The translations under genes were made by a program, and so were the position numbers. 63,991 bases of DNA. Source: Patescibacteria group bacterium (GTDB taxonomy: Bacteria > Patescibacteriota > Microgenomatia > JAMCZE01). The notes beneath the pieces are model-generated. The model worked only from the letters and a program-made list of their open reading frames with translations. It made no database searches and was not told the origin of the DNA. Of the stretch, positions 1 through 63,991 are shown in pieces; the stretch's first letter is position 1, and the number at the start of each line of letters is the position of its first letter. The stretch covers positions 1 to 63,991 of the forward strand of contig JAMCZE010000014.1 of NCBI GenBank assembly GCA_023485845.1. The letters run 5' to 3'.

Positions 1-87
1 GAGACAGTCATCCAAAAGTACATCAGAAACCAAGGAAGACCAAAAGACTATGTCCAAATATCAAAAGACCAACTCAGGCTATTTTAG
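1..87 (+). CDS. tnpA: IS200/IS605 Y1 (HUH) transposase TnpA, C-terminal fragment
   Basis: In-frame ...ETVIQKYIRNQGRPKDYVQISKDQLRLF*, identical to the end of the full copy at 23216-23689. Confidence 0.85.
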   Translation, partial: ETVIQKYIRNQGRPKDYVQISKDQLRLF

Positions 88-98
88 CAATGCAGATG

Positions 99-118
99 CC
101 TCGCAGCTTGCTGCGAGG
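99..118 (+). repeat. IS200 right-end subterminal hairpin
   Basis: CCTCGCAG-cttg-CTGCGAGG, 8-bp perfect stem. The same structure occurs at 23701-23720. Confidence 0.7.
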
Positions 119-129
119 AGTGTCACTTG

Positions 130-143
130 TCATACATGTATGA
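130..143. repeat. Perfect 14-bp palindrome abutting the IS200 right end
   Basis: TCATACATGTATGA starts at the first base after copy A/copy B identity ends. Confidence 0.6.
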
Positions 144-212
144 CAATCTAGGATATTGGTGTGCCTATATTGTCGTCATACCACCTAACAGGGTATATAA
201 ATACAATTGAGG

Positions 213-251
213 TTGGGAACGTCACCAAACGCACTAGGGTGACACTGGGCG
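213..251 (+). repeat. Left copy of imperfect direct repeat flanking the AT-rich island
   Basis: Ungapped 31/39 identity with 5439-5477. Contains the GTCACC...GGTGAC inverted motif. Confidence 0.5.
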
Positions 252-275
252 AGAGATTTAGCTTCAATCAAGTAT

Positions 276-812
276 TTATAATCCAAACCCCAAAGTGATA
301 CTTTGACCAGACCTTTTTCCGCAAAAATCTATATTAGCCATAATTCCTTCTCTTTTGATATCTACATATCGAAATTCAGCTATATTTGGTGTCGGATTCA
401 CAATTGGCTGATCTGCTAATACTCCGGCTAAAGCAAGCATGAACTTCAGCCATTCATCATCGTTTTTACAAAAACTACAAGGTAAGCCGTATTCACCCAA
501 TAATTGAGTTAATTCAGATCTAAATTCTGGCAGTAGAAGGAAATCAATGTTTCCATTTTTGGGATAAGTGTCTATGGAATCGTCAATTTTGGTCATAATC
601 GCTTCCATAGCAGAAGTAATGTGATCTTTCCGTGTATGAACGGACCAATCAGCATGGAAACGAACTAATGAGTATAAATCTTTGTGGCATGATTCTCTTT
701 CTCTATCAAGAAGTTTTCTTAATTCAACCAACAGGTAAACAACCTCGTGTTCCTCTCTCATTTTATTCTCGTTTAGAAATCTGTTTAGTTTTTCAACTAT
801 TTGTATTTTCAT
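276..812 (-). CDS. Hypothetical protein (178 aa), downstream partner of the ATPase-Toprim gene
   Basis: Intact ORF on the same strand, 19 nt downstream of 832-2619. AT-rich codon usage like its neighbours. No motif recognised. Confidence 0.65.
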   Translation of the reverse strand: MKIQIVEKLNRFLNENKMREEHEVVYLLVELRKLLDRERESCHKDLYSLVRFHADWSVHTRKDHITSAMEAIMTKIDDSIDTYPKNGNIDFLLLPEFRSELTQLLGEYGLPCSFCKNDDEWLKFMLALAGVLADQPIVNPTPNIAEFRYVDIKREGIMANIDFCGKRSGQSITLGFGL

Positions 813-831
813 AACAACGAACGCATTGGCT

Positions 832-2619
832 TTAACTTTTTAGCTGCTCTATAAACTGTTTAACTTCATCGGGATATCTTTCAGTATCAATATTCTGAAG
901 TATTTTTTCTTGAAATCCCTTATAGGTTAGAGATTTGACATATTGCGAGGTTTTAACAAACTCCTGGTATAGATCTTTAAGAACTTTTTTACCGTCAACT
1001 TTTAATGGTTCAGTGAGCGCTTTTTGTTCTACGGTCCCCAAAATTGTATTGATCTCATCAACTGTAAACTCTTTTTCCCCAGAGGTAGATGCTAATTTTA
1101 ACGCCTCTTTATCTAATAGAAAAAGATTCTCCAAATTTGTAAATGGTGTAGGAATAACATTCTTATATTTTGAGGTATCAACAGTTGGAGTTAAGTCCTT
1201 ATCGACAAGTGCAAAAACTTTAAGATTGGTTTGATATTGAGAAAGGCTTTCCAGTAAAGCAATAAACATTGTTGTTGCTTTCACAACTCCACCTTTACTG
1301 CCTGAACCGACTTTGGCAATTCCTGCTGGAATAAAGACAACCTTACATTTTTTAGGATCTATCAACCTTTGGTAGATTTTATAATCTTCAAGTTGATTGT
1401 CAGCCTTTTCTACACCCTCAACATATATAATTTTGGGTATCAAATAGGCCAAGTCGAACCTTTTACCTAATGAGTGAAGTAGCTCTACTCTTGAGCTTAA
1501 ATTATCTATTTTTTCGATAGATTTTGCATCGGAAGTTATCTGGTAAACATTCTCTGCATTTACCGATATGAGATCGGGAGAATGAGTAGCTATTAAACAG
1601 CTGAAGTCTGAAGCTTGAGAAAATACCCCTTTCATAAATTCAGCTAATCTAGTTACGTATTCAGGGTGGAGATGAATATCTGGCTCATCTATTAACACAA
1701 CTGGTTTATATTCTTGTCTTTCCCATTGTAGGAGCATTCCTGCTAAACCGATAACTTGTCTTTCTCCCGAACTGGCAAATTGTATTGGGTAGCTTTTGTC
1801 AATCCTTGTATTTGTCATCTTGAATTTAATTTCACCTTTTTCAATTTGATTTTTATCGTAGTTAAGCTCCAACGGGCTGATAATATAATTAATTCTTTCG
1901 AGTGCATTCTCGAGTAATGGAAAGGTTTTATGAGTATTCTTGAAAACATTCCATATATCCATCATTGCTAATCGGTTAAGCAGATTCCCAAGTTGGATAT
2001 TCGTTCTTGAAGATCTTTGTCTTAGATCAAAATCACCTGATAATACATCCATCATTTCAGTAGCTCTCGGAGTACCTCCTAAAAAAGTTGTTCCACCTTC
2101 ACTGATATCTTGCAAAGGTTTAATATATGCAACCAATACCTTACTTCTTCCTAATTCAGCATACCAACTAGGTACGTCAGGGCGTGAACTACTTCCTAAA
2201 AATGTTCTTGTTGGTCTTTCATCAGGAAAACGTAATGGAATCGCCACTTCAGTAGTAAAATGATATCTATCCGATATTTTTGTCAGATCCTGGCACATAT
2301 TCTGGAATACTTGCTCAGAAGATGGAAACGCTTGAGGATTTCTTTCTGTTAGCAATCCCGATAAATATTTAATTTCGCTTTCATTAAAAGAACCTGTGAT
2401 TTTCCATACTGCTTTATCTGCTGTAATTCCATTAACGATGGTTGCATCTATTTGGTTAATATCAACACTGTTTAATATGAAGTTTGTAACCTCAAGGATT
2501 GTTGATTTACCAGTACCATTTTGTCCGGCTAATATAATGAATCCAGTTAGATCCGAAGATGTAACCTCAAAATTCTCAAAGCCTCTAAACCCAGTAATTT
2601 TTATGTTCTCAATTTTCAT
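832..2619 (-). CDS. OLD-family-like ABC/SMC-type ATPase fused to a Toprim/DUF4435-like nuclease domain
   Basis: Walker A GQNGTGKST, signature-like SSGERQ, Walker B VVLIDEPDIHLHP, H-loop ATHSPD. The C-terminal part has IIYVEG (Toprim Glu) and ALVDKD (DxD). Confidence 0.75.
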   Translation of the reverse strand: MKIENIKITGFRGFENFEVTSSDLTGFIILAGQNGTGKSTILEVTNFILNSVDINQIDATIVNGITADKAVWKITGSFNESEIKYLSGLLTERNPQAFPSSEQVFQNMCQDLTKISDRYHFTTEVAIPLRFPDERPTRTFLGSSSRPDVPSWYAELGRSKVLVAYIKPLQDISEGGTTFLGGTPRATEMMDVLSGDFDLRQRSSRTNIQLGNLLNRLAMMDIWNVFKNTHKTFPLLENALERINYIISPLELNYDKNQIEKGEIKFKMTNTRIDKSYPIQFASSGERQVIGLAGMLLQWERQEYKPVVLIDEPDIHLHPEYVTRLAEFMKGVFSQASDFSCLIATHSPDLISVNAENVYQITSDAKSIEKIDNLSSRVELLHSLGKRFDLAYLIPKIIYVEGVEKADNQLEDYKIYQRLIDPKKCKVVFIPAGIAKVGSGSKGGVVKATTMFIALLESLSQYQTNLKVFALVDKDLTPTVDTSKYKNVIPTPFTNLENLFLLDKEALKLASTSGEKEFTVDEINTILGTVEQKALTEPLKVDGKKVLKDLYQEFVKTSQYVKSLTYKGFQEKILQNIDTERYPDEVKQFIEQLKS

Positions 2620-2686
2620 AAACTTGCTATATACTATTGCAATTGTTATTTACAAATGCTTATAATAATTTATATCATAATCTCAT
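2620..2686. promoter_or_regulatory. Divergent AT-rich intergenic region (putative divergent promoters of the island)
   Basis: 67-nt spacer between divergent genes. Contains TATAAT-like elements (tataataat, tatact). Confidence 0.3.
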
Positions 2687-2866
2687 ATGGAAAACAACGA
2701 ATTTTATACAGTAGAACAGGTTGCTGACCTTCTTAAAGTCCACTGGCAAACTGTGCTCAATTATATTAAAGGCGGAAAGTTAAAAGCTGTTAAACTAGGC
2801 AAAGGATATCGAATTTCCAAAGAGGCATTAAACGATTTTGTAAAGGAAAATCAAACACAAAGTTAA
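2687..2866 (+). CDS. Excisionase-family / MerR-like helix-turn-helix DNA-binding protein (59 aa)
   Basis: MENNEFYTVEQVADLLKVHWQTVLNYIKGGKLKAVKLGKGYRISKEALNDFV matches the excisionase-type HTH pattern. It falls below the ORF-track size cutoff. Confidence 0.65.
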   Translation: MENNEFYTVEQVADLLKVHWQTVLNYIKGGKLKAVKLGKGYRISKEALNDFVKENQTQS

Positions 2867-2888
2867 TCATATTAACCTTTAGTTAATT

Positions 2889-4007
2889 ATGGCTAGAGAA
2901 GCATCAAGCAAAAATCTTATAAACGCAAGACGGGCAAAAAACGATGAGTTTTATACCCAATACGGCGATATCCAGAAAGAAATTGAAAAATATCTGGAAT
3001 ATAATCCAGATACTTTTCGCAACAAGGTGGTATATTGCAATTGCGATGATCCGTTCGAGAGTAATTTCTTTCGCTATTTCGTACTTAACTTCAACAAGCT
3101 TGGATTAAAACGGCTTATCACCACAAGTTATAAACCTTCGCCTGTAGCTAACACTCAGCTCCAATTGTTTGGCGACGATAAGACCCTACCGAAGTCAAAA
3201 GGTCGTCCCAAGATTACCGCCAACAAATTTATTATTAACGAAGTGCACGACATAGATGAGGATGGCGAATTCAACTTAAAGGATGTCGCCAAACAACTAA
3301 AAACAAATAAACATAATGAATGGACGCCACTTGAAGGCGATGGAGATTTTCGTAGCGATGAATGTATAAGCCTCCTTAAACAATCCGACATTGTTGTAAC
3401 GAATCCACCTTTCAGCTTGTTTCGTGAATATGTTAAGCAACTTTTTGATTACAAAAAACTCTTTTTGATTATTGGAAATATTAATTGCATAACTTACAAG
3501 GATATATTTCAAAAAATTAAAAATAATGAAATTTGGCTTGGTAATGGTATGGGAAGATGGATTTCTGGATTTATAGTACCTGAATCCTATGACTTATATG
3601 GAACAGAGGCGCGTATAGATGAAGATGGAAACAGAATTGTCGCCACTAATAATTGTTTGTGGCTTACTAATCTTGACCATGGACGACGCCATCAACCATT
3701 AGCACTCATGACAATGAAAGAAAATTTGAAATATAGCAGACACAAAGAAATTAAAGGTAAAAATACATATGAAAAATATGATAATTATGATGCTATAGAA
3801 GTACCTTTCACCGATGCGATTCCAAGTGATTATAAAGGCATAATGGGAGTGCCTATTAGTTTTTTGGATAAGTACAATCCTGAACAATTTGAGATATTAG
3901 GAATGGACGATCATAGGATGCAGTATCCTAATTGGAGAGGTAGAGGTCCTGATTTGAATGGAAAGCCTGCTTATAGAAGAGTTATTATTAAACATAAGAA
4001 TAAATAG
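2889..4007 (+). CDS. N6-adenine DNA methyltransferase (EcoRI-methylase-like family)
   Basis: The N-terminal KNDEFYTQ...[17 protein letters not shown] and catalytic VVTNPPF motifs are typical of the EcoRI_methylase-type family (from memory). Confidence 0.75.
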
Positions 4008-4008
4008 T

Positions 4009-5172
4009 ATGAAACCAATATTAAAAAACAATATAACTATTCAAGAGATCTGTGATGGATTTGTTTATAACGAGCTTGAGGGTAAAGGTCTGTTTGGCCT
4101 GTCTGGAAAGCTGACCATTCAACCCGAATATCAGCGAAACTATATCTATGCAGAAGAAAAAAGAGAAGCAGGCGTAATCGAGTCCGTTCTGAAAGAATAT
4201 CCAATTGGCTTGATTTATTTCAACAAGGTGGGCATAGACACATTCGAAGTTTTAGATGGGCAACAGCGAATAACTAGCCTCGGACGATTTATCACCAACA
4301 AGTTTGCTATCAAAGATGAAAATGGAATGCCACAGATTTTTGGTAACATGGCTAAGGACAAGCAAAATAAAATCTTAGAAACAAAACTGCTAATTTATGA
4401 GTGCGAAGGAACGGAAAGCCAAATAAAAGAATGGTTCAAGACAATAAATATTGCAGGTGTTCCACTCAATAATCAAGAACTACTTAACGCTGTATATTCT
4501 GGTCCATTCGTAACTAAAGCCAAAGAGGAATTCAGTAATAGCCAAAACGCCAACATTCAAAAGTGGAGTGCGTATGTATCAGGTAGTGCCAATAGGCAGG
4601 AATTTTTGGGATGTGCACTGGATTGGGTAAGTAAAGGCAATATTGGCGATTATATGAGTAAACACCGCCAAGACAAAAATATTGATGAATTGAAAAAATA
4701 TTTCAACACAGTAATCGATTGGATATCTAATGTATTTGTTGATGTAGAATCCGAAATGCGAGGTCTTGAATGGGGACGACTTTACGAGCAGTATCACAAA
4801 AAATCATACGACCCAGTCAAAGTGTCGGCCGAGGTACATAAGCTTTATAGTGACTTTTTTATTAAGGATAAAAAAGGAATTTTCGAGTATATTTTGGGAG
4901 GTAATCACGATACAAAATTGCTTAATATTCGTATTTTTGACGAACCGACCAAAAGATCTGTTTATGAAAAACAGACTCGTGAAGCTGTAACTAAAAAGAA
5001 ATCAAACTGTTCATTCTGTGCAGTTGGACACGATGTAAACAAGGATAAAATTTGGAGTTTTGGCGAAATGGAAGCCGATCATGTGTCATCCTGGAGTAAA
5101 GGAGGCACAACGGATATTAAGAATTGTGAGATGTTGTGCAAAACTCATAATCGGGCAAAGGGCAATCGATGA
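4009..5172 (+). CDS. DUF262 (ParB/GmrS-like, DGQQR) domain protein with C-terminal HNH nuclease
   Basis: [10 protein letters not shown] motif. C-terminus CSFCAVGH...[32 protein letters not shown] (HNH). The ATG at 4009 lies 1 nt after the MTase stop. Confidence 0.75.
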
Positions 5173-5438
5173 AAACTACCAATGTTATGTATACGAAATA
5201 CTCGGAAAAAACCCGGGAAATAACATAGTCCGATTTGAAACTGCAATGTAACTCTTCAGAAAAATAATCGATCAAAAACAATAGTTTTTCTATGGGTGTT
5301 TAAGATCAAGAGACTCTATCTTCAGAAGACTTTGAAATCAACAGGTGGGTTGTGTTTTTGACTGTTGACCTTACTCTAAAATAATCAAGCAAGTTTTCTC
5401 CAGGATACAATCCTAATATTGACGGCGGCCTTGCTGTT

Positions 5439-5477
5439 TTGGGTATGTCACCAGACGAGCCAGGGTGACACCAGGCG
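5439..5477 (+). repeat. Right copy of imperfect direct repeat flanking the AT-rich island
   Basis: 31/39 identity with 213-251. Folds TGTCACC...GGTGACA. Confidence 0.5.
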
Positions 5478-5808
5478 TGTTTTCTTGAACCTAGTTGAGT
5501 TACTTATGCCTTATCTCCAATTTTGTTCCATAACCAATATGGTGAATTTACTCACGAAGCGATCTGATAAGCAGGTTGAGGAGCAGGAAGCTGAATATAG
5601 GTTTTCAACGTATTGTACTGTAAAATAAGATTATCAAGTAAAGTGTTCCATTTAAGGGACACTATGCTCACAGTCTTAAATATCGCCATTGCCTATGTCT
5701 TTATGGTAATTTACTTGATTGGGAGAAAGTTAGAAGCTATATGTCTTGCCTGGTTGCACCTGCGGCATTGATAATTACCCCTCGATCTTCTAATCTGATT
5801 GTGGACAT

Positions 5809-6357
5809 ATGGCCAAGAAAGTGCTCGACGAAGTCGGGATAAATTTATTGCCGGGGGATGACCTGGAAGGCCGGCCCGGGGGCATCTTTTTGAAGTGGGC
5901 TTTAACCTGGGGCAAACGGATTGTCATTGTCACGGAACTAATTGTGATTTTGGCCTTTTTGTCCCGCTTTTGGCTGGATACAACGGTGGCTAACAATTCT
6001 GATCTCATCAGCCAAAAACAGGCAATTGTTGCTTCGGAAGACAGTTTTGAAACCCAGTTTCGCACCGTCACCAATCGCATCGTCCAGGCTAAGACCATTG
6101 AGGCTCAGGTTTCCCCGTTGGTTGTTTACGACACCGCCCAGGCTCTGATCCCCCCACAAATTGCCGTTAACCAATTTGTGGTGACTAACGAAAAAATTAA
6201 TTTTGGTGGCCAAAGTGATGCCGCCGCGATTGCCCAACTGGTTAGCAACTTTAAGAACTCCCCGGACTTTTCTGGTGTTAACGTGGAGAAGATTTCTAAA
6301 AGCAGCGACGACCCAAATATTATTTTTACCTTGTCAGCCGATTATGTCCATCACTGA
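5809..6357 (+). CDS. pilN: Type IV pilus assembly protein PilN-like
   Basis: N-terminal GINLLP motif followed by a single TM helix. Size is about 180 aa. Confidence 0.6.
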   Translation: MAKKVLDEVGINLLPGDDLEGRPGGIFLKWALTWGKRIVIVTELIVILAFLSRFWLDTTVANNSDLISQKQAIVASEDSFETQFRTVTNRIVQAKTIEAQVSPLVVYDTAQALIPPQIAVNQFVVTNEKINFGGQSDAAAIAQLVSNFKNSPDFSGVNVEKISKSSDDPNIIFTLSADYVHH

Positions 6358-6946
6358 CCGCTATCAGCGCTATTACACTTATTTGGAACCGGTGGTGGCC
6401 GACCCGTTGGTCCGCGGCTATTTTAGTTTGGTGGCCTCGCTGTTTCTGATTGCCTTTTTTCTTATCTTTGCCTTGTCGCCGACGATCAACACCATTTTGT
6501 CCCTGCGCAAAAAGATTGCCGAACAGCAAACGACAATCGCTGCCCTGGACGCGAAAATTTCCGCCCTGGTGACCGCTCATCAGAATTATCTTTCAGCACA
6601 GCCTTATCTGCCCAGTTTGCTGGCGGCTTTGCCGGACAGTCCCATGCCGCAAACAGCCACCACCACTTTGACTAACGTGGCTTCCGGTTCGGCGGTGATT
6701 TTGGGCACCGCTCAATTTAAGGACATAAATTTGAGCGCGGCTCAATATGAGAAAGCCGCTTCACCGACGGTCGGGTTTACTTTTTCTGTTTCCGGAACAA
6801 TGGTCAATGTGCGCCAGTTTGTCACCGCCCTGGAGGGCTCCCGACGCTATATTCGTGTCAACACTTTATCAATTGCCATTAAAGATAATTTAAATGTGAC
6901 GGTTGACGGCCGGGCCCAGGCTTACTACTATGCGAAACAGAAATAG
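6344..6946 (+). CDS. PilO-like pilus assembly protein
   Basis: TM helix then coiled-coil (LSLRKKIAEQQTTIAALDAKISAL). Overlaps the pilN stop. The internal ATG at 6344 is preferred over the track start 6203. Confidence 0.45.
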   Translation: MSITDRYQRYYTYLEPVVADPLVRGYFSLVASLFLIAFFLIFALSPTINTILSLRKKIAEQQTTIAALDAKISALVTAHQNYLSAQPYLPSLLAALPDSPMPQTATTTLTNVASGSAVILGTAQFKDINLSAAQYEKAASPTVGFTFSVSGTMVNVRQFVTALEGSRRYIRVNTLSIAIKDNLNVTVDGRAQAYYYAKQK

Positions 6947-7118
6947 TTGGATCATTTTTGCGGCGCTGACTTTTTTGGTGGCCCTCATCTGGGTGGCCGT
7001 GACGGCTGTTGGCAGTCTGCGCAAAACGACTGTGTCGGCCGATGTTGCCAAAGCAGCGGCGCCCATGGACCCGACAATTGATGTTATTTTTTTAAAAACA
7101 CTAAATGCACGCAGCTAA
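6930..7118 (+). CDS. Small membrane-anchored protein
   Basis: MRNRNSWIIFAALTFLVALIWVAV signal anchor. Overlaps neighbours in an operon-like fashion. Confidence 0.4.
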   Translation: MRNRNSWIIFAALTFLVALIWVAVTAVGSLRKTTVSADVAKAAAPMDPTIDVIFLKTLNARS

Positions 7119-8385
7119 AAAAATCCCTACAGTTCTGGGTTTGGGGCTGGTGATCGTCCTGACAATTGGCGTGGCCCTGACCACCCGGGCGGCAGGAAGT
7201 CTGACCAATCTGTTTTCTTCAGCCTCCGGGCAAAAGATGGCCGCGGATGTTGGGGTGGCCAATTTTAACAACAGTGGAGCCACGATCTATTGGACAACGG
7301 ATACACCAACCACGGGGACGGTGTCGTTTGGTAAAACGTCAGCTCTGGAGCAGGGATTGGTGGTCGACGATCGCGCTGGTCAATATCTCACCCATTTTGT
7401 CCGTCTCACGGGGTTGGCACCGGCCACGAAATATTTTTATAAAATCAGCGACGATGTCACCGTTCGGGATTTCACCACCTTAGCCGGTCCTTTATCCGGC
7501 ACCGCCGATCCGATTTATGGTCAGGTGACCGATGCCTCCGGGGGGCCGCTGGCGGGGGCGATTGCCGTTTGGACCGGTCCGGCTAGTGATCCCCTGGCGG
7601 CTTTGTCCAAAAGCGACGGTAATTATGTTTTGCCAGTTGTTGCTCCGGCCGGCAGTGCGGAAACAGTCACTCTTTTAGGGGGAGCCGGTGTCTCGGCCAC
7701 CATTACTTGCCAGGTGGGGATGGATCGTCCGTTGCCTACCGTGGCAATGGGGGACAGCCTTGATTGCCAGAAAAAGACGACTACCACTTCCCCGGGGTTT
7801 AAGACACCCGCTGCCCCAGCCAGTCCCAGCCCCACCGCCGGGTCGGCGCAGCTTAACATTGACAACGGCCAAACTTTTGACACTTTCCAGCCAGTCATTT
7901 CCGGCAAAGCCGGTCCTAACCAAGTGGTTAATATCATGATTCATTCCGACACGCCCTATTCGGCCACCGTTGTTGCCGGCCCGGACGGCAGCTGGTCCTG
8001 GACGCCGCCAGCTAATCTCTCCGCGGGCCAGCACACTGTCACTATTACCATCACTAATCCTGACGGGACCACCCAGACAGTGACTCGAACCTTCACGGTG
8101 ACGGCTGGCACATCACTCTTGCCGATCACCTCCGGAACACCGTCGGCCACTCTGACTCATTTGGCTTGCGTGAACAATGCCTGCACCACGATTTCCGGCG
8201 CCGGGTCCGATGCTTGCTCCACGGACTCCGATTGTGTGGCGACGGCTGCAGCAACACCCGCCCCACCGCCCCCGCCATCGGCACCGCCCACCACCGGAGC
8301 TACTGAAAACACGGTCATTATGTTGACATTGGGATTGATTTTCGTCACACTGGGAGCATGGAAGAAAATTCCGCACCGCCAATAA
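7105..8385 (+). CDS. Secreted surface protein (FN3/Ig-like domains, Cys motif, Pro-rich stalk, C-terminal sorting-signal-like anchor)
   Basis: N-terminal signal. GATIYWTTDTPTTGTVSFG...YFYKI (FN3-like). Ig-like segment. CVNNACTTISGAGSDACSTDSDC motif. PPPPPSAPPTTG followed by a TM helix and a KK tail. Confidence 0.7.
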   Translation: MHAAKKIPTVLGLGLVIVLTIGVALTTRAAGSLTNLFSSASGQKMAADVGVANFNNSGATIYWTTDTPTTGTVSFGKTSALEQGLVVDDRAGQYLTHFVRLTGLAPATKYFYKISDDVTVRDFTTLAGPLSGTADPIYGQVTDASGGPLAGAIAVWTGPASDPLAALSKSDGNYVLPVVAPAGSAETVTLLGGAGVSATITCQVGMDRPLPTVAMGDSLDCQKKTTTTSPGFKTPAAPASPSPTAGSAQLNIDNGQTFDTFQPVISGKAGPNQVVNIMIHSDTPYSATVVAGPDGSWSWTPPANLSAGQHTVTITITNPDGTTQTVTRTFTVTAGTSLLPITSGTPSATLTHLACVNNACTTISGAGSDACSTDSDCVATAAATPAPPPPPSAPPTTGATENTVIMLTLGLIFVTLGAWKKIPHRQ

Positions 8386-9248
8386 ACTTACCGCCTCCGG
8401 TGATTGTCAAATCGACCGGCACTGGCAAAAAGGCCTTCGTCTTTGGAATTCTCTCCGTGTTTGTTTTAGCGGCCGGGTTAGCTTTGGGAGTTTTCTTGGT
8501 TTCGCGTCAGCAAAGCCAAGACATCAGGAGCAAAGCCGCCGGTTGTGATATGCGTTGGCCGGCCAAACCGGGGACAGCCTGCGCTAACAAATTGTCACCG
8601 GCCATGGATGCCACCAACGTTTCTTTGACGCCAGATTTTATTTGGGACTATGGCGGCTATCGTGATGGTGAGAACGGCGACTGCGTGGAGCCGTCGGGAT
8701 GCACTGGCTATTATGCTAATGTTATTGTCTGGGAAGGCAGTGATAAAGGGACAGAAGTGATGCGCTGTGGAGCGGTTATTGATTCCAATGGCAACCCGCC
8801 AAAATCTTGCAACTGGGTGAGTTTTTATCATAACGAACCATTAAAGCCCAACACTGATTATTGGTGGCGGGTGGAACCGGGAAGCAAAGAGACTAGTTCT
8901 CATGCCGACCAGACTTGGGACTATCACTTCAAAACCGGCGGGGAGACGACTGCCCCCACTGCTTCCTGTCAGAATGTCACGGCCGACAAAGATCTGAGTT
9001 CCGTTAAAATCGGGGACACGGTCACTTTCACCGGCAAGGGGACCGTGACCGACAGCACCGACTCAATTGACGAGATTAACTTCATAATTCTCAACGGGAC
9101 GACCAGTGTTTTCAATGATAACGCCCCGGCCACACTAGACTCTGGCAACACCTATAAAGCCACTAAGTCCATCACAATTAATTCCGCCGGCAGCTATAGT
9201 GTCCGCATCCGCGTGCACCAGAAGACTGCTGACAAATGGTATGAGTAA
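8358..9248 (+). CDS. Membrane-anchored extracellular protein
   Basis: N-terminal TM helix, Cys-rich and Ig-like C-terminal part, same operon. Confidence 0.6.
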   Translation: MEENSAPPINLPPPVIVKSTGTGKKAFVFGILSVFVLAAGLALGVFLVSRQQSQDIRSKAAGCDMRWPAKPGTACANKLSPAMDATNVSLTPDFIWDYGGYRDGENGDCVEPSGCTGYYANVIVWEGSDKGTEVMRCGAVIDSNGNPPKSCNWVSFYHNEPLKPNTDYWWRVEPGSKETSSHADQTWDYHFKTGGETTAPTASCQNVTADKDLSSVKIGDTVTFTGKGTVTDSTDSIDEINFIILNGTTSVFNDNAPATLDSGNTYKATKSITINSAGSYSVRIRVHQKTADKWYE

Positions 9249-10002
9249 AACAAAAATTGCCGTCATCAGTTTAGTGACCCTTCTGTTGGTCGGGATTTTG
9301 GGAACGGTGGCGGTGCTCACAGCCATGCGCCAAAACACCACGGCGCCGGTGGCGCCGACCGTTCCTCAAGCGGTGCCCCATGCCCAGGAGCCGACCACCA
9401 CTGCCACTTGTTCACTGACTTTCACCGTCACGGAGCAGACGCATAAAGAATGCCAAGATAACGCTTGTGCCACCGTTTCCGGCGCCGGGACAGACAGTTG
9501 CTCCAGTGACACCGATTGCATTACCTATAAATATAATAAGTGCGAAACCGGCGTTAATAACGCCAAAGTTTGCAAGCAAGAGGATTGCTCACCGAAAAAT
9601 GTTAATTGCTCTAACCAGTCAACTTGTCAAAGCGACAGCGATTGTCAGCCCCACTATCAGCATAAAGTTTGCCTGACCAATAACACTTGTGGCACGGTGG
9701 ATTGTTCCCCAAACACCACGCCTTGTTCTGACAGCTGTTCCTCCGACAGCCAATGTCAGCCGGCCACTCCACCGCCTTCGACACCGCCAACCACCACTGT
9801 TGTCCAAACTCACCGGGCCTGTGTGAACAATGCTTGCACCACTGTTTCCGGGGCGGGTGCGGACAGTTGCACCTCCGATGTCACCTGCGCACCAAAAGCG
9901 GTTGCTCCGGCAATTCCCAAATCTGGAAATGAAGTCTTCACCATCGGCGGCCTGCTTCTCGGTGCCGGTTCCATCCTGGTGGGCGTGCTTTTAATCTTGT
10001 AG
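9241..10002 (+). CDS. Cys-rich surface protein with two copies of the NAC-x-T-x-SGAG-x-D-x-C motif and a C-terminal anchor
   Basis: Start at ATG 9241 (MSKTKIAVISL...). The motifs are CQDNACATVSGAGTDSCSSDTDC and CVNNACTTVSGAGADSCTSDVTC. The end is IPKSGNE followed by a TM helix. Confidence 0.7.
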   Translation: MSKTKIAVISLVTLLLVGILGTVAVLTAMRQNTTAPVAPTVPQAVPHAQEPTTTATCSLTFTVTEQTHKECQDNACATVSGAGTDSCSSDTDCITYKYNKCETGVNNAKVCKQEDCSPKNVNCSNQSTCQSDSDCQPHYQHKVCLTNNTCGTVDCSPNTTPCSDSCSSDSQCQPATPPPSTPPTTTVVQTHRACVNNACTTVSGAGADSCTSDVTCAPKAVAPAIPKSGNEVFTIGGLLLGAGSILVGVLLIL

Positions 10003-10007
10003 TTTCT

Positions 10008-11060
10008 TTATTGCAGGCTTGCCGAGGGACTGGCTAGCTGAGATTGGATGAACTGGTGGACGGCGTCCCAGTTGCCGCTGGTCGGAAGGAGAATCCAACC
10101 CCGGTAATCCACCGGCGGGTTAATCAGATAGGTTTCATCCAACACGACACTTTTGATTGCCACCCCCCGGTATTGCAGGGTCACTTTGAGAAAGGCCCCG
10201 ATTTCCGATGGCGCAATGTCCGTGTCAATGTCGGTTTTCACCTGATTATAAATGGTTAGAATTTTTGCTGGATTTAAAAGGGTGTCGGTGGAAAAGATTT
10301 TATTTTTTAAAGCTTCCAGAACCAATTGTTGGCGGGCAGCCCGGGCAAAATCCGAACCTTCATCTCCAACCGCGTGACGGCTGCGGACAAATTTTAAGGC
10401 CGTGGCTCCGTCCATATGTTGGAAACCCGGGTCAAAGTGCAAGTGTTCATAGCGGCAGGGGAAAGCGGTGGCAGCAGAAGCATCGTCAACAATGGTGGCG
10501 GCAAGGCTAGCAGCCTGTTCGGGAGAAAAACCACAGGAGTCGTTTTCTTTGCCGTCAATAGGGTAAAGATAATCATCCAGCGGATGGGCAACGGTGACAT
10601 CAATGCCGCCAACCAAATCGACAATTTCCCGAAACACGGAAAAATTGCCCCGGATGGCGTAGTGAATTGGTAACCCTGTCACTTCGGTAGCGGCCGCTTT
10701 AGCCATCGCCAACCCCATCGGCGGGTTTTGGTCCTGGCCAAAAGCATAGGCGGCATTGATTTTGCTTTGAAGACTGTCCAAATAAATGTCTCGCGGCAGG
10801 GAAATAAGCGTTGCTTGGTGGGTTTTTGGCTGCAACGACAAGACAATCATCGAATCGGTCAAATTTGGTCCGTCATGGCCGGCATCGCCGATCCCCAAAA
10901 GAAGAATGTTAGTCCGACCGTTGTCATTTTTTAATGTCTGGTCGGCCAGAACGGCCTTTCCAGCCGAAGCCAGCGGAAGAAACAGTTTTAAAATCACAAC
11001 GGCAACCGCCAGAAACAGGGCGGCAAAGATGATTAATTTTCGGCGACTATTTTTTGGCAT
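10008..11060 (-). CDS. LytR-CpsA-Psr (LCP) family cell-envelope phosphotransferase
   Basis: TM anchor, then NILLLGIGD...LTDSMIVLSL...LISLPRDIYL. Confidence 0.85.
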   Translation of the reverse strand: MPKNSRRKLIIFAALFLAVAVVILKLFLPLASAGKAVLADQTLKNDNGRTNILLLGIGDAGHDGPNLTDSMIVLSLQPKTHQATLISLPRDIYLDSLQSKINAAYAFGQDQNPPMGLAMAKAAATEVTGLPIHYAIRGNFSVFREIVDLVGGIDVTVAHPLDDYLYPIDGKENDSCGFSPEQAASLAATIVDDASAATAFPCRYEHLHFDPGFQHMDGATALKFVRSRHAVGDEGSDFARAARQQLVLEALKNKIFSTDTLLNPAKILTIYNQVKTDIDTDIAPSEIGAFLKVTLQYRGVAIKSVVLDETYLINPPVDYRGWILLPTSGNWDAVHQFIQSQLASPSASLQ

Positions 11061-11701
11061 TGGTTAATGATAGCAGCAAAACTTTCCGGATCTAGTGATG
11101 CCTGGCCAACGACAAGACCAGAAATTAGGTTATAGGTTCTAAGTTCTAGAAAAGATAACACATTATCTGCGTTTACACTGCCGCCGTATAAAAACTGCCC
11201 GGTAAAGTTTAACTTACTTTTCCAGTCGGTTAAAACTGCATTGATTTTCTCCGGGCTTTCCGGGTGATATTGATTCTGCGTTGAGATTGCCTGCGCTGGT
11301 TCATACATAATTAAATACTTGTCGGCTGGGATATTCCTGATATTAGCCGGAATTTCTTCCAAGTTTTGGGCGCAAAGAATCGGGATGAGGCCGGCGGCGA
11401 TTGCCTGAGACATTTTTGCTTCCACTTCCTTGTTAGTTTCGTGCAGATCACAGCGCCGCTCACTGTGGCCCACCAGAACATATTTAACTTTTAAATCAGC
11501 CAACAGCCGGGCCGGCACTTCCCCGGTGTGGGCGCCAACATTAAAAGCGGACACATCCTGGGCGGCCCGGATAAACGGCGCGGTAACGGTGTCAATTAAT
11601 GGAAATGGCGCCGCTACAGCCACCTCGACGGAGCTGGTAGTTAGTAGCTGGTAGCTAGTAGCTAAGACGTTATTGGCTTTTAAATTGGCAACAATAAGCA
11701 T
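11033..11701 (-). CDS. tpiA: Triosephosphate isomerase
   Basis: ANLKAN..., VLVGHSERR, YGGSVN motifs. Confidence 0.9.
   Translation of the reverse strand: MLIVANLKANNVLATSYQLLTTSSVEVAVAAPFPLIDTVTAPFIRAAQDVSAFNVGAHTGEVPARLLADLKVKYVLVGHSERRCDLHETNKEVEAKMSQAIAAGLIPILCAQNLEEIPANIRNIPADKYLIMYEPAQAISTQNQYHPESPEKINAVLTDWKSKLNFTGQFLYGGSVNADNVLSFLELRTYNLISGLVVGQASLDPESFAAIINQCQKIVAEN
11128..11148. repeat. Heptanucleotide tandem tract GGTTATA GGTTCTA AGTTCTA inside tpiA
   Basis: Period-7 tract. 11127-11150 matches 20427-20450 (metG) at 23 of 24 nt. Confidence 0.8.
11633..11667. repeat. Heptanucleotide tandem tract (GCTGGTA GTTAGTA GCTGGTA GCTAGTA GCTAAGA) inside the tpiA 5' region
   Basis: Five phased 7-mers read directly from the sequence. 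Confidence 0.8.
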
Positions 11702-11709
11702 ATGTTATC

Positions 11710-13512
11710 ATGGCAATTGGTATGAATGATTTTCTCAAAGATCTTAATGAGAAACAACAGGCAGCTGTCAAAGAGACCGCTGGCCCGGTGCTAATTCTAG
11801 CCGGGGCGGGCTCCGGCAAGACGCGGGTGCTAACCTATCGGGTGGCCTATTTGATCTGCGTTAAAAAAGTGGCCCCGGAAAATATTTTGCTAGTGACCTT
11901 CACCAATAAAGCGGCCAAGGAGATGAAGGAGCGGGTTTCCCACTTGCTGTCGGACTCTGCCCAACCGTTTGCCGGAACGTTTCATAGTTTATGTGCCAAG
12001 ATTTTGCGCCAGGATGGCAAGGAAATTAGTATCGCCCCGCGGTTTCAGATTTATGATGACAACGATAGTCAGGACCTGATTAAAGAAGTGATGAAAAAGA
12101 TGGATATTTCTACTAAAGATTTTAATCCGGCGGCGGTGGCGGCCACCATCGGCCAGGCTAAGAACCAATTGATCAATTCCCTAGAATATCCCCAATATGC
12201 CCGGGGGTTTTTCCAGGAAACTGTCTCTCAAATTTACCTTTCCTACCAGAAGACGCTTAAAGAAAACGAAGCCTTGGACTTTGACGATCTGATCATGGAA
12301 ACCGTCCGGCTGTTTCGCAGCCGCCCAGAGGTTTTGGAAAAATATCAAGACCGGTTCCGCTATGTTCTGGTTGATGAATACCAGGACACCAACTTTGCCC
12401 AATTTGAATTAACCAAGTTGTTGGCAAAAAAATATGGGAACATCTGCGTGGTGGGCGATTTTTCTCAAAGCATTTATTCCTGGCGGGGAGCCGACTTTAA
12501 GAATCTGCTGCGTTTCAGAACGGAATTTCCTCAGACAAAAACATTTAATCTGGAGCAGAATTATCGCTCCACCCAGAAGATTCTTGACGCCGCTTACGGC
12601 GTGATTTCCAAAAATAAATCGCACCCGATTTTGAAATTATGGACTAATAATGACGGTGGTGACCGGATTTTTTTGTATGAAGCCCGTAACGAGCAGGATG
12701 AGGCAATCTTCATAATAAATTCAATAAAACAATTAAGTGATAAAACAATAAATTATTCTGATTACGCTGTGCTTTATCGGACTAATGCCCAGTCCCGGGT
12801 TTTGGAAGAGGCATTTTTGTATGCGGGAGTGCCCTACACCCTGGTGGGCGGCACCCGGTTTTATGAACGCAAAGAGGTGAAAGATGTTCTTTCCTATTTG
12901 CGCTTAATTCACAATCCCAAAGACACTGTGGCCTTGAAACGAGTCGAGAAACTTGGAAAAGGACGGTTAGAGAAGTATCGTTCTTTGGAAAAGAACGATA
13001 CTTTATTAAGTCAACCTACCCTTGGCGTTTTGGACCAAGTGTTAGCAGCCACCGGCTATTTGGAGTTGTTTGACGAGGAGGACGAAGAAGACCTGGCCAG
13101 GCTGGAGAACATTAAAGAGCTGCGCTCTGTGGCCCAGGAATTTACGTCTTTGGACGAATTCCTCGAAAACGTTGCCCTCGTTGAGAAGGAAAGCAGGCGG
13201 TCATCAAGCAGTGAAGCGGTAACGTTAATGACTCTCCATGCAGCCAAAGGACTGGAGTTTCCCACTGTCTTTATGGTGGGGATGGAGGAGGGGCTTTTTC
13301 CCCACAGTCGAGCGCTGATGGACATGTCGGAAATGGAAGAAGAGCGCCGGCTTTGTTATGTTGGGATCACCCGGGCCCGGGAAAAACTTTATCTTTCTTA
13401 TGCCCGTCACCGCCTATTCTTCGGCGCCCGCTCCTCCAACATGATTTCCCGCTTCATCGCCGACATTCCGGAACATTTGTTGGAAGCAAAATTTAGTTCG
13501 ATGCTAGAATAG
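11710..13512 (+). CDS. uvrD: UvrD/PcrA-type superfamily 1 DNA helicase
   Basis: AGAGSGKT Walker A, VDEYQDTN, YRS, TLHAAKGLEF and YVGITRA motifs. Confidence 0.9.
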   Translation: MAIGMNDFLKDLNEKQQAAVKETAGPVLILAGAGSGKTRVLTYRVAYLICVKKVAPENILLVTFTNKAAKEMKERVSHLLSDSAQPFAGTFHSLCAKILRQDGKEISIAPRFQIYDDNDSQDLIKEVMKKMDISTKDFNPAAVAATIGQAKNQLINSLEYPQYARGFFQETVSQIYLSYQKTLKENEALDFDDLIMETVRLFRSRPEVLEKYQDRFRYVLVDEYQDTNFAQFELTKLLAKKYGNICVVGDFSQSIYSWRGADFKNLLRFRTEFPQTKTFNLEQNYRSTQKILDAAYGVISKNKSHPILKLWTNNDGGDRIFLYEARNEQDEAIFIINSIKQLSDKTINYSDYAVLYRTNAQSRVLEEAFLYAGVPYTLVGGTRFYERKEVKDVLSYLRLIHNPKDTVALKRVEKLGKGRLEKYRSLEKNDTLLSQPTLGVLDQVLAATGYLELFDEEDEEDLARLENIKELRSVAQEFTSLDEFLENVALVEKESRRSSSSEAVTLMTLHAAKGLEFPTVFMVGMEEGLFPHSRALMDMSEMEEERRLCYVGITRAREKLYLSYARHRLFFGARSSNMISRFIADIPEHLLEAKFSSMLE

Positions 13513-13516
13513 ATAT

Positions 13517-14335
13517 ATGGAAAACGGAAACAGCCTCGTCTCTTTTCGAAATAAAGAAATTCGTCGTGTTTATAACGAGAAGGAAGAGAAATGGTATTTC
13601 TCTGTGGTAGATATAATTGCGGTTCTGACTGGGAGTTTAACCCCAAGAAATTACTGGAAGGTGTTGAAAAATCGATTAAAGAAAGAAGGTAGTCAAGTGG
13701 TTACAAACTGTAACCACTTGAAGCTTTTGGCAGATGATAACAGGTTTCGTCTAACTGATGTCGCAGATGTCGAGACACTTCTTCGACTGATTCAATCAGT
13801 TCCGTCTCCCAATGCGGAACCAATGAAGTTATGGTTAGCAAGAGTTGGTTACGAGCGAGTTCAAGAGGTCTCTGATCCTGAGAAAGCATTGAATCGGTCT
13901 CGGGAATATTGGCAGCGAATGGGACGAAGCCAACAGTGGATTCAGCAAAGAATGATGGGTCAGGAGATTAGGAATAAACTGACTGATTATTGGAAGTCGC
14001 ACAAAATCAAAGAGCAGAAAGAATACGCGATTCTCACAAATATTATTCACCAGGAATGGAGCAACCTCTCCGTTAGAGAGCACAAAAGTCTTAAGGGATT
14101 GAAGACGGAAAATTTGCGGGACCATATGTCTGATGCAGAATTGGTTTTTACCGCCCTGGCAGAACTTTCCACTCGCCAGATTGCGGAAACGGAGAAAGCT
14201 GTTGGAATGGTGCCGAATAAAATTGCTGGCAAAAAAGGCGGCCAGGTGGCCAAAAACGCCCGTCGGGAATTAGAGCAAAAAACCGGAAATAAAATCGTCT
14301 CCGGCAGAAATTTCCTACTAACAAGTGATAGGTAA
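13517..14335 (+). CDS. Bro-N domain / DinD-like (DNA-damage-inducible protein D family) protein
   Basis: The N-terminal FRNKEIRRV...KWYFSVVDIIAVL is Bro-N-like. The C-terminal part parallels E. coli DinD (from memory). Confidence 0.5.
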   Translation: MENGNSLVSFRNKEIRRVYNEKEEKWYFSVVDIIAVLTGSLTPRNYWKVLKNRLKKEGSQVVTNCNHLKLLADDNRFRLTDVADVETLLRLIQSVPSPNAEPMKLWLARVGYERVQEVSDPEKALNRSREYWQRMGRSQQWIQQRMMGQEIRNKLTDYWKSHKIKEQKEYAILTNIIHQEWSNLSVREHKSLKGLKTENLRDHMSDAELVFTALAELSTRQIAETEKAVGMVPNKIAGKKGGQVAKNARRELEQKTGNKIVSGRNFLLTSDR

Positions 14336-14336
14336 A

Positions 14337-15179
14337 TTATCTAATCGGAGAGATGTTATAGTAAGAATAGAAATTCTCAATTGCACATTTTGGTTGCCAG
14401 ACGGGATTAGGAAATGCGTCAATTAATTCTTTCCAAGTGGCTGCTGTTTTAATTTTGGCCATGAAGCGATCGACTAGGTCGTATTTGATACCGCCTTGGC
14501 TGTTAAGGAATTGTCCCCAGATGGAATCTCCTTGCAGGGACATTCCGGTTTTCATTCCGTCGGAAACTGGATAGCCCTCAGGCACCAGTCGAACCATGTG
14601 GGCGATGAATTCCGGCGGATAGATATTGCGATAGGCGACAGTGTTATAAAGCCAGGAACCGCCAATTACAGTTTCTGCTTGTGGGCACGATTGACTAATG
14701 GCGGTGAACATTTGCTTCATCTCCTCTTGTCGCTTATCTCGATTGACACTAGCGAGCTCACTTTTCTCACCCCGTTTAAGGGAAGAAACATGAACTTTGA
14801 TAACCTTTCCGTTATCTAATGGCTCAAAGCGAAAAATCCCAAAATGGAAACCATCATTTTTCGGAATTGGGTCTTCATATTTACTGTGAGGTTGTGATAA
14901 ATACCAAGAGTACAAAATGTTAGTAATCGTCTCTGCATCTTGATCCGTGCAGGATTCCATGAGCCCCCGCCACTTAGGAGATTCGGATCCTTTTGAGAAT
15001 TTATGTCGAAAAAGTCTTCTGTATAAAGCTGTGTTTCTGGTCAAACTTTCTGTCGGAGTGATTCCTTGTATTAATGTTGCTTTCTCGGCGAACACGACTT
15101 GAGCTTCGAAATATCCCCGGGGGTGCTCCGGCAAATTCTCCGGTTCTTTTGTTTGCTTGTTTCCTGGCTCTGGGGTCAT
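14337..15179 (-). CDS. Hypothetical protein (280 aa)
   Basis: Long intact ORF. No motif recognised. Confidence 0.55.
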   Translation of the reverse strand: MTPEPGNKQTKEPENLPEHPRGYFEAQVVFAEKATLIQGITPTESLTRNTALYRRLFRHKFSKGSESPKWRGLMESCTDQDAETITNILYSWYLSQPHSKYEDPIPKNDGFHFGIFRFEPLDNGKVIKVHVSSLKRGEKSELASVNRDKRQEEMKQMFTAISQSCPQAETVIGGSWLYNTVAYRNIYPPEFIAHMVRLVPEGYPVSDGMKTGMSLQGDSIWGQFLNSQGGIKYDLVDRFMAKIKTAATWKELIDAFPNPVWQPKCAIENFYSYYNISPIR

Positions 15180-15198
15180 GATCTCTAATTATAGCAGT

Positions 15199-16635
15199 TC
15201 AGATTGGTTCCGGGCTCCAGGGGGGTGGGGTGACGGGAGAGAAGTTTTGGTAGAGATAGATGCTGCCGAATTTGGCGGCGAGACAGTAGTCTTTTGCTAA
15301 AAAATCTTCCAGGGAGGGGAAAGGAAACTGCACCGGCCGGGTGACGGCGATAATTTTTGGCTGGAATTTCACCAGGCGCTCCATGATTAAGTTATAGTTA
15401 GACGCCGGAATGGTTGTCAGGTGATGGGCCTGGATGAATTTAGTGGCCGCCGGACGATCGGAGAGGTCATAGATCGACGCTGTGTCCCCCCAAACAAAGA
15501 TAGAGTTGCTAGGATTCGTGTTCTGGATTATATATTGAGCAGCAGCATAGCCATTTAGCGTTCGGGGGTCGAAATAGCTAGCATAATCAGTCCAGGCTTC
15601 CCGCTCAGAAATATAGTTAAAGAAATTTTGGTAATAACTTCTTGGTTCCAGGGCAAAAGCGCCGACAAAGGAACGGGCCAGCACAACAAGGAGTATTATG
15701 TATAATGTATTAAGTATCATGTATTGACGTAGGTGAGCAACAAGATAGGTGAATAACAACACAGCCGGGGGAACGATTTGTAAGAGATAATGCCGATAGG
15801 GCCGGTTGGAAAGAAGCGCTCCATAAAGGGAAAATCCAAACCACAAGCCCAGAAATAGCAGTTCGGCCGAGATTAATTTTCTCCGATAGCTAAAAGCCAA
15901 CAGCCCCGAGCCAAAAGCTAAGATAATTCCTTTAATAAACAGGGGATTTGATAATTTGGACAGCGGCCCGGAATCAACGGAAACATAAGAGGCATTCTGG
16001 GAAAAAGCGGCGGTGACAAAATCCCCCAGGGCATGGTTAAGGGCAAAGTAGCCAAAAACGGCCACCACCGGAACGATAAACCCGACTGCCATTGAAATAA
16101 TTTTTCTGGGTTCAAATTTAATTAAAGCCATCGCCAGACCCAGACCGGCAAAGTCAAGGATGGCCGGAACTTTGAGAAGGAAGGCGATGGCCGCCAACAC
16201 GCCGATCCAAAAACCGTTGCGCCGCTGCCAAATCATAATGGCGCCAAGGGTAATCGGCAGGGTGAAATAGAGTTCGGCGTTGGCGATGGTTCCCTCAAGA
16301 ATCGGCAGTGACAAGAGAGTGCCGGTTAAAAGGGCGGCGATATAGCTTTTCTTGAAAAGATAGAAAACACCCGTAATTGTTCCTAAAACGGCCGCCGTGG
16401 CGGAAAGCTTTGCCCACAGTAAAGTGGGGCTAATGGCGTAGATAACATAAAGCAGTGGGGTTTTGTTGTCCCAGATGTCCCGGTAGAGCACGGCTCCCCG
16501 GCGCATCATCTCGCCCAAAACCAAGTAAATTTCCTCATCCCCATACCAATGTGGTTCAAAAAAGCTCGGCAAGCGCAGCAGAAAAATAAAAAAAAGAATT
16601 CCCAGGAGCCAAAAGTTAATTTTTAACTTGGGCAT
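15199..16635 (-). CDS. Polytopic membrane glycosyltransferase (GT39/ArnT-like)
   Basis: Many TM helices. The first loop has HWYGDEEIY (DE motif). Confidence 0.6.
   Translation of the reverse strand: MPKLKINFWLLGILFFIFLLRLPSFFEPHWYGDEEIYLVLGEMMRRGAVLYRDIWDNKTPLLYVIYAISPTLLWAKLSATAAVLGTITGVFYLFKKSYIAALLTGTLLSLPILEGTIANAELYFTLPITLGAIMIWQRRNGFWIGVLAAIAFLLKVPAILDFAGLGLAMALIKFEPRKIISMAVGFIVPVVAVFGYFALNHALGDFVTAAFSQNASYVSVDSGPLSKLSNPLFIKGIILAFGSGLLAFSYRRKLISAELLFLGLWFGFSLYGALLSNRPYRHYLLQIVPPAVLLFTYLVAHLRQYMILNTLYIILLVVLARSFVGAFALEPRSYYQNFFNYISEREAWTDYASYFDPRTLNGYAAAQYIIQNTNPSNSIFVWGDTASIYDLSDRPAATKFIQAHHLTTIPASNYNLIMERLVKFQPKIIAVTRPVQFPFPSLEDFLAKDYCLAAKFGSIYLYQNFSPVTPPPWSPEPI
15693..15727. repeat. 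Heptanucleotide tandem tract (GTATTAT GTATAAT GTATTAA GTATCAT GTATTGA) inside the GT39-like gene
   Basis: Five phased 7-mers, followed by a 14-nt periodic TAGGTGA-n7 pair. Confidence 0.75.
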
Positions 16636-16645
16636 TAATTATATT

Positions 16646-18130
16646 TTACGCCTTTTTCTCTGTGACATGATAGCCCAGATATTTGCCCAGCATTAAGCGC
16701 GTTTGCGATTCCAACCCCGGCATGGAGCCCAGGACTAGCCCGGTGATTGGCAGCAGCAGCCATTGAAGATAAGTGACGGGCAGAAGCATGTGGCGCAGTT
16801 TATTTCGCAGCAGCAGATCATAGACAGTGATGGCAACAGCGCCAATCATGCAAATCGTCAGGATTAAGCTGCTAGTTCGTGAGAGGTTAAATCCCAGCGT
16901 GGTTCTGGCAAAAGCGGGATTAAGAAGGGTGGGAATGGTGGCGCCAAGGGTGATGAGAAACCAAGAGGTGCTCCAGGCGAAATGGGTCTCCAAGGCCAGT
17001 GACAGTTTGACCAATTTGTCCCAGAAAGGAATTTCCGGGTGAAGAAAAAAGTTTTTGACCACATAAGGGATGTCCACTGCTCCCCAGGCCCAACGTTTGT
17101 GTTGTTGGTAGCCATTTTTAAAAGTTTCCCAATGGGTGCCCGCTTCAGCAGCATCGATGGAAACCGGTAAATAAACCGGCGTAACATAGGTTTTTCCCTT
17201 AAGAAAGAAGTAACACTTGTAATAGAGATGGGCGTCCTCAGGAATGACATCCACATCCCAATAACCAACTTGATCAAGAAGCCTAAGAGAAAGCGAATAT
17301 GTTGAATAATTTAAAAACCGTTGACTATATTTTTGCAGGACAGAAAGGAAATAAATTCCACCAATAATTGAGGGAAGGCGAATGTAGACCGGGACACGTT
17401 GAATGTTGTTATGCATAAAAATCGGTGCCTGAAAAAAATTATTGAAGGGGTGAGGCGAAGTGAGAAATTTATAAGTAAGTAGGGAAAAATATTGCTCAGG
17501 AAAAACACAGTCGATATCAGAAGTGGTAATTAAGATGTCCTCAATAGGGACTTTAAGTTTTTCCACCAGAGTTTTTTTGGCTTGTCTGGCGGCGTAGGCC
17601 TCATTACTGTGTTTGCCAATAGTTTCCCCAGGAGCAAGCGGGTGAGAAGTGACCAAAAAGTGGCCAAATTTATGTTGGTATTTTTGTAACAGAAGTTCAG
17701 CTCTTTTACGGTTAAACTCCTTTCCGGCACGCTCTTCCATGGCGATAACGACCATTATTTTTTTTGTCGGGAAACTTTGGGCCAAAAGAGAATCCAGATT
17801 GCGCTGGGCCAACTCCAAGGGTTCCTTAACCATGGGAATAATGATGATGTTCCAAACAGAGTTGGGTTTTAATTTTTCTTGCCAATTAATTTTCTTGGTG
17901 GCGCGGATGTTTAAATAGCCCAAAGTGGCATAAAAAGCTAGCTGAACGCAGCGATAGAGCCAGTAGATATTAAAAGCGATGATAAAGTAGGCAATGACGT
18001 CGGGAATAAAAAAACTGCCGACGATAACGGAGGCGATAATTAACCAGGGAACCAGCCCGGTCAAGATTTCCAACCCTCGCTGGGTGCGGACGGGATGATA
18101 GTGGATGTAGTCAACAATGCGATCATTCAT
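16646..18130 (-). CDS. Membrane-embedded family 2 glycosyltransferase (processive synthase-like)
   Basis: TTSDIDCVF and the QQHKRWAWG (QxxRW) motif, flanked by TM helices. Confidence 0.75.
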   Translation of the reverse strand: MNDRIVDYIHYHPVRTQRGLEILTGLVPWLIIASVIVGSFFIPDVIAYFIIAFNIYWLYRCVQLAFYATLGYLNIRATKKINWQEKLKPNSVWNIIIIPMVKEPLELAQRNLDSLLAQSFPTKKIMVVIAMEERAGKEFNRKRAELLLQKYQHKFGHFLVTSHPLAPGETIGKHSNEAYAARQAKKTLVEKLKVPIEDILITTSDIDCVFPEQYFSLLTYKFLTSPHPFNNFFQAPIFMHNNIQRVPVYIRLPSIIGGIYFLSVLQKYSQRFLNYSTYSLSLRLLDQVGYWDVDVIPEDAHLYYKCYFFLKGKTYVTPVYLPVSIDAAEAGTHWETFKNGYQQHKRWAWGAVDIPYVVKNFFLHPEIPFWDKLVKLSLALETHFAWSTSWFLITLGATIPTLLNPAFARTTLGFNLSRTSSLILTICMIGAVAITVYDLLLRNKLRHMLLPVTYLQWLLLPITGLVLGSMPGLESQTRLMLGKYLGYHVTEKKA

Positions 18131-18861
18131 ATACCAAATAATATTTGCGCGTTTTTAGAGGTGATTTTTGATAACTCCTCTAGACTTATAGATTTAAGAT
18201 CAGCCAGGAATTGCACGGTAATTTTAACATTTGCGGGCGTGTTTTGCGAACCGCGCAATGGATGGGGAGCAAGGAAGGGAGAATCGGTCTCAACGAGTAA
18301 TCTTTCCAACGGCACTAATTTAGCCAATTGTTGCAACCCCGACGCATTTTTAAACGTGACGTTCCCGGCAAAAGAGATATAAAAGTCCGGTAATTTTGTC
18401 AGGATAAAATTTAAATATCTTTCGTCGCCGGAAAAACAATGAAACACGCCGCGCGTTCCGGCTAAATCCATTTTCATCAAATCATCCTGGGCGTCACGGA
18501 TGTGAATTGATAGAGGTAAGTTTAATTTTCTGGCAATCCCGATTTGTTTTTCAAAAATTTCTTTCTGGCCCGGCAGTCCCACTTTATAATCCAGGCCACA
18601 TTCACCAATGGCGGCAACTCTTGGCATCTGGGCTAACTGCTCGAACTTTCCCCAATTGGCACATGATTCTTCGGGATGAATGCCAACGGCGGCATAAACA
18701 CCGTCATGGTTTTGGGCGATTTCAATTCCTTCTTGGGAGTCTTCTAACGTCGTTCCGATAGTGATGATTTTTTCCACCCCGGCGTCTTTTGCCTGGGCCA
18801 GGGTCTGGTCCACATCCGGGCAAAATTTTTTGGTGAGGTGGCAGTGGGAGTCAATTAGCAT
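18127..18861 (-). CDS. tatD: TatD-family metal-dependent hydrolase/DNase
   Basis: MLIDSHCHL..., GECGLDY, ETDSPFLAP. Confidence 0.9.
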   Translation of the reverse strand: MLIDSHCHLTKKFCPDVDQTLAQAKDAGVEKIITIGTTLEDSQEGIEIAQNHDGVYAAVGIHPEESCANWGKFEQLAQMPRVAAIGECGLDYKVGLPGQKEIFEKQIGIARKLNLPLSIHIRDAQDDLMKMDLAGTRGVFHCFSGDERYLNFILTKLPDFYISFAGNVTFKNASGLQQLAKLVPLERLLVETDSPFLAPHPLRGSQNTPANVKITVQFLADLKSISLEELSKITSKNAQILFGI

Positions 18862-19148
18862 GAGGCCAGCTTCTCAATAGTCCACATTCGTAACAAAGAA
18901 GATGTGGACAACCCAAGATTTCTAGCTATTTTTTCAAGCTCACTTTTTAAGTTTTTTTGTAAGCGGAAAGTAAGAGTTTCTTCTTTTATCGAATCGGTGA
19001 CCTCAAAGCGAATATTTAAGGGTTTTGAAAAATCAAAATAGTCTGTGAAGCTATGGGTATCCCAAAAAATCGCCTCCTCAAGGCTGGTTTTGAACTTTGG
19101 CAAAGGCCTAAGCATTTTCTTTTTCTTTTTTGCTTTGCTCGTATTCAT
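18855..19148 (-). CDS. brnA: BrnA-like (CopG/RHH) antitoxin
   Basis: EEAIFWDTHSFTDYFD and an RHH-like C-terminus. Directly downstream of the DUF497-like gene. The real start may be the internal ATG at 19115. Confidence 0.55.
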   Translation of the reverse strand: MNTSKAKKKKKMLRPLPKFKTSLEEAIFWDTHSFTDYFDFSKPLNIRFEVTDSIKEETLTFRLQKNLKSELEKIARNLGLSTSSLLRMWTIEKLASC

Positions 19149-19404
19149 AAAAGGTTTTCCTTTCTTTTTCGTCAGCGTCTCTTGCTGTTTTAAGTTTGAG
19201 TTTGTTTCCTGTCATCTCCACAATGACTGATAAGATTCTTCTTCCCACTCGACCAACAAGGATCTTCCTCCTTGAATGTCCTTCTAAAATCAAAGCGTCA
19301 GAATTAATTACTGTTTTAACCTCTTCGATTGCAACTCTGTGCAATCCAATATGCTCTCCAATTCCCTTGTCCAAAATTATTTTTTGAATCCTGACAATTG
19401 TCAT
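19108..19404 (-). CDS. brnT: BrnT-like (DUF497) toxin
   Basis: The C-terminal LKLKTARDADEKERKTFYE resembles the BrnT ...ISARKA..ER..Y pattern. Small gene paired with a CopG-like gene. Confidence 0.5.
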   Translation of the reverse strand: MTIVRIQKIILDKGIGEHIGLHRVAIEEVKTVINSDALILEGHSRRKILVGRVGRRILSVIVEMTGNKLKLKTARDADEKERKTFYEYEQSKKEKENA

Positions 19405-19442
19405 GTATATTGTAATACCTTGTCTTACATTTTGTCAATGGT

Positions 19443-20123
19443 CTATAACTTAGTATACGACTTTCCGGGCCGGGTTTTGCGGCCAATCTCAGCATTGATC
19501 CGGTCCCAAACCGGCCGCATCTTCCAATATGACGACTTGCCGTTAACCCGGTAGTAGATGGCAGAAAAGAGGGGGGTTTTGACAATGTCATATCCCCGGG
19601 CCAACATTTCGCAGGCCCAATCGTAATCTTCACTTCCCTCAATCAGTCTTTCGTCAAACGGGTAAATTCTCCAAAGATCTCTTCTGATAAGACTATTGGT
19701 GTTTGTCAACCACGGGCAACGATGCTGTTCGCTGCGAAGGCGCATTGCTTTAAGAAATAGTTTGGAATTAGCGAAGTGACTGTGACTGTCAGCGTAATAA
19801 CCAGTGACTGCTGCAACTTTTTTGTCCGCGAAAAACTTCAGCCCGTCGGCATAGAAATTTTCTCCTTGGGGCACACTGTGGCCGCTGAGAATTCCAATAT
19901 ATTGTCCTTTTGATTTGTTTATACCCAAATTGAGAGCATAGCTATAGTTAAAGTCTCCCGGTTCTATTTGAATAAGTCGGACCGAAAATTTCCTAATGAT
20001 TTCCAGAGTTTTGTCGGTTGATCCCGAGTCAACGATAATAATCTCAAAATCCTGACGGGTTTGTTTTTTTAAAGCCGCTAAAACTTCACCGATATGTCGT
20101 TCTTCGTTTTTGGTTCGGATCAC
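19443..20123 (-). CDS. Family 2 glycosyltransferase (open frame after an in-frame TGA)
   Basis: IRTKNEERHIG...FEIIIVDSGSTDKT. GTG at 20123 follows TGA 20124-20126. An ATG at 20150 overlaps the metG stop. Confidence 0.8.
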   Translation of the reverse strand: MIRTKNEERHIGEVLAALKKQTRQDFEIIIVDSGSTDKTLEIIRKFSVRLIQIEPGDFNYSYALNLGINKSKGQYIGILSGHSVPQGENFYADGLKFFADKKVAAVTGYYADSHSHFANSKLFLKAMRLRSEQHRCPWLTNTNSLIRRDLWRIYPFDERLIEGSEDYDWACEMLARGYDIVKTPLFSAIYYRVNGKSSYWKMRPVWDRINAEIGRKTRPGKSYTKL

Positions 20124-20146
20124 TCATGAGGTGGTAACTTTGGATG

Positions 20147-21538
20147 TCATGAGATTCTCGGAAACAATGGGTCACCACTTTTGATTTTTCCGGAAAACTG
20201 TTGCTGGATTTTTTGCGCCGTTTCCGGAAGGAAGGGCTGCAAATTGTATGCAATTTGGCAAATTTGCGGAATAATTTTTTGCAGAAATTCCGTCAGCTTT
20301 TCTCCTTCCAGCTTCCAAGGCTCATTGCTGTCAATTAATGCGTCGGCCGCGGTAATCTTCTGCCAAATAAATTCTAAGGCCAAATCTACCCGGAAACCAT
20401 TGAGATGAGAAATAACTTCAGGTTCTAGGTTATAGGTTCTAGGTTCTAGATGAAGATCAACTTTCTCCGCTAATTTTGCCACCCGAGCGACTAAGTTTCC
20501 CAGCCCATTGGCCAGGTCAGCATTATAAACTTCCTTCAATTTCTCCCAGGTAATGTCCACGTCGTTGGTCAGCGGGCCGTAGCGCAGGAAGAAATAGCGC
20601 ACACCGTCAGTGGTGTATTTCTTTGTTAGATCCGACGGCAAAATGACATTGCCCAGTGACTTGCTAATCCGCTGGCCACCGAGAGAATAGAAATCATGAA
20701 CCAGGATAGTTTTTGGCAACTGGTAGCCGGCGGATTTTAACATTGCCGGCCAATAGATGGCATGAAATCGCTGGTTGTCCTTTCCCAAAACATGGACATC
20801 AGCCGGCCAACAGTTTTCCTCCACACCGTATGTCAAATAATTTATTAAGGCATCGAACCAGACGTAGATGACGTGATTGGGATCATCGGGGACAGGAATT
20901 CCCCAGGATAGGTTCTTTTTTAGCCGACTGACGGAGAAATCCTTCAGACCGCCCCTAATAAAACTAAGGATTTCCTCCCTTTTCTTGTCCGGCCACACAA
21001 ATTCGGGGTGCTCAAGAATATATTTTTCTAACCAATCTTGATATTTTGATAACCGGAAAAAATAGTTTTCTTCCGTTAAATGTTGAATTTCTTTGGACGG
21101 GTGGAAAGGACACTTGCCGTTGACTAGGTCCTTCTTCTCATAATAGGCTTCGCATCCCTCGCAATAGAGACCTTCATACTTGTTTAGATAAATATCGCCG
21201 GCGGCTTTGGATTTCAGATAAAATTCCTGGGCAAATTTTTTATGGTCCTTGTCAGTTGTCCGGATGAAACGATCATAGGAGATGTTAAGATTTTTCCATT
21301 GCTTTTTGTCTTTGGCGGAAATTTCATCGACAAATTCTTGTGGATCAATCCCGCGGGACTTGGCGCTTTTTTCATTTTTTTGTCCATATTCATCTGTTCC
21401 GGTCAGGAAATGGGTCTGGTCGCCAAGCAGGCGATGGTAGCGTGCCAGAGAGTCGGCCAGGATTTTCTGATAGGCATGACCGATGTGAATCACGTCGTTG
21501 GTGTAGTCAATAGCGGTAGTGATGTAAAATTTATTCAT
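20147..21538 (-). CDS. metG: Methionyl-tRNA synthetase
   Basis: HIGHAY (HIGH), a Cys-rich knuckle and a RISKSLGN (KMSKS-like) motif. Confidence 0.95.
   Translation of the reverse strand: MNKFYITTAIDYTNDVIHIGHAYQKILADSLARYHRLLGDQTHFLTGTDEYGQKNEKSAKSRGIDPQEFVDEISAKDKKQWKNLNISYDRFIRTTDKDHKKFAQEFYLKSKAAGDIYLNKYEGLYCEGCEAYYEKKDLVNGKCPFHPSKEIQHLTEENYFFRLSKYQDWLEKYILEHPEFVWPDKKREEILSFIRGGLKDFSVSRLKKNLSWGIPVPDDPNHVIYVWFDALINYLTYGVEENCWPADVHVLGKDNQRFHAIYWPAMLKSAGYQLPKTILVHDFYSLGGQRISKSLGNVILPSDLTKKYTTDGVRYFFLRYGPLTNDVDITWEKLKEVYNADLANGLGNLVARVAKLAEKVDLHLEPRTYNLEPEVISHLNGFRVDLALEFIWQKITAADALIDSNEPWKLEGEKLTEFLQKIIPQICQIAYNLQPFLPETAQKIQQQFSGKIKSGDPLFPRIS
20421..20448. repeat. Heptanucleotide tandem tract GGTTCTA GGTTATA GGTTCTA GGTTCTA inside metG
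   Basis: Four phased 7-mers encoding LEPRTYNLEP. Near-identical to the tpiA tract. Confidence 0.8.
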
Positions 21539-21900
21539 TTTTTAGCTAGATATAGCGCCAATAATACCAAAAATACCACAAAGAGTGCCAGGTTGAAGAG
21601 GGTTAAGAGGCTGACGGCTTTAAGAAAAAGCAAAAAGGAAACAGCTAGGGAAAGTAGCAGCGATTTATCAACGTCTAAAAATAAACTTAAAAACAATAGT
21701 AAGGCGATAAATAGCAGCAAACCAAGAAACACAATGTTGCCCAACTCCGGCGGCGTTTGAAAAATTAGGTAGCCAAGACTGGCAAGACAGGCCACCAGGA
21801 CGATTACTTTTGCCGACAAAACATATTTTTGCAGCCGGCGCAGTGCTACAATGATCTTGGTGGACGAAAGTGTCATCATCATTATCATAGCACTGGTCAT
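21535..21900 (-). CDS. Small polytopic membrane protein
   Basis: Hydrophobic 121-aa ORF. Its stop overlaps the metG start (ATGA). Confidence 0.5.
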   Translation of the reverse strand: MTSAMIMMMTLSSTKIIVALRRLQKYVLSAKVIVLVACLASLGYLIFQTPPELGNIVFLGLLLFIALLLFLSLFLDVDKSLLLSLAVSFLLFLKAVSLLTLFNLALFVVFLVLLALYLAKK

Positions 21901-22744
21901 TGCTACGGCGACGATTATTTACTTTTTACGGCCCAGAAAGGATGCCACCTTGGTTCAGTGGCTTGCTTCAATGGATAAGCGGTTGGACTATCAAACTCAG
22001 CAAATCCTGCAATCACAACGGACAATCGGGGAGATGAGCGAAATCGGCAAGTCCATGAAAGACCTGCAGGAATTTTTAGTTTCGCCGAAGCTGCGCGGTG
22101 GTCTTGGTGAGCAAGTTCTCAAGGAGCTTTTGACCCAAAGTTTGCCCAAACAAAGTTTTAATTTGCAATACACGTTTGCCTCTGGGGTTCGAGTGGACGC
22201 AGCCATTAAAACCACTTCCGGCATTATTCCCATTGATTCCAAATTCACTATGGAAAACTTCAAAAAAATGCACCAGGACAAATCCTTCGAAAAAGATTTT
22301 GTTCGCGATGTTAAGGCCCGGATTGACGAAGTTGCTGGCAAATACATTTTGCCGGATGAAGGGACGGTGGATTTTGCCCTAATGTATGTTCCCAGCGAGG
22401 CGGTTTATTATGAAATTGTTAACAGCGAAGCAGGGCTGATGGATTATGCCTACAAGCAGCGGGTCATGCCCGTTTCCCCCTCCACTTTCTATGCCTTTTT
22501 GCGCTCTATTCTGTTGTCTTTTGAAGGTCAGAAGATTGCCGCGGAAATTAAAACTATTCAGCAGGCTCTGCGGGCAATCCGCACGGAAACTTCTAAATTT
22601 GGAGAGCTGCTGGCCACTCTTCAAACCCACGTTAACAATTCTTATTCCATAATGTCCCGCATTTCCACTTCCTTTGCCAATTTGTCTTCTAAGGTGGATA
22701 ATGTCCAATCTCTTGGCGCCGGAGAAAAAACTAAAGAAACTTGA
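21851..22744 (+). CDS. rmuC: DNA recombination protein RmuC
   Basis: N-terminal TM helix, LRGGLGEQVLKELL, IPIDSKF, ALMYVPSEAVYYE. Confidence 0.8.
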   Translation: MILVDESVIIIIIALVIATATIIYFLRPRKDATLVQWLASMDKRLDYQTQQILQSQRTIGEMSEIGKSMKDLQEFLVSPKLRGGLGEQVLKELLTQSLPKQSFNLQYTFASGVRVDAAIKTTSGIIPIDSKFTMENFKKMHQDKSFEKDFVRDVKARIDEVAGKYILPDEGTVDFALMYVPSEAVYYEIVNSEAGLMDYAYKQRVMPVSPSTFYAFLRSILLSFEGQKIAAEIKTIQQALRAIRTETSKFGELLATLQTHVNNSYSIMSRISTSFANLSSKVDNVQSLGAGEKTKET

Positions 22745-23204
22745 AAGTGGAAAGAATATCGGGATCTGGGGATGGGAATTCGGAGAGTGAACCTTTTGCC
22801 TGAAGGTTATATCGCATACTAATTTCGTAACCTTTTCCGTTCTTAATCACAAAAATCGTGACAGTTGATCCACCAGCCTGTTTGCTGTAGGGAGTAACGG
22901 CCTTTATGGCGTCTAAGCCGTCAAACTTTATTTTGGTTTTTTCTGTATAAACGGTGTTGTTCGTAATGAACTCCTCAAAAGAAGTTGTGACAACGGGTGT
23001 TACTTGAAATAAATCAATATTCCCCGAGGCACAATTGTTATCTTTTCTTGCCCAGGGGCACATGACATAGTGTTGGCCCAAAATCCAACCTTTTGGGTAT
23101 GAAAACGAATAATCTCCCTCGCTACTTACATAGCTACTTACATATGTCATATGTTTCCAATTTGCCATCTCTGCAGAATCAGTTGAATCTCTTTTAGGGT
23201 TCAT
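22731..23204 (-). CDS. Hypothetical protein, possibly the C-terminal part of an IS-split secreted protein
   Basis: No signal peptide although the composition looks extracytoplasmic. The start abuts the IS200 left end. Confidence 0.45.
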   Translation of the reverse strand: MNPKRDSTDSAEMANWKHMTYVSSYVSSEGDYSFSYPKGWILGQHYVMCPWARKDNNCASGNIDLFQVTPVVTTSFEEFITNNTVYTEKTKIKFDGLDAIKAVTPYSKQAGGSTVTIFVIKNGKGYEISMRYNLQAKGSLSEFPSPDPDILSTFKFL

Positions 23205-23208
23205 TCCC

Positions 23209-23223
23209 CGCGGCTTTGCCGCG
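23209..23223 (+). repeat. IS200 left-end hairpin
   Basis: CGCGGC-ttt-GCCGCG immediately 5' of and overlapping the tnpA start. Confidence 0.5.
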
Positions 23224-23689
23224 AGAGGGTAAAATTGTATGCGTGAGTATCTACATACACAAAGCGCACAATGTCTCGGTGCTTTTGTACCATCTGGTTT
23301 GTGTGGCCAAGGGAAGGCAACTCGTGATCTCGACAGAGGTGGATGCCCAACTAAAACAGATCTGTCAGGAAATTTCCCAAAGGTACGAGATGCATTTTGT
23401 GGAGATTGGGGCCGACGGTGATCATGTCCATTTTTTGATCCAGTCAGTGCCTACATATTCTCCTACCAAAATTGCCAGAACGGTCAAAAGTATCCTGGCC
23501 CGGGAACTTCTCAAACGAGTTGCCGGGTTGAGGGAAAGCCTTTGGGGAGCCCAGTTTTGGACTGACGGGTATTTCGTAAATTCAGTAGGACGAAGCAATT
23601 CTGAGACAGTCATCCAAAAGTACATCAGAAACCAAGGAAGACCAAAAGACTATGTCCAAATATCAAAAGACCAACTCAGGCTATTTTAG
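23216..23689 (+). CDS. tnpA: IS200/IS605 family Y1 (HUH) transposase TnpA
   Basis: YHLVCVAKGR..., the HUH motif DHVHFLIQ, and the C-terminal catalytic-Tyr region VIQKYIRNQ. The exact start is uncertain (the track uses TTG). Confidence 0.9.
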   Translation: MPREGKIVCVSIYIHKAHNVSVLLYHLVCVAKGRQLVISTEVDAQLKQICQEISQRYEMHFVEIGADGDHVHFLIQSVPTYSPTKIARTVKSILARELLKRVAGLRESLWGAQFWTDGYFVNSVGRSNSETVIQKYIRNQGRPKDYVQISKDQLRLF

Positions 23690-23700
23690 CAATGCAGATG

Positions 23701-23720
23701 CCTCGCAGCTTGCTGCGAGG
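23701..23720 (+). repeat. IS200 right-end subterminal hairpin (copy B)
   Basis: CCTCGCAG-cttg-CTGCGAGG. Confidence 0.7.
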
Positions 23721-23724
23721 AGTG

Positions 23725-23994
23725 TCACTTGGAGCTAGTGGTCGGTGGCTGCAGGTTTTTCTTTTCTGCGTCGCTGATTGGTTGGGTGACTTCCCTGCCG
23801 TCCGAAGTCACGCACCGTCCGGGATACATTAAAAGCATTCTGACACCGGGAATTTTGATGCATTCATCCCAGGTCAGTGGTCCATTATTGATGTTCTGTT
23901 GTCTTTGCCACCATAAAATCCCTCCGGTGGCTAGCAAAACAACTGCCATGCAGATCAAGGTCAAAAGCAAAATGTTGCCTCTTGAGGAACGCAT
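23725..23994 (-). CDS. Signal-anchored small protein, probably the N-terminal part of an IS-split gene
   Basis: N-terminal TM helix. The stop codon (23725-23727) lies inside the IS200 terminal sequence. Confidence 0.5.
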   Translation of the reverse strand: MRSSRGNILLLTLICMAVVLLATGGILWWQRQQNINNGPLTWDECIKIPGVRMLLMYPGRCVTSDGREVTQPISDAEKKNLQPPTTSSK

Positions 23995-24017
23995 GACTTC
24001 ATCATACAGGACAAGGA

Positions 24018-24245
24018 CTAGGCTTTCAATAATTGAAGGTATCTGTTTCTGGAAATTCCGGCAGTGCGAAGATTATTAAGGACAATGAAAACCGGGATTT
24101 CGCTATACATTGGAATAACGACCGGGCGAATTGCGCCGGGTTTCTTATAAACTAGATGGTCGCCCTTTTGGTGGGAGAATTTCCAGCCGTCTTTTTCAAA
24201 AACCTTGCACAGGACTCGGTAGTGGGGCGGTTTCAGGCTAGCCAT
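24018..24245 (-). CDS. hicA: HicA-family mRNA interferase toxin
   Basis: KVFEKDGWKFSHQKGDHLVYKKPG pattern, 75 aa. Confidence 0.8.
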   Translation of the reverse strand: MASLKPPHYRVLCKVFEKDGWKFSHQKGDHLVYKKPGAIRPVVIPMYSEIPVFIVLNNLRTAGISRNRYLQLLKA

Positions 24246-24547
24246 TGCATCTGGGATTTTAATTGTTTGGGAACCTGAAAGAAAAATGGTTCAAAACTGA
24301 CTTTCGGACGAGTCAGGTGGTGTCCGCTTTTGTTATAACCAACTGACTCCAAATATTCTCCGAGCGTCCCCTCTTTGGCTGCTTCTTCCAAAATAATCTC
24401 AATGGCTTCCCTAAGCATTTCGCGGGCCTTGTCCTCTGTTTTCCCGCAGGAGGAAATATCCAGTTCCGGACAATAGGCCACATATGGCGCGTCCCCGGAA
24501 GAGTTATCAAAAATAATTTTTGTGGTGATGGGTAAAGTCAAAGACAT
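24233..24547 (-). CDS. hicB: HicB-like antitoxin
   Basis: Overlaps hicA upstream. YVAYCPELDISSCGKTEDKAREMLREAIE is a HicB N-domain-like segment. Confidence 0.65.
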   Translation of the reverse strand: MSLTLPITTKIIFDNSSGDAPYVAYCPELDISSCGKTEDKAREMLREAIEIILEEAAKEGTLGEYLESVGYNKSGHHLTRPKVSFEPFFFQVPKQLKSQMQWLA

Positions 24548-24583
24548 AAAGTCATTATACTACATTGGGGTATAATCGGGGCG

Positions 24584-27364
24584 ATGGCAAACGAAAAGAA
24601 GATTCTTAACCCCCAGCAACAGAAGGCCGTGGAACATAAAGACGGGCCGCTGCTGATTGTGGCCGGGGCGGGGACGGGGAAAACCACTGTCGTTACGGAA
24701 AGAATTAAGTGGTTAATTGGCAAAGATTTGGCTAAGCCGGAGGAAATTTTGGCCCTGACATTTACCGAAAAGGCCGCCCGGGAAATGGAGGAGCGGGTGG
24801 ATCAGACCCTGCCCTATGGGACTTTCGGGATGTGGATTCTAACTTTTCATTCCTTCTGTGATCGAATCTTGCGCGCCGAAGCCCTACACATTGGTTTATC
24901 CCCCCACTATAAACTTCTCACCGAAGCAGAAACCTATTTATTAGTCAAGAAAAATTTCTGGAAATTTGAACTAGACCATTTTCGTCCCAGCGGCAACCCC
25001 TACAAATTCATCGAGGGGATGATCCAGCATTTTTCCCGGCTCAAAGACGAGGACATCAATCCGGAGCAATATAAAAATGATGAATATCTGGAACTGGTTG
25101 GGGCCTACCAGGCTTACGAAAAATTAAAAGTTGATGAAGGGGTGATGGATTTTGCCGACTTAATTTCCAACACTTTGAAACTCTTCCGCCGCTGTCCGGA
25201 GATTCTGGCCCGTTACCAGAAACAATTTAAGTATGTTCTGGTTGACGAGTTTCAGGACACTAATTTTGCCCAAAATGAATTGGTAAAACTGCTCTGTGGC
25301 CAGGCCCAAAATGTCACCGTGGTGGCCGATGATGACCAAAGCATCTACCGCTTCCGGGGGGCAGCGGTGGCCAATGTTTTGCAGTTTAAAAAAGACTTCC
25401 CGGACGCCAAGGTGATTACCTTAACCACTAATTACCGTTCCACTCAGGAGATTCTGGACCGGGCCTATGATTTGATTCAGCACAATAATCCCGATCGGTT
25501 GGAAGTGGCGGAAAAGATAGACAAGAAGTTGGTGTCTGGAATCGGGCCCGCCCCAGTCGGGCCGGGGAATAAGGGAGACAAGATAGAAGTCATTTACACT
25601 GATCGTGTCGAAGAGGAAGCGGAAGCCGTTGTTAAGAAAATTAAAGGCCCAAATTTTAGTGACTACGCAATTTTAGTTCGGGCAAATAATCACAGCGAAC
25701 CGTTTGTCCGGGCGCTGGAGCGGGCGCGGATTCCCTACCAATTTCTTGGCCCCGGCCAGCTTTTTCGCCAAAGCGAGGTGAAAGACCTGGTTGCCTATTT
25801 AAAGGTTCTTTATGACTTCACTGATTCCGTCTCTCTCTATCGAGTTCTCTCGATGGATATTTTTGGCTTTTCCCAGCGGGATTTGATTTGGATTTTGAAT
25901 AAGGCCAAAAGAATTAATCTGTGTCTTTTTGAACAATTAGAAAAAGAGGAAAACGAGAAAATTAAAGAGTTTGTCGCGATGGTTCATCGCCACCAGGAGC
26001 TAATCCCTAAGGAGTCGGCGGGACAGATTCTTTACTATTTTTTGGAGGATTCGGGAATTTTGAAAAGCATCGTTAATTGGGAAATCCGGGCGGCCCAAAA
26101 CATCGCTAAGTTTTTTGACAAGTTAAAATCCTTTGAGTCAACCAATAAGGACGCCGGTGTTTTTGCGACTGTTGACTATCTGGACTTGGCCATGGACATG
26201 GGCGAAAGCCCGCTGGCGGCAGAAACCGACTGGAGCGGCAACAACGCCGTTAATATTTTAACAATCCATTCCGCCAAGGGTCTGGAATTTCCGGTAGTTT
26301 TTTTGGTTAACTTAGTGGAAGGTCGGTTCCCAACGCGGGAACGATCGGAGCAAGTTCCCATCCCGGACAAACTGATTAAAGAGGTTTTGCCCAAAGGCGA
26401 TTTCCACATCGAGGAGGAACGCCGGCTGTTTTATGTCGGCATGACCCGGGCCAAAGAAAAATTAATCTTTTGTGCGGCCAACTTTTACGGGGAAGGGAAG
26501 CGGGAGCGGAAACTCTCACCGTTTGTTCACGAGGCGTTAGGTTCTAGTGATCAGGTTCTGGTGACTAGCAAAGAAAAAGAACAACTACCATTGTTTGAGT
26601 GGACAAAACCAGTTCTAGAACCCCCGGCCCGGCCGGGGCGGGCTAGTCACCAGAACCTAGAACCTTACCACGTCGACTATCTTTCCTATTCCGCTATCCA
26701 GGCTTTTAAGGAGTGCCCGTTGCATTATAAACTGCGCTATATTTTGCGAATTCCCACGCCCACCACCGCGCCGCTGTCGATGGGCAACTCCATCCATTTG
26801 GCCCTGCGGGATTTATACAGAGAACCCGGTGCAAATCTCTTAGAACTTCTGGAGAGAAACTGGGAACCGGCCGGCTACACCAGCAAGAAACACGAGGTCC
26901 AAACCAAAGAAAAGGCCAAAAAATTTCTGACAGAATATCTAAAGAGTGAGATTCATAAAACGGCCAAGCCGCTTTTATTGGAACAGCCGTTTAGTTTTAA
27001 GATAGAAGATCTTAAGATCGGCGGCAAGATTGACCGGGTTGATGATCGGGGAGACGGCGTGGTGGAAATCATTGATTACAAAACCGGGGCCAATGTGCCG
27101 ACCCAAAAAGATATCGATGCCGATTTGCAGATGACCATTTATGCCCTGGCCATGGCCGACCGCTACCTCGTTAATAAAATTAAACTCTCGTTCTACTACT
27201 TTGACACCCAAAGCCAGGTGACAACAATTCGCACCAAAGAACAACTGGAAGAAGCAAAGAAAGAGCTCTTAAGAATCCGTGACGAAATTGAAAAAAGTGA
27301 TTTCCTCTGCTCCGGCTCCATGATGTGTAAAAATTGCGAGTTTAAAATATTATGTAACGGCTAA
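24584..27364 (+). CDS. UvrD-type helicase fused to a PD-(D/E)XK nuclease with a C-terminal Cys cluster (AddA/AddB-like)
   Basis: AGAGTGKT, VDEFQDTN, TIHSAKGLEF and YVGMTRA motifs. C-terminal GKIDRVD...IIDYKTG and CSGSMMCKNCEFKILC. Confidence 0.85.
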   Translation: MANEKKILNPQQQKAVEHKDGPLLIVAGAGTGKTTVVTERIKWLIGKDLAKPEEILALTFTEKAAREMEERVDQTLPYGTFGMWILTFHSFCDRILRAEALHIGLSPHYKLLTEAETYLLVKKNFWKFELDHFRPSGNPYKFIEGMIQHFSRLKDEDINPEQYKNDEYLELVGAYQAYEKLKVDEGVMDFADLISNTLKLFRRCPEILARYQKQFKYVLVDEFQDTNFAQNELVKLLCGQAQNVTVVADDDQSIYRFRGAAVANVLQFKKDFPDAKVITLTTNYRSTQEILDRAYDLIQHNNPDRLEVAEKIDKKLVSGIGPAPVGPGNKGDKIEVIYTDRVEEEAEAVVKKIKGPNFSDYAILVRANNHSEPFVRALERARIPYQFLGPGQLFRQSEVKDLVAYLKVLYDFTDSVSLYRVLSMDIFGFSQRDLIWILNKAKRINLCLFEQLEKEENEKIKEFVAMVHRHQELIPKESAGQILYYFLEDSGILKSIVNWEIRAAQNIAKFFDKLKSFESTNKDAGVFATVDYLDLAMDMGESPLAAETDWSGNNAVNILTIHSAKGLEFPVVFLVNLVEGRFPTRERSEQVPIPDKLIKEVLPKGDFHIEEERRLFYVGMTRAKEKLIFCAANFYGEGKRERKLSPFVHEALGSSDQVLVTSKEKEQLPLFEWTKPVLEPPARPGRASHQNLEPYHVDYLSYSAIQAFKECPLHYKLRYILRIPTPTTAPLSMGNSIHLALRDLYREPGANLLELLERNWEPAGYTSKKHEVQTKEKAKKFLTEYLKSEIHKTAKPLLLEQPFSFKIEDLKIGGKIDRVDDRGDGVVEIIDYKTGANVPTQKDIDADLQMTIYALAMADRYLVNKIKLSFYYFDTQSQVTTIRTKEQLEEAKKELLRIRDEIEKSDFLCSGSMMCKNCEFKILCNG
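26540..26567. repeat. Left arm: period-7/14 tract GGTTCTA GTGATCA GGTTCTG GTGACTA
   Basis: 26553-26569 is the perfect reverse complement of 26642-26658. Confidence 0.8.
26644..26664. repeat. Right arm: TAGTCAC CAGAACC TAGAACC (inverted copy of the left arm)
   Basis: 17-bp perfect inverted repeat with 72-nt spacing. The centre carries the palindromes TTCTAGAA and CCCCGGCC-c-GGCCGGGG. Confidence 0.8.
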
Positions 27365-28118
27365 AACTTCCCGGATATTCCACGATTTTTCCCCCCCAGC
27401 CCAATTTGAATTTGGTGAAGCCTTGCCAGCGTTTGGTTTGGGAGGAATAGCGGTCGTCGTAGATGCCCTCAAGATCGAGATATTTCAGTCTTTTCTTCTG
27501 GCAGAATTTAATTGCCTCCCACAAGGTGAGATAGGCGGCCCCAAGTTTGCGGCCGGCTGCAGTGTTGGCGGCATACATATAGTGGGCGGTGTCGCCATGC
27601 CAAATTAAGAGACAACCAGCGATAGGAAGTAGGAAAGCAGGAGAGTAGGAAAGCAGGAGAGTGGAACCGGAGGGTTGGAAGGAGCGATAGAGGTTAGTTA
27701 CTTCGTGGCGAATCGGCACGGACCAGTGGCCAATTTTCATCGTCTCCTGCAGCATTTTATAGAAGAGTTCAACATCCTGGCAGGGTTCCACCCTGACATT
27801 GGCCCTTTCCGCCTTTCTAATTTCATAACGGGTGTCCTTGGGTAAATTAATTTTCTTTAAGTCTAGGATTAATGTTTTTGTTGGCAGAAGTGGCCAGGAG
27901 TCTTTTTTAAATCCCGAGATGTTAATTTCTGTCAGTGGTTCAAGTTTGATTAAAAATGGATGGTATTTTTTTAGAATTTCTAAGTTAATGGCGGTCGGAC
28001 GTTGGATTTTGACTAAAGAAGTGAACCAAAGTTTTTTGATAAACGTCCCGCCTTCCACAATCCAGCCCAGCGACTCCATATATTTGGCGTAGTTTGGCGA
28101 TTGGTGAATGTCGGTCAT
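27342..28118 (-). CDS. FemAB-family peptidoglycan interpeptide-bridge transferase-like protein
   Basis: Paralog of the adjacent gene. AAYLTLWEAIKFCQKKRLKYLDLEG...FKLGWGG. Confidence 0.7.
   Translation of the reverse strand: MTDIHQSPNYAKYMESLGWIVEGGTFIKKLWFTSLVKIQRPTAINLEILKKYHPFLIKLEPLTEINISGFKKDSWPLLPTKTLILDLKKINLPKDTRYEIRKAERANVRVEPCQDVELFYKMLQETMKIGHWSVPIRHEVTNLYRSFQPSGSTLLLSYSPAFLLPIAGCLLIWHGDTAHYMYAANTAAGRKLGAAYLTLWEAIKFCQKKRLKYLDLEGIYDDRYSSQTKRWQGFTKFKLGWGGKIVEYPGSFSRYIIF
27629..27660. repeat. Perfect tandem duplication of a 16-nt unit (GTAGGAAAGCAGGAGA x2) inside the Fem-like gene
   Basis: Read directly from the sequence. The two copies are translated in different frames (LLLSY / SPAFLL). 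Confidence 0.85.
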
Positions 28119-28978
28119 CTTAAAAGTTTTCGGAATTTATCGGCCAGGGGGTATAGGGAATATAAGGGGGATAAGGGAATATCAATAGTGGGAGGGAAGT
28201 CGACTTCTTGGCCGCCAAAGCCGGATTTGAAACGGTAGATGCCCCACCAGGGATCCGACTCTTCCGGCTTTTCTTTATAGCTGCCCCACAGATCATAAAC
28301 TTTGCAGCCCAGCTTTTTTCCCAGTTTGATTGCTTCCCAATGGAGAAGGTGCGGGGCCATCATTTCCCGAAATTTCGGGTCAGAGCCGCCATAGGGATAA
28401 TAGAGGGTGTCTTTGTAGCGAAAAAGCATGATGGCTGCCATTGGGAAAGCGGAGAGTAAATAGACCATTTTTGTTGGGCGCAAAATTTCCCAGAGCTTTC
28501 GGTAATAATTTGCCGGGTGGGAATAAAACCCCTGCCGGGATTCCGTTTTTTCCAAAAGATTGATGAAGTCTTCTAAGTCTTTCCTGCTTTCCTGCTCTCT
28601 AACTTGCACTCCCTTTTTTTGCGCCAGCCTGATGTTGTAGCGAGTTTTCTCATGCATGTTGGCCAGCAGCTTTTCTTCTGACTGGTTCAGATCAACATAA
28701 ATAGTATGTTGGGGTAAGACGGAAGCACTTACCGGGAAGCCGGTAGTTTCTCTTAGTGGCTCAACCTTAATAAATAAAGCATTCTCTTTTTTGCAAAGCT
28801 CCTGTAGTTCGGCGTTAATTTTAATGTCCGCCCGGGGAATATAGGCCACAGTGAAAGGCAGGTGGGGGACGCGGTGAATATAGACCAGGGTCTTCCCGAT
28901 TTCCAAGACTTTTTTGACCGTGGGAGTGGCTAGGCGAAACTGGGCCCACTGCTTAGATTGAGTAATATGGTCCGTCAT
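28115..28978 (-). CDS. FemAB-family peptidoglycan interpeptide-bridge transferase-like protein
   Basis: HLLHWEAIKLGKKLGCKVYDLWG...YRFKSGFGG. Confidence 0.7.
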   Translation of the reverse strand: MTDHITQSKQWAQFRLATPTVKKVLEIGKTLVYIHRVPHLPFTVAYIPRADIKINAELQELCKKENALFIKVEPLRETTGFPVSASVLPQHTIYVDLNQSEEKLLANMHEKTRYNIRLAQKKGVQVREQESRKDLEDFINLLEKTESRQGFYSHPANYYRKLWEILRPTKMVYLLSAFPMAAIMLFRYKDTLYYPYGGSDPKFREMMAPHLLHWEAIKLGKKLGCKVYDLWGSYKEKPEESDPWWGIYRFKSGFGGQEVDFPPTIDIPLSPLYSLYPLADKFRKLLR

Positions 28979-28993
28979 GCTATTCTGATACTA

Positions 28994-31117
28994 ATGGATC
29001 TTGGATCGGTAATCAATCGCGTTGGACAAACCGTTTCCGCCGGTCATCCCCCGCCGGAAAAATTCTTGGCGGTGAAACTCTCTTCCGGCTCGGTGGTGGC
29101 CACTGTTTGGTCGGTGACAAACGGCCAGGTGACCATCGGCAAAATCGGCTCCGCCGCCCTGGCTCAGGATGACTGGGATCATTTTCTTAAGACGGCAGAC
29201 CAGGCCGTGTCCACCGCTCTAGCGGCCGATGTCCCCGTAGCCAAGGTGGTTTTTGCTGTGCCGCTGGATTGGGTGACGGACGGCAAGATCACGGCCGAGC
29301 ATCTGGCGGACTTGCGCCGCTTATGCAAAGAGCTGGACCTGACACCGGTGGGCTTTGTGGTTATCACCGAGGCGCTGGAGAACTATTATAAAGAAATTGA
29401 AGGAGCGCCCTTGACGGCAATTCTGGTTGGTTTGGAAGGCGCCAAAAGCACCTTAACGATGTTCCGGGCCGGCAAAAATCTCGGCACCGTGCCCTTGGCG
29501 GTGAAGGACCCCTCGGCTCAGGGAATCATTGACGCCATGGAGGAAACGCTGAAAAACTTCACCGCGGCGGAAGTGCTGCCCTCAAGAATCATTCTCTTTG
29601 ACGGCGGCAATGATTTAGAAGAGCTGGGCGAAAAAATCACTGCCCATCCCTGGTCCAAAGGTCTGCCGTTTCTTCATTTTCCCAAAGTGGAGATTGCCTC
29701 CTCAGAGTTGGTGGTCAAGGCGGTGGCGGTGGCCGGAGGGGTGCAAATGGGCGGGCAGGTGACCCCGGCGACAATGGAGGCGGCCTCACAAGAACCTTCC
29801 CAACCGAAGGCTTCGCCACCAGAATTGGAGGAAGTCAGTGCCTTGGAAGCGGGATTTACTTCTGAAGAAACAATGGACGAACTGGCTATCATTGCCCCGC
29901 CTCCCCCGACCCCCGAGGAAAATTTGCCCCAATTTAAGCCCCGCCTTAATTTTGGGAAAATAACAGCATTGTTGGAAAAAATCAAAATTCCCACTTTGAA
30001 AATTCCTAAAGGTTCAAAAAAATTCCCTCTGCTGGCGGCGGCCGGCTTGGCGGCCGTGATAATTATTTTTGCGGCCGTGGTGTACTTTGTTCCTAAGGTG
30101 ACGGTGATTGTGAAAGTCATTCCTCAGCCGTTTAGGGAGCAGCTGGCGGTGACGGTGACCACCAGTGGAAACAGCGTGTCCAGCACTAATTCGGCGGTGT
30201 TGGCCGGCAGTTTTCTGGATGTCGAGGAAGTGGGAACGAGAAAAGGGGTGGCCAGCGGCCAGAAATTAGTGGGTGATCCGGCCAAAGGGAGTGTGACCAT
30301 CTACAGTGTCAGTTCGGCCAAAACTTTCCCTAAGGGGACCGTGTTGGCTTCAAGCGACGGCCTGAAATTCACTTTGGACCAGGACAGCGCGGTGGCATCC
30401 GGGGACGCGGTGACAGCGGCGACCGCCACCGTCACGGTGACTGCAGCGGACATTGGGGATAAATATAATTTGCCGGCGGGCACCAAATTTACGCTTGGCA
30501 GCACCTCTTCATCACAGTATCTGGCCAAAAACGACTCGGCCTTTTCCGGCGGCAACAGCCACCAGGCCACCGTGGTGACCAAGGAAGACCAAGACCGACT
30601 GATGGCCACTTTGTCGGCAGAGCTGACAGCCAAGGCCCAGGGAGATCTGCAAACAAAACTAGCGGCCGGTCAATCGCTACTGCCAAATGCGATCACGGCC
30701 CAGGTGGTCAAGAAAGCCTTCTCGGCTGACGTGGACAGTGAGGCGGACACGATTAGTTTGGATTTGACGATGGATTTTCGGGGAACAGTTTTCTCCCAGG
30801 CGGATTTGATTGCCCTGTTTGCCCAAAAATACGCGATGGACATCCCCACGGATTATCAATTGCCGGCCGACTCGGCGCAGATCAGCGTTAAAGACGCCAA
30901 AACAAATAAGGACGGCAGTTCCACGTTAACAATTGTCGTGGCGGCTAACCTTTTGCCCCAGGTGGACCAACAGGCTTTGCTGGCCAACCTGCACACCTTG
31001 CCGGCCGGGGTGGCCCAGGTGGAAGTGGACACCACGCCGCGCCTCTTTGCCCCGCTGACGGCAATCCATCTTCCGTTTAAGAAGGACAACCTGAAGGTGG
31101 AAATTGTCAGCCAATAG
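28994..31117 (+). CDS. Bitopic protein: cytoplasmic actin-like (FtsA/PilM-like?) N-domain, Pro-rich linker, TM helix, large extracytoplasmic domain
   Basis: Start at MDLGSV. TM helix FPLLAAAGLAAVIIIFAAVVYFV. The domain assignment is tentative. Confidence 0.5.
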   Translation: MDLGSVINRVGQTVSAGHPPPEKFLAVKLSSGSVVATVWSVTNGQVTIGKIGSAALAQDDWDHFLKTADQAVSTALAADVPVAKVVFAVPLDWVTDGKITAEHLADLRRLCKELDLTPVGFVVITEALENYYKEIEGAPLTAILVGLEGAKSTLTMFRAGKNLGTVPLAVKDPSAQGIIDAMEETLKNFTAAEVLPSRIILFDGGNDLEELGEKITAHPWSKGLPFLHFPKVEIASSELVVKAVAVAGGVQMGGQVTPATMEAASQEPSQPKASPPELEEVSALEAGFTSEETMDELAIIAPPPPTPEENLPQFKPRLNFGKITALLEKIKIPTLKIPKGSKKFPLLAAAGLAAVIIIFAAVVYFVPKVTVIVKVIPQPFREQLAVTVTTSGNSVSSTNSAVLAGSFLDVEEVGTRKGVASGQKLVGDPAKGSVTIYSVSSAKTFPKGTVLASSDGLKFTLDQDSAVASGDAVTAATATVTVTAADIGDKYNLPAGTKFTLGSTSSSQYLAKNDSAFSGGNSHQATVVTKEDQDRLMATLSAELTAKAQGDLQTKLAAGQSLLPNAITAQVVKKAFSADVDSEADTISLDLTMDFRGTVFSQADLIALFAQKYAMDIPTDYQLPADSAQISVKDAKTNKDGSSTLTIVVAANLLPQVDQQALLANLHTLPAGVAQVEVDTTPRLFAPLTAIHLPFKKDNLKVEIVSQ

Positions 31118-31120
31118 CTT

Positions 31121-31873
31121 ATGCTTTACGTCTACACGAAGTCCGACCACTATGTGAATACTTATCTAGTTGATCCCGGCCGCCACCGCCGGACCACCGG
31201 TCTGTTATCCACGGTTTTTCTTTTGGTGGGGTTGTTTTTAATCGGCCAGGTGGTTTATCCGGTTTTGGGTTGGTATGTGTTTGCCCTGCCAACCTTCTCC
31301 CCGCCGATTGTTTCCCCTCTCTCTGCCAGTGCTTATGCTCCACCAGCTGTTTCCCTTCCCACGGCCGCCCTGATTGCCCCGGTTGATAATAATCCGTCAT
31401 ATGATGCTTCCTCCTGGTTTCCCAACGCCAAACCGTTCACCGGGGTGCTTAACACCGACCTAAGAACCTACACCATTAGTGTGCCCAAATTAAAAATTGA
31501 TGAGGCAACGGTGGAAATCGGTGGTGATGACTTGAAAAAATCACTGGTGGCCTGGCCCACTTCGGCCGTCCCCGGCAACTACGGCGTGAACATTATCTTC
31601 GGCCATTCCGAGCTGCCGCAGTTTGCCAGCCCGAATAATTTTTCCGGGATCTTCACTCATATTATGGAATTGGGGCAAGGGGATGTGATTTATGTGGATT
31701 ATGACGGCATTCGTTATAAGTATGAAGTGGTCGACAAAACGGTGGTGGAACCCACTGACCTGTCCGTTTTGGAACAGCGGTTTGATGACCGCTATCTTAC
31801 CTTAATCACCTGCGTTCCTCCGGGGACTGTCTGGCAGCGCGGGGTGGTGAAGGCGGTGATGAGCCAATCTTGA
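31121..31873 (+). CDS. Sortase-family transpeptidase
   Basis: N-terminal TM helix, catalytic IIFGHSE (His), TLITC (Cys), and a downstream Arg region. Confidence 0.85.
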   Translation: MLYVYTKSDHYVNTYLVDPGRHRRTTGLLSTVFLLVGLFLIGQVVYPVLGWYVFALPTFSPPIVSPLSASAYAPPAVSLPTAALIAPVDNNPSYDASSWFPNAKPFTGVLNTDLRTYTISVPKLKIDEATVEIGGDDLKKSLVAWPTSAVPGNYGVNIIFGHSELPQFASPNNFSGIFTHIMELGQGDVIYVDYDGIRYKYEVVDKTVVEPTDLSVLEQRFDDRYLTLITCVPPGTVWQRGVVKAVMSQS

Positions 31874-31901
31874 CTTGTTAAAACTATGATATAATCGCCT
31901 T

Positions 31902-32261
31902 ATGACTACTACTAACGAAGGCGAGAGGCGAGAAATTAAGCAAAACGATATGGCGTTCACAATGGGTGTTGTTGTTGTTGCTCTTGGGGCCTGCGTTTTT
32001 TTGAACAATGCTCCGGAAACTGCAAGACATCTTTCATTACTTTCTTCCTTGGTTGATCAAGGCGGCTCCCAGGAAGTTATTAATTGGGAGTTAGTGGAAA
32101 CATTAAGGCCCGGACTTGTTACTATTATTGGTGGCCTTGGTTCTTGGTTGGGAGCAATACTGCTGAAGGAAACAATTGAAGATGGGATTGTGATAAAAAT
32201 GAAACACTTATCAGGGACTAACGTTGAAAAAGTCATTGTCCCTGCTAGTAAAGATAAATAG
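31902..32261 (+). CDS. Small membrane protein (tandem paralog 1)
   Basis: EREIKQ..., two TM helices and the APETA motif, all shared with 32280-32576. Confidence 0.55.
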   Translation: MTTTNEGERREIKQNDMAFTMGVVVVALGACVFLNNAPETARHLSLLSSLVDQGGSQEVINWELVETLRPGLVTIIGGLGSWLGAILLKETIEDGIVIKMKHLSGTNVEKVIVPASKDK

Positions 32262-32279
32262 AACTTTTACCTATTATTT

Positions 32280-32576
32280 ATGGTTACTCAAGACACAGAA
32301 CGGGAAATTAAGAAAGCCGAAAATCGATTTGAGGACGGTGTTGGTTTCGTTATTTTGGGACTATGTATTCTTTTGGCTTCTGTTCCGGAAACCGCTAAAG
32401 ATTTTTCGGTATCTCTTTTAGAGAGAAACTCTTGGGATTTATTGAAAACAGGAGTTACTCTTACTATGGCAGGATGTGGCATAATGGGGATATTAGTCGG
32501 GGTTGGAATGACTAAAGAAGCAACTGTTCAAGAAATAGTAACCAGGGTAGGCGTTTTGTCTCATCGAGGGAAATAA
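32280..32576 (+). CDS. Small membrane protein (tandem paralog 2)
   Basis: TEREIKKAENRF..., VPETAKDF, same topology as the upstream gene. Confidence 0.55.
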   Translation: MVTQDTEREIKKAENRFEDGVGFVILGLCILLASVPETAKDFSVSLLERNSWDLLKTGVTLTMAGCGIMGILVGVGMTKEATVQEIVTRVGVLSHRGK

Positions 32577-32624
32577 ATTGCCTCTTGAAAATGGGAAAAA
32601 TCTTGGATAAAATTATACGAGGTT

Positions 32625-33110
32625 ATGGATAAATTAATGTCTCCATTGGGCGAGCGGAGGACACAAATAGAATCAAGAGTTCTGGCTGTTGAGCGAGAAT
32701 TAGGCCATCCAATCTTTTCCCCAGATGGCTATAAAATGGATAATGGTGGATATTTAACAGGATCTCCTTTTGAAAACGTTGGACATGAGGATCCGGGAAT
32801 TCTTGATCTTGTAATCGTGGATCGGGCAGGCCAAGGAGGTAAATTGGGTAGGGATCAGGCGGAAAAACTTGCGGAAATACCTGAGCAATCAAGACCTGAT
32901 GTCATGCTTCTGGCAAAGTCGGTGTTTGCGGCAGGGTTCGAGGATATGAAGGCTGGAGAGCCGATGGCAGAGGCTGTCGGTGCATTGATTCTTGCCTTTG
33001 GTGATGTCAGGAAATTGCCCATCCCAGATAGCGTCAAAATGGATTTGATGACCGATCTAGTTTTGACAGCCCAAGCAGGGGAAAGTGCCTCCCAGAGAAC
33101 TTCTAGCTAG
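32625..33110 (+). CDS. Hypothetical protein (161 aa)
   Basis: Intact ORF. No motif recognised. Confidence 0.5.
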   Translation: MDKLMSPLGERRTQIESRVLAVERELGHPIFSPDGYKMDNGGYLTGSPFENVGHEDPGILDLVIVDRAGQGGKLGRDQAEKLAEIPEQSRPDVMLLAKSVFAAGFEDMKAGEPMAEAVGALILAFGDVRKLPIPDSVKMDLMTDLVLTAQAGESASQRTSS

Positions 33111-33416
33111 GCTTTATGGAGTTGCTTTAAATTCTTAAGTTGGCTACTGCGTCACCCAAAGCAAAGAGTTTTCTTTAGTCAATACAATCTTGTCGGGCAA
33201 GGCTCTCACCAATATTAGTAAGCCGCCGATTAATTTGCACTGTTGTGGTCTCCGTTGCATTTTCAGATATATATATTCCTGCACCTGAGTTTCTTCATGG
33301 TTAGCAAATTAGTTCCTTTAAATTTTTCTGTTTTATGGCTGTCTTTTTCACTGTGCCTATAGTATAGAGTGCTTGGTTGATTTTGCCAAATACTTCTTGT
33401 AGCATTATGGTCAAGC

Positions 33417-33752
33417 ATGATTTTAGGCATTGATTATGGAGAAGTTTGGTGCGGGATGGCGACATCTGAGGGCAGCCTGGCGGCGCCGCTGAAAGCTGTT
33501 CCCACTAAAAAAATTTTTTCGGAAGTGGAGGCGATGAAACCGGAAAAAATCGTTGTTGGCATTTCCGAAGGAGCCATGGCCAAGAAAACTTTAGTTTTTG
33601 CCGAGAAACTGCGTGATTGGACCCGCGCCCCGGTGGAAACGATTGATGAAACTCTGACCAGCTGGCAGGCGGGCAAAATTAAAAAAAAGAAGGTTGACCA
33701 ACACGCCGTGGCCGCGGCCTTGATTTTAAACCGCTTCTTGGGTAACATGTAA
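33417..33752 (+). CDS. ruvX: YqgF/RuvX-like putative pre-16S rRNA nuclease / Holliday junction resolvase
   Basis: ILGIDYGEVWCGMA..., IVVGIS..., DETLTS. Confidence 0.75.
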   Translation: MILGIDYGEVWCGMATSEGSLAAPLKAVPTKKIFSEVEAMKPEKIVVGISEGAMAKKTLVFAEKLRDWTRAPVETIDETLTSWQAGKIKKKKVDQHAVAAALILNRFLGNM

Positions 33753-33757
33753 CCACA

Positions 33758-33940
33758 ATGTTTAAAAACCTAATTGCTCCCGTTCAGGCTTGGCTGCTTT
33801 CCCAAGGAAAATGTGTTGGCTGCGGCATGGTGCTGGCCAAGGCAAAACGAGACGGTAACCGGGTGGTTTGCAAATGCAAGCGGGTTTATGTTGATGAAGG
33901 CAATGGCAAATTCCGTCGGGCAAAACTTGAGGAGGTTTAA
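33758..33940 (+). CDS. Small zinc-ribbon protein
   Basis: CVGCG...CKCKRVY Cys pairs, 60 aa. Confidence 0.45.
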   Translation: MFKNLIAPVQAWLLSQGKCVGCGMVLAKAKRDGNRVVCKCKRVYVDEGNGKFRRAKLEEV

Positions 33941-33941
33941 C

Positions 33942-34862
33942 TTGAAGAAGGTTTTTTTAGCGGTGGGGGTGGTGGTTTTGGCTGCGGCCGCTGGTTTCTT
34001 CTGGTGGACCATTTCCGTTTCTCCGGTTAACTTAGCGGACAACAAAACCCAAACCTTTGTGGTGGCCAAGGGTGACGGAGTTCGGGAAATTGCCAAGAAC
34101 CTCAAAGACTCTGGCTTAATTCGCGATCCGGTGGCCTTCTTTCTGCTGGTGCGTTTCCAACTGAATAACGGCAAGGATATCCAGGCGGGCACTTTTAATC
34201 TTTCTCCTTCAATGCCGGCGGCTGAGATTGCCAACTCGTTAACAATTGGTTTGGATGACATGTGGATTTTAATTCCTGAAGGCTGGCGCAGCGAAGAAAT
34301 CATCACCTATTTGCAAAGCGTCGGGGTGAGCGGTGATCCCGGCAATTGGAAGGCCGATGAGGGCAAATATTTCCCCGCCCGCTACTCGGTGCCCAAGACG
34401 ATCACTATGGCCGGGGTCAAAACCCTGATGCGCCAGACGTTTGACCAGAAAACGGCCGGGTTAAACGTTGATGAAAAAACTTTAATTCTTGCCTCGCTGG
34501 TGGAGCGGGAAGCCAAAACGGAAACAGACCGGCCGATTGTGGCCGGAATTCTTGAGAATCGTCTTGCCGCCGGGATGCCGCTGCAGGTTGACGCGACGGT
34601 CCAATACGCGGTGGGCAAGACCGGGAACTGGTGGAAAAGAGATTTAACTCAGGAAGATTTAGACATAGTCTCGCCGTATAATACCTATCTTAATTCCGGT
34701 CTGCCCCCGGCGCCGATTTGCAACCCCGGTCTCTCTTCGATCAAAGCGGCTCTTTCCCCGGCTAAAACTGACTATCTCTACTATCTCACCGATTCTTCCG
34801 GCGTGATGCACTACGCCAAAACCCTTTCTGAACATAACCAAAACGTGGCAAAATATCTATGA
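33942..34862 (+). CDS. mltG: Endolytic murein transglycosylase MltG (YceG-like)
   Basis: TTG start directly after the upstream stop. TM anchor, then ILENRLAAGMPLQVDATVQYA and SPYNTY..GLPP.PI.NPG. Confidence 0.85.
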   Translation: MKKVFLAVGVVVLAAAAGFFWWTISVSPVNLADNKTQTFVVAKGDGVREIAKNLKDSGLIRDPVAFFLLVRFQLNNGKDIQAGTFNLSPSMPAAEIANSLTIGLDDMWILIPEGWRSEEIITYLQSVGVSGDPGNWKADEGKYFPARYSVPKTITMAGVKTLMRQTFDQKTAGLNVDEKTLILASLVEREAKTETDRPIVAGILENRLAAGMPLQVDATVQYAVGKTGNWWKRDLTQEDLDIVSPYNTYLNSGLPPAPICNPGLSSIKAALSPAKTDYLYYLTDSSGVMHYAKTLSEHNQNVAKYL

Positions 34863-34960
34863 CCGACTTTGAATTCCATTATCGTCTGGCAGGAGTAATA
34901 TCGCTAATCTTTTTCATCGGTTTTGGTCTGTTTTGGTATTTTTTTGTTGAGTGATAAGAA

Positions 34961-35695
34961 ATGAGCACGGGATTGCCAAGTAACATAAAGACGGCGCGGG
35001 AGGAAGCCATTGCCATCGCTGATCCCCGATTTGAAGGCGCGGATAGAAGGGACGTGGTTTTTCTTCTAACCTGTGTCAATTTGGCCCGAGCCGCACTTCG
35101 CGACCGACCGAACTTCAATGGTTTTTACGGATATGCCGTTAATAACCAAGAGGAGCTTTTATTACTAGCTCGGCAGTTTGACCAGGCGATTGGGGGATTT
35201 AACCAAACAGCCGGCAGCAGTGTTGATCCCAAATTTCAAAACACTTTGGCCGAGCGGGCGGAAGATAAATTAGGACCGGCGGGGACGATTCCGCTTTTTT
35301 TGGGCAACGGCGTCGTTAAGTCAAAAGAGGCTTTAACTCAGCTTTCGGCCGGTGAGAAAGCCCTAAGAGCCCAGGGGCAGTTTATGAAAAATAGTGAGCG
35401 GGCCATCAATGACCCTGAGTTTCTACAGGAAATTACCGAGAGCGGTGAATGGTCCCGAATTCATCTCACTGCCATCGATTTCAAGCATTTTCTGGCAATG
35501 TTTATCATCGATCTCTACCCAATGATGTTACAAAGAACAGGCCAATACCGAGAGATGGATTCGGACGAGTTAGTCCGAGCCCTGTGCGAGCAGCTTGATC
35601 CCAAAAGCGAATGCTTCCGGCTAATTAGAGATCAAGGATGGATCAACGAGTCTGAATTCTCAAAAAAGTTTGTTGATGAAACTAAGAGACGTTAA
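34961..35695 (+). CDS. Hypothetical protein (244 aa)
   Basis: Intact ORF. No motif recognised. Confidence 0.5.
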   Translation: MSTGLPSNIKTAREEAIAIADPRFEGADRRDVVFLLTCVNLARAALRDRPNFNGFYGYAVNNQEELLLLARQFDQAIGGFNQTAGSSVDPKFQNTLAERAEDKLGPAGTIPLFLGNGVVKSKEALTQLSAGEKALRAQGQFMKNSERAINDPEFLQEITESGEWSRIHLTAIDFKHFLAMFIIDLYPMMLQRTGQYREMDSDELVRALCEQLDPKSECFRLIRDQGWINESEFSKKFVDETKRR

Positions 35696-35701
35696 TACGT
35701 C

Positions 35702-35758
35702 TTGACAAATTTAATGTGACCTGATATATTTAATGTGCAATGACATATTTAATGACTG
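35702..35758 (+). promoter_or_regulatory. vapBC promoter with three 19-nt-spaced TTTAATG direct repeats (operator-like)
   Basis: TTGACA (35702-07), 17 nt, TATATT (35725-30). TTTAATG occurs at 35710, 35729 and 35748. Confidence 0.45.
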
Positions 35759-36012
35759 TGACTTCCCAAGGGCAAATTAGCATTCCCGCAGTGTTGCGTC
35801 GGGATCTCAACATTAAGGCGGGGCATACTTTGACTGCGAACAGGACCAGTGACGGCGGGATTCATATAAAGCCAGTTATTGATCTTCTCGAACTTGGCGG
35901 GCTTTTCAAAACTAAAAAGAAATTCACTTCCCAAGAAATTAGAGAAGGGTTTGGTCAATATATGGCCAAGAGGCATCTCAAAAATAGGCCATTTCCGCAT
36001 GTTTCTCCTTAA
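35740..36012 (+). CDS. vapB: AbrB/SpoVT-type antitoxin (VapB-like)
   Basis: VTSQGQISIPAVLRRDLNIKAGHTL looped-hinge-helix motif. The stop overlaps the vapC start. Confidence 0.75.
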   Translation: MTYLMTVTSQGQISIPAVLRRDLNIKAGHTLTANRTSDGGIHIKPVIDLLELGGLFKTKKKFTSQEIREGFGQYMAKRHLKNRPFPHVSP

Positions 36013-36389
36013 TGAAAACTTATTTTATCGACACTAATATCTTCTTGCGTTTTTTTCTCAAGGATGTTCCAGCGCAGTTTGTCAAAGCCAGGGAATTTTT
36101 TGAAGAAGCCAAAAGAGGAGAATGTAAAATTATTGTCTGCCAGGCGGTAATTTTTGAGATCGAATTCGGCCTAAGAAAATATTATGGCCTTGACAAGAAA
36201 GATATTGTCCAGATGATCGGGACAATTTTAAATATGCCTTATCTCGAAACTGAAGACTGGCAAATTTTCCAGGAAGCATTAGTTTTATATGCAAATAAAA
36301 ACTGGGATTTGGTTGATTGTTTTTTGACCGTCAAAGCAGATCAGGCGAAAGCAGAGGTCCTAAGTTTCGACAAGAAAATTAAAAAATAA
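36012..36389 (+). CDS. vapC: PIN-domain ribonuclease toxin (VapC-like)
   Basis: YFIDTNIFLRFF (first acidic residue), 125 aa, paired with an AbrB-type gene. Confidence 0.8.
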   Translation: MKTYFIDTNIFLRFFLKDVPAQFVKAREFFEEAKRGECKIIVCQAVIFEIEFGLRKYYGLDKKDIVQMIGTILNMPYLETEDWQIFQEALVLYANKNWDLVDCFLTVKADQAKAEVLSFDKKIKK

Positions 36390-36397
36390 TCTGCCCC

Positions 36398-36425
36398 TTG
36401 CGTTCTGGGAATTTTCTGGTAGAAT
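36398..36425 (+). promoter_or_regulatory. Putative rpoB promoter
   Basis: TTGCGT, 16 nt, TAGAAT. Confidence 0.4.
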
Positions 36426-36450
36426 TACTTTCATCTTAATAACTTTTTAG

Positions 36451-36483
36451 GCGAACATGTTGTGGGTTCGCTTAAGTTTTTTT
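36451..36483 (+). terminator. Leader hairpin plus T-tract immediately upstream of rpoB (attenuator-like)
   Basis: GCGAAC-n9-GTTCGC followed by TTAAGTTTTTTT. It ends 7 nt before the ATG at 36490. Confidence 0.4.
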
Positions 36484-36489
36484 GTCCCG

Positions 36490-39400
36490 ATGCCAAAAAA
36501 AACCGCAAAAGTTACTGACAGACTTTACTGGGGTAAACATTACCCCGACCTTCCCCCGCTTAATTTCATTGCTATCCAGCAGGAATCCTACCAAAAATTT
36601 CTTCACGAAACTATCGGCGAACTGATTGCCGAAATTAACCCCATCTCCGATTTCACCGGCAAAAACTGGGAATTATCTTTAGGTCAATATTCTTTCGGCA
36701 AATCAAAATACACCGCTGCTTCGGCGGCTCTTAAGGGCGTCACCTATGACATGCCGATTCGCATCCAGGCCCAGCTTCTCAACAAACAAACCGGGGAAAC
36801 GACCAACCAGGAAGTCTTTTTTGGCGAAGTGCCGGTGATGACCCCGTCCGGGACGTTTATCATTAACGGCATTGAGCGGGCAGTCATTAATCAACTGGTG
36901 CGCTCGCCCGGCGTTTACTTTTTGGGTGATGTTGATCCGGTCACCGGCCGGCTGCTGCATTTTGCCGAGGTCCGGCCGCTGCGAGGCAGTTGGTTGGAGT
37001 TTAATATTTCCCGCAGCAACGTCATTTCCGTCCGGGTGGACCGGCGGCGCAAGTTCCCGATCACCACTTTTTTGCGCGCCATCGGCATCGGCTCCGATGA
37101 GGAAATTAGAAAACTTTTTGCCGAGGTGGATCGGCCGGGAGACGACTCGTTTATTGAAGCCACTATCAAAAAGGACACCACCCACGGTTCAGCCGAGGGA
37201 GCGATGGAGATTTATAAGAAGATGCGCCCCGGGGAGCCGGTGGTTTTGGAAACGGCTTTAGATTTCATTAATAATCTTTTCTTTAACGTCCGCCGCTATA
37301 ATCTGGGCCGGGTCGGCCGCTATAAGATTAACAAACGTCTCGGGCTGACAATTGAGAATAAGCCGGAAAACTTTGTTCTCACCCGGGAAGACATTGCCGC
37401 CACGATTAAATACCTGATTCGGCTGCAAAAAGGCGACGCCGGCACCTACACCGACGACATTGACCATCTGGCCAACCGCCGGCTGCGCCGGGTGGGTGAA
37501 CTGGTCGGCAACGTGGCTTTTCGCGACGGGCTGCTGCGTTTGGAACGGGCCATTAAAGAGCGCATGTCCTTGCTGGATCCCAAAACCCGGGTGATGCCTA
37601 ACCAGGTGATTAACGCCCGGCCGATCATCTCCACCATTAACGAGTTTTTCCGCACCTCCCAACTCTCCTCAATTCTGGATCAGACTAATCCCCTGCAGGA
37701 AGTGGACAATTTGCGCAAACTAACGGTGATGGGGGTCGGTGGGATTTCCCGGGACCGGGCTAGTTTCTCGATTCGGGACATTAATTCCAGCCAATACAGC
37801 CGGATTTGCCCGGTGCGTTCCCCGGAAGGGCCAAACATCGGTCTGGTGACTTTTCTTAGCCTTTATGCCCAAGTGGATGAGTATGGCTTTTTGCTGGCGC
37901 CATACCGCAAAGTGGCCCACGAAAACGGCAAAGTGCGGGTGACCAATGAGATCGTTTATCTGGCGGCCGATGACGAGCGGGATTATAAAATTACTCACGC
38001 GGGGGTGGCGGTGGATGACCGGGGCTTTCTAACCGACGCCCGGGTGCCGGTCCGGCTTAAAGGGGAGTTCGTGGAAGTCCCCGCCAATGAAGTGGACTAT
38101 ATTGACGTGGTCCCCCGGCAAGTGGTTGGCAGCGCCGCCGCTTTAATTCCGTTCTTGCAGCATGATGACGGCATTCGGGCCCTAATGGGCTCCAATATGC
38201 AGGGCCAAGCCGTGCCCTTGGTTACCCCCCAAGCGCCGATTGTCGGCACCGGGATGGAAGCGGACATTGCCCGGGCGATGGGTTGGGTGGTCACCGCCCG
38301 CCACGACGGCCAGGTGATTTTTGCCGACGGTAATAAAGTGGTGGTGAAACTAAAAAGCAAGCCGGACAAGACGGAGCCGGCGGCCAGTGATGAGCGGGTG
38401 AAATTGGCCGGAGATTTGGAAACCTACTTTGTCACTAAGTTCTACCGGACTAATCCCAATGGCGCTTGCTATAGCCAACATCCACTGGTTAGCGTCGGTG
38501 AGTCGGTGAAGAAAGGCGACGTGCTTATTGATGGGCCGGCGGCCGACCACGGGGAATTGGCGCTGGGAACAAACCTGACAATTGCCTACATGCACTTTGA
38601 AGGATTTGGTTATGAGGACGCGATTATTGTTTCCGACCGGCTGGTGCGCGAGGATTTGCTGACCAGCATTCACATTGAAGAATATGAGTGCGAAGTGGTG
38701 GACACCAAACTGGGGCCGGAAGAGCTGACCCGGGACATTCCCAACGTTGGCGAGTCGGACCTGGCCAATTTGGATGAGGGTGGCATTGTGGTGGTGGGCG
38801 CCTCGGTTGGCCCCAATGATATCTTGGTCGGCAAGATTGCTCCCAAGGGGGAAACAGAACTGTCGGCGGAAGAGCGGCTGCTGCGGGCGATCTTCGGGGA
38901 AAAAGCCCGGGAAGTGCGCGACACATCACTGCGCATGCCCCACGGGGAGCACGGGATTGTTATCGGTGTTAACATTCTGGATAAGTCCGCCGGTGATGAA
39001 TTGTCCCCGGGAACCAATAAACTAATTAAGATCCAGGTGGCCCAGATCCGAAAGATTTCTGTGGGGGACAAAGTGGCGGGTCGGCACGGCAACAAGGGGG
39101 TCATCAGCCGAATTGTGTCGGCCGCCGATATGCCCCATTTGGCCGACGGCACCCCGATTGACATTATGATTTCTCCCCTGTCTGTTTTGGGCCGGATGAA
39201 TTTGGGCCAGCTGCTGGAAACCCATCTTGGCTGGGCGATGCAAAACGCCGATAAGAAGGTGTCTGTGCCGGTTTTTGAACAGATTCCCGAGGATTGGATC
39301 ATTAAAGCCTTGACCGGGGCCGGTTTGTCTGCCACCGGCAAAAGCGTGGTTTATGACGGGCGCACCGGGGAACCGTTTGGCCAGCCGGTGGTGGTGGGCA

Positions 39401-39849
39401 CGGCCTACATTTTGAAGTTGATCCACATGGTCGAGGACAAAACTCACGCCCGCTCGACCGGACCGTATTCGCTGGTGACCCAGCAACCATTGGGCGGCAA
39501 AGCGCAAATGGGTGGCCAACGGCTTGGGGAGATGGAAGTTTGGGCGCTGGAAGCGCACCGGGCGGCCTATACGCTTCAAGAAATGCTGACGATTAAATCC
39601 GATGATGTCATCGGCCGAGCCAAAGCGTTTGAATCCATTGTTAAGGGAACGGATATTCCTCAGTCCACCGTGCCGGAATCGTTTAAAGTGCTGGTGAAAG
39701 AACTGCAAAGCCTTGGTCTTTCTGTCACCCCCACGGAAGTGGTGACGGCACCCCAGGCGGAGGCGCCGGAGTCGGAGAAAGTGGAAAAAGAAGTGGCGGA
39801 GATGGAACAGGTGTTAGAAGCCAAAGTGGAGGAGGAAAAGCATGAATAA
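36490..39849 (+). CDS. rpoB: DNA-directed RNA polymerase subunit beta
   Basis: Full-length conserved beta-subunit blocks (e.g. GRHGNKGVIS, KSDDV.GR). The start is MPKKTAKV. Confidence 0.97.
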   Translation: MPKKTAKVTDRLYWGKHYPDLPPLNFIAIQQESYQKFLHETIGELIAEINPISDFTGKNWELSLGQYSFGKSKYTAASAALKGVTYDMPIRIQAQLLNKQTGETTNQEVFFGEVPVMTPSGTFIINGIERAVINQLVRSPGVYFLGDVDPVTGRLLHFAEVRPLRGSWLEFNISRSNVISVRVDRRRKFPITTFLRAIGIGSDEEIRKLFAEVDRPGDDSFIEATIKKDTTHGSAEGAMEIYKKMRPGEPVVLETALDFINNLFFNVRRYNLGRVGRYKINKRLGLTIENKPENFVLTREDIAATIKYLIRLQKGDAGTYTDDIDHLANRRLRRVGELVGNVAFRDGLLRLERAIKERMSLLDPKTRVMPNQVINARPIISTINEFFRTSQLSSILDQTNPLQEVDNLRKLTVMGVGGISRDRASFSIRDINSSQYSRICPVRSPEGPNIGLVTFLSLYAQVDEYGFLLAPYRKVAHENGKVRVTNEIVYLAADDERDYKITHAGVAVDDRGFLTDARVPVRLKGEFVEVPANEVDYIDVVPRQVVGSAAALIPFLQHDDGIRALMGSNMQGQAVPLVTPQAPIVGTGMEADIARAMGWVVTARHDGQVIFADGNKVVVKLKSKPDKTEPAASDERVKLAGDLETYFVTKFYRTNPNGACYSQHPLVSVGESVKKGDVLIDGPAADHGELALGTNLTIAYMHFEGFGYEDAIIVSDRLVREDLLTSIHIEEYECEVVDTKLGPEELTRDIPNVGESDLANLDEGGIVVVGASVGPNDILVGKIAPKGETELSAEERLLRAIFGEKAREVRDTSLRMPHGEHGIVIGVNILDKSAGDELSPGTNKLIKIQVAQIRKISVGDKVAGRHGNKGVISRIVSAADMPHLADGTPIDIMISPLSVLGRMNLGQLLETHLGWAMQNADKKVSVPVFEQIPEDWIIKALTGAGLSATGKSVVYDGRTGEPFGQPVVVGTAYILKLIHMVEDKTHARSTGPYSLVTQQPLGGKAQMGGQRLGEMEVWALEAHRAAYTLQEMLTIKSDDVIGRAKAFESIVKGTDIPQSTVPESFKVLVKELQSLGLSVTPTEVVTAPQAEAPESEKVEKEVAEMEQVLEAKVEEEKHE

Positions 39850-42800
39850 ACCGCAAGACAACATGAATAATATCTTGGATTTCAAAGGGCTTAAGATCAG
39901 CCTGGCTTCCCAGGCGGACATCCTCTCCTGGTCTCATGGGGAAGTCACCAAGCCGGAAACGATTAACTACCGCACTCTTAAGCCGGAAAAGGATGGCCTT
40001 TTTAGCGAAAATATTTTCGGCCCGACCAAAGACTGGGAATGTTATTGCGGCAAGTATAAGCGCATCCGCTATCGGGGAATCATTTGTGACAAGTGCGGCG
40101 TGGAAGTGACCCAGAGCAAAGTCCGGCGCGAGCGGATGGGCCACATCACCCTGGCGGTGCCGGTAGTCCACATCTGGTATTTCAAAGGCGCCCCGTCAAA
40201 GCTGTCATTGCTTTTGGACCTGTCGCCCCGGTCGCTAGAGAACATTATCTATTTTGCTTCTCATTTGGTTCTTTCTGTTGACGAGGGCCGGCGGGACAAA
40301 GCGGTTGACCAGCTGAAAAAAACCATGGCCGATCGGCAGGAAGCGATGGAAAAAGACTTCCAGACAAAATTGGATGCGGCTAAGGCTGAAGAGCGTGACA
40401 AAAGAGAAGAGCAGCGCAAACGGGTAAAAGATAAGGACCAGCTAAATCTGGTGCTCTCTGAAATTGAACTGGCGGCCAAACAAAAGATTGCCAAAATGGA
40501 ATCGGACTATAGCCTGGAGAAAAACCGGCTGACCGAAATCTATCGGACGTTGTTGGATTTAGTAAAAAGCGTTGGGCCAGTCACTGAACTAACGGAAGAT
40601 GAATACCTAAAACTGCTGGAATATGACGCCTCGGACTTTATCCGGATGGGGATGGGGGCAGAGGCCATTTTGGAAGTTCTCTCTAAAATGGATTTGGAAA
40701 AGATGGCGGCCGATTTGCGCCAGGAAGTGGCCCAAGCTTCCAGCCAGCGCAAGATTAAAGCGACTAAAAAATTGCGTTTGGTCGATGGGCTACGCCGGGC
40801 CGGTGTCCGACCTGAATGGATGGTCATGTCCATCCTGCCGGTGATTCCCCCGGATTTGCGCCCGATGGTGCAGCTTTCCGGCGGCCGGTTTGCCACCTCC
40901 GATCTCAATGATCTTTACCGCCGGGTAATTAACCGCAATAATCGGCTTAAGCACTTAATGGACCTGGGCGCCCCGGAAATTATTTTGCGCAACGAAAAAC
41001 GGATGCTTCAGGAAGCGGTGGACAGCCTGATTGATGCCACCCAGCGGACATCCGGCCGGGCTGCGGTGGCAGAGCTTAAGAGTTTGTCCGACATGCTGCG
41101 GGGCAAACAGGGACGGTTCCGCCAAAATCTTTTGGGAAAACGGGTGGACTATTCCGGCCGGTCGGTGATTGTCATTGGCCCCCATCTGCGCCTTAATGAA
41201 TGCGGCCTTCCCAAAGAAATGGCTCTGGAAATGTTTAAGCCGTTTGTGCTGCGGGAACTAATTGTGCGGGGCGTTGCTCCCAATGTTCGTTCAGCCAAAG
41301 TGGTGCTGGACCGGCGCACCCCGGAAGTGTTTGATATTCTGGAGGAAATCACCAAGAACCATCCGGTCCTGCTTAACCGGGCGCCGACACTGCATAAACT
41401 GGGCATCCAGGCTTTCTTTCCGATACTAATTGAGGGGTCGGCCATCCAGGTGCATCCGCTGGTTTGCGACGGCTTTAATGCCGACTTTGACGGGGACCAG
41501 ATGGCGGTTCATGTGCCGCTGTCCAGCCAGGCCAAATCGGAATCACTTAATCTGATGACGCCGCAAAATAATTTGCTCAAGCCGGCGGACGGCAGCCCGG
41601 TGTCGGCCCCGCGCAAGGAAATTATTTTGGGAATTTATATCTACACGTCCATTGACGAAAAAATTTCCCCGTCGGCCGGGATCTTTGCCGATTTTGCTGA
41701 AGCGGTTCTGGCTTTCCAGGAAAAGAAAATTGCCCTGCGGCAAAGAATTAAAGTCCAAAACGGCAAGGAAATATTGGAAACCACTGTGGGCCGGATTTTA
41801 ATGAATGAATCTCTGCCCAAGGGTTTGCCGTTTATTAATGAATCGCTGACCACCAAGAAAGTCCGGGCCTTAATTTCTCAAGCCTTTGACACCATGAGTT
41901 CGGAGGAAGTGATGGGGATGTTGGACACGTTCAAAGCCGTCGGCTTCACCGGGGCCACCGAGCCGGGCATTTCCATGAGTATTTTTGACTTGGCGATTTA
42001 CGGCGATAAGGACAAAATTATCGGCGAGTCGGAAACCGCGGCGGCGGAAGTGGAAGGCAACTACAAAAACGGGTTAATTACCGAGGAGGAAATGCATCGA
42101 TTGCAAATTGACATCTGGATGGAAGCGACAGAGAAGATTTCTGATTTGACTTGGGAAATGTATGACAAGGATAACCCGGCCCGCTTGATTGTTGATGCCG
42201 GTGCCGGCCGGGTGAATCGGGACACGGTCAAACAGATTTCCGGAATGCGGGGGCTGATGAACGATCCCACCGGCAAGATTGTTCCCATGCCGACCAAGTC
42301 CAATTTCCGCCAGGGCTTTAACGTTTTTGAATACATCACCGGAACGCGGGGCACCCGCAAGGGATTAGCGGACACCGCGCTGCGCACCGCCGACGCCGGA
42401 TATCTCACCCGCCGGTTGGTGGACGTTTCCCATGATGTGATTATTAGATTAGCCGACTGCGGCACCACTGACGGTTTGGAAATTGGTAAAGCGGACAAAC
42501 GGGGCAGCCCATTTAGCCAGCGGGTCCTAGGCCGAATTTTGGCGGCGGATGTAAAGTCCGGAAAAAAGACGGTGGCCAAAACTGGCGAAGAAATCACCGA
42601 CGAAGTCCTAAAGACCATTGAGAAAGATGAAGAGATTAAAAGCGTTATCGTCCGCTCACCGCTGACCTGCCAAGCCTCCTACGGTTTGTGCCAACTTTGC
42701 TATGGCCGGGATTTTTCCACTCGGAAACTGGTGGAGATCGGGATGCCGGTGGGTGTTATCGCTGCCCAGTCCATCGGGGAGCCAGGCACTCAATTAACAC

Positions 42801-43573
42801 TGCGGACGAAACACACCGGAGGAACGGTTTCCCAAGATGTGACCCAGGGCCTGCCACGGGTGGAAGAGATTTTTGAAGCCCGGTCACCAAAATTACTGTC
42901 ACCGATTTCCGAGATTGCCGGAAAAGTGGAAGTGACGGAAACAGCCGACGGCTTTAAGGTCCGGGTCCGCAGCCACGGAGTTAAGCCGGTGGAAGAGCGG
43001 GAATATATTATTCCCCTGACCTCGCAACTGTCGGTGGCCGACGGGGATCTGGTGGCCATTGGCACCCAGCTGGCCTCCGGCTATTTGGATGTTAAAGATG
43101 TGCTGGCAGCCCGGGGGCTGATTGGCGCCCAGAAATATCTGATCGAACAACTCCAGGCGGTTTATGAATCGCAGGGAATTCCCATTAACGATAAACATTT
43201 TGAAGTGATTGTCCGGCGGATGTCCGACAAAGTGCGGATCGAAACTTCCGGCGACACCATCTTTTTGCCGGGGGAGTTTGTGGACAAACCGCGCTTTGAA
43301 GAGGAAAACGCCCGGACCATTGCCGCCGGCGGCGAACCGGCCACTGCCCAGGTCACCGTTTTGGGCGTCACCCGCTCTGCTCTCTACACCGATTCCTGGC
43401 TGTCGGCCGCTTCTTTTGAGCGCACGACCGAGGTTTTGTCCGATGCGGCGATCCACTGCGCCCAAGACCATTTGATCGGGCTTAAGGAAAACGTTATAAT
43501 TGGGCGCCTCATTCCGACATCGCCAGAACGGGCCAGACTGGAGAGTTTGAATGTGCCGCAAATAACAAGTTGA
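39842..43573 (+). CDS. rpoC: DNA-directed RNA polymerase subunit beta'
   Basis: Zn finger CYCGKYK...[20 protein letters not shown] catalytic motif, 1243 aa. Confidence 0.97.
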
Positions 43574-43577
43574 AAAG

Positions 43578-44027
43578 ATGCCAACAATTAATCAACTGAT
43601 TAAGAAAGGCCGAAAAAGCAAGGCAAAAAAAGTGCGGGCCACGGCCATGCACAAGTTTTTTAATGCCAAGGACCGGCAAATGAAAGAAATCCCTGCCCCG
43701 TTTAAACGAGGAGTTTGCACCGTGGTCAAAACCATGACGCCGAAAAAACCTAATTCCGCCTTGCGCAAAGTGGCTCGGGTCAGGTTGTCTAATAAGCAGG
43801 AAGTGACTGCTTACATCCAGGGGGTCGGCCATAGCCTGGCGGAACATTCCATTGTGCTGGTCCGGGGCGGCCGAGTTCGGGATTTGCCCGGCGTTAAATA
43901 TCACATTGTCCGGGGCAAGTTTGACACGGCCGGCGTGGCCGGAAGGATGCAATCGCGCAGCAAATATGGCGCCAAAGCTGGTGGGACTCCAGTTATTTCT
44001 CAAGCTAAAACTAATGCCCAGGTCTAA
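43578..44027 (+). CDS. rpsL: 30S ribosomal protein S12
   Basis: [12 protein letters not shown]..., [10 protein letters not shown]. The C-terminus is about 15 aa longer than usual. Confidence 0.95.
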
Positions 44028-44478
44028 AACTATTATTAAGCGTGTCACAATTGCCGATCCGGTTTATAACAGCCGGTTGGTGACCAAGCTTATTAATAAA
44101 GCTATGCACGACGGGAAAAAGTCCGTGGCCGCCAAGCAGGTTTACGCCGCTCTGGAAAAATTTGAAGATCCGGCCAAAATTCTGGAAACGGTGATTGCCA
44201 CCATTGCCCCGAAGATGGAAGTGCGCTCCCGCCGGGTGGGTGGCGCTTCCTATCAGGTTCCCTCTGAAGTCCGGGGAGAGCGAAAAACCCATCTGGCGCT
44301 CAAATGGCTTCTGGAAGCGGCCCGCTCCCGATCTAACAAGGAGTTCCACACTTTTGCCCAAAAATTGGAAGTGGAAATGAAGGACGCCATGGCCGGCACC
44401 GGGGGCGCGATTAAAAAGCGTGACATGGTCCAAAAAATGGCGGAAGCCAACCGCGTTTTCGCACATCTTAAGTGGTAA
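44014..44478 (+). CDS. rpsG: 30S ribosomal protein S7
   Basis: [10 protein letters not shown]...DPVYNS..., [10 protein letters not shown]. The ATG at 44014 overlaps the rpsL end. Confidence 0.95.
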
Positions 44479-44642
44479 GTCTATAGCTTGGCTTGGTGGA
44501 GAATGTCCTTCATTACCGCCCTTGCTGTTTACGGCCTCGTCATACAAGCCGCTTAATTTCATATTTGTTCGTATGTTATTTGTTGCGGTCGCTGCAAGCT
44601 ACATACATCTCTTTTTTACCGGCATTTGCTAAAATAGCCGAG

Positions 44643-45185
44643 ATGGCAAATAAAATACCGGTGATTTCTATCTCACTGCCGGAGTACACTATTGATCACA
44701 AGCCGGACTATTCTCTTGGTGCCCGGGTGGATCAAGTTTTGAAAGATAAGTTTGACGTTAGCAGGATTCTCGTTCGGGCGATCAGTTCTTCCGACCACCC
44801 AAACTACACGCGTGATGAACTCGTTAATGTCATTTTACAAAACGGAACGGATAAATATGATCCAAATCGGAAAGGAGTGGCTCACGAGGAGTTTGCTCCA
44901 TATCATGCCGACATCCAAGCCGGACCATTCGGGGTTGATGAAAAAACCGGATCGATGTTCGGCGGCATCATGCGCAATTTCTATGAGAACGCTCCCATTG
45001 ATCGGGGTTATTCTTTGCGCATTGACATTCTGATTATTTATGACAAGGACCAATTTGTCCCGGCGGAAAAAATTGAGGCTGATAAACCCAGTGTTGATCC
45101 GCGCTTCGAGAAATTTCTCTTTCGGTTCAAAGACCCGGAACACAAAGTCAAAGCTCTATTGGATGTGGTAAAGATATTGGCCTAA
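44643..45185 (+). CDS. Hypothetical protein (180 aa) inserted between rpsG and fusA
   Basis: Intact ORF from ATG 44643. No motif recognised. Confidence 0.5.
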   Translation: MANKIPVISISLPEYTIDHKPDYSLGARVDQVLKDKFDVSRILVRAISSSDHPNYTRDELVNVILQNGTDKYDPNRKGVAHEEFAPYHADIQAGPFGVDEKTGSMFGGIMRNFYENAPIDRGYSLRIDILIIYDKDQFVPAEKIEADKPSVDPRFEKFLFRFKDPEHKVKALLDVVKILA

Positions 45186-45445
45186 TAGACTTCGTCGTGC
45201 GAACCAATGGTGATAAGGAGAATTCCTTCGGGGATATAGGTAAAAGAAACCCGCAGATTTTTCTCAATAGTAACTGCCCAGCATTCCCGCAGGTCACCTT
45301 TTAATTTATGAAGTCCCAGCGAGGGGTGGTTGGGAGCAATTTCCAACAGTTTTAACTTTTGTTGAACTTTATTTTTTAATTCCGGCCGTTTTTTAAAGAA
45401 TTTTTTTGATTTTTGGGCAAAGTAGCTTGAAGGAAACACTTTCAT
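45182..45445 (-). CDS. RelE/ParE-superfamily toxin
   Basis: ...HKLKGDLRECWAVTIEKNLRVSFTYIPEGILLITIGSHDEVY matches the RelE/YafQ-type pattern. Confidence 0.75.
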   Translation of the reverse strand: MKVFPSSYFAQKSKKFFKKRPELKNKVQQKLKLLEIAPNHPSLGLHKLKGDLRECWAVTIEKNLRVSFTYIPEGILLITIGSHDEVY

Positions 45446-45696
45446 AAATTGGCAAACATTTCATCAATGGAGCCATATCCGCGAAGTTTTCCGGCCTGGT
45501 ATTCTTTTAGGGCTTTTTCAGTTTCTTTTTCCAAACTTTCGCTCATTTTATAAGTAGGGATTTTCGAAGCCAGATTGTAAACCTCACGACTAACAAGAAA
45601 TTTGACAAATTTAGTCACGTCATAACCCAAAGCTTGTCCCTGGACAGCCAGAAGAGTGGTTTCCTGCGGTGTTAAAGTGATCTGGATCTTATTCAT
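45442..45696 (-). CDS. Cognate antitoxin (family not recognised)
   Basis: 84-aa ORF overlapping the toxin start by 4 nt. Confidence 0.55.
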   Translation of the reverse strand: MNKIQITLTPQETTLLAVQGQALGYDVTKFVKFLVSREVYNLASKIPTYKMSESLEKETEKALKEYQAGKLRGYGSIDEMFANL

Positions 45697-45697
45697 A

Positions 45698-45728
45698 AGT
45701 AGTTAGTTTATACTACCTTCTAACTACT
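45698..45728. promoter_or_regulatory. Inverted repeat (operator-like) upstream of the antitoxin gene
   Basis: AGTAGTTAG-n13-CTAACTACT. A second palindrome, CAGGGTC-a-GACCCTG, lies at 45743-45757. Confidence 0.4.
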
Positions 45729-45791
45729 TTGTCAAGACTTGTCAGGGTCAGACCCTGTCACTGCTAAACTATGTTACCAATTAGGAAATTA

Positions 45792-46007
45792 TTATCGGCT
45801 GTGGATTTCGAGAAGGGCGTCGGTAGTTGCTTGATCAATGCCTTGATTAAATCTTTCAACGTCCTCGGCCGTTAACGCGTGCCCGTCAAGATTAACGGTC
45901 CCGACTTGGATCGGAAAACCCAACTCTTGAAATGAATTGGCAAGAATCAATCGAGTCTTTATTACTGTTTCTTTTTCTTCGGCAGATAGTTCAGCAGGTT
46001 CCATCAA
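45792..46007 (-). CDS. Hypothetical small acidic protein (71 aa)
   Basis: ORF only. Confidence 0.35.
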   Translation of the reverse strand: MMEPAELSAEEKETVIKTRLILANSFQELGFPIQVGTVNLDGHALTAEDVERFNQGIDQATTDALLEIHSR

Positions 46008-46039
46008 TTGTTATTATAGCATTTTCCCGCAAATGTCGG

Positions 46040-46077
46040 TATAATCTTCCTGTGCCGAAAGACGGCACTCATTTTTT
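46040..46077 (+). promoter_or_regulatory. fusA leader: TATAAT box followed by a hairpin plus T-tract
   Basis: TATAAT at 46040-45. GTGCCG-aaaga-CGGCAC at 46052-68, then TCATTTTTT, 5 nt before the ATG. Confidence 0.4.
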
Positions 46078-46082
46078 GAAGC

Positions 46083-48185
46083 ATGGCTGATCAAAGTAAA
46101 ACAGACCGATCAAGAATCTATCCGCTGGAGCGGATTCGCAATATTGGCATTATTGCCCACATTGACGCGGGCAAAACCACCACGACGGAGCGGATTTTGT
46201 TCTACACTGGCAAAACCTACAAAATCGGGGACATTGACGAGGGAACCACCCAAATGGACTGGATGACCCAGGAGCGGGAGCGGGGTATCACCATCGTCTC
46301 TGCGGCCACCACCACTTTCTGGCGCGATGTTCGGATCAACATTATTGACACGCCCGGTCACGTTGATTTCACCGCCGAAGTGGAACGGTCGCTGCGGGTG
46401 CTGGACGGGGCGGTTACGGTTTTGGACGCCGAGGAAACGGTCCAGTCGCAAACGGAAACTGTCTGGCGCCAGGCGGACAAATATAAAGTGCCGCGGATTA
46501 TCTATGTTAATAAGATCGATAAACTGGGGGCCAATTTTTATAAGACTCTGGAAGCAATTCATGACCGGCTCGGGGTCAAACCGGCCGTGATGGTGCTGCC
46601 GGTCGGGGTGGAAAGCTCCTTCACCGGCGTTTACGATTTGCTCAAAGAACAGGCCTATATCTGGGGTGAAGATGAAACTGGCATTAAATTTAAAACCGTT
46701 AAGGAAATCCCGGCGGGTCTGGACCCGGAGCTGGTGAAAAAATATCGCCACGAACTTGTTGAACAAATCGCGGAAACCGATGAAGTTCTGCTAGAAAAAT
46801 ATCTTGACGGCAAAGAAATTTCGCCGGAAGAGTTGCAAAGCGCCCTGCGCCGGGCGGTGATTAATTATCAATTGGTCCCCACCTACACGGGAACTTCCCT
46901 GCGCAATAAAGGTGTCCAGCCGGTGTTGGACGCGGTGGTGGATTATCTGCCTTCGCCGTTGGATAAGCCGGCGGTGGAAGGGACTAACCCCAAAACCGGA
47001 GAAAAAGAAACCCGGGAAGCAAAAACCGACGCGCCCTTTACTGGTTTGGCCTTTAAGATTCAGCTGGATCCTCACGTGGGCAAACTCTATTATGTCCGAA
47101 TTTATTCCGGAACGCTAAAATCCGGCTCGTATGCGCTTAATGCCACAAAAAACGAACAAGAGCGCATTGGCCGGCTGCTTTTGATGCATGCCAATGACCG
47201 GGAAGAAATTGCCGAGGCTTATGCCGGAGAAATTGTTGCCGTGGTGGGGCTTAAAAGCACCCGCACCGGGGACACTATTTGTGATCCGGCCCACCCGTTG
47301 GTTTTAGAAGGAATCACTTTTCCGGAGCCGGTTATCTCCCTGGCGATTGAGCCGAAATCCAAATCCGACCAAGAAAAGTTGGGCTATGCCCTGGCCCGGG
47401 TGATGGAAGAGGATCCGACCATTCATGTTAAGTCAGACCGGGAAACCGGCCAGACGATTATTTCCGGGGTTGGAGAACTGCAGCTGGAAGTTTGGGTGCG
47501 GCGGATGAAGGACGAGATGAGCATGGATGCCAACGTTGGGGCGCCGCAGGTGGCCTATAAAGAAACCATTAAGCGGGATGCCACCGGCGAGGGCAAATAT
47601 ATTCGCCAGACCGGCGGCCGGGGGCAATATGGCCATGCCCTGCTGCGCGTTTCGCCCAAACCGCGAGGTGAGGGCTGGGAGTTTGTCAACGCCGTCAAAG
47701 GTGGTTCCATCCCGGCAGAGTTTATTCCCCCGGTGGAAAAAGGGGCCAAGGAGTGCGCCCAAAACGGGATTTTGGCCGGCTATCCTCTGACCGATCTGAC
47801 GGTCACGTTGTATGACGGCTCCTATCATGATGTTGACTCCTCGGATGTGGCTTTCCAAATTGCCGGGTCAATGGCCCTGCAGGATGCCTGCAAAAAAGCG
47901 GAACTGGTTCTTTTGGAGCCGATTATGAAGGTGGAAGTGACGACCCCGGAGGAATTTATGGGCGATGTCATCGGCGATCTCTCCGCCAAACGGGCGCAAA
48001 TTATGGGCACATCCAAACGGGGCAACGCGACAATTATTCTGGCGATGTGTCCCCTGGCGGAGCTCTCCGGTTACGCCACCAAGTTGCGCAGTATGTCCCA
48101 AGGCCGGGCCTCCTACTATATGGAACCATCCCACTATGAAGAAGTCCCCAAAAACATCCAAGAGCAAATCGTGGCGAAGAAATAA
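46083..48185 (+). CDS. fusA: Translation elongation factor G
   Basis: NIGIIAHIDAGKTTTTE, DTPGHVDF, 700 aa. Confidence 0.97.
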   Translation: MADQSKTDRSRIYPLERIRNIGIIAHIDAGKTTTTERILFYTGKTYKIGDIDEGTTQMDWMTQERERGITIVSAATTTFWRDVRINIIDTPGHVDFTAEVERSLRVLDGAVTVLDAEETVQSQTETVWRQADKYKVPRIIYVNKIDKLGANFYKTLEAIHDRLGVKPAVMVLPVGVESSFTGVYDLLKEQAYIWGEDETGIKFKTVKEIPAGLDPELVKKYRHELVEQIAETDEVLLEKYLDGKEISPEELQSALRRAVINYQLVPTYTGTSLRNKGVQPVLDAVVDYLPSPLDKPAVEGTNPKTGEKETREAKTDAPFTGLAFKIQLDPHVGKLYYVRIYSGTLKSGSYALNATKNEQERIGRLLLMHANDREEIAEAYAGEIVAVVGLKSTRTGDTICDPAHPLVLEGITFPEPVISLAIEPKSKSDQEKLGYALARVMEEDPTIHVKSDRETGQTIISGVGELQLEVWVRRMKDEMSMDANVGAPQVAYKETIKRDATGEGKYIRQTGGRGQYGHALLRVSPKPRGEGWEFVNAVKGGSIPAEFIPPVEKGAKECAQNGILAGYPLTDLTVTLYDGSYHDVDSSDVAFQIAGSMALQDACKKAELVLLEPIMKVEVTTPEEFMGDVIGDLSAKRAQIMGTSKRGNATIILAMCPLAELSGYATKLRSMSQGRASYYMEPSHYEEVPKNIQEQIVAKK

Positions 48186-48245
48186 AAATAACGTCCATTA
48201 GCTAATTTTAACTTTAAGCTCATAATTTCGTGATATAATATCCCC

Positions 48246-48467
48246 ATGACGAAAGTTAATGTTCCCACCAGCAAAATGGGGAAATTTGAAGGTAAATGGG
48301 TGGTTATTGATCCCAAAAAGAGTGCCATTATTGCCTACTCCGATAATTTGGATGAAATTTCCCCTCTTGTGACCCGACCGGCAAGTGATACCAGGCAGTC
48401 CGGAACCGTGCCATATTCATTTTTAGTCCCGAGGAAAAATGAAGGCCCCTATGTCTTATCGGAATGA
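48246..48467 (+). CDS. Small protein resembling DUF5678-type proteins
   Basis: The GKWVVIDPKKSAIIAYSDNLDEI core resembles that family (from memory). Overlaps the next gene by 4 nt. Confidence 0.45.
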   Translation: MTKVNVPTSKMGKFEGKWVVIDPKKSAIIAYSDNLDEISPLVTRPASDTRQSGTVPYSFLVPRKNEGPYVLSE

Positions 48468-48706
48468 TTTCCTTTCCTTATTATAAGAGTCTTCAGGACC
48501 AGTATTTCCCGGTTATTCCCATTACACTTTCTTCGGGTAAGACAGAGAAATTTGACACCACAGCCTTAATCGATTCGGGGGCAACTATTTCCGTTTTCAA
48601 GATTGACCTAGCCAAGCAGTTAAAAATTGACGTGGAAAAGGGGAAAGAGATATTTCTTGGCGGCGTTGGTGGCAGAATCAGAGGATATATTCATGAATTG
48701 ATTTAA
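48464..48706 (+). CDS. Retropepsin-like aspartic protease domain protein (short, 80 aa)
   Basis: ALIDSGATISVF contains the D-S-G-A active-site motif. Confidence 0.55.
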   Translation: MISFPYYKSLQDQYFPVIPITLSSGKTEKFDTTALIDSGATISVFKIDLAKQLKIDVEKGKEIFLGGVGGRIRGYIHELI

Positions 48707-48715
48707 TTTACCCTC

Positions 48716-48745
48716 TTGCATTGTATTTGGGTGATAGTGTATACT
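48716..48745 (+). promoter_or_regulatory. Putative tuf promoter
   Basis: TTGCAT, 18 nt, TATACT. A T7 tract follows at 48771-77. Confidence 0.35.
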
Positions 48746-48791
48746 CACTTCAGCCTTGACAAGAGGCGCGTTTTTTTGAGAAGATACCTTT

Positions 48792-49979
48792 ATGGCAGAT
48801 AGCGCAAAATTTATTCGCAATAAGCCCCACGTTAATATCGGGACGATGGGTCACGTGGACCACGGCAAAACCACATTAACCGCCGCGATCACCACGGTTT
48901 TGGCTAAAAAGGGTTTGGCGCAGGCTCGGGCCTATGACACTATTGACAGCGCTCCGGAAGAAAAAGCCCGCGGTGTCACAATTAACATTGCCCACGTTGA
49001 ATACGAAACGGAGAAACGACATTATGCCCACATCGACATGCCGGGCCATGCCGACTACATTAAAAACATGATCACCGGCGCGGCCCAGGTGGACGGTGCC
49101 ATTTTGGTGGTTTCCGCCGCCGATGGTCCGATGGCCCAAACCCGGGAGCACCTTCTTTTAGCCAAACAGGTGATGGTGCCGGCAATTGTGGTTTTCCTCA
49201 ACAAAGTGGACATGGTCCAGGACAAAGAGCTGTTGGACTTGGTGGAAGTGGAAGTCCGAGAACTGTTGACCAAATATGGTTTTGACGGGGACAAAGCCCC
49301 GGTCATCAAGGGCTCGGCCCTCAAAGCTCTTGAAGGAGATCCGGAAGAAGAAAAACACATTATGGAACTGATGGACGCGGTGGATTCCTACATTCCCACG
49401 CCCGTCCGCGATTTGGATAAGCCATTCTTGATGCCCATTGAGGACGTTTTCTCCATCAAAGGCCGCGGCACGGTGGTGACCGGCCGGATTGAGCGGGGAA
49501 AAGTTAAGGTTAATGAAGAAATGGAAATTATCGGGTTGCGCGACACGCAAAAAACCGTGGTCACCGGGGTGGAAATGTTTAGGAAGCAGTTGGATGAAGG
49601 CCAGGCCGGCGACAACGTCGGGCTGCTGCTTCGCGGCGTTGAAAAAGACCAGGTGGAACGCGGCCAGGTGATTGCCAAACCGGGATCGATTACCCCGCAC
49701 ACGGAATTTGAAGCGGAAGTTTACATTTTGTCTAAAGAAGAAGGCGGACGACACACTCCGTTCTTCACCGGCTATCGGCCGCAGTTCTATATCCGCACCA
49801 CCGATGTGACCGGCGAAGTGACGCTGCAGGAAGGTGTGGAAATGGTCATGCCGGGAGACAGTGCCAAGATGAAAGTCAAGTTGATTCAACCAGTGGCCTT
49901 GGAAGACGGCATGCGCTTTGCCATTCGCGAAGGCGGCCACACTGTCGGCGCCGGAGCCATCAGCAAAATTATTGCCTAG
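48792..49979 (+). CDS. tuf: Translation elongation factor Tu
   Basis: [25 protein letters not shown]. Confidence 0.98.
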
Positions 49980-49993
49980 TTGCACTTTAAAAT

Positions 49994-50302
49994 ATGCCAA
50001 AAGGAAGAATTCGAGTTAGGCTTAAGGCCTACGACGGGCGGGTTTTGGACTCGACCTGTCAGATCATTTTAGACGCGGCCATCAGGACCGGCGCGTCTGT
50101 GGTCGGTCCTGTTCCTCTTCCCTCCGACCGCTCCCTGATCACCGTTAACCAATCCCCCTTCACCGATAAAAATTCCCAGGAACATTTTCAAATCAAAGTC
50201 CACAAACGTCTTATCGACATTATTGAACCTACCGACAAAACCATTGATAGTTTAATGCATCTCGAACTCCCGGCCGGTGTTGACATAGAAATTAAGATGT
50301 AA
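49994..50302 (+). CDS. rpsJ: 30S ribosomal protein S10
   Basis: RIRVRLKAYD...GPVPLP...FTDKNSQEHF. Confidence 0.95.
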   Translation: MPKGRIRVRLKAYDGRVLDSTCQIILDAAIRTGASVVGPVPLPSDRSLITVNQSPFTDKNSQEHFQIKVHKRLIDIIEPTDKTIDSLMHLELPAGVDIEIKM

Positions 50303-50304
50303 CT

Positions 50305-50487
50305 ATGGAGCAAGTTGACAAGGCAGCCATAGAGAGACAGGCGGCAATTATGGCCGCGAGGATATATCTGTCGGAAGTGGGTAGGATTGGTGAGAGAGCA
50401 AAAAGAAATGATTTGGTTGAAATGGGCCTAAAGATCCTCGAGGAGGAAGCAAAGGCCAAAGAAAAAGGTGGGTCTAACACCGCGTAA
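50305..50487 (+). CDS. Hypothetical 60-aa charged/helical protein between rpsJ and rplC
   Basis: The ATG lies 2 nt after the rpsJ stop. No motif recognised. Confidence 0.4.
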   Translation: MEQVDKAAIERQAAIMAARIYLSEVGRIGERAKRNDLVEMGLKILEEEAKAKEKGGSNTA

Positions 50488-50500
50488 CTTCCCTATCTGC

Positions 50501-50530
50501 TTGATTTTCAAGTCGTGTTTCTGTTATAAT
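50501..50530 (+). promoter_or_regulatory. Sigma70-like promoter inside the S10 operon
   Basis: TTGATT, 18 nt, TATAAT. Confidence 0.45.
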
Positions 50531-50541
50531 GCCTTTGCATG

Positions 50542-50568
50542 TTAGTTAGCCCTAAACTCACTAACTAA
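50542..50568 (+). ncRNA. Leader stem-loop upstream of rplC (function unknown)
   Basis: TTAGTTAG-n11-CTAACTAA, 8-bp perfect stem. Confidence 0.35.
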
Positions 50569-50595
50569 AGTAGTTGGATGTAGGGAGCAAGAGAG

Positions 50596-50617
50596 TCCCG
50601 CATCGGCGGGATTTTTT
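50596..50617 (+). terminator. Intrinsic-terminator-like hairpin plus T6 directly upstream of rplC
   Basis: TCCCGC-atcg-GCGGGA followed by TTTTTT. It ends 6 nt before the ATG at 50624. Confidence 0.6.
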
Positions 50618-50623
50618 AATGTC

Positions 50624-51196
50624 ATGAACACCTTTTACGGATTTAAAATGGGCCAATCACAGGACTTTGACAAGTCCAGGCGGCGCGTGCCGGTGAGCAC
50701 GATCAAAGTTGAGCCGCTGGCAGTGATCAATGCCCGGCAAGTGGCTTTTGGCCACAAAAAGCACCCCAATAAACCGCTCCAAGGAATGCTAAAAAATCTC
50801 TCCGAAAAGATTACTCCCAGATACATTAGAGAAATAAAGGAGATCGGGGACCAAAAAAAAATTATGGTGACGGACGTTTTTGCGGCCGGGGACAAGGTTA
50901 AAGTCACTGGCATTTCTAAGGGCAAAGGCTTCCAAGGTGTGGTCCATCGGCATCATTTTAAAGGCGGCCCGAAAACTCATGGCCAGTCGGACCGGCAGCG
51001 CCATCCCGGCTCCATCGGGCAGACAACTACTCCCGGTCGGGTCTACAAAGGCAAACGGATGGCCGGCCATATGGGTGCTGAGCGGGTGACCGTTAAAAAC
51101 CTGACGGTTTTTGCCGTTAAGCCGGAAGAAAATCTGCTTTTAATTCAAGGCCTGGTGCCCGGCGCAAAAAACACTTTATTAACAATTACCAAATGA
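50624..51196 (+). CDS. rplC: 50S ribosomal protein L3
   Basis: GKGFQGVVHRHHF.GGP.THG pattern. Confidence 0.93.
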   Translation: MNTFYGFKMGQSQDFDKSRRRVPVSTIKVEPLAVINARQVAFGHKKHPNKPLQGMLKNLSEKITPRYIREIKEIGDQKKIMVTDVFAAGDKVKVTGISKGKGFQGVVHRHHFKGGPKTHGQSDRQRHPGSIGQTTTPGRVYKGKRMAGHMGAERVTVKNLTVFAVKPEENLLLIQGLVPGAKNTLLTITK

Positions 51197-51780
51197 AAAT
51201 CTTAGAAAAACCGGTTTTGCCTAGAGAAATCTTTGCCGCTCCCGCTAAGCCGGCTTTGCTGGCTCAGGCGGTGCGCGTTTTTTTGGCTAATCAACGTCAG
51301 GGAACGCAAAGTGCTCTCACCCGGGCCGGTGTCAGCCGCACCCGGCACAAACTTTATAAGCAAAAAGGAACCGGCGGGGCCAGACATGGTGATCGCAAGG
51401 CCCCGATTTTTGTCGGTGGCGGCGTAGCCTTCGCTCCCAAACCCCGGGACTACTCGATGAGGCTCTCGGCGCCGATGAGAAAGGCTGCTCTTCACGGGGC
51501 GCTCACCCTAAAAGCTAAAAGCTCACAGCTGGTCGTGGTCTCCGGACTGGATAAGTTAACAGGAAAGACAAAAGAATTGGCAAAAACAGTGGAGAAAAAC
51601 ACCCTAATTGTGACGGACAAAATTCGGGAAAATGTCCACCGGGCGGGGCGAAACATTGCTGGGGTAACGGTTTTGCCGTTTAACCAATTAAACACCTATG
51701 AAGTTCTAAGGGCCAAAAAAATTATTCTGATGGAAGAGATTTTTGAAAAACCAAAGACACCAAAAAAGAAGACAAGATGA
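51193..51780 (+). CDS. rplD: 50S ribosomal protein L4
   Basis: KQKGTGGARHGDRKAPIFVGGGVAF. Confidence 0.93.
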   Translation: MKILEKPVLPREIFAAPAKPALLAQAVRVFLANQRQGTQSALTRAGVSRTRHKLYKQKGTGGARHGDRKAPIFVGGGVAFAPKPRDYSMRLSAPMRKAALHGALTLKAKSSQLVVVSGLDKLTGKTKELAKTVEKNTLIVTDKIRENVHRAGRNIAGVTVLPFNQLNTYEVLRAKKIILMEEIFEKPKTPKKKTR

Positions 51781-52079
51781 ACATTTTAATTAAGCCAGTG
51801 ATCACAGAAAAATCAATGCGCGACGCGGCGGCCGGTCGGTTCACTTTTGCGGCGGCAAAAGCGGCGAATAAAGCGCAGGTTGCGGCCGAGGTGGCAAAAA
51901 CTTTTGGTGTTAAAGTAGTTAATATTAAGACGATGATTATTAAGGGAAAAATTAAACACGCCGGCCGGGCGCGCAAAGAAATTCAAACCAGCGCCTGGAA
52001 AAAAGCGGTCGTGGAACTGGTCAAAGGCCAAAAAATCGATTTGTTTGATGTCACCGAAAAGGAGGCGCCCCATGCTTAA
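51777..52079 (+). CDS. rplW: 50S ribosomal protein L23
   Basis: IKPVITEKS...FTF...KA..K..V...FGVKV..I. Confidence 0.9.
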
Positions 52080-52890
52080 AAAACGCGGCGGATCATTAGC
52101 CACTAGGTTTATGACCGGTCTAAATTTCCGGACCACTCTCACCGGCGTGGCTCCGGAAAAATCACTGTTGCGGATTTTGCCAAAAACTACCGGTCGGGAT
52201 AGTTCCGGCCACATCTCTTCCCGGCATCAGGGTGGTCGCAACAAGCGATTTTATCGATTAATTGATTTTAAACGGGACAAGCTAGGGGTGGTTGGCCGGG
52301 TGGTGTCGGTGGAATATGACCCCAACCGGACAGTGAATATCTGTCTGGTCCATTATACGGACGGAGAAAAACGTTATATTCTCCATCCGGAAGGGCTAGT
52401 GGTTGGCGATACGGTGCTGGCGGGGCAGGAAGCGGAAGTGAAAACTGGCAACGCGCTGCCGATGGGAAAAATCCCCGTGGGCACGGCGGTTCACAATGTG
52501 GAGCTAACTGCCGGCCGGGGTGGGCAAATTGTCCGCGGCGCGGGCACATCGGCCACAATCTTGGCGAAAGAGGGCGATTATGTTAAAATTTCTCTTCCAT
52601 CGGGACAGTTTCGGCTGGTTAATCAGACAAATTTTGCCACCGTTGGGGTGCTGGATAACATTGAGTGGAAAAATGTCCATTTTGGCAAGGCGGGGCGCAA
52701 GCGGCATATGGGCATTCGGCCCAAAGTCCGGGGCACCGCCCAAAACCCGCGAACCCATCCGCACGGCGGTGGTGAAGGCCGCTCCGGCGAAGGACTAAAG
52801 CAGGCCAAGACGCCATGGGGCAAGCCGGCCCGAGGCAAAAAGACTCGCAAAAAAGTTAGATATAGCAATAAGTTTATTGTCCATGGCTAG
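52072..52890 (+). CDS. rplB: 50S ribosomal protein L2
   Basis: YDPNR...VHN.E...[14 protein letters not shown]. The ATG at 52072 overlaps the rplW stop. Confidence 0.95.
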
Positions 52891-53167
52891 AAGCGCAAAA
52901 AAAGGACCCTATATTGACCAGAAACTTTTGGCCAAAGTGGTCGCGGCCAAAAACACCGGGGACCGGACACCGATTAAAACTTGGGCCCGGGCTTGTCAGA
53001 TTTCCCCGGAGTTTGTCGGAGCAACAATTGCCGTTCATAACGGTCGAGTTCATATTCCGGTTTTAATCACCGAAGCGATGGTGGGCCACCGGCTGGGGGA
53101 GTTCTCCCCGACCCGGACATTTCGCAGTCATGGCCGAATTGTAGCCCGGGTGCTTAGCAAAACTTAA
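52883..53167 (+). CDS. rpsS: 30S ribosomal protein S19
   Basis: [12 protein letters not shown]..., VHNGR.H.PV.I...MVGH.LGEF. Confidence 0.95.
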
Positions 53168-53170
53168 TTT

Positions 53171-53491
53171 ATGGAAACGATTGCCACTGCCAAAAACGTT
53201 CGTCTTAGCCCGCGCAAAGCACGGCAAGTGGCGGCGGCGGTGAAAAAGCTATCGGTGCCGGCAGCCCTGGACACGCTGTTGGTGACCAGCCGAAAAGGTG
53301 TTAAACCGATTGCTAAAGTTTTAAAATCGGCCATTGCCAATTCCAAACTAAAACCGGAAGAATTAAGGATCAAAAACATTCTGGTTGATGAAGGCATGAA
53401 GATGAAACGCCGGGACTTTAGCCATCGCCCGGGCAAAGAAGGGTTAATCCAAAAACGCGCCAGTCATATAACCGTCATACTAGAAAGTTAA
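53171..53491 (+). CDS. rplV: 50S ribosomal protein L22
   Basis: AKNVRLSPRKARQV, position between rpsS and rpsC. Confidence 0.9.
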   Translation: METIATAKNVRLSPRKARQVAAAVKKLSVPAALDTLLVTSRKGVKPIAKVLKSAIANSKLKPEELRIKNILVDEGMKMKRRDFSHRPGKEGLIQKRASHITVILES

Positions 53492-53590
53492 AAGTTAAAA
53501 GTTAAAATGCAAAATTGCAACTCAAAATTAATAATTAAAAATTTTAATTTTAATTTTTGAATTTTGATTTTTGAGTTTTGAATTAATTTT
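53487..53590. repeat. AT-rich period-7 A-tract array and its inverted complement filling the rplV-rpsC spacer
   Basis: GTTAAAA x3, TGCAAAA ... then TTTGAAT/TTTGATT/TTTGAGT units. The halves are imperfectly complementary. Confidence 0.8.
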
Positions 53591-54211
53591 ATGGGTAATA
53601 AGATTCATCCTATCGGTTTTCGGTTGGGTCCAATTTACACCTGGACATCCCGGTGGTTTGCTGTCCGGGGACGTTATAAAAATTTGCTAATTGAAGACGT
53701 CAAATTGCGCCGGGCGCTGCTTGCCAAACTTAAGCCGGCGGGGGTGGCGCGGGTGGAAATTGAGCGGTCGATTAACAAGGTGAGTCTCACCTTGTTTGTG
53801 GCTCGGCCGGGCGTGGTTATCGGCCGCGCGGGGTCCGGAACGGAAGATCTGAAAAAATATGTGGCCGGAATTTTGGGCGATGCCAAGGTGGACATTAAGG
53901 TGGAACAGGTCAAAGAACCCAACCTTGATGCTTATCTGGTGGCCGTTGGCATTGCAGACCAACTGGCCCGGCGGATGCCCAGCAAACGGGTGATGAAACA
54001 AACGGTGGAGCGAGTGATGGCCGCGGGGGCCAAAGGGGTGCGAGTTCGGCTTGGCGGCCGGATTAACGGGGCGGAAATTGCCCGGGTGGAACATTTGCAG
54101 CAAGGGGTTATTCCTTTAAGTTCGATTAAAGAAAAAATTGATTTTGCCGCCGTCCCGGCGCACACCCGGTCCGGTTATGTCGGTATTAAAGTTTGGATAT
54201 GCCAGCGCTAG
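53591..54211 (+). CDS. rpsC: 30S ribosomal protein S3
   Basis: MGNKIHPIGFRLG and a KH-domain pattern. Confidence 0.95.
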   Translation: MGNKIHPIGFRLGPIYTWTSRWFAVRGRYKNLLIEDVKLRRALLAKLKPAGVARVEIERSINKVSLTLFVARPGVVIGRAGSGTEDLKKYVAGILGDAKVDIKVEQVKEPNLDAYLVAVGIADQLARRMPSKRVMKQTVERVMAAGAKGVRVRLGGRINGAEIARVEHLQQGVIPLSSIKEKIDFAAVPAHTRSGYVGIKVWICQR

Positions 54212-54612
54212 CACCAAAACGAGTTAAATATCGCAAAATGTTCAAGGGCCAACGGCCCGGCAATGCCACCCGGGGTAACACCCTGGCCTTTGGCGATTTT
54301 GGAATCATGGCCAAAACACGCGGTTGGGTCAGCAGCAAACAAATTGAATCAGCCCGCAAAGCCTTGACTCATTTCACTGCCAAAGGCGGCCGCGTTTGGA
54401 TTCGGATTTTTCCGGACAAGCCGGTTTCCAAACAGCCGCAGGATCACCGTGGCGGTGGTGGCAAAGGGGAAGTGGCGCAGTATGTGGCCGTTATTCGGCC
54501 GGGGCTAATCCTTTTTGAAATGGGTGGTTTGACACGGGAGCAAGCGATGGAAGCCATTCGTCGAGCCGGCCATAAACTATCAGTGCAGACCCGATTTATT
54601 GAAAAAATATGA
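54199..54612 (+). CDS. rplP: 50S ribosomal protein L16
   Basis: PKRVKYRKMFKG...FGDFG. ATG 54199 is preferred over TTG 54193. Confidence 0.93.
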   Translation: MPALAPKRVKYRKMFKGQRPGNATRGNTLAFGDFGIMAKTRGWVSSKQIESARKALTHFTAKGGRVWIRIFPDKPVSKQPQDHRGGGGKGEVAQYVAVIRPGLILFEMGGLTREQAMEAIRRAGHKLSVQTRFIEKI

Positions 54613-54749
54613 AAAAACAAAGCAAACTAACAGTTGGAGAGATCAGGGACGCAATTATCAAAGCGCGATTGCGCAAAGACAAAAACACTAATATCGTTAA
54701 AAATTTGCGCCGTGATTTGGCGCGAGCCTTAACTTATGCAAAGTCTTAA
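54609..54749 (+). CDS. rpmC: 50S ribosomal protein L29 (46 aa)
   Basis: MKKQSKLTVGEIRDAIIKARLRK...NLRRDLARALT. ATGA overlap with rplP. It falls below the ORF-track cutoff. Confidence 0.75.
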   Translation: MKKQSKLTVGEIRDAIIKARLRKDKNTNIVKNLRRDLARALTYAKS

Positions 54750-55005
54750 CGGAACAGTTATCTCTAATAAGATGCTAAAAACGGTGGTGGTGGCCGTGGA
54801 TTACGTGGTCCGCCATCCCAAATATCATAAGATCATCAAACGGACCACAAAAATTCACGCTCACAACGAAAACAAAGATCTTAAAGTTGGCGATAAGGTG
54901 CAACTTGTTAAATCAAAACCATATAGCAAGACGGTTCACTTCACTGTCGTCGAAATCAAAAGTCAAAAATCAAAAGTCAAAAATTCAAGTAAAAAGCCAA
55001 AATAA
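54736..55005 (+). CDS. rpsQ: 30S ribosomal protein S17 with a Lys/Ser-rich tail
   Basis: GTVISNKM.KTVVV.V......HPKY.K......K..AHNE. Confidence 0.93.
   Translation: MQSLNGTVISNKMLKTVVVAVDYVVRHPKYHKIIKRTTKIHAHNENKDLKVGDKVQLVKSKPYSKTVHFTVVEIKSQKSKVKNSSKKPK
54956..54983. repeat. Heptanucleotide tract TCAAAAG TCAAAAA TCAAAAG TCAAAAA at the 3' end of rpsQ
   Basis: 54963-54985 matches the reverse complement of 53552-53574 at 22 of 23 nt. Confidence 0.8.
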
Positions 55006-55006
55006 T

Positions 55007-55381
55007 ATGGTACAACGGCATACCGTTTTAAAACCAGCGGATAACACCGGCGCCCACAAATTGCGGGTGATTCATCTCTATGGTGGTTCAACCCGGAAAT
55101 TTTCCTATTTGGGAGACATTGTTCGGGCGGTGGTGGACGGGGCCGATCCTAATGGTATGGTGAAGGATTCACAAATGGTTTTTGTGGTGGTGGCCCGGGT
55201 GCGCAAAGAAAACAAACGGGCGGACGGCAGCTATATCCGTTTTGATGACAATGCCGGAGTGGTAATCACCGCCCGGGATAATAAGGACCCGATCGGCACC
55301 AGGGTTTTTGGCCCGATGGCCCGGGAACTTAAGGATGCTGGTTTTAGCAAAATTGTTAGTATGGCAAGCGAGGTGCTTTAA
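55007..55381 (+). CDS. rplN: 50S ribosomal protein L14
   Basis: MVQRHTVLKPADNTGA..., FDDNA.V. Confidence 0.95.
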   Translation: MVQRHTVLKPADNTGAHKLRVIHLYGGSTRKFSYLGDIVRAVVDGADPNGMVKDSQMVFVVVARVRKENKRADGSYIRFDDNAGVVITARDNKDPIGTRVFGPMARELKDAGFSKIVSMASEVL

Positions 55382-55382
55382 T

Positions 55383-55688
55383 ATGAAGCTGAAAAAAGGC
55401 GATAAAGTCAGAGTAATGATTGGCAAAGACCGGGGCAAAGAAGCCGCCGTGGAGAAAATGTGGCCAGAAGACAACCGGGTGACACTGGCAGGAATAAATG
55501 TTTATAAGCGCCATAGTAAGCCGCGCGGTGAGGGGCAAAAAGGCGGAATCGTTGATTTTGTCCGCCCGCTGCCGGTGGCTAACGTGGCTCTTATTTGCTC
55601 GAAATGCAAACAGCCGACCAGAGTCGGCTATAAGATTACCGCCAAAGAAAAAATAAGAGTTTGTCGTAAATGTGGTCAGGAAATTTAA
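55383..55688 (+). CDS. rplX: 50S ribosomal protein L24 (with C-terminal CxxC...CxxC)
   Basis: MKLKKGDKVRVM.GKDRGKE (KOW motif). C-terminal CSKCKQ...CRKCGQ. Confidence 0.92.
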   Translation: MKLKKGDKVRVMIGKDRGKEAAVEKMWPEDNRVTLAGINVYKRHSKPRGEGQKGGIVDFVRPLPVANVALICSKCKQPTRVGYKITAKEKIRVCRKCGQEI

Positions 55689-55692
55689 AAAT

Positions 55693-56229
55693 ATGACTTT
55701 AAAGCAGAAATATTATCAGGAAATCAGACCAAAGCTTCAGGAGGAATTGGGTCTGAAGAATATTATGGCGGTGCCGAGGCTGATAAAAATTGTGGTTAAC
55801 GTTGGGGCGAAAGAGGCCATCGACGACAAAAAAGTTTTGGAGGCCATCAGTTCTCAGCTGGCAACAATTACTGGGCAAAAACCGATTATTCGTAATGCCA
55901 AGAAATCGGTGGCCGCTTTTAAACTGCGGGAGGGCCAGCCGGTGGGAGTTTGCGTCACGTTGCGGGGACAGCGGATGTATGATTTTATGGAAAAGCTAGT
56001 GACCATTGTCTTTCCCCGGGTGCGCGATTTCCATGGGACACCAACCACCAGCTTTGACGGCCACGGCAACTATTCCCTCGGTTTGCAGGAACAAATTGTT
56101 TTCCCGGAGATTGAATATTCGCAAATTGATAAAATACGCGGACTGGAAGTGACGATTGCAACCAGCGCCCGAGATGATGACCAAGGCATGGCTTTGTTAA
56201 AAGCCTTTGGGATGCCGTTTGTGAAGTAA
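55693..56229 (+). CDS. rplE: 50S ribosomal protein L5
   Basis: [13 protein letters not shown]..., [16 protein letters not shown]. Confidence 0.95.
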
Positions 56230-56233
56230 TTAT

Positions 56234-56422
56234 ATGGCAAAGATTTCTGACATTGTTAAGTTCACTAAGAAAACGCAAAAATATCCGGTGCGGTTTAAAA
56301 ACCGCTGCAGTCTTTGTGGCCGCAGTCGGGCCTATATGCGCCGGTTTGGACTATGTCGGTTATGTTTTCGAGAGTTGGCCCATAAAGGGGAGATTCCCGG
56401 TGTGATTCGCGCATCATGGTAG
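56234..56422 (+). CDS. rpsN: 30S ribosomal protein S14 type Z (zinc-binding)
   Basis: [23 protein letters not shown], 62 aa. Confidence 0.93.
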
Positions 56423-56802
56423 TTGGCACTGATTCCATCTCGGATATGCTAACCAGAATTCGCAACGGCTATATGGCCGGCCGGGTTCAGGTTGATCTTC
56501 CGTGGTCAAAACTGGCGGAGGCCTTGGCGAAGATTTTGACAACCAATGGTTATTTGGAAAAAGTGTCCGTGGACGGGAGTACCCTGTCTTTGATATTAAA
56601 GTATAATCATAAGGTTCCGGCCGTCCTAGCCATAAATAGAGTAAGCAAACCCAGCCTGCGCGTTTATGTTCGGAAAAATAATTTGCCCCGGGTTTTAGGT
56701 GGCATGGGAGTGGCGATTATTTCCACTCCGGCGGGATTGATGACCGATAAACAAGCCCGGGAAAAAGGCCTGGGCGGCGAAGTTATTTGCGAAATAAGCT
56801 AA
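56416..56802 (+). CDS. rpsH: 30S ribosomal protein S8
   Basis: [13 protein letters not shown]. Confidence 0.95.
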
Positions 56803-56807
56803 AAATT

Positions 56808-57377
56808 ATGTCACGAATTGGCAAAAAACCAATCAAGATTCCCGAAGGCGTCAAAGTGGACGTTAATAAAACCGTGGTGACGGTGACCGGTCCAAAAGGG
56901 ACGTTGTCTTTTACTTTCCGGCCGGAAATGGAAATTAAGGTGGAGGGCGGCAATGTTTTGGTCAATCGCGTGGCAGAGACACCTAAGGCCAAAGCCTTGC
57001 ACGGTCTGTCCCGGACGCTGGCGGAAAACATGATTATGGGAGTGAGCCAGGGTTGGAACAAAGGACTGGAGTTGGTGGGTGTTGGTTATCGGGCTGCGGT
57101 GGAAGGAACAACACTGGTTTTAAATGTTGGCTTTTCCCATCCGGTGAAATTTCCCGCCCCGGCCGGGATCACTTTTGAAGTGACAGACAACACCAGAGTT
57201 AATGTCAAAGGAACAGACAAACAATTGGTGGGGGAAACCGCGGCCCAAATTCACCGGATTCGTCCGCCGGAACCATATAAAGGCAAAGGAATTAAATATA
57301 TCGGTGAAGTGATCCGGCGCAAAGCCGGTAAAGCAGCCAAGGCAGCGGGGGCGGCTGCCGGGGGAGGCGCCAAATGA
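56808..57377 (+). CDS. rplF: 50S ribosomal protein L6
   Basis: MSRIGKKPIKIPEGVKV. Confidence 0.95.
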   Translation: MSRIGKKPIKIPEGVKVDVNKTVVTVTGPKGTLSFTFRPEMEIKVEGGNVLVNRVAETPKAKALHGLSRTLAENMIMGVSQGWNKGLELVGVGYRAAVEGTTLVLNVGFSHPVKFPAPAGITFEVTDNTRVNVKGTDKQLVGETAAQIHRIRPPEPYKGKGIKYIGEVIRRKAGKAAKAAGAAAGGGAK

Positions 57378-57616
57378 GACCAAAATTGGTTGTCTTTCGA
57401 TCGAATAAATATCTCTATGGTCAAGTGAATGCTGCGGGAAAGACCGTGGCGGCCGTGGCCAAACAAACAGACCCCGCCGTTGCGGGACGGCAGCTGGCGC
57501 AGTTGGCAAAGAAAGCAAAAGTCACGGCGGTGACGTTTGATCGCAATGGCTATAAATATCACGGCAACGTTAAAAAGTTTGCTGATGGCGCCCGGGAGGG
57601 GGGCCTGGAGTTTTAA
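57374..57616 (+). CDS. rplR: 50S ribosomal protein L18 (short, 80 aa)
   Basis: LVVFRSNKYLYGQV...FDRNGYKYHG.VK.FADGAREGGL.F. Confidence 0.9.
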   Translation: MRPKLVVFRSNKYLYGQVNAAGKTVAAVAKQTDPAVAGRQLAQLAKKAKVTAVTFDRNGYKYHGNVKKFADGAREGGLEF

Positions 57617-57620
57617 AACT

Positions 57621-58076
57621 ATGAGAGCTGATTTTCATCAGGAACCAAAAGAGTTTGACGAGAAAGTCGTCCAGGTTAACCGGGTGTCCAAAAAAACGTC
57701 CGGAGGAAACAAGATTGGCTTTTCTGTTTTGGTGGTGATTGGGGACAAGAAAAACCGGGTGGGTGTTGGTTTGGGCCAAGCCCCCGATGTGCAAAGTTCC
57801 ATCCGCAAGGCCGTGGCCTATGCTAAGAAACATTTGTTAACAGTGCCGATGCGGGGAACAACGATTCCCCATGAAGTGTTGGTGAAAGTTGGCGCGGCGA
57901 GGATTTTGCTGCGGCCGGCGCCCCCGGGGTCTGGTGTCATTGCCGGCGGGGCGGTTCGGGCCGTGGTGGAAGCAGCCGGCATCCGGGACATTTCCAGCAA
58001 GGTGCTGGGGACCAATAATCAAGCAAATAACGTTTATGCGACGATGGAAGCCCTACGAAGACTTAGAAAAATATGA
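57621..58076 (+). CDS. rpsE: 30S ribosomal protein S5
   Basis: VVQVNRVSKKTSGG..., GVGLG, GSGVIAGG. Confidence 0.95.
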   Translation: MRADFHQEPKEFDEKVVQVNRVSKKTSGGNKIGFSVLVVIGDKKNRVGVGLGQAPDVQSSIRKAVAYAKKHLLTVPMRGTTIPHEVLVKVGAARILLRPAPPGSGVIAGGAVRAVVEAAGIRDISSKVLGTNNQANNVYATMEALRRLRKI

Positions 58077-58576
58077 CTTTAAATTCTTTACCAAAGATTG
58101 TTGACCGACCAAAGAAGCGGCTGGGCCGAGGGCACGGGTCGGGGAAAGTGAAAACTTCCGGCCGGGGAACCAAAGGGCAAAAAGCCCGGGAAACCGTCAG
58201 TTTAAAATTTGCCGGTTCCTCGCTGCAAGCCTCGTGGCTCAAGCGGCTGCCGCTGGTTCGTGGCAAAGGGAAAAATAAATCCCTGCGGGTGCGGCCGATG
58301 ATTGTGAATGTTAAATATCTTAATAGCCTTAAGGCTAACACCGAAGTCACTCTAAAATCTCTGCAGGAAGCGGGGATTGTCGGCAAAACCGTGACTCTGG
58401 TCAAAATCCTGGGTGACGGCGACCTCTCCGTCCCTCTGACCGTCAAACTCCCCTGTTCCAAAGGAGCCGTTAAAAAAATTGAAAAGGCTGGTGGGAAGGT
58501 TAGTGCCAAAGAATTTCTGCCAAATGGAGGTGATAATGGTGGACACAAAGAAAGCAAAAAACAGAACGCATCTTAA
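58073..58576 (+). CDS. rplO: 50S ribosomal protein L15
   Basis: KKRLGRGHGSGKVKTSGRGTKGQKAR. It directly follows rpsE with no rpmD. Confidence 0.93.
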   Translation: MTLNSLPKIVDRPKKRLGRGHGSGKVKTSGRGTKGQKARETVSLKFAGSSLQASWLKRLPLVRGKGKNKSLRVRPMIVNVKYLNSLKANTEVTLKSLQEAGIVGKTVTLVKILGDGDLSVPLTVKLPCSKGAVKKIEKAGGKVSAKEFLPNGGDNGGHKESKKQNAS

Positions 58577-58727
58577 GGGTGATGAAGCGAGGCATCATGA
58601 TCTGCAGAGGCTTTATGAACTAGTAGATATTCCCGGTGAGATTGATTGGGAGTCGGGCGAGAGAAAGACTTCTAGGCGGATGACTGAAACAATTCGACTT
58701 GAGAAAGCTTTACGACTTCGGGAATAG
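58536..58727 (+). CDS. Hypothetical small basic protein (63 aa; start uncertain)
   Basis: ORF overlapping the rplO 3' end. No motif recognised. Confidence 0.3.
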   Translation: MVDTKKAKNRTHLKGDEARHHDLQRLYELVDIPGEIDWESGERKTSRRMTETIRLEKALRLRE

Positions 58728-58797
58728 TAGATTGATATTGCGTACGCTGATGAAGGCAGACATCATCCCGAACCCCCGTTTATTAATTTCGAATGGG

Positions 58798-59112
58798 TTA
58801 ATTACTTGTGGATTCTTCAGAAAAATTAGCAAAAGGAATTTTTTCCGGTTCAATCCCGTCCTCTTTTCCATATTCTTCCAAAATATTTTTAATTTTGTCC
58901 GGCGTTAGATTTTCGAATGTCAGCACTTGGGAAATCTGGGATTTAACCGTTACTGGTTCGCCGGAGTTTTTGAAATAGACAGTGTCACCGGCAGAAATTT
59001 TCCCCCACGGCGGCCGTTTGGTTTGATACCAGCGCGATTCAATCGTCTTCTCGCCCGACAAAATCTTAGGCAGCAGTCCCCAGGATTTCTTCATAATTGC
59101 CACATGGTCCAT
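58798..59112 (-). CDS. ASCH-domain protein
   Basis: KKSWGLLPKILSGEKTIESRWY...AGDTVYF matches the ASCH pattern. The start is at MDHVAIMKK, not the long track ORF. Confidence 0.55.
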   Translation of the reverse strand: MDHVAIMKKSWGLLPKILSGEKTIESRWYQTKRPPWGKISAGDTVYFKNSGEPVTVKSQISQVLTFENLTPDKIKNILEEYGKEDGIEPEKIPFANFSEESTSN

Positions 59113-59136
59113 GAGACAGATTGTAGCACTTTGTCT

Positions 59137-59166
59137 ATCTTGCAATATCTTGCAATATCTTGCATC
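59137..59166 (+). repeat. Three tandem 10-nt repeats (ATCTTGCAAT x2, ATCTTGCATC) between the divergent ASCH and fic genes
   Basis: Read directly from the sequence. Helical-phase (10-nt) spacing, operator- or iteron-like. Confidence 0.8.
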
Positions 59167-59175
59167 ATAAACTTG

Positions 59176-60192
59176 ATGAAGATCTTGACTATTCCCCCAA
59201 AATATAAAATTACTGAAAATATTGTCCAATACCTTTCGGAAATTGAGTCCAATCGCTCGGTAATTGACCATGTCGACATCCCTTTGGAAATTGAAAAGAA
59301 CATTCGCGGCCGATCTACTATCGGCAGCGCATTGTTTTCGGCTAGGATTGAGGGAAACACTTTGACTAAAGCAGAGATCCAAAGTTTTAGCGACCTCTCG
59401 CAAAAAGACCAACGGAAATTAGAAGTGGCAAACCTTAGTCGGGTCATTGAAAAGATTCTTGAATATTCGCGTAAAAAGAAAGCTATCACCCGGGACGATA
59501 TTCTCCATTGGCACAAAATTGCCATGAGAAATATCCTCGCGCGGCAATATTGCGGAACATTCAGGCAAAGTCAGGAGGGGATCTTCGATTCGATGGGAAA
59601 CGTCATTTATCATGCTCCTCCGCCGTCCCAAGTGGAGCCTCTTATGAACGAGTTATTAACTTTTGTTAATGGTCAAAGCGAGAAATTTGTTCTCATCAAC
59701 GCGATTCAATCGCATTTTATTTTTGAGAAAATCCATCCTTTTGTTGACGGCAGCGGCCGAATTGGCCGCCTTTTACAAATGGCGATTCTTTGCAAAGAAA
59801 ATTACGGAATGAAAGGCTTGGTCGTGGTGGAAGAGGAAATTGATAATAACAAACAATCCTATTACACCGCTCTGGAAGAGAGCACGAGCTTAGACGCGAC
59901 ACCGTTTGTTGAACTGATGCTGGAATTTTTAAAGGATGCGACGGGGAAAGCTAAGGATATTGTTTTAAATCAAAAAAATAACCCCTCCCGTTTTGATCTT
60001 CTCCCTCCCCGGCGGCGGGAAATAGCGCAGATAATCACCGACCAACGAATGGTTTCTTTTGATTTTATTCACCGCCGGTTTCTCAAAGTCAGCCCGCGTC
60101 AACTGGCTTACGACCTGGACGCGTTAATTAAAGCCGGTTTTGTTTCAAAGATTGGAAAGACAAGGGGGGCTTTATATTCCCCAAAAATGTGA
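59176..60192 (+). CDS. fic: Fic/DOC-family protein with a C-terminal winged-helix-like domain
   Basis: The HPFVDGSGRIGR Fic motif. Start at MKILTIPPKYK. Confidence 0.85.
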   Translation: MKILTIPPKYKITENIVQYLSEIESNRSVIDHVDIPLEIEKNIRGRSTIGSALFSARIEGNTLTKAEIQSFSDLSQKDQRKLEVANLSRVIEKILEYSRKKKAITRDDILHWHKIAMRNILARQYCGTFRQSQEGIFDSMGNVIYHAPPPSQVEPLMNELLTFVNGQSEKFVLINAIQSHFIFEKIHPFVDGSGRIGRLLQMAILCKENYGMKGLVVVEEEIDNNKQSYYTALEESTSLDATPFVELMLEFLKDATGKAKDIVLNQKNNPSRFDLLPPRRREIAQIITDQRMVSFDFIHRRFLKVSPRQLAYDLDALIKAGFVSKIGKTRGALYSPKM

Positions 60193-60202
60193 TGGCAAAA
60201 CC

Positions 60203-60222
60203 CCTGCCTGCCGGCAGGCAGG
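60203..60222. repeat. Perfect 20-bp GC-rich palindrome downstream of fic
   Basis: CCTGCCTGCC|GGCAGGCAGG. No following T-tract. Confidence 0.7.
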
Positions 60223-60269
60223 CGCGGCGCCCTTTACGCGCCAAAAAGTTAGTGCTAATCTAAGTTATA

Positions 60270-60452
60270 ATGAGACTTGAGTTAACCGCGCCACAACTTA
60301 AAGTTGTTTCCACCGTGGCTTCTAATTTTGTCGTTGTCTGGCTTGCGGCAATGTTGGCAACTAGAGATCTATTTACGTTGACAATGAACTTTCTCTTTGC
60401 TATCGTGTGTGTATACTTAGCCACCAAAGCGGAGGAGGCTCTGATTTTATGA
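60270..60452 (+). CDS. Small membrane protein (60 aa)
   Basis: Two hydrophobic helices. The stop overlaps the next ATG (ATGA). Confidence 0.4.
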   Translation: MRLELTAPQLKVVSTVASNFVVVWLAAMLATRDLFTLTMNFLFAIVCVYLATKAEEALIL

Positions 60453-60565
60453 TTGATCTTACACCAACAATCACTCAGGCCCAAATTGCTTTCGCGCTAG
60501 GATTGATTGCGCTTGCCACGATTTATTATGTCTTTTCCAATAAACCTCTTCGGCGCAAAAAATGA
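60449..60565 (+). CDS. Micro-ORF, single-TM peptide (38 aa)
   Basis: MIDLTPTITQAQIAFALGLIALATIYYVFSNKPLRRKK. ATGA-coupled on both sides. Confidence 0.35.
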   Translation: MIDLTPTITQAQIAFALGLIALATIYYVFSNKPLRRKK

Positions 60566-60651
60566 GTGTAGAGATGTTTATTTATTTATCGGCGGCGGTT
60601 TTGGGAGCGGTTGCCCTCTACCTTGGCATCTTCAAAATAAATAAGCGCTAG
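60562..60651 (+). CDS. Micro-ORF, single-TM peptide (29 aa)
   Basis: MSVEMFIYLSAAVLGAVALYLGIFKINKR. It ends 19 nt before secY. Confidence 0.35.
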   Translation: MSVEMFIYLSAAVLGAVALYLGIFKINKR

Positions 60652-60670
60652 ATTGTGGTAAAATTAGCGC

Positions 60671-61957
60671 GTGAATAAGATTTTGGATCCAATGGTTTCT
60701 GCCTGGCACACGCCGGAGCTTAGAAGACGAATCATTTTCACCGCGGTGATTTTTTTTGTCTTCCGGCTTTTTGCCCACATTCCCGTTCCGGGGATTGATC
60801 TGGCGGCCCTGAAATCGCTTTTTGCCCAGAACCAACTGCTGGGCCTGTTAGACATTTTTTCCGGCGGCACCTTGGCCAATTTTTCCGTCATGGCGCTGGG
60901 ACTTAATCCCTACATTAACGCCACCATTATTTTACAGCTGCTGCAGATGGTTTTTCCCCAATTGGAGGCTCTTTCTAAAGAAGGCGAAGCCGGGCGGATG
61001 AAAATTAACCAATATGGCCGGATGATCACCGTTCCCTTGGCGGCTTTGCAAGCATTGGGGACTTATGCCCTGTTAAAAAACCAGAACATCATTACTACCT
61101 TAAATCCGCTGACCTTGGCCTCGCTGATTATCACCCTGGCGGCCGGGACAATCCTTTTGATGTGGCTGGGGGAACTGATCACCGAATATGGCATCGGCAA
61201 CGGCATTTCTATGATCATCTTTGGCGGCATTGTCGGCCGAATGCCCACGATCATCGGCCAAACCGCCTCGGTGGTGGGGACAGACCAAATTTTTAATTTG
61301 GTGGCCTTTATTGGTGTTGGTTTGGCGGTGATTGCCGGCATTGTCATGGTTAACGAGGCCACCCGGCAAATCCCGATTGTCTATGCCCGCCGGGTTCGGG
61401 GCAACAAAATGTATGGCGGCCAGTCCACTTTTTTGCCGCTGCGGGTGAACCAGGCCGGGGTGATCCCGATTATCTTTGCCGTTTCCTTGGTTTTAATTCC
61501 CTCAATGTTGGGCCAATATCTGTCCCAGATTCCTAATCCTTTTATTTCCCGTCTGGCTCAATCTGCCAGCCAACTCTTTACGCCGACCAGCGTGGTTTAT
61601 AACGTTGTCTATTTTATTTTGGTGATCGGCTTTACCTATTTCTACACGGCGGTGATTTTTAATCCGGCAAAAATTTCCGAGGAAGTGCAAAAATATGGTG
61701 GCTTTGTTCCGGGGATCCGGCCGGGAACGCCGACGGCCAATTATCTTAACTATATTCTGACCCGCATCACTCTGGCGGGGGCAATTTTTCTAGGGCTGAT
61801 TGCCGTGCTGCCTTCCCTTGTTCAAAATGTCAGTAACGTGGCCACCTTAACAATTGGCGGCACGGGGATTTTGATTGTTGTTTCCGTGGTTTTGGAAACG
61901 GCGAAACAGTTTGAAACCATGTTGGTGACCAAAAACTACGACAAATTTCTGACATGA
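60671..61957 (+). CDS. secY: Preprotein translocase subunit SecY
   Basis: GTG start. Ten-TM pattern, [25 protein letters not shown]. Confidence 0.95.
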
Positions 61958-62484
61958 GAATTGTGATTATGGGCCCGGTGGGCTCCGGCAAAACTACCCA
62001 AGCGGAACTCTTAGCAAAAGAACTTAATCTCCCTCATATCCAGACCGGGGAGATTTATCGCACGATAAGCCAGGAGGATTCACCGGTGGGACGAAAAATT
62101 AAAGAGATTTTGGAAAAAGGCGATTTGATTGATGACCAGACGACTTTTGAAGTGGTGGATAAACACCTGGCTCAAATCAGTGATGGATTTGTGATTGAAG
62201 GCCTTCCCCGAACTTTGGTCCAGGCGCAGCGGGAACTTTTTGAAATTAATAAAGTGTTGTATATTCATATTTCTGATCAAGAGGCGGTTGCCCGGCTCCT
62301 GGCTCGGGGACGGGATGACGACAAGCCGGATATTATTTCTGAACGATTGAAAGTTTATCACCAGAACACCGAGCCAATTCTTGACTACTATCGGGCTTTG
62401 GGAAAACTGATGGAAATTGACGGTAGCGGGACGATTGAAGAAGTTCACCGTTTAATTATGCAAGCCATTGATGATTCAAATTAA
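61954..62484 (+). CDS. adk: Adenylate kinase (short-lid type)
   Basis: [22 protein letters not shown]. Confidence 0.92.
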
Positions 62485-63232
62485 AACCCCGAAAGAAATT
62501 GAAATAATGCGGGAGGGCGGGAAAATTCTCGCCCGAATTTTATCGCAGACGTTGGAAAAGGCCGTCCCCGGTGTTACCACTTGGGATTTGGACAAGTTTG
62601 CCGACGCCCAGATTGCTGCCACTGGGGCCAAGCCATCGTTTAAGATGGAGAAGGGCTACTACTTTGCCACCTGCATGTGTGTTAACGATATGGTGGTTCA
62701 TGGTTTGCCTGACGACCGACCGTTGGAAGAAGGGGATATTTTAGGAATTGATATGGGTGTTTATTACAAAGGTTTCCACACCGATGCGTCGTGGACGAAA
62801 GAAATCCAAAATTCAAAAGGCAAAAGTCAAAAGTCTAAATTTCTTAACACCGGGGAGGAAGCATTAAAAAAAGCCATTGCCCAGTGTCGGCCGGGGAATC
62901 ACATTGGTGACATTTCCCAAACGATTCAGGAAATAGTGGAGGGCGGGGGATATAGTTGTGTTAAACAACTGGTGGGCCACGGCGTGGGCAAGAGTCTGCA
63001 TGAGGACCCGGAAATTCCCTGTTATCTGCGGGGCCAAATTAAAAACACGTCGGAAATAAAAGCGGGAATGGTTCTGGCCATTGAGATAATTTATAACCAG
63101 GGGAAAAGCAACGTGATTTATAGCAATGATGACGGCTGGACCATTGTCACCCGGGACGGTGCCCCTTCCGGCCTTTTCGAACACACCGTCGCCGTCACCC
63201 CCTCCGGCCCCCAGATCCTCACTTGCACTTAA
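62471..63232 (+). CDS. map: Type I methionine aminopeptidase
   Basis: [30 protein letters not shown]...HE, EHTV. Confidence 0.93.
   Translation: MIQIKTPKEIEIMREGGKILARILSQTLEKAVPGVTTWDLDKFADAQIAATGAKPSFKMEKGYYFATCMCVNDMVVHGLPDDRPLEEGDILGIDMGVYYKGFHTDASWTKEIQNSKGKSQKSKFLNTGEEALKKAIAQCRPGNHIGDISQTIQEIVEGGGYSCVKQLVGHGVGKSLHEDPEIPCYLRGQIKNTSEIKAGMVLAIEIIYNQGKSNVIYSNDDGWTIVTRDGAPSGLFEHTVAVTPSGPQILTCT
62805..62839. repeat. Heptanucleotide tract TCCAAAA TTCAAAA GGCAAAA GTCAAAA GTCTAAA inside map
   Basis: Five phased NNCAAAA units encoding IQNSKGKSQKSK. Confidence 0.75.
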
Positions 63233-63327
63233 AGAGACAGTGTAATAATATCGGTTTAAGTATGAAAAGCGAGCGGTCGGCCATTTTAGATTATGAATGA
63301 GGAAGTAGTCTGGAAGACGAAGAACAG

Positions 63328-63624
63328 TTGGTAGCAAAACTTAAACTGGCTCGTGAGAAAATTACTGCCAGGTTTCCAGGTGTGGCATGTGATGCTTACC
63401 CAACATATGGGGTTTACGAACAATTTCAAGTTAAATTGCGAGGGAAAAATTCAGAAGCCCTGGGACCAGCATTAGATATATTATTTACTATTGCAGGAAC
63501 GCCATCATTCGTACCTTACGGATCAGATAGACAGCGTGTAGAATTATCACTTGGAAAATTTAATAAGCGCCTACAGATAAGATTTCGCGGAGGGCTCGTT
63601 GGCAGACAAGTTGTTGATGCTTAG
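63328..63624 (+). CDS. Hypothetical protein (98 aa, TTG start)
   Basis: ORF only. Lies in lower-GC sequence after map. Confidence 0.3.
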   Translation: MVAKLKLAREKITARFPGVACDAYPTYGVYEQFQVKLRGKNSEALGPALDILFTIAGTPSFVPYGSDRQRVELSLGKFNKRLQIRFRGGLVGRQVVDA

Positions 63625-63824
63625 TGTAAGTTCTTATATTGGTCCGGAGAAAGTTTGGTGTCATAGAGGATCTTTTTTAGCAACCCCTGGTGAATGTTTT
63701 CGCCGGAGTGAATTGGGGACAGTTTAGGCATAAAGAGGAACGGCAATATTCTCCACGGCGACAAACTGTTATAGTTGCCCTGATAATTTAGTTCACATTT
63801 CTTGACGTCTTCATCTTCAAGCAC
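63621..63824 (-). CDS. Hypothetical ORF (67 aa), possibly a transposase-related remnant
   Basis: ORF only. The C-terminal ...LSPDQYKNL faintly resembles rve-transposase C-termini. Confidence 0.25.
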   Translation of the reverse strand: MLEDEDVKKCELNYQGNYNSLSPWRILPFLFMPKLSPIHSGENIHQGLLKKILYDTKLSPDQYKNLH

Positions 63825-63866
63825 TAACTCGATTACTTCTTTAATATTTTTTCTTGCCTCTTCGTG

Positions 63867-63991
63867 TCAAGTACCCGATTTTTGGGACACGGTTTCTGCG
63901 TCTAGGAATTTTCTTCTAAATTGAGCTGGGGACATCTTTAAGCTGGTGTGAATTCGCAGATTATTGTAGTACCAAATGTAACTGTAAATTT
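63867..63991 (-). CDS. Integrase-core (rve) transposase, C-terminal fragment (gene continues beyond the window)
   Basis: The reverse strand reads IYSYIWYYNNLRIHTSLKMSPAQFRRKF...*, the typical Y.YYN..R.H.SL...SP..F ending of IS3/IS481-type transposases. Confidence 0.7.
   Translation of the reverse strand, partial: IYSYIWYYNNLRIHTSLKMSPAQFRRKFLDAETVSQKSGT

Follow-up and report, generated by a model that had tools for sequence, protein, structure and literature searches.

A predicted merged AriAB-type PARIS gene beside a type II restriction-modification system in a Patescibacteria group bacterium, and the large unnamed protein family encoded behind it

Judged from its sequence, the 595-aa protein encoded close to the start of the 63,991-nt window (the whole stretch of Patescibacteria DNA that was analyzed) consists of an ABC ATPase and an AriB/DUF4435-type Toprim domain on one chain, which places it with the “merged AriAB” form of PARIS (OLD class 4), an architecture that has already been described. 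The gene probably encodes a self-contained merged AriAB anti-phage protein, the 178-aa product of the gene behind it not being one of its components. The latter protein is a soluble, mildly acidic member of a large unnamed family rather than a dedicated partner of the ATPase. The two open reading frames were found just where the sequence-only reading had placed them, on one strand (minus) with a 19-nt spacing, and they share a low-GC island with a type II restriction-modification (R-M) system, as follows.

213–251, plus strand: left copy of an imperfect direct repeat of 39 nt (GTCACC-N11-GGTGACAC) that flanks the low-GC island
276–812, minus strand: 178-aa protein of a large uncharacterized family (family alignment, profile search, AF2 model, varied neighbors)
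832–2619, minus strand: 595-aa single-chain PARIS-like protein, AriA-AriB fused, OLD class 4, as predicted from PADLOC, Pfam, PDB sequence and Foldseek matches
1090–1452, minus strand: Toprim/DUF4435-type nuclease domain of this protein, aa ∼390–510 (invariant acidic residues, PADLOC AriAB, hhalign)
1525–2619, minus strand: its ABC/SMC-type ATPase domain, aa 1–365, which contains a helical insertion (Walker A, signature, Walker B, H-loop)
2687–2866, plus strand: HTH_17 (MerR/excisionase-type) protein, 59 aa, divergent from the ATPase gene (Pfam HTH_17, 8.9e-15)
2889–4007, plus strand: EcoRI-type N6-adenine DNA methyltransferase, type II (Pfam EcoRI_methylase, 3.3e-128; PADLOC MTase_II, 6e-116)
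3958–5172, plus strand: GmrSD_N (DUF262) + HNH restriction endonuclease (PADLOC REase_II PDLC03418, 8.2e-88; Pfam GmrSD_N and HNH)
5439–5477, plus strand: right copy of the same repeat (39 nt), at which the GC content begins to rise from about 35% to 48–60%

Both reading frames are genuine genes and not chance occurrences: the 595-aa protein has 22 full-length relatives, and a word-indexed search with the 178-aa protein returned 100 relatives, and its family has nine invariant residues. The PARIS-like gene, the 178-aa gene and the R-M system together occupy 5.2 kb with a GC content of 32–39%, compared to 48–60% outside, and this island was probably acquired as one block. The 39-nt repeat found at both of its ends has exactly two matches across the 64 kb, where none would be expected by chance. 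This repeat was also considered as a hairpin or terminator, a reading that was rejected on account of its weak folding (z about −0.5) and the lack of a T-tract. The PADLOC REase_II alignment on the restriction endonuclease begins at residue 21, and the true start of this protein is probably the Met codon at 4009.

All the motifs that had been quoted for the 595-aa protein could be mapped to residue positions, namely, the Walker A motif GQNGTGKST (residues 32–40), the ABC signature SSGERQ (residues 283–288), the Walker B/D-loop segment VVLIDEPDIHLHP (residues 307–319), the H-loop ATHSPD (residues 344–349), and the Toprim-like motifs IIYVEG (residues 397–402) and ALVDKD (residues 470–475). The ATPase motifs and the catalytic residues are invariant across the 19 relatives (of the 22 full-length ones) included in the conservation alignment; in the C-terminal domain, the invariant residues are E401-G402, D473-x-D475, and E497-N498. 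In the AF2 model (pLDDT 82), strands and helices alternate in this domain. The lineage of this protein has so far been found only in Patescibacteria-type metagenome bins.

The PARIS assignment is carried by several sequence comparisons. The best PADLOC model for the whole 595-aa protein is the fused AriAB model (PDLC02981, 4.9e-30), which also matches the C-terminal part alone (1.3e-8), and the top match in a search of PDB sequences is AriA (8ux9, 1.9e-8). Pfam identifies AAA_15 (2.9e-21) and AAA_21 (3e-19), so that the protein has the AAA_15/AAA_21 ABC ATPase with intact motifs that is expected of PARIS. The DUF4435-type Toprim domain with its conserved acidic set, also expected of PARIS, was recognized indirectly: of 12 relatives, two have a C-terminal domain that the Pfam DUF4435 model matches (best, 3.5e-5), and hhalign aligns the VEG, DKD, and EN motifs with those of the AAA_15+DUF4435 fusion P0125 at 99.1% probability. 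The C-terminal 233 aa taken alone gave no Pfam match even at E ≤ 10, DUF4435 included, and a profile built from 12 C-terminal domains returned only noise from the PDB sequences and did not recover AriB. Because the Pfam DUF4435 model does not match the protein itself, its DUF4435 assignment is a transitive one. The spacing of the acidic residues resembles that of E26, D88, E90, and E122 in AriB (PMC11464382).

Compared to the merged AriAB form of PARIS (Rousset et al. 2022; Burman et al. 2024, PMC11464382), for which two clades of merged ariAB genes (“merged 1/2”) have been described, the 595-aa protein shows the same succession of an AAA_15/AAA_21 ATPase and a DUF4435-type Toprim with the E...DxD...E set on one chain, and its gene is likewise a single-gene system in a defense island with adjoining R-M genes. 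However, it is very divergent, with the Pfam DUF4435 score on the protein itself below significance, and its lineage has been seen only in the metagenome bins mentioned above. The sequence-only reading had named both OLD nucleases and fused AriA-AriB as sharing the architecture; the ABC ATPase and Toprim-type domain on one chain proved correct, the type being that of PARIS and not of classical OLD. That the protein is instead a class 1 OLD nuclease of the P2 Old type, acting on DNA, as opposed to a PARIS-type tRNA nuclease, appears quite improbable. Class 1 OLD proteins (phage P2 Old, Thermus scotoductus OLD 6p74) do have the same layout of an ABC ATPase followed by Toprim in one polypeptide encoded by a single gene, and they are similar to the 595-aa protein in structure over the whole chain: the top full-length Foldseek matches of its AF2 model are GajA, the retron Eco8 effector, and Ts OLD 6p74. 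PADLOC also reports an Old match (1.1e-15), but this match is limited to residues 301–367 of the ATPase core and AriAB scores ∼47 bits above it. Moreover, the C-terminal domain matches AriAB and DUF4435 and never Toprim_Old, the domain type expected of class 1, and the sequence models favor AriA/AriAB, AriA being the top PDB sequence match. The ATPase-Toprim fold is shared with GajA of Gabija and with the retron Eco8 effector (OLD classes 2 and 3, respectively). Within the island, no GajB-like UvrD helicase is encoded, the neighbors being the 178-aa protein, the HTH_17 protein, the methyltransferase, and the restriction endonuclease; there is no reverse transcriptase ORF in the island either, and an Rfam search of positions 1–6000 at E ≤ 0.1 gave no RNA match, msr/msd included.

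The proposal of a dedicated, previously undescribed two-gene defense system made up of the ATPase-Toprim and 178-aa proteins did not withstand the comparison of gene neighborhoods and is now extremely improbable. It owes its appeal to the arrangement at this locus, where both genes lie in one low-GC island, and the 19-nt gap and the common strand suggest co-transcription, because of which a local functional link between the two genes is possible. In addition, a second pair of this kind, composed of a distantly related, OLD-like ATPase-nuclease and a small-family gene 55 nt downstream of it, was found at another locus (L010). However, synteny, the lack of which the sequence-only reading had itself named as a refutation, is absent in both directions. 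At the 64 genome loci that encode relatives of the 178-aa protein, an orthologue of the 595-aa ATPase was never seen (0/64), and L010 is the only locus with an ATPase-nuclease of any kind, at most 1 of 64. Conversely, the pair is absent from all six readable contexts of ATPase orthologues (38–74% identity; many contigs are short), which have a TPR protein, an S51-like protein, a 224-aa protein, or nothing downstream; where these 3′ genes were tested as cryptic relatives of the 178-aa protein, the hhalign probability was below 1%. A metagenome scan with the ATPase alignment recovered only distant relatives, with full-length matches at ≤30% identity and higher values only in short ATPase-core segments, and because of this distance the scan is uninformative on close synteny; its ATPase loci served as a negative set for the 178-aa family, and the family HMM found a small-family gene at 0 of 89 ATPase loci. 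Even among proteins with 74–79% identity to either gene product, the neighbors are already different. The position of the 178-aa gene behind the ATPase is one of many interchangeable arrangements. It is true, as the sequence-only reading stated, that a partner of this sort does not occur in PARIS; most simply, the 595-aa PARIS-like protein lacks one as well.

The 178-aa protein was correctly described as having no recognizable motif, with zero matches in Pfam, NCBIfam, PADLOC, PHROGs, and PDB sequences. An exhaustive profile search nevertheless assigned 1,935 representative clusters (at 50% identity) to its family, whose alignment (A1) shows invariant Y26, E30, R32, K33, D36, R51, W56, H59, and W121 and an ADQP motif. 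Searched against PDB sequences, the A1 profile gave noise only; a Foldseek search of the AF2 model (pLDDT 88) against PDB and BFVD returned nothing better than E 0.18, with TM of at most 0.27. PHROGs contained no match for the family and a scan of viral contigs found zero relatives, so that a phage-borne or anti-defense origin is without support from that scan. A HEPN-like reading of R51-x7-H59 was discarded, since the spacing is outside Rx4-6H and a HEPN fold match was not found.

In variable and defense regions, genes of this family either stand by themselves or take the final or penultimate position after a wide range of unrelated genes. Clustering of the genes across the family loci revealed no conserved neighbor, and a Pfam scan of the 111 immediate neighbors gave a heterogeneous set (HNH_5 in 4, AAA_15 in 1) that includes housekeeping or non-defense products such as GyrA, MurJ, SRP54, and an alpha/beta hydrolase. 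The closest relative (78% identity) is encoded after an unrelated 548-aa protein. In the clade nearest to the 178-aa protein, 9 of 9 distinct arrangements place the gene no more than about 30 nt from, or overlapping with, an upstream gene on the same strand, which hints that the operon-end placement is non-random. The flanks of 10 close relatives had nothing in common that would indicate mobile-cassette DNA around the small gene.

An alternative explanation is that the family represents a promiscuous module at the 3′ end of many defense operons, serving as a regulator, an antitoxin-like neutralizer, or an infection sensor for the preceding effector. We consider this rather unlikely, despite several observations in its favor. 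Besides the 595-aa AriAB, close relatives are found in the last or second-last position, no more than 27 nt from the preceding gene, behind a type I R-M system with SIR2_2 and DUF87/HerA (L159), a type IIG R-M system with SLFN_AlbA_2 and a 1,228-aa protein (L154), and an HTH_17 protein with a 432-aa protein and HNH_5 (L157). More distant members follow the OLD-like ATPase at L010, a PLD protein (L027, 45-nt gap), and a PDDEXK/DUF5655 protein (L014, 5-nt gap), and about 8 to 10 of the 111 immediate neighbors match defense models. On the other hand, many members appear to stand alone (at ∼2/3 of 62 loci, the gap exceeds 100 nt or the upstream neighbor is on the opposite strand), several neighbors are the housekeeping or non-defense genes listed above, and tight gene spacing is usual in the small genomes of Patescibacteria anyway. 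Furthermore, neither a DNA-binding domain nor any known antitoxin domain was recognized in the 178-aa protein, and the upstream partners offer no common feature to be recognized, a search for a hidden domain common to them having found none. By analogy only, the family resembles hyperpromiscuous partner genes, e.g., those with the Panacea (DUF4065) antitoxin domain, in that a small conserved gene lies beside many unrelated neighbors; it differs in that it resembles no known antitoxin in either sequence or fold and in that many of its members have no operonic partner. There is only a small chance that this fold-novel family, mainly from Patescibacteria, constitutes an unrecognized “tail gene” of defense operons that plays a common role (autoimmunity control, regulation, or infection sensing) behind PARIS-like, OLD-like, SIR2-HerA, HNH, PLD, and type IIG R-M with SLFN systems.

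Returning to the merged AriAB protein, PARIS is known to be set off by phage anti-restriction proteins and to cleave tRNA, resulting in translation arrest (PMC11464382). By analogy with the two-protein system of E. coli, the N-terminal ABC ATPase would sense a phage-encoded trigger, e.g., an anti-restriction protein, and an ATP-dependent rearrangement could then unleash the C-terminal Toprim nuclease (E401, D473/D475, E497), which would cut host tRNA and stop translation. In contrast to two-protein PARIS, the nuclease of the fusion cannot be freed from the ATPase. Located beside a type II R-M system, the PARIS-like gene might act as a back-up for when restriction is inhibited.

The annotation of this locus is thereby corrected from a new two-gene system to a predicted single-gene merged PARIS (AriAB) beside a type II R-M system. 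With this, merged PARIS reaches into highly divergent lineages of the Patescibacteria type, which standard Pfam models fail to detect. Three cases in which this lineage adjoins type II R-M genes are consistent with the “anti-anti-restriction” logic of PARIS. As for the unnamed 178-aa family, with its confidently predicted fold, no structural relatives, and recurrent presence in defense islands, it is a sensible candidate for functional screens, although an unproven one.

Both ORFs named by the sequence-only reading were recovered in place, and both are on the minus strand:

832..2619, minus strand, ORF for the 595-aa protein
276..812, minus strand, ORF for the 178-aa protein, 19 nt downstream of the 595-aa ORF

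All six of the motifs quoted in that reading are present in the 595-aa protein: GQNGTGKST (residues 32-40), SSGERQ (283-288), VVLIDEPDIHLHP (307-319), ATHSPD (344-349), IIYVEG (397-402), and ALVDKD (470-475). Word-indexed searches returned at least 22 full-length relatives of this ATPase with 38 to 74% identity (8,000 candidates scored) and 100 relatives of the 178-aa protein, which reached 1,935 representative clusters in an exhaustive profile search (E≤0.001). Both ORFs are genuine genes.

In Pfam, only the ATPase part of the 595-aa protein is recognized (AAA_15, AAA_21, and SMC_N), and its C-terminal 233 aa match no family even at E≤10. The top defense model is the fused PARIS model AriAB (PDLC02981; 4.9e-30), with the alignment reaching residue 508, and the C-terminal 233 aa, taken alone, match AriAB at 1.3e-8. 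The top PDB sequence match is AriA (8ux9; 1.9e-8). Across 19 aligned relatives, the C-terminal positions that never vary are E401-G402, D412, Y416, D421, D473, D475, T491-P492, E497-N498, and G543-K544; of these, E401, D473-x-D475, and E497 correspond in order, and roughly in spacing, to E26, D88, E90, and E122 of the AriB Toprim domain (PMC11464382). The C-terminal domain is linked to DUF4435 by the Pfam matches of 2 out of 12 ATPase relatives (best, 3.5e-5), by the hhalign alignment of the ATPase family profile with the 599-aa AAA_15+DUF4435 fusion protein P0125 (99.1% probability, spanning VEG, DKD, and EN), and by the AlphaFold model (pLDDT 82), in which strands and helices alternate over residues 396-490 and whose best whole-chain Foldseek matches are the ATPase-Toprim proteins GajA, retron Eco8 effector, and Ts OLD. 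From the AriAB model, the AriA match, the invariant residues, and the DUF4435 links, we conclude that the 595-aa protein is a merged AriAB (OLD class 4). The earlier domain call was essentially correct, with PARIS being the right type among those it had offered.

The other OLD classes do not fit this protein. The C-terminal 233 aa gave no Toprim_Old signal in Pfam at E≤10, and neither a helicase nor a reverse transcriptase gene, as needed by further classes, is found near the 595-aa gene. An Rfam search over positions 1-6000 yielded no match.

The proposal that the two genes form a defense module was examined from both sides. A genome-collection scan, resting on two peptide patterns, identified 64 loci that encode relatives of the 178-aa protein (the small family), in many Patescibacteria lineages and also in Acidobacteriota, Omnitrophota, Bdellovibrio, and others. 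In these loci, a tblastn search using the two ATPase halves as queries detected nothing adjacent save a weak Walker A match in one locus (L037); this search is blind to very divergent ATPases, and the one in L010 was detected through Pfam alone. Clustering of all ORFs within 4.5 kb of the small-family genes revealed no conserved neighbor. The 111 immediate neighbors are a mixed set in Pfam, including HNH_5 (4 cases), methyltransferases, resolvases, Fic, and AAA_21 (2 each), AAA_15 (1, the L010 protein of 613 aa, which is OLD-like and not orthologous to the window ATPase), and housekeeping genes, such as gyrA, MurJ, SRP54, and RNase E/G; approximately 8 to 10 of them match defense models. The nearest relative of the 178-aa protein (78% identity) comes after an unrelated 548-aa protein. 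In the closest clade (≥66% identity), a same-strand upstream gene overlaps or lies within ~30 nt in every context, and this gene differs in each distinct arrangement, with no domain in common among the partners:

Genes found upstream of small-family genes
AriAB-like protein (window)
472- to 474-aa protein, in a seven-gene operon of an element with a serine recombinase
alpha/beta hydrolase
HNH_5
1,228-aa protein, preceded by genes for type IIG R-M and SLFN_AlbA_2
DUF87/HerA, preceded by SIR2_2 and a type I R-M system
215-aa protein, preceded by an FtsK-like gene
311-aa protein
548-aa protein

Across the whole family, no more than about a quarter of the loci have so tight an upstream gene, and the DNA on either side of the small gene is not conserved between relatives.

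Six contexts of ATPase orthologues were read from the other side. The two with 74% identity are followed by a 350-aa TPR protein (P0103) and a 185-aa S51-like protein (P0104), the one with 59% identity (P0109) has a 157-aa gene upstream and a 224-aa gene downstream, and those with 43, 42, and 38% identity (P0118, P0120, and P0122) stand alone. The 185-aa and 224-aa proteins were considered as small-family relatives, and comparison showed them to be unrelated. The small-family HMM found no such ORFs in 89 ATPase-bearing loci. Homologs of the ATPase and of the small protein are not syntenic in either direction, an outcome that the sequence-only reading had itself named as refuting its proposal; the results therefore do not support a novel two-gene module. 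At L066 (5531-9279), the locus of the 59%-identical orthologue, the 157-aa gene overlaps the ATPase start, and the genes that come after the ATPase encode the 224-aa protein and a DUF5677 protein; DUF5677 is also encoded near the small-family gene in L164.

The 178-aa protein is soluble and mildly acidic (pI 5.6; family median, 5.8), and its family has the invariant residues Y26, E30, R32, K33, D36, R51, W56, H59, and W121 and a near-invariant ADQP motif. Its confident AlphaFold model (pLDDT 88, pTM 0.83) consists of several helices and then a C-terminal four-stranded sheet, and searches of PDB and BFVD turned up no related fold. Among viral contigs, no family member could be confirmed. Its contexts indicate that the family, which has no fixed partner, is a recurrent inhabitant of variable and defense regions; a generic accessory role is possible. 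At L159 (4051-7540), the small-family gene (P0034) sits 27 nt behind a SIR2_2 and DUF87/HerA pair, itself preceded by a complete type I R-M operon; 19 nt past the small-family gene comes another gene, of 150 aa. In a Roizmanbacteria genome (L151, 1981-14305), the small-family gene ends a seven-gene operon opened by an HTH_17 gene, inside a ~12-kb block that lies between radical-SAM and secA genes and ends in a large serine recombinase; this block, with almost all genes unannotated, is probably an integrated element. In a Patescibacteria contig (L060, 3844-6318), a small-family gene follows, on the same strand, relatives of the window R-M pair (methyltransferase, 50% identity; REase, 40%); it looks truncated or decayed, as only the first ~70 residues are kept.

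The window pair lies in a block of 32-39% GC (positions 1 to ~5500, versus 48-60% further right) that contains the small gene, the AriAB-like gene, an HTH_17 gene, an EcoRI-type methyltransferase, and a GmrSD_N+HNH restriction endonuclease. A 39-nt imperfect direct repeat (213-251 and 5439-5477; 79% identity) brackets the block and includes the inverted repeat GTCACC-N11-GGTGACAC; it has exactly two matches across 64 kb, with zero expected by chance, and is absent from 163 loci searched. Given the GC block and the bracketing repeat, the five genes were probably acquired together. Since the repeat folds only weakly, its appearance is closer to an att-type or protein-binding site than to a terminator. 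At its start (positions 1-160), the contig opens within a plus-strand ORF, whose last 28 aa (ETVIQKYIRNQGRPKDYVQISKDQLRLF*) gave weak, non-significant tblastn matches to IS200/IS605 TnpA C termini (E about 0.8), and two strong 8-bp hairpins follow the ORF end (z = -2.2; 99-118 and 127-146); the contig break may coincide with the end of an IS. ARAGORN found no tRNA or tmRNA genes over the whole window (1-63991). In its longest form, the REase ORF begins at 3958 and shares 50 nt with the methyltransferase gene; given this overlap, the PADLOC alignment beginning at residue 21, and another Met codon (nucleotide 4009) just past the methyltransferase stop (4007), the true start is probably 4009.

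Three of the seven contexts of the AriAB-like lineage directly adjoin type II R-M systems, and the kind of system differs in each:

window 2687-5172, EcoRI-like methyltransferase with GmrSD/HNH, next to the AriAB-like gene
L066 3232-4827, MvaI/BcnI (MvaI_BcnI) R-M, next to an ATPase orthologue
L161 1487-3867, HinfI R-M, next to an ATPase orthologue

This adjacency fits PARIS acting as a restriction back-up. This analysis establishes how the domains are arranged, that the catalytic motifs are intact, that no partner is conserved, and how the island is built. By analogy to the E. coli PARIS work, sensing of a phage trigger (for example, an anti-restriction protein) by the ATPase part would be followed by tRNA cleavage by the Toprim nuclease, arresting translation; simple release of the nuclease cannot occur in a fused protein. 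Merged ariAB genes have been described previously, as two PARIS clades. The window ATPase is a divergent addition to this known kind, and the small family is an interesting unknown, separate from the ATPase.
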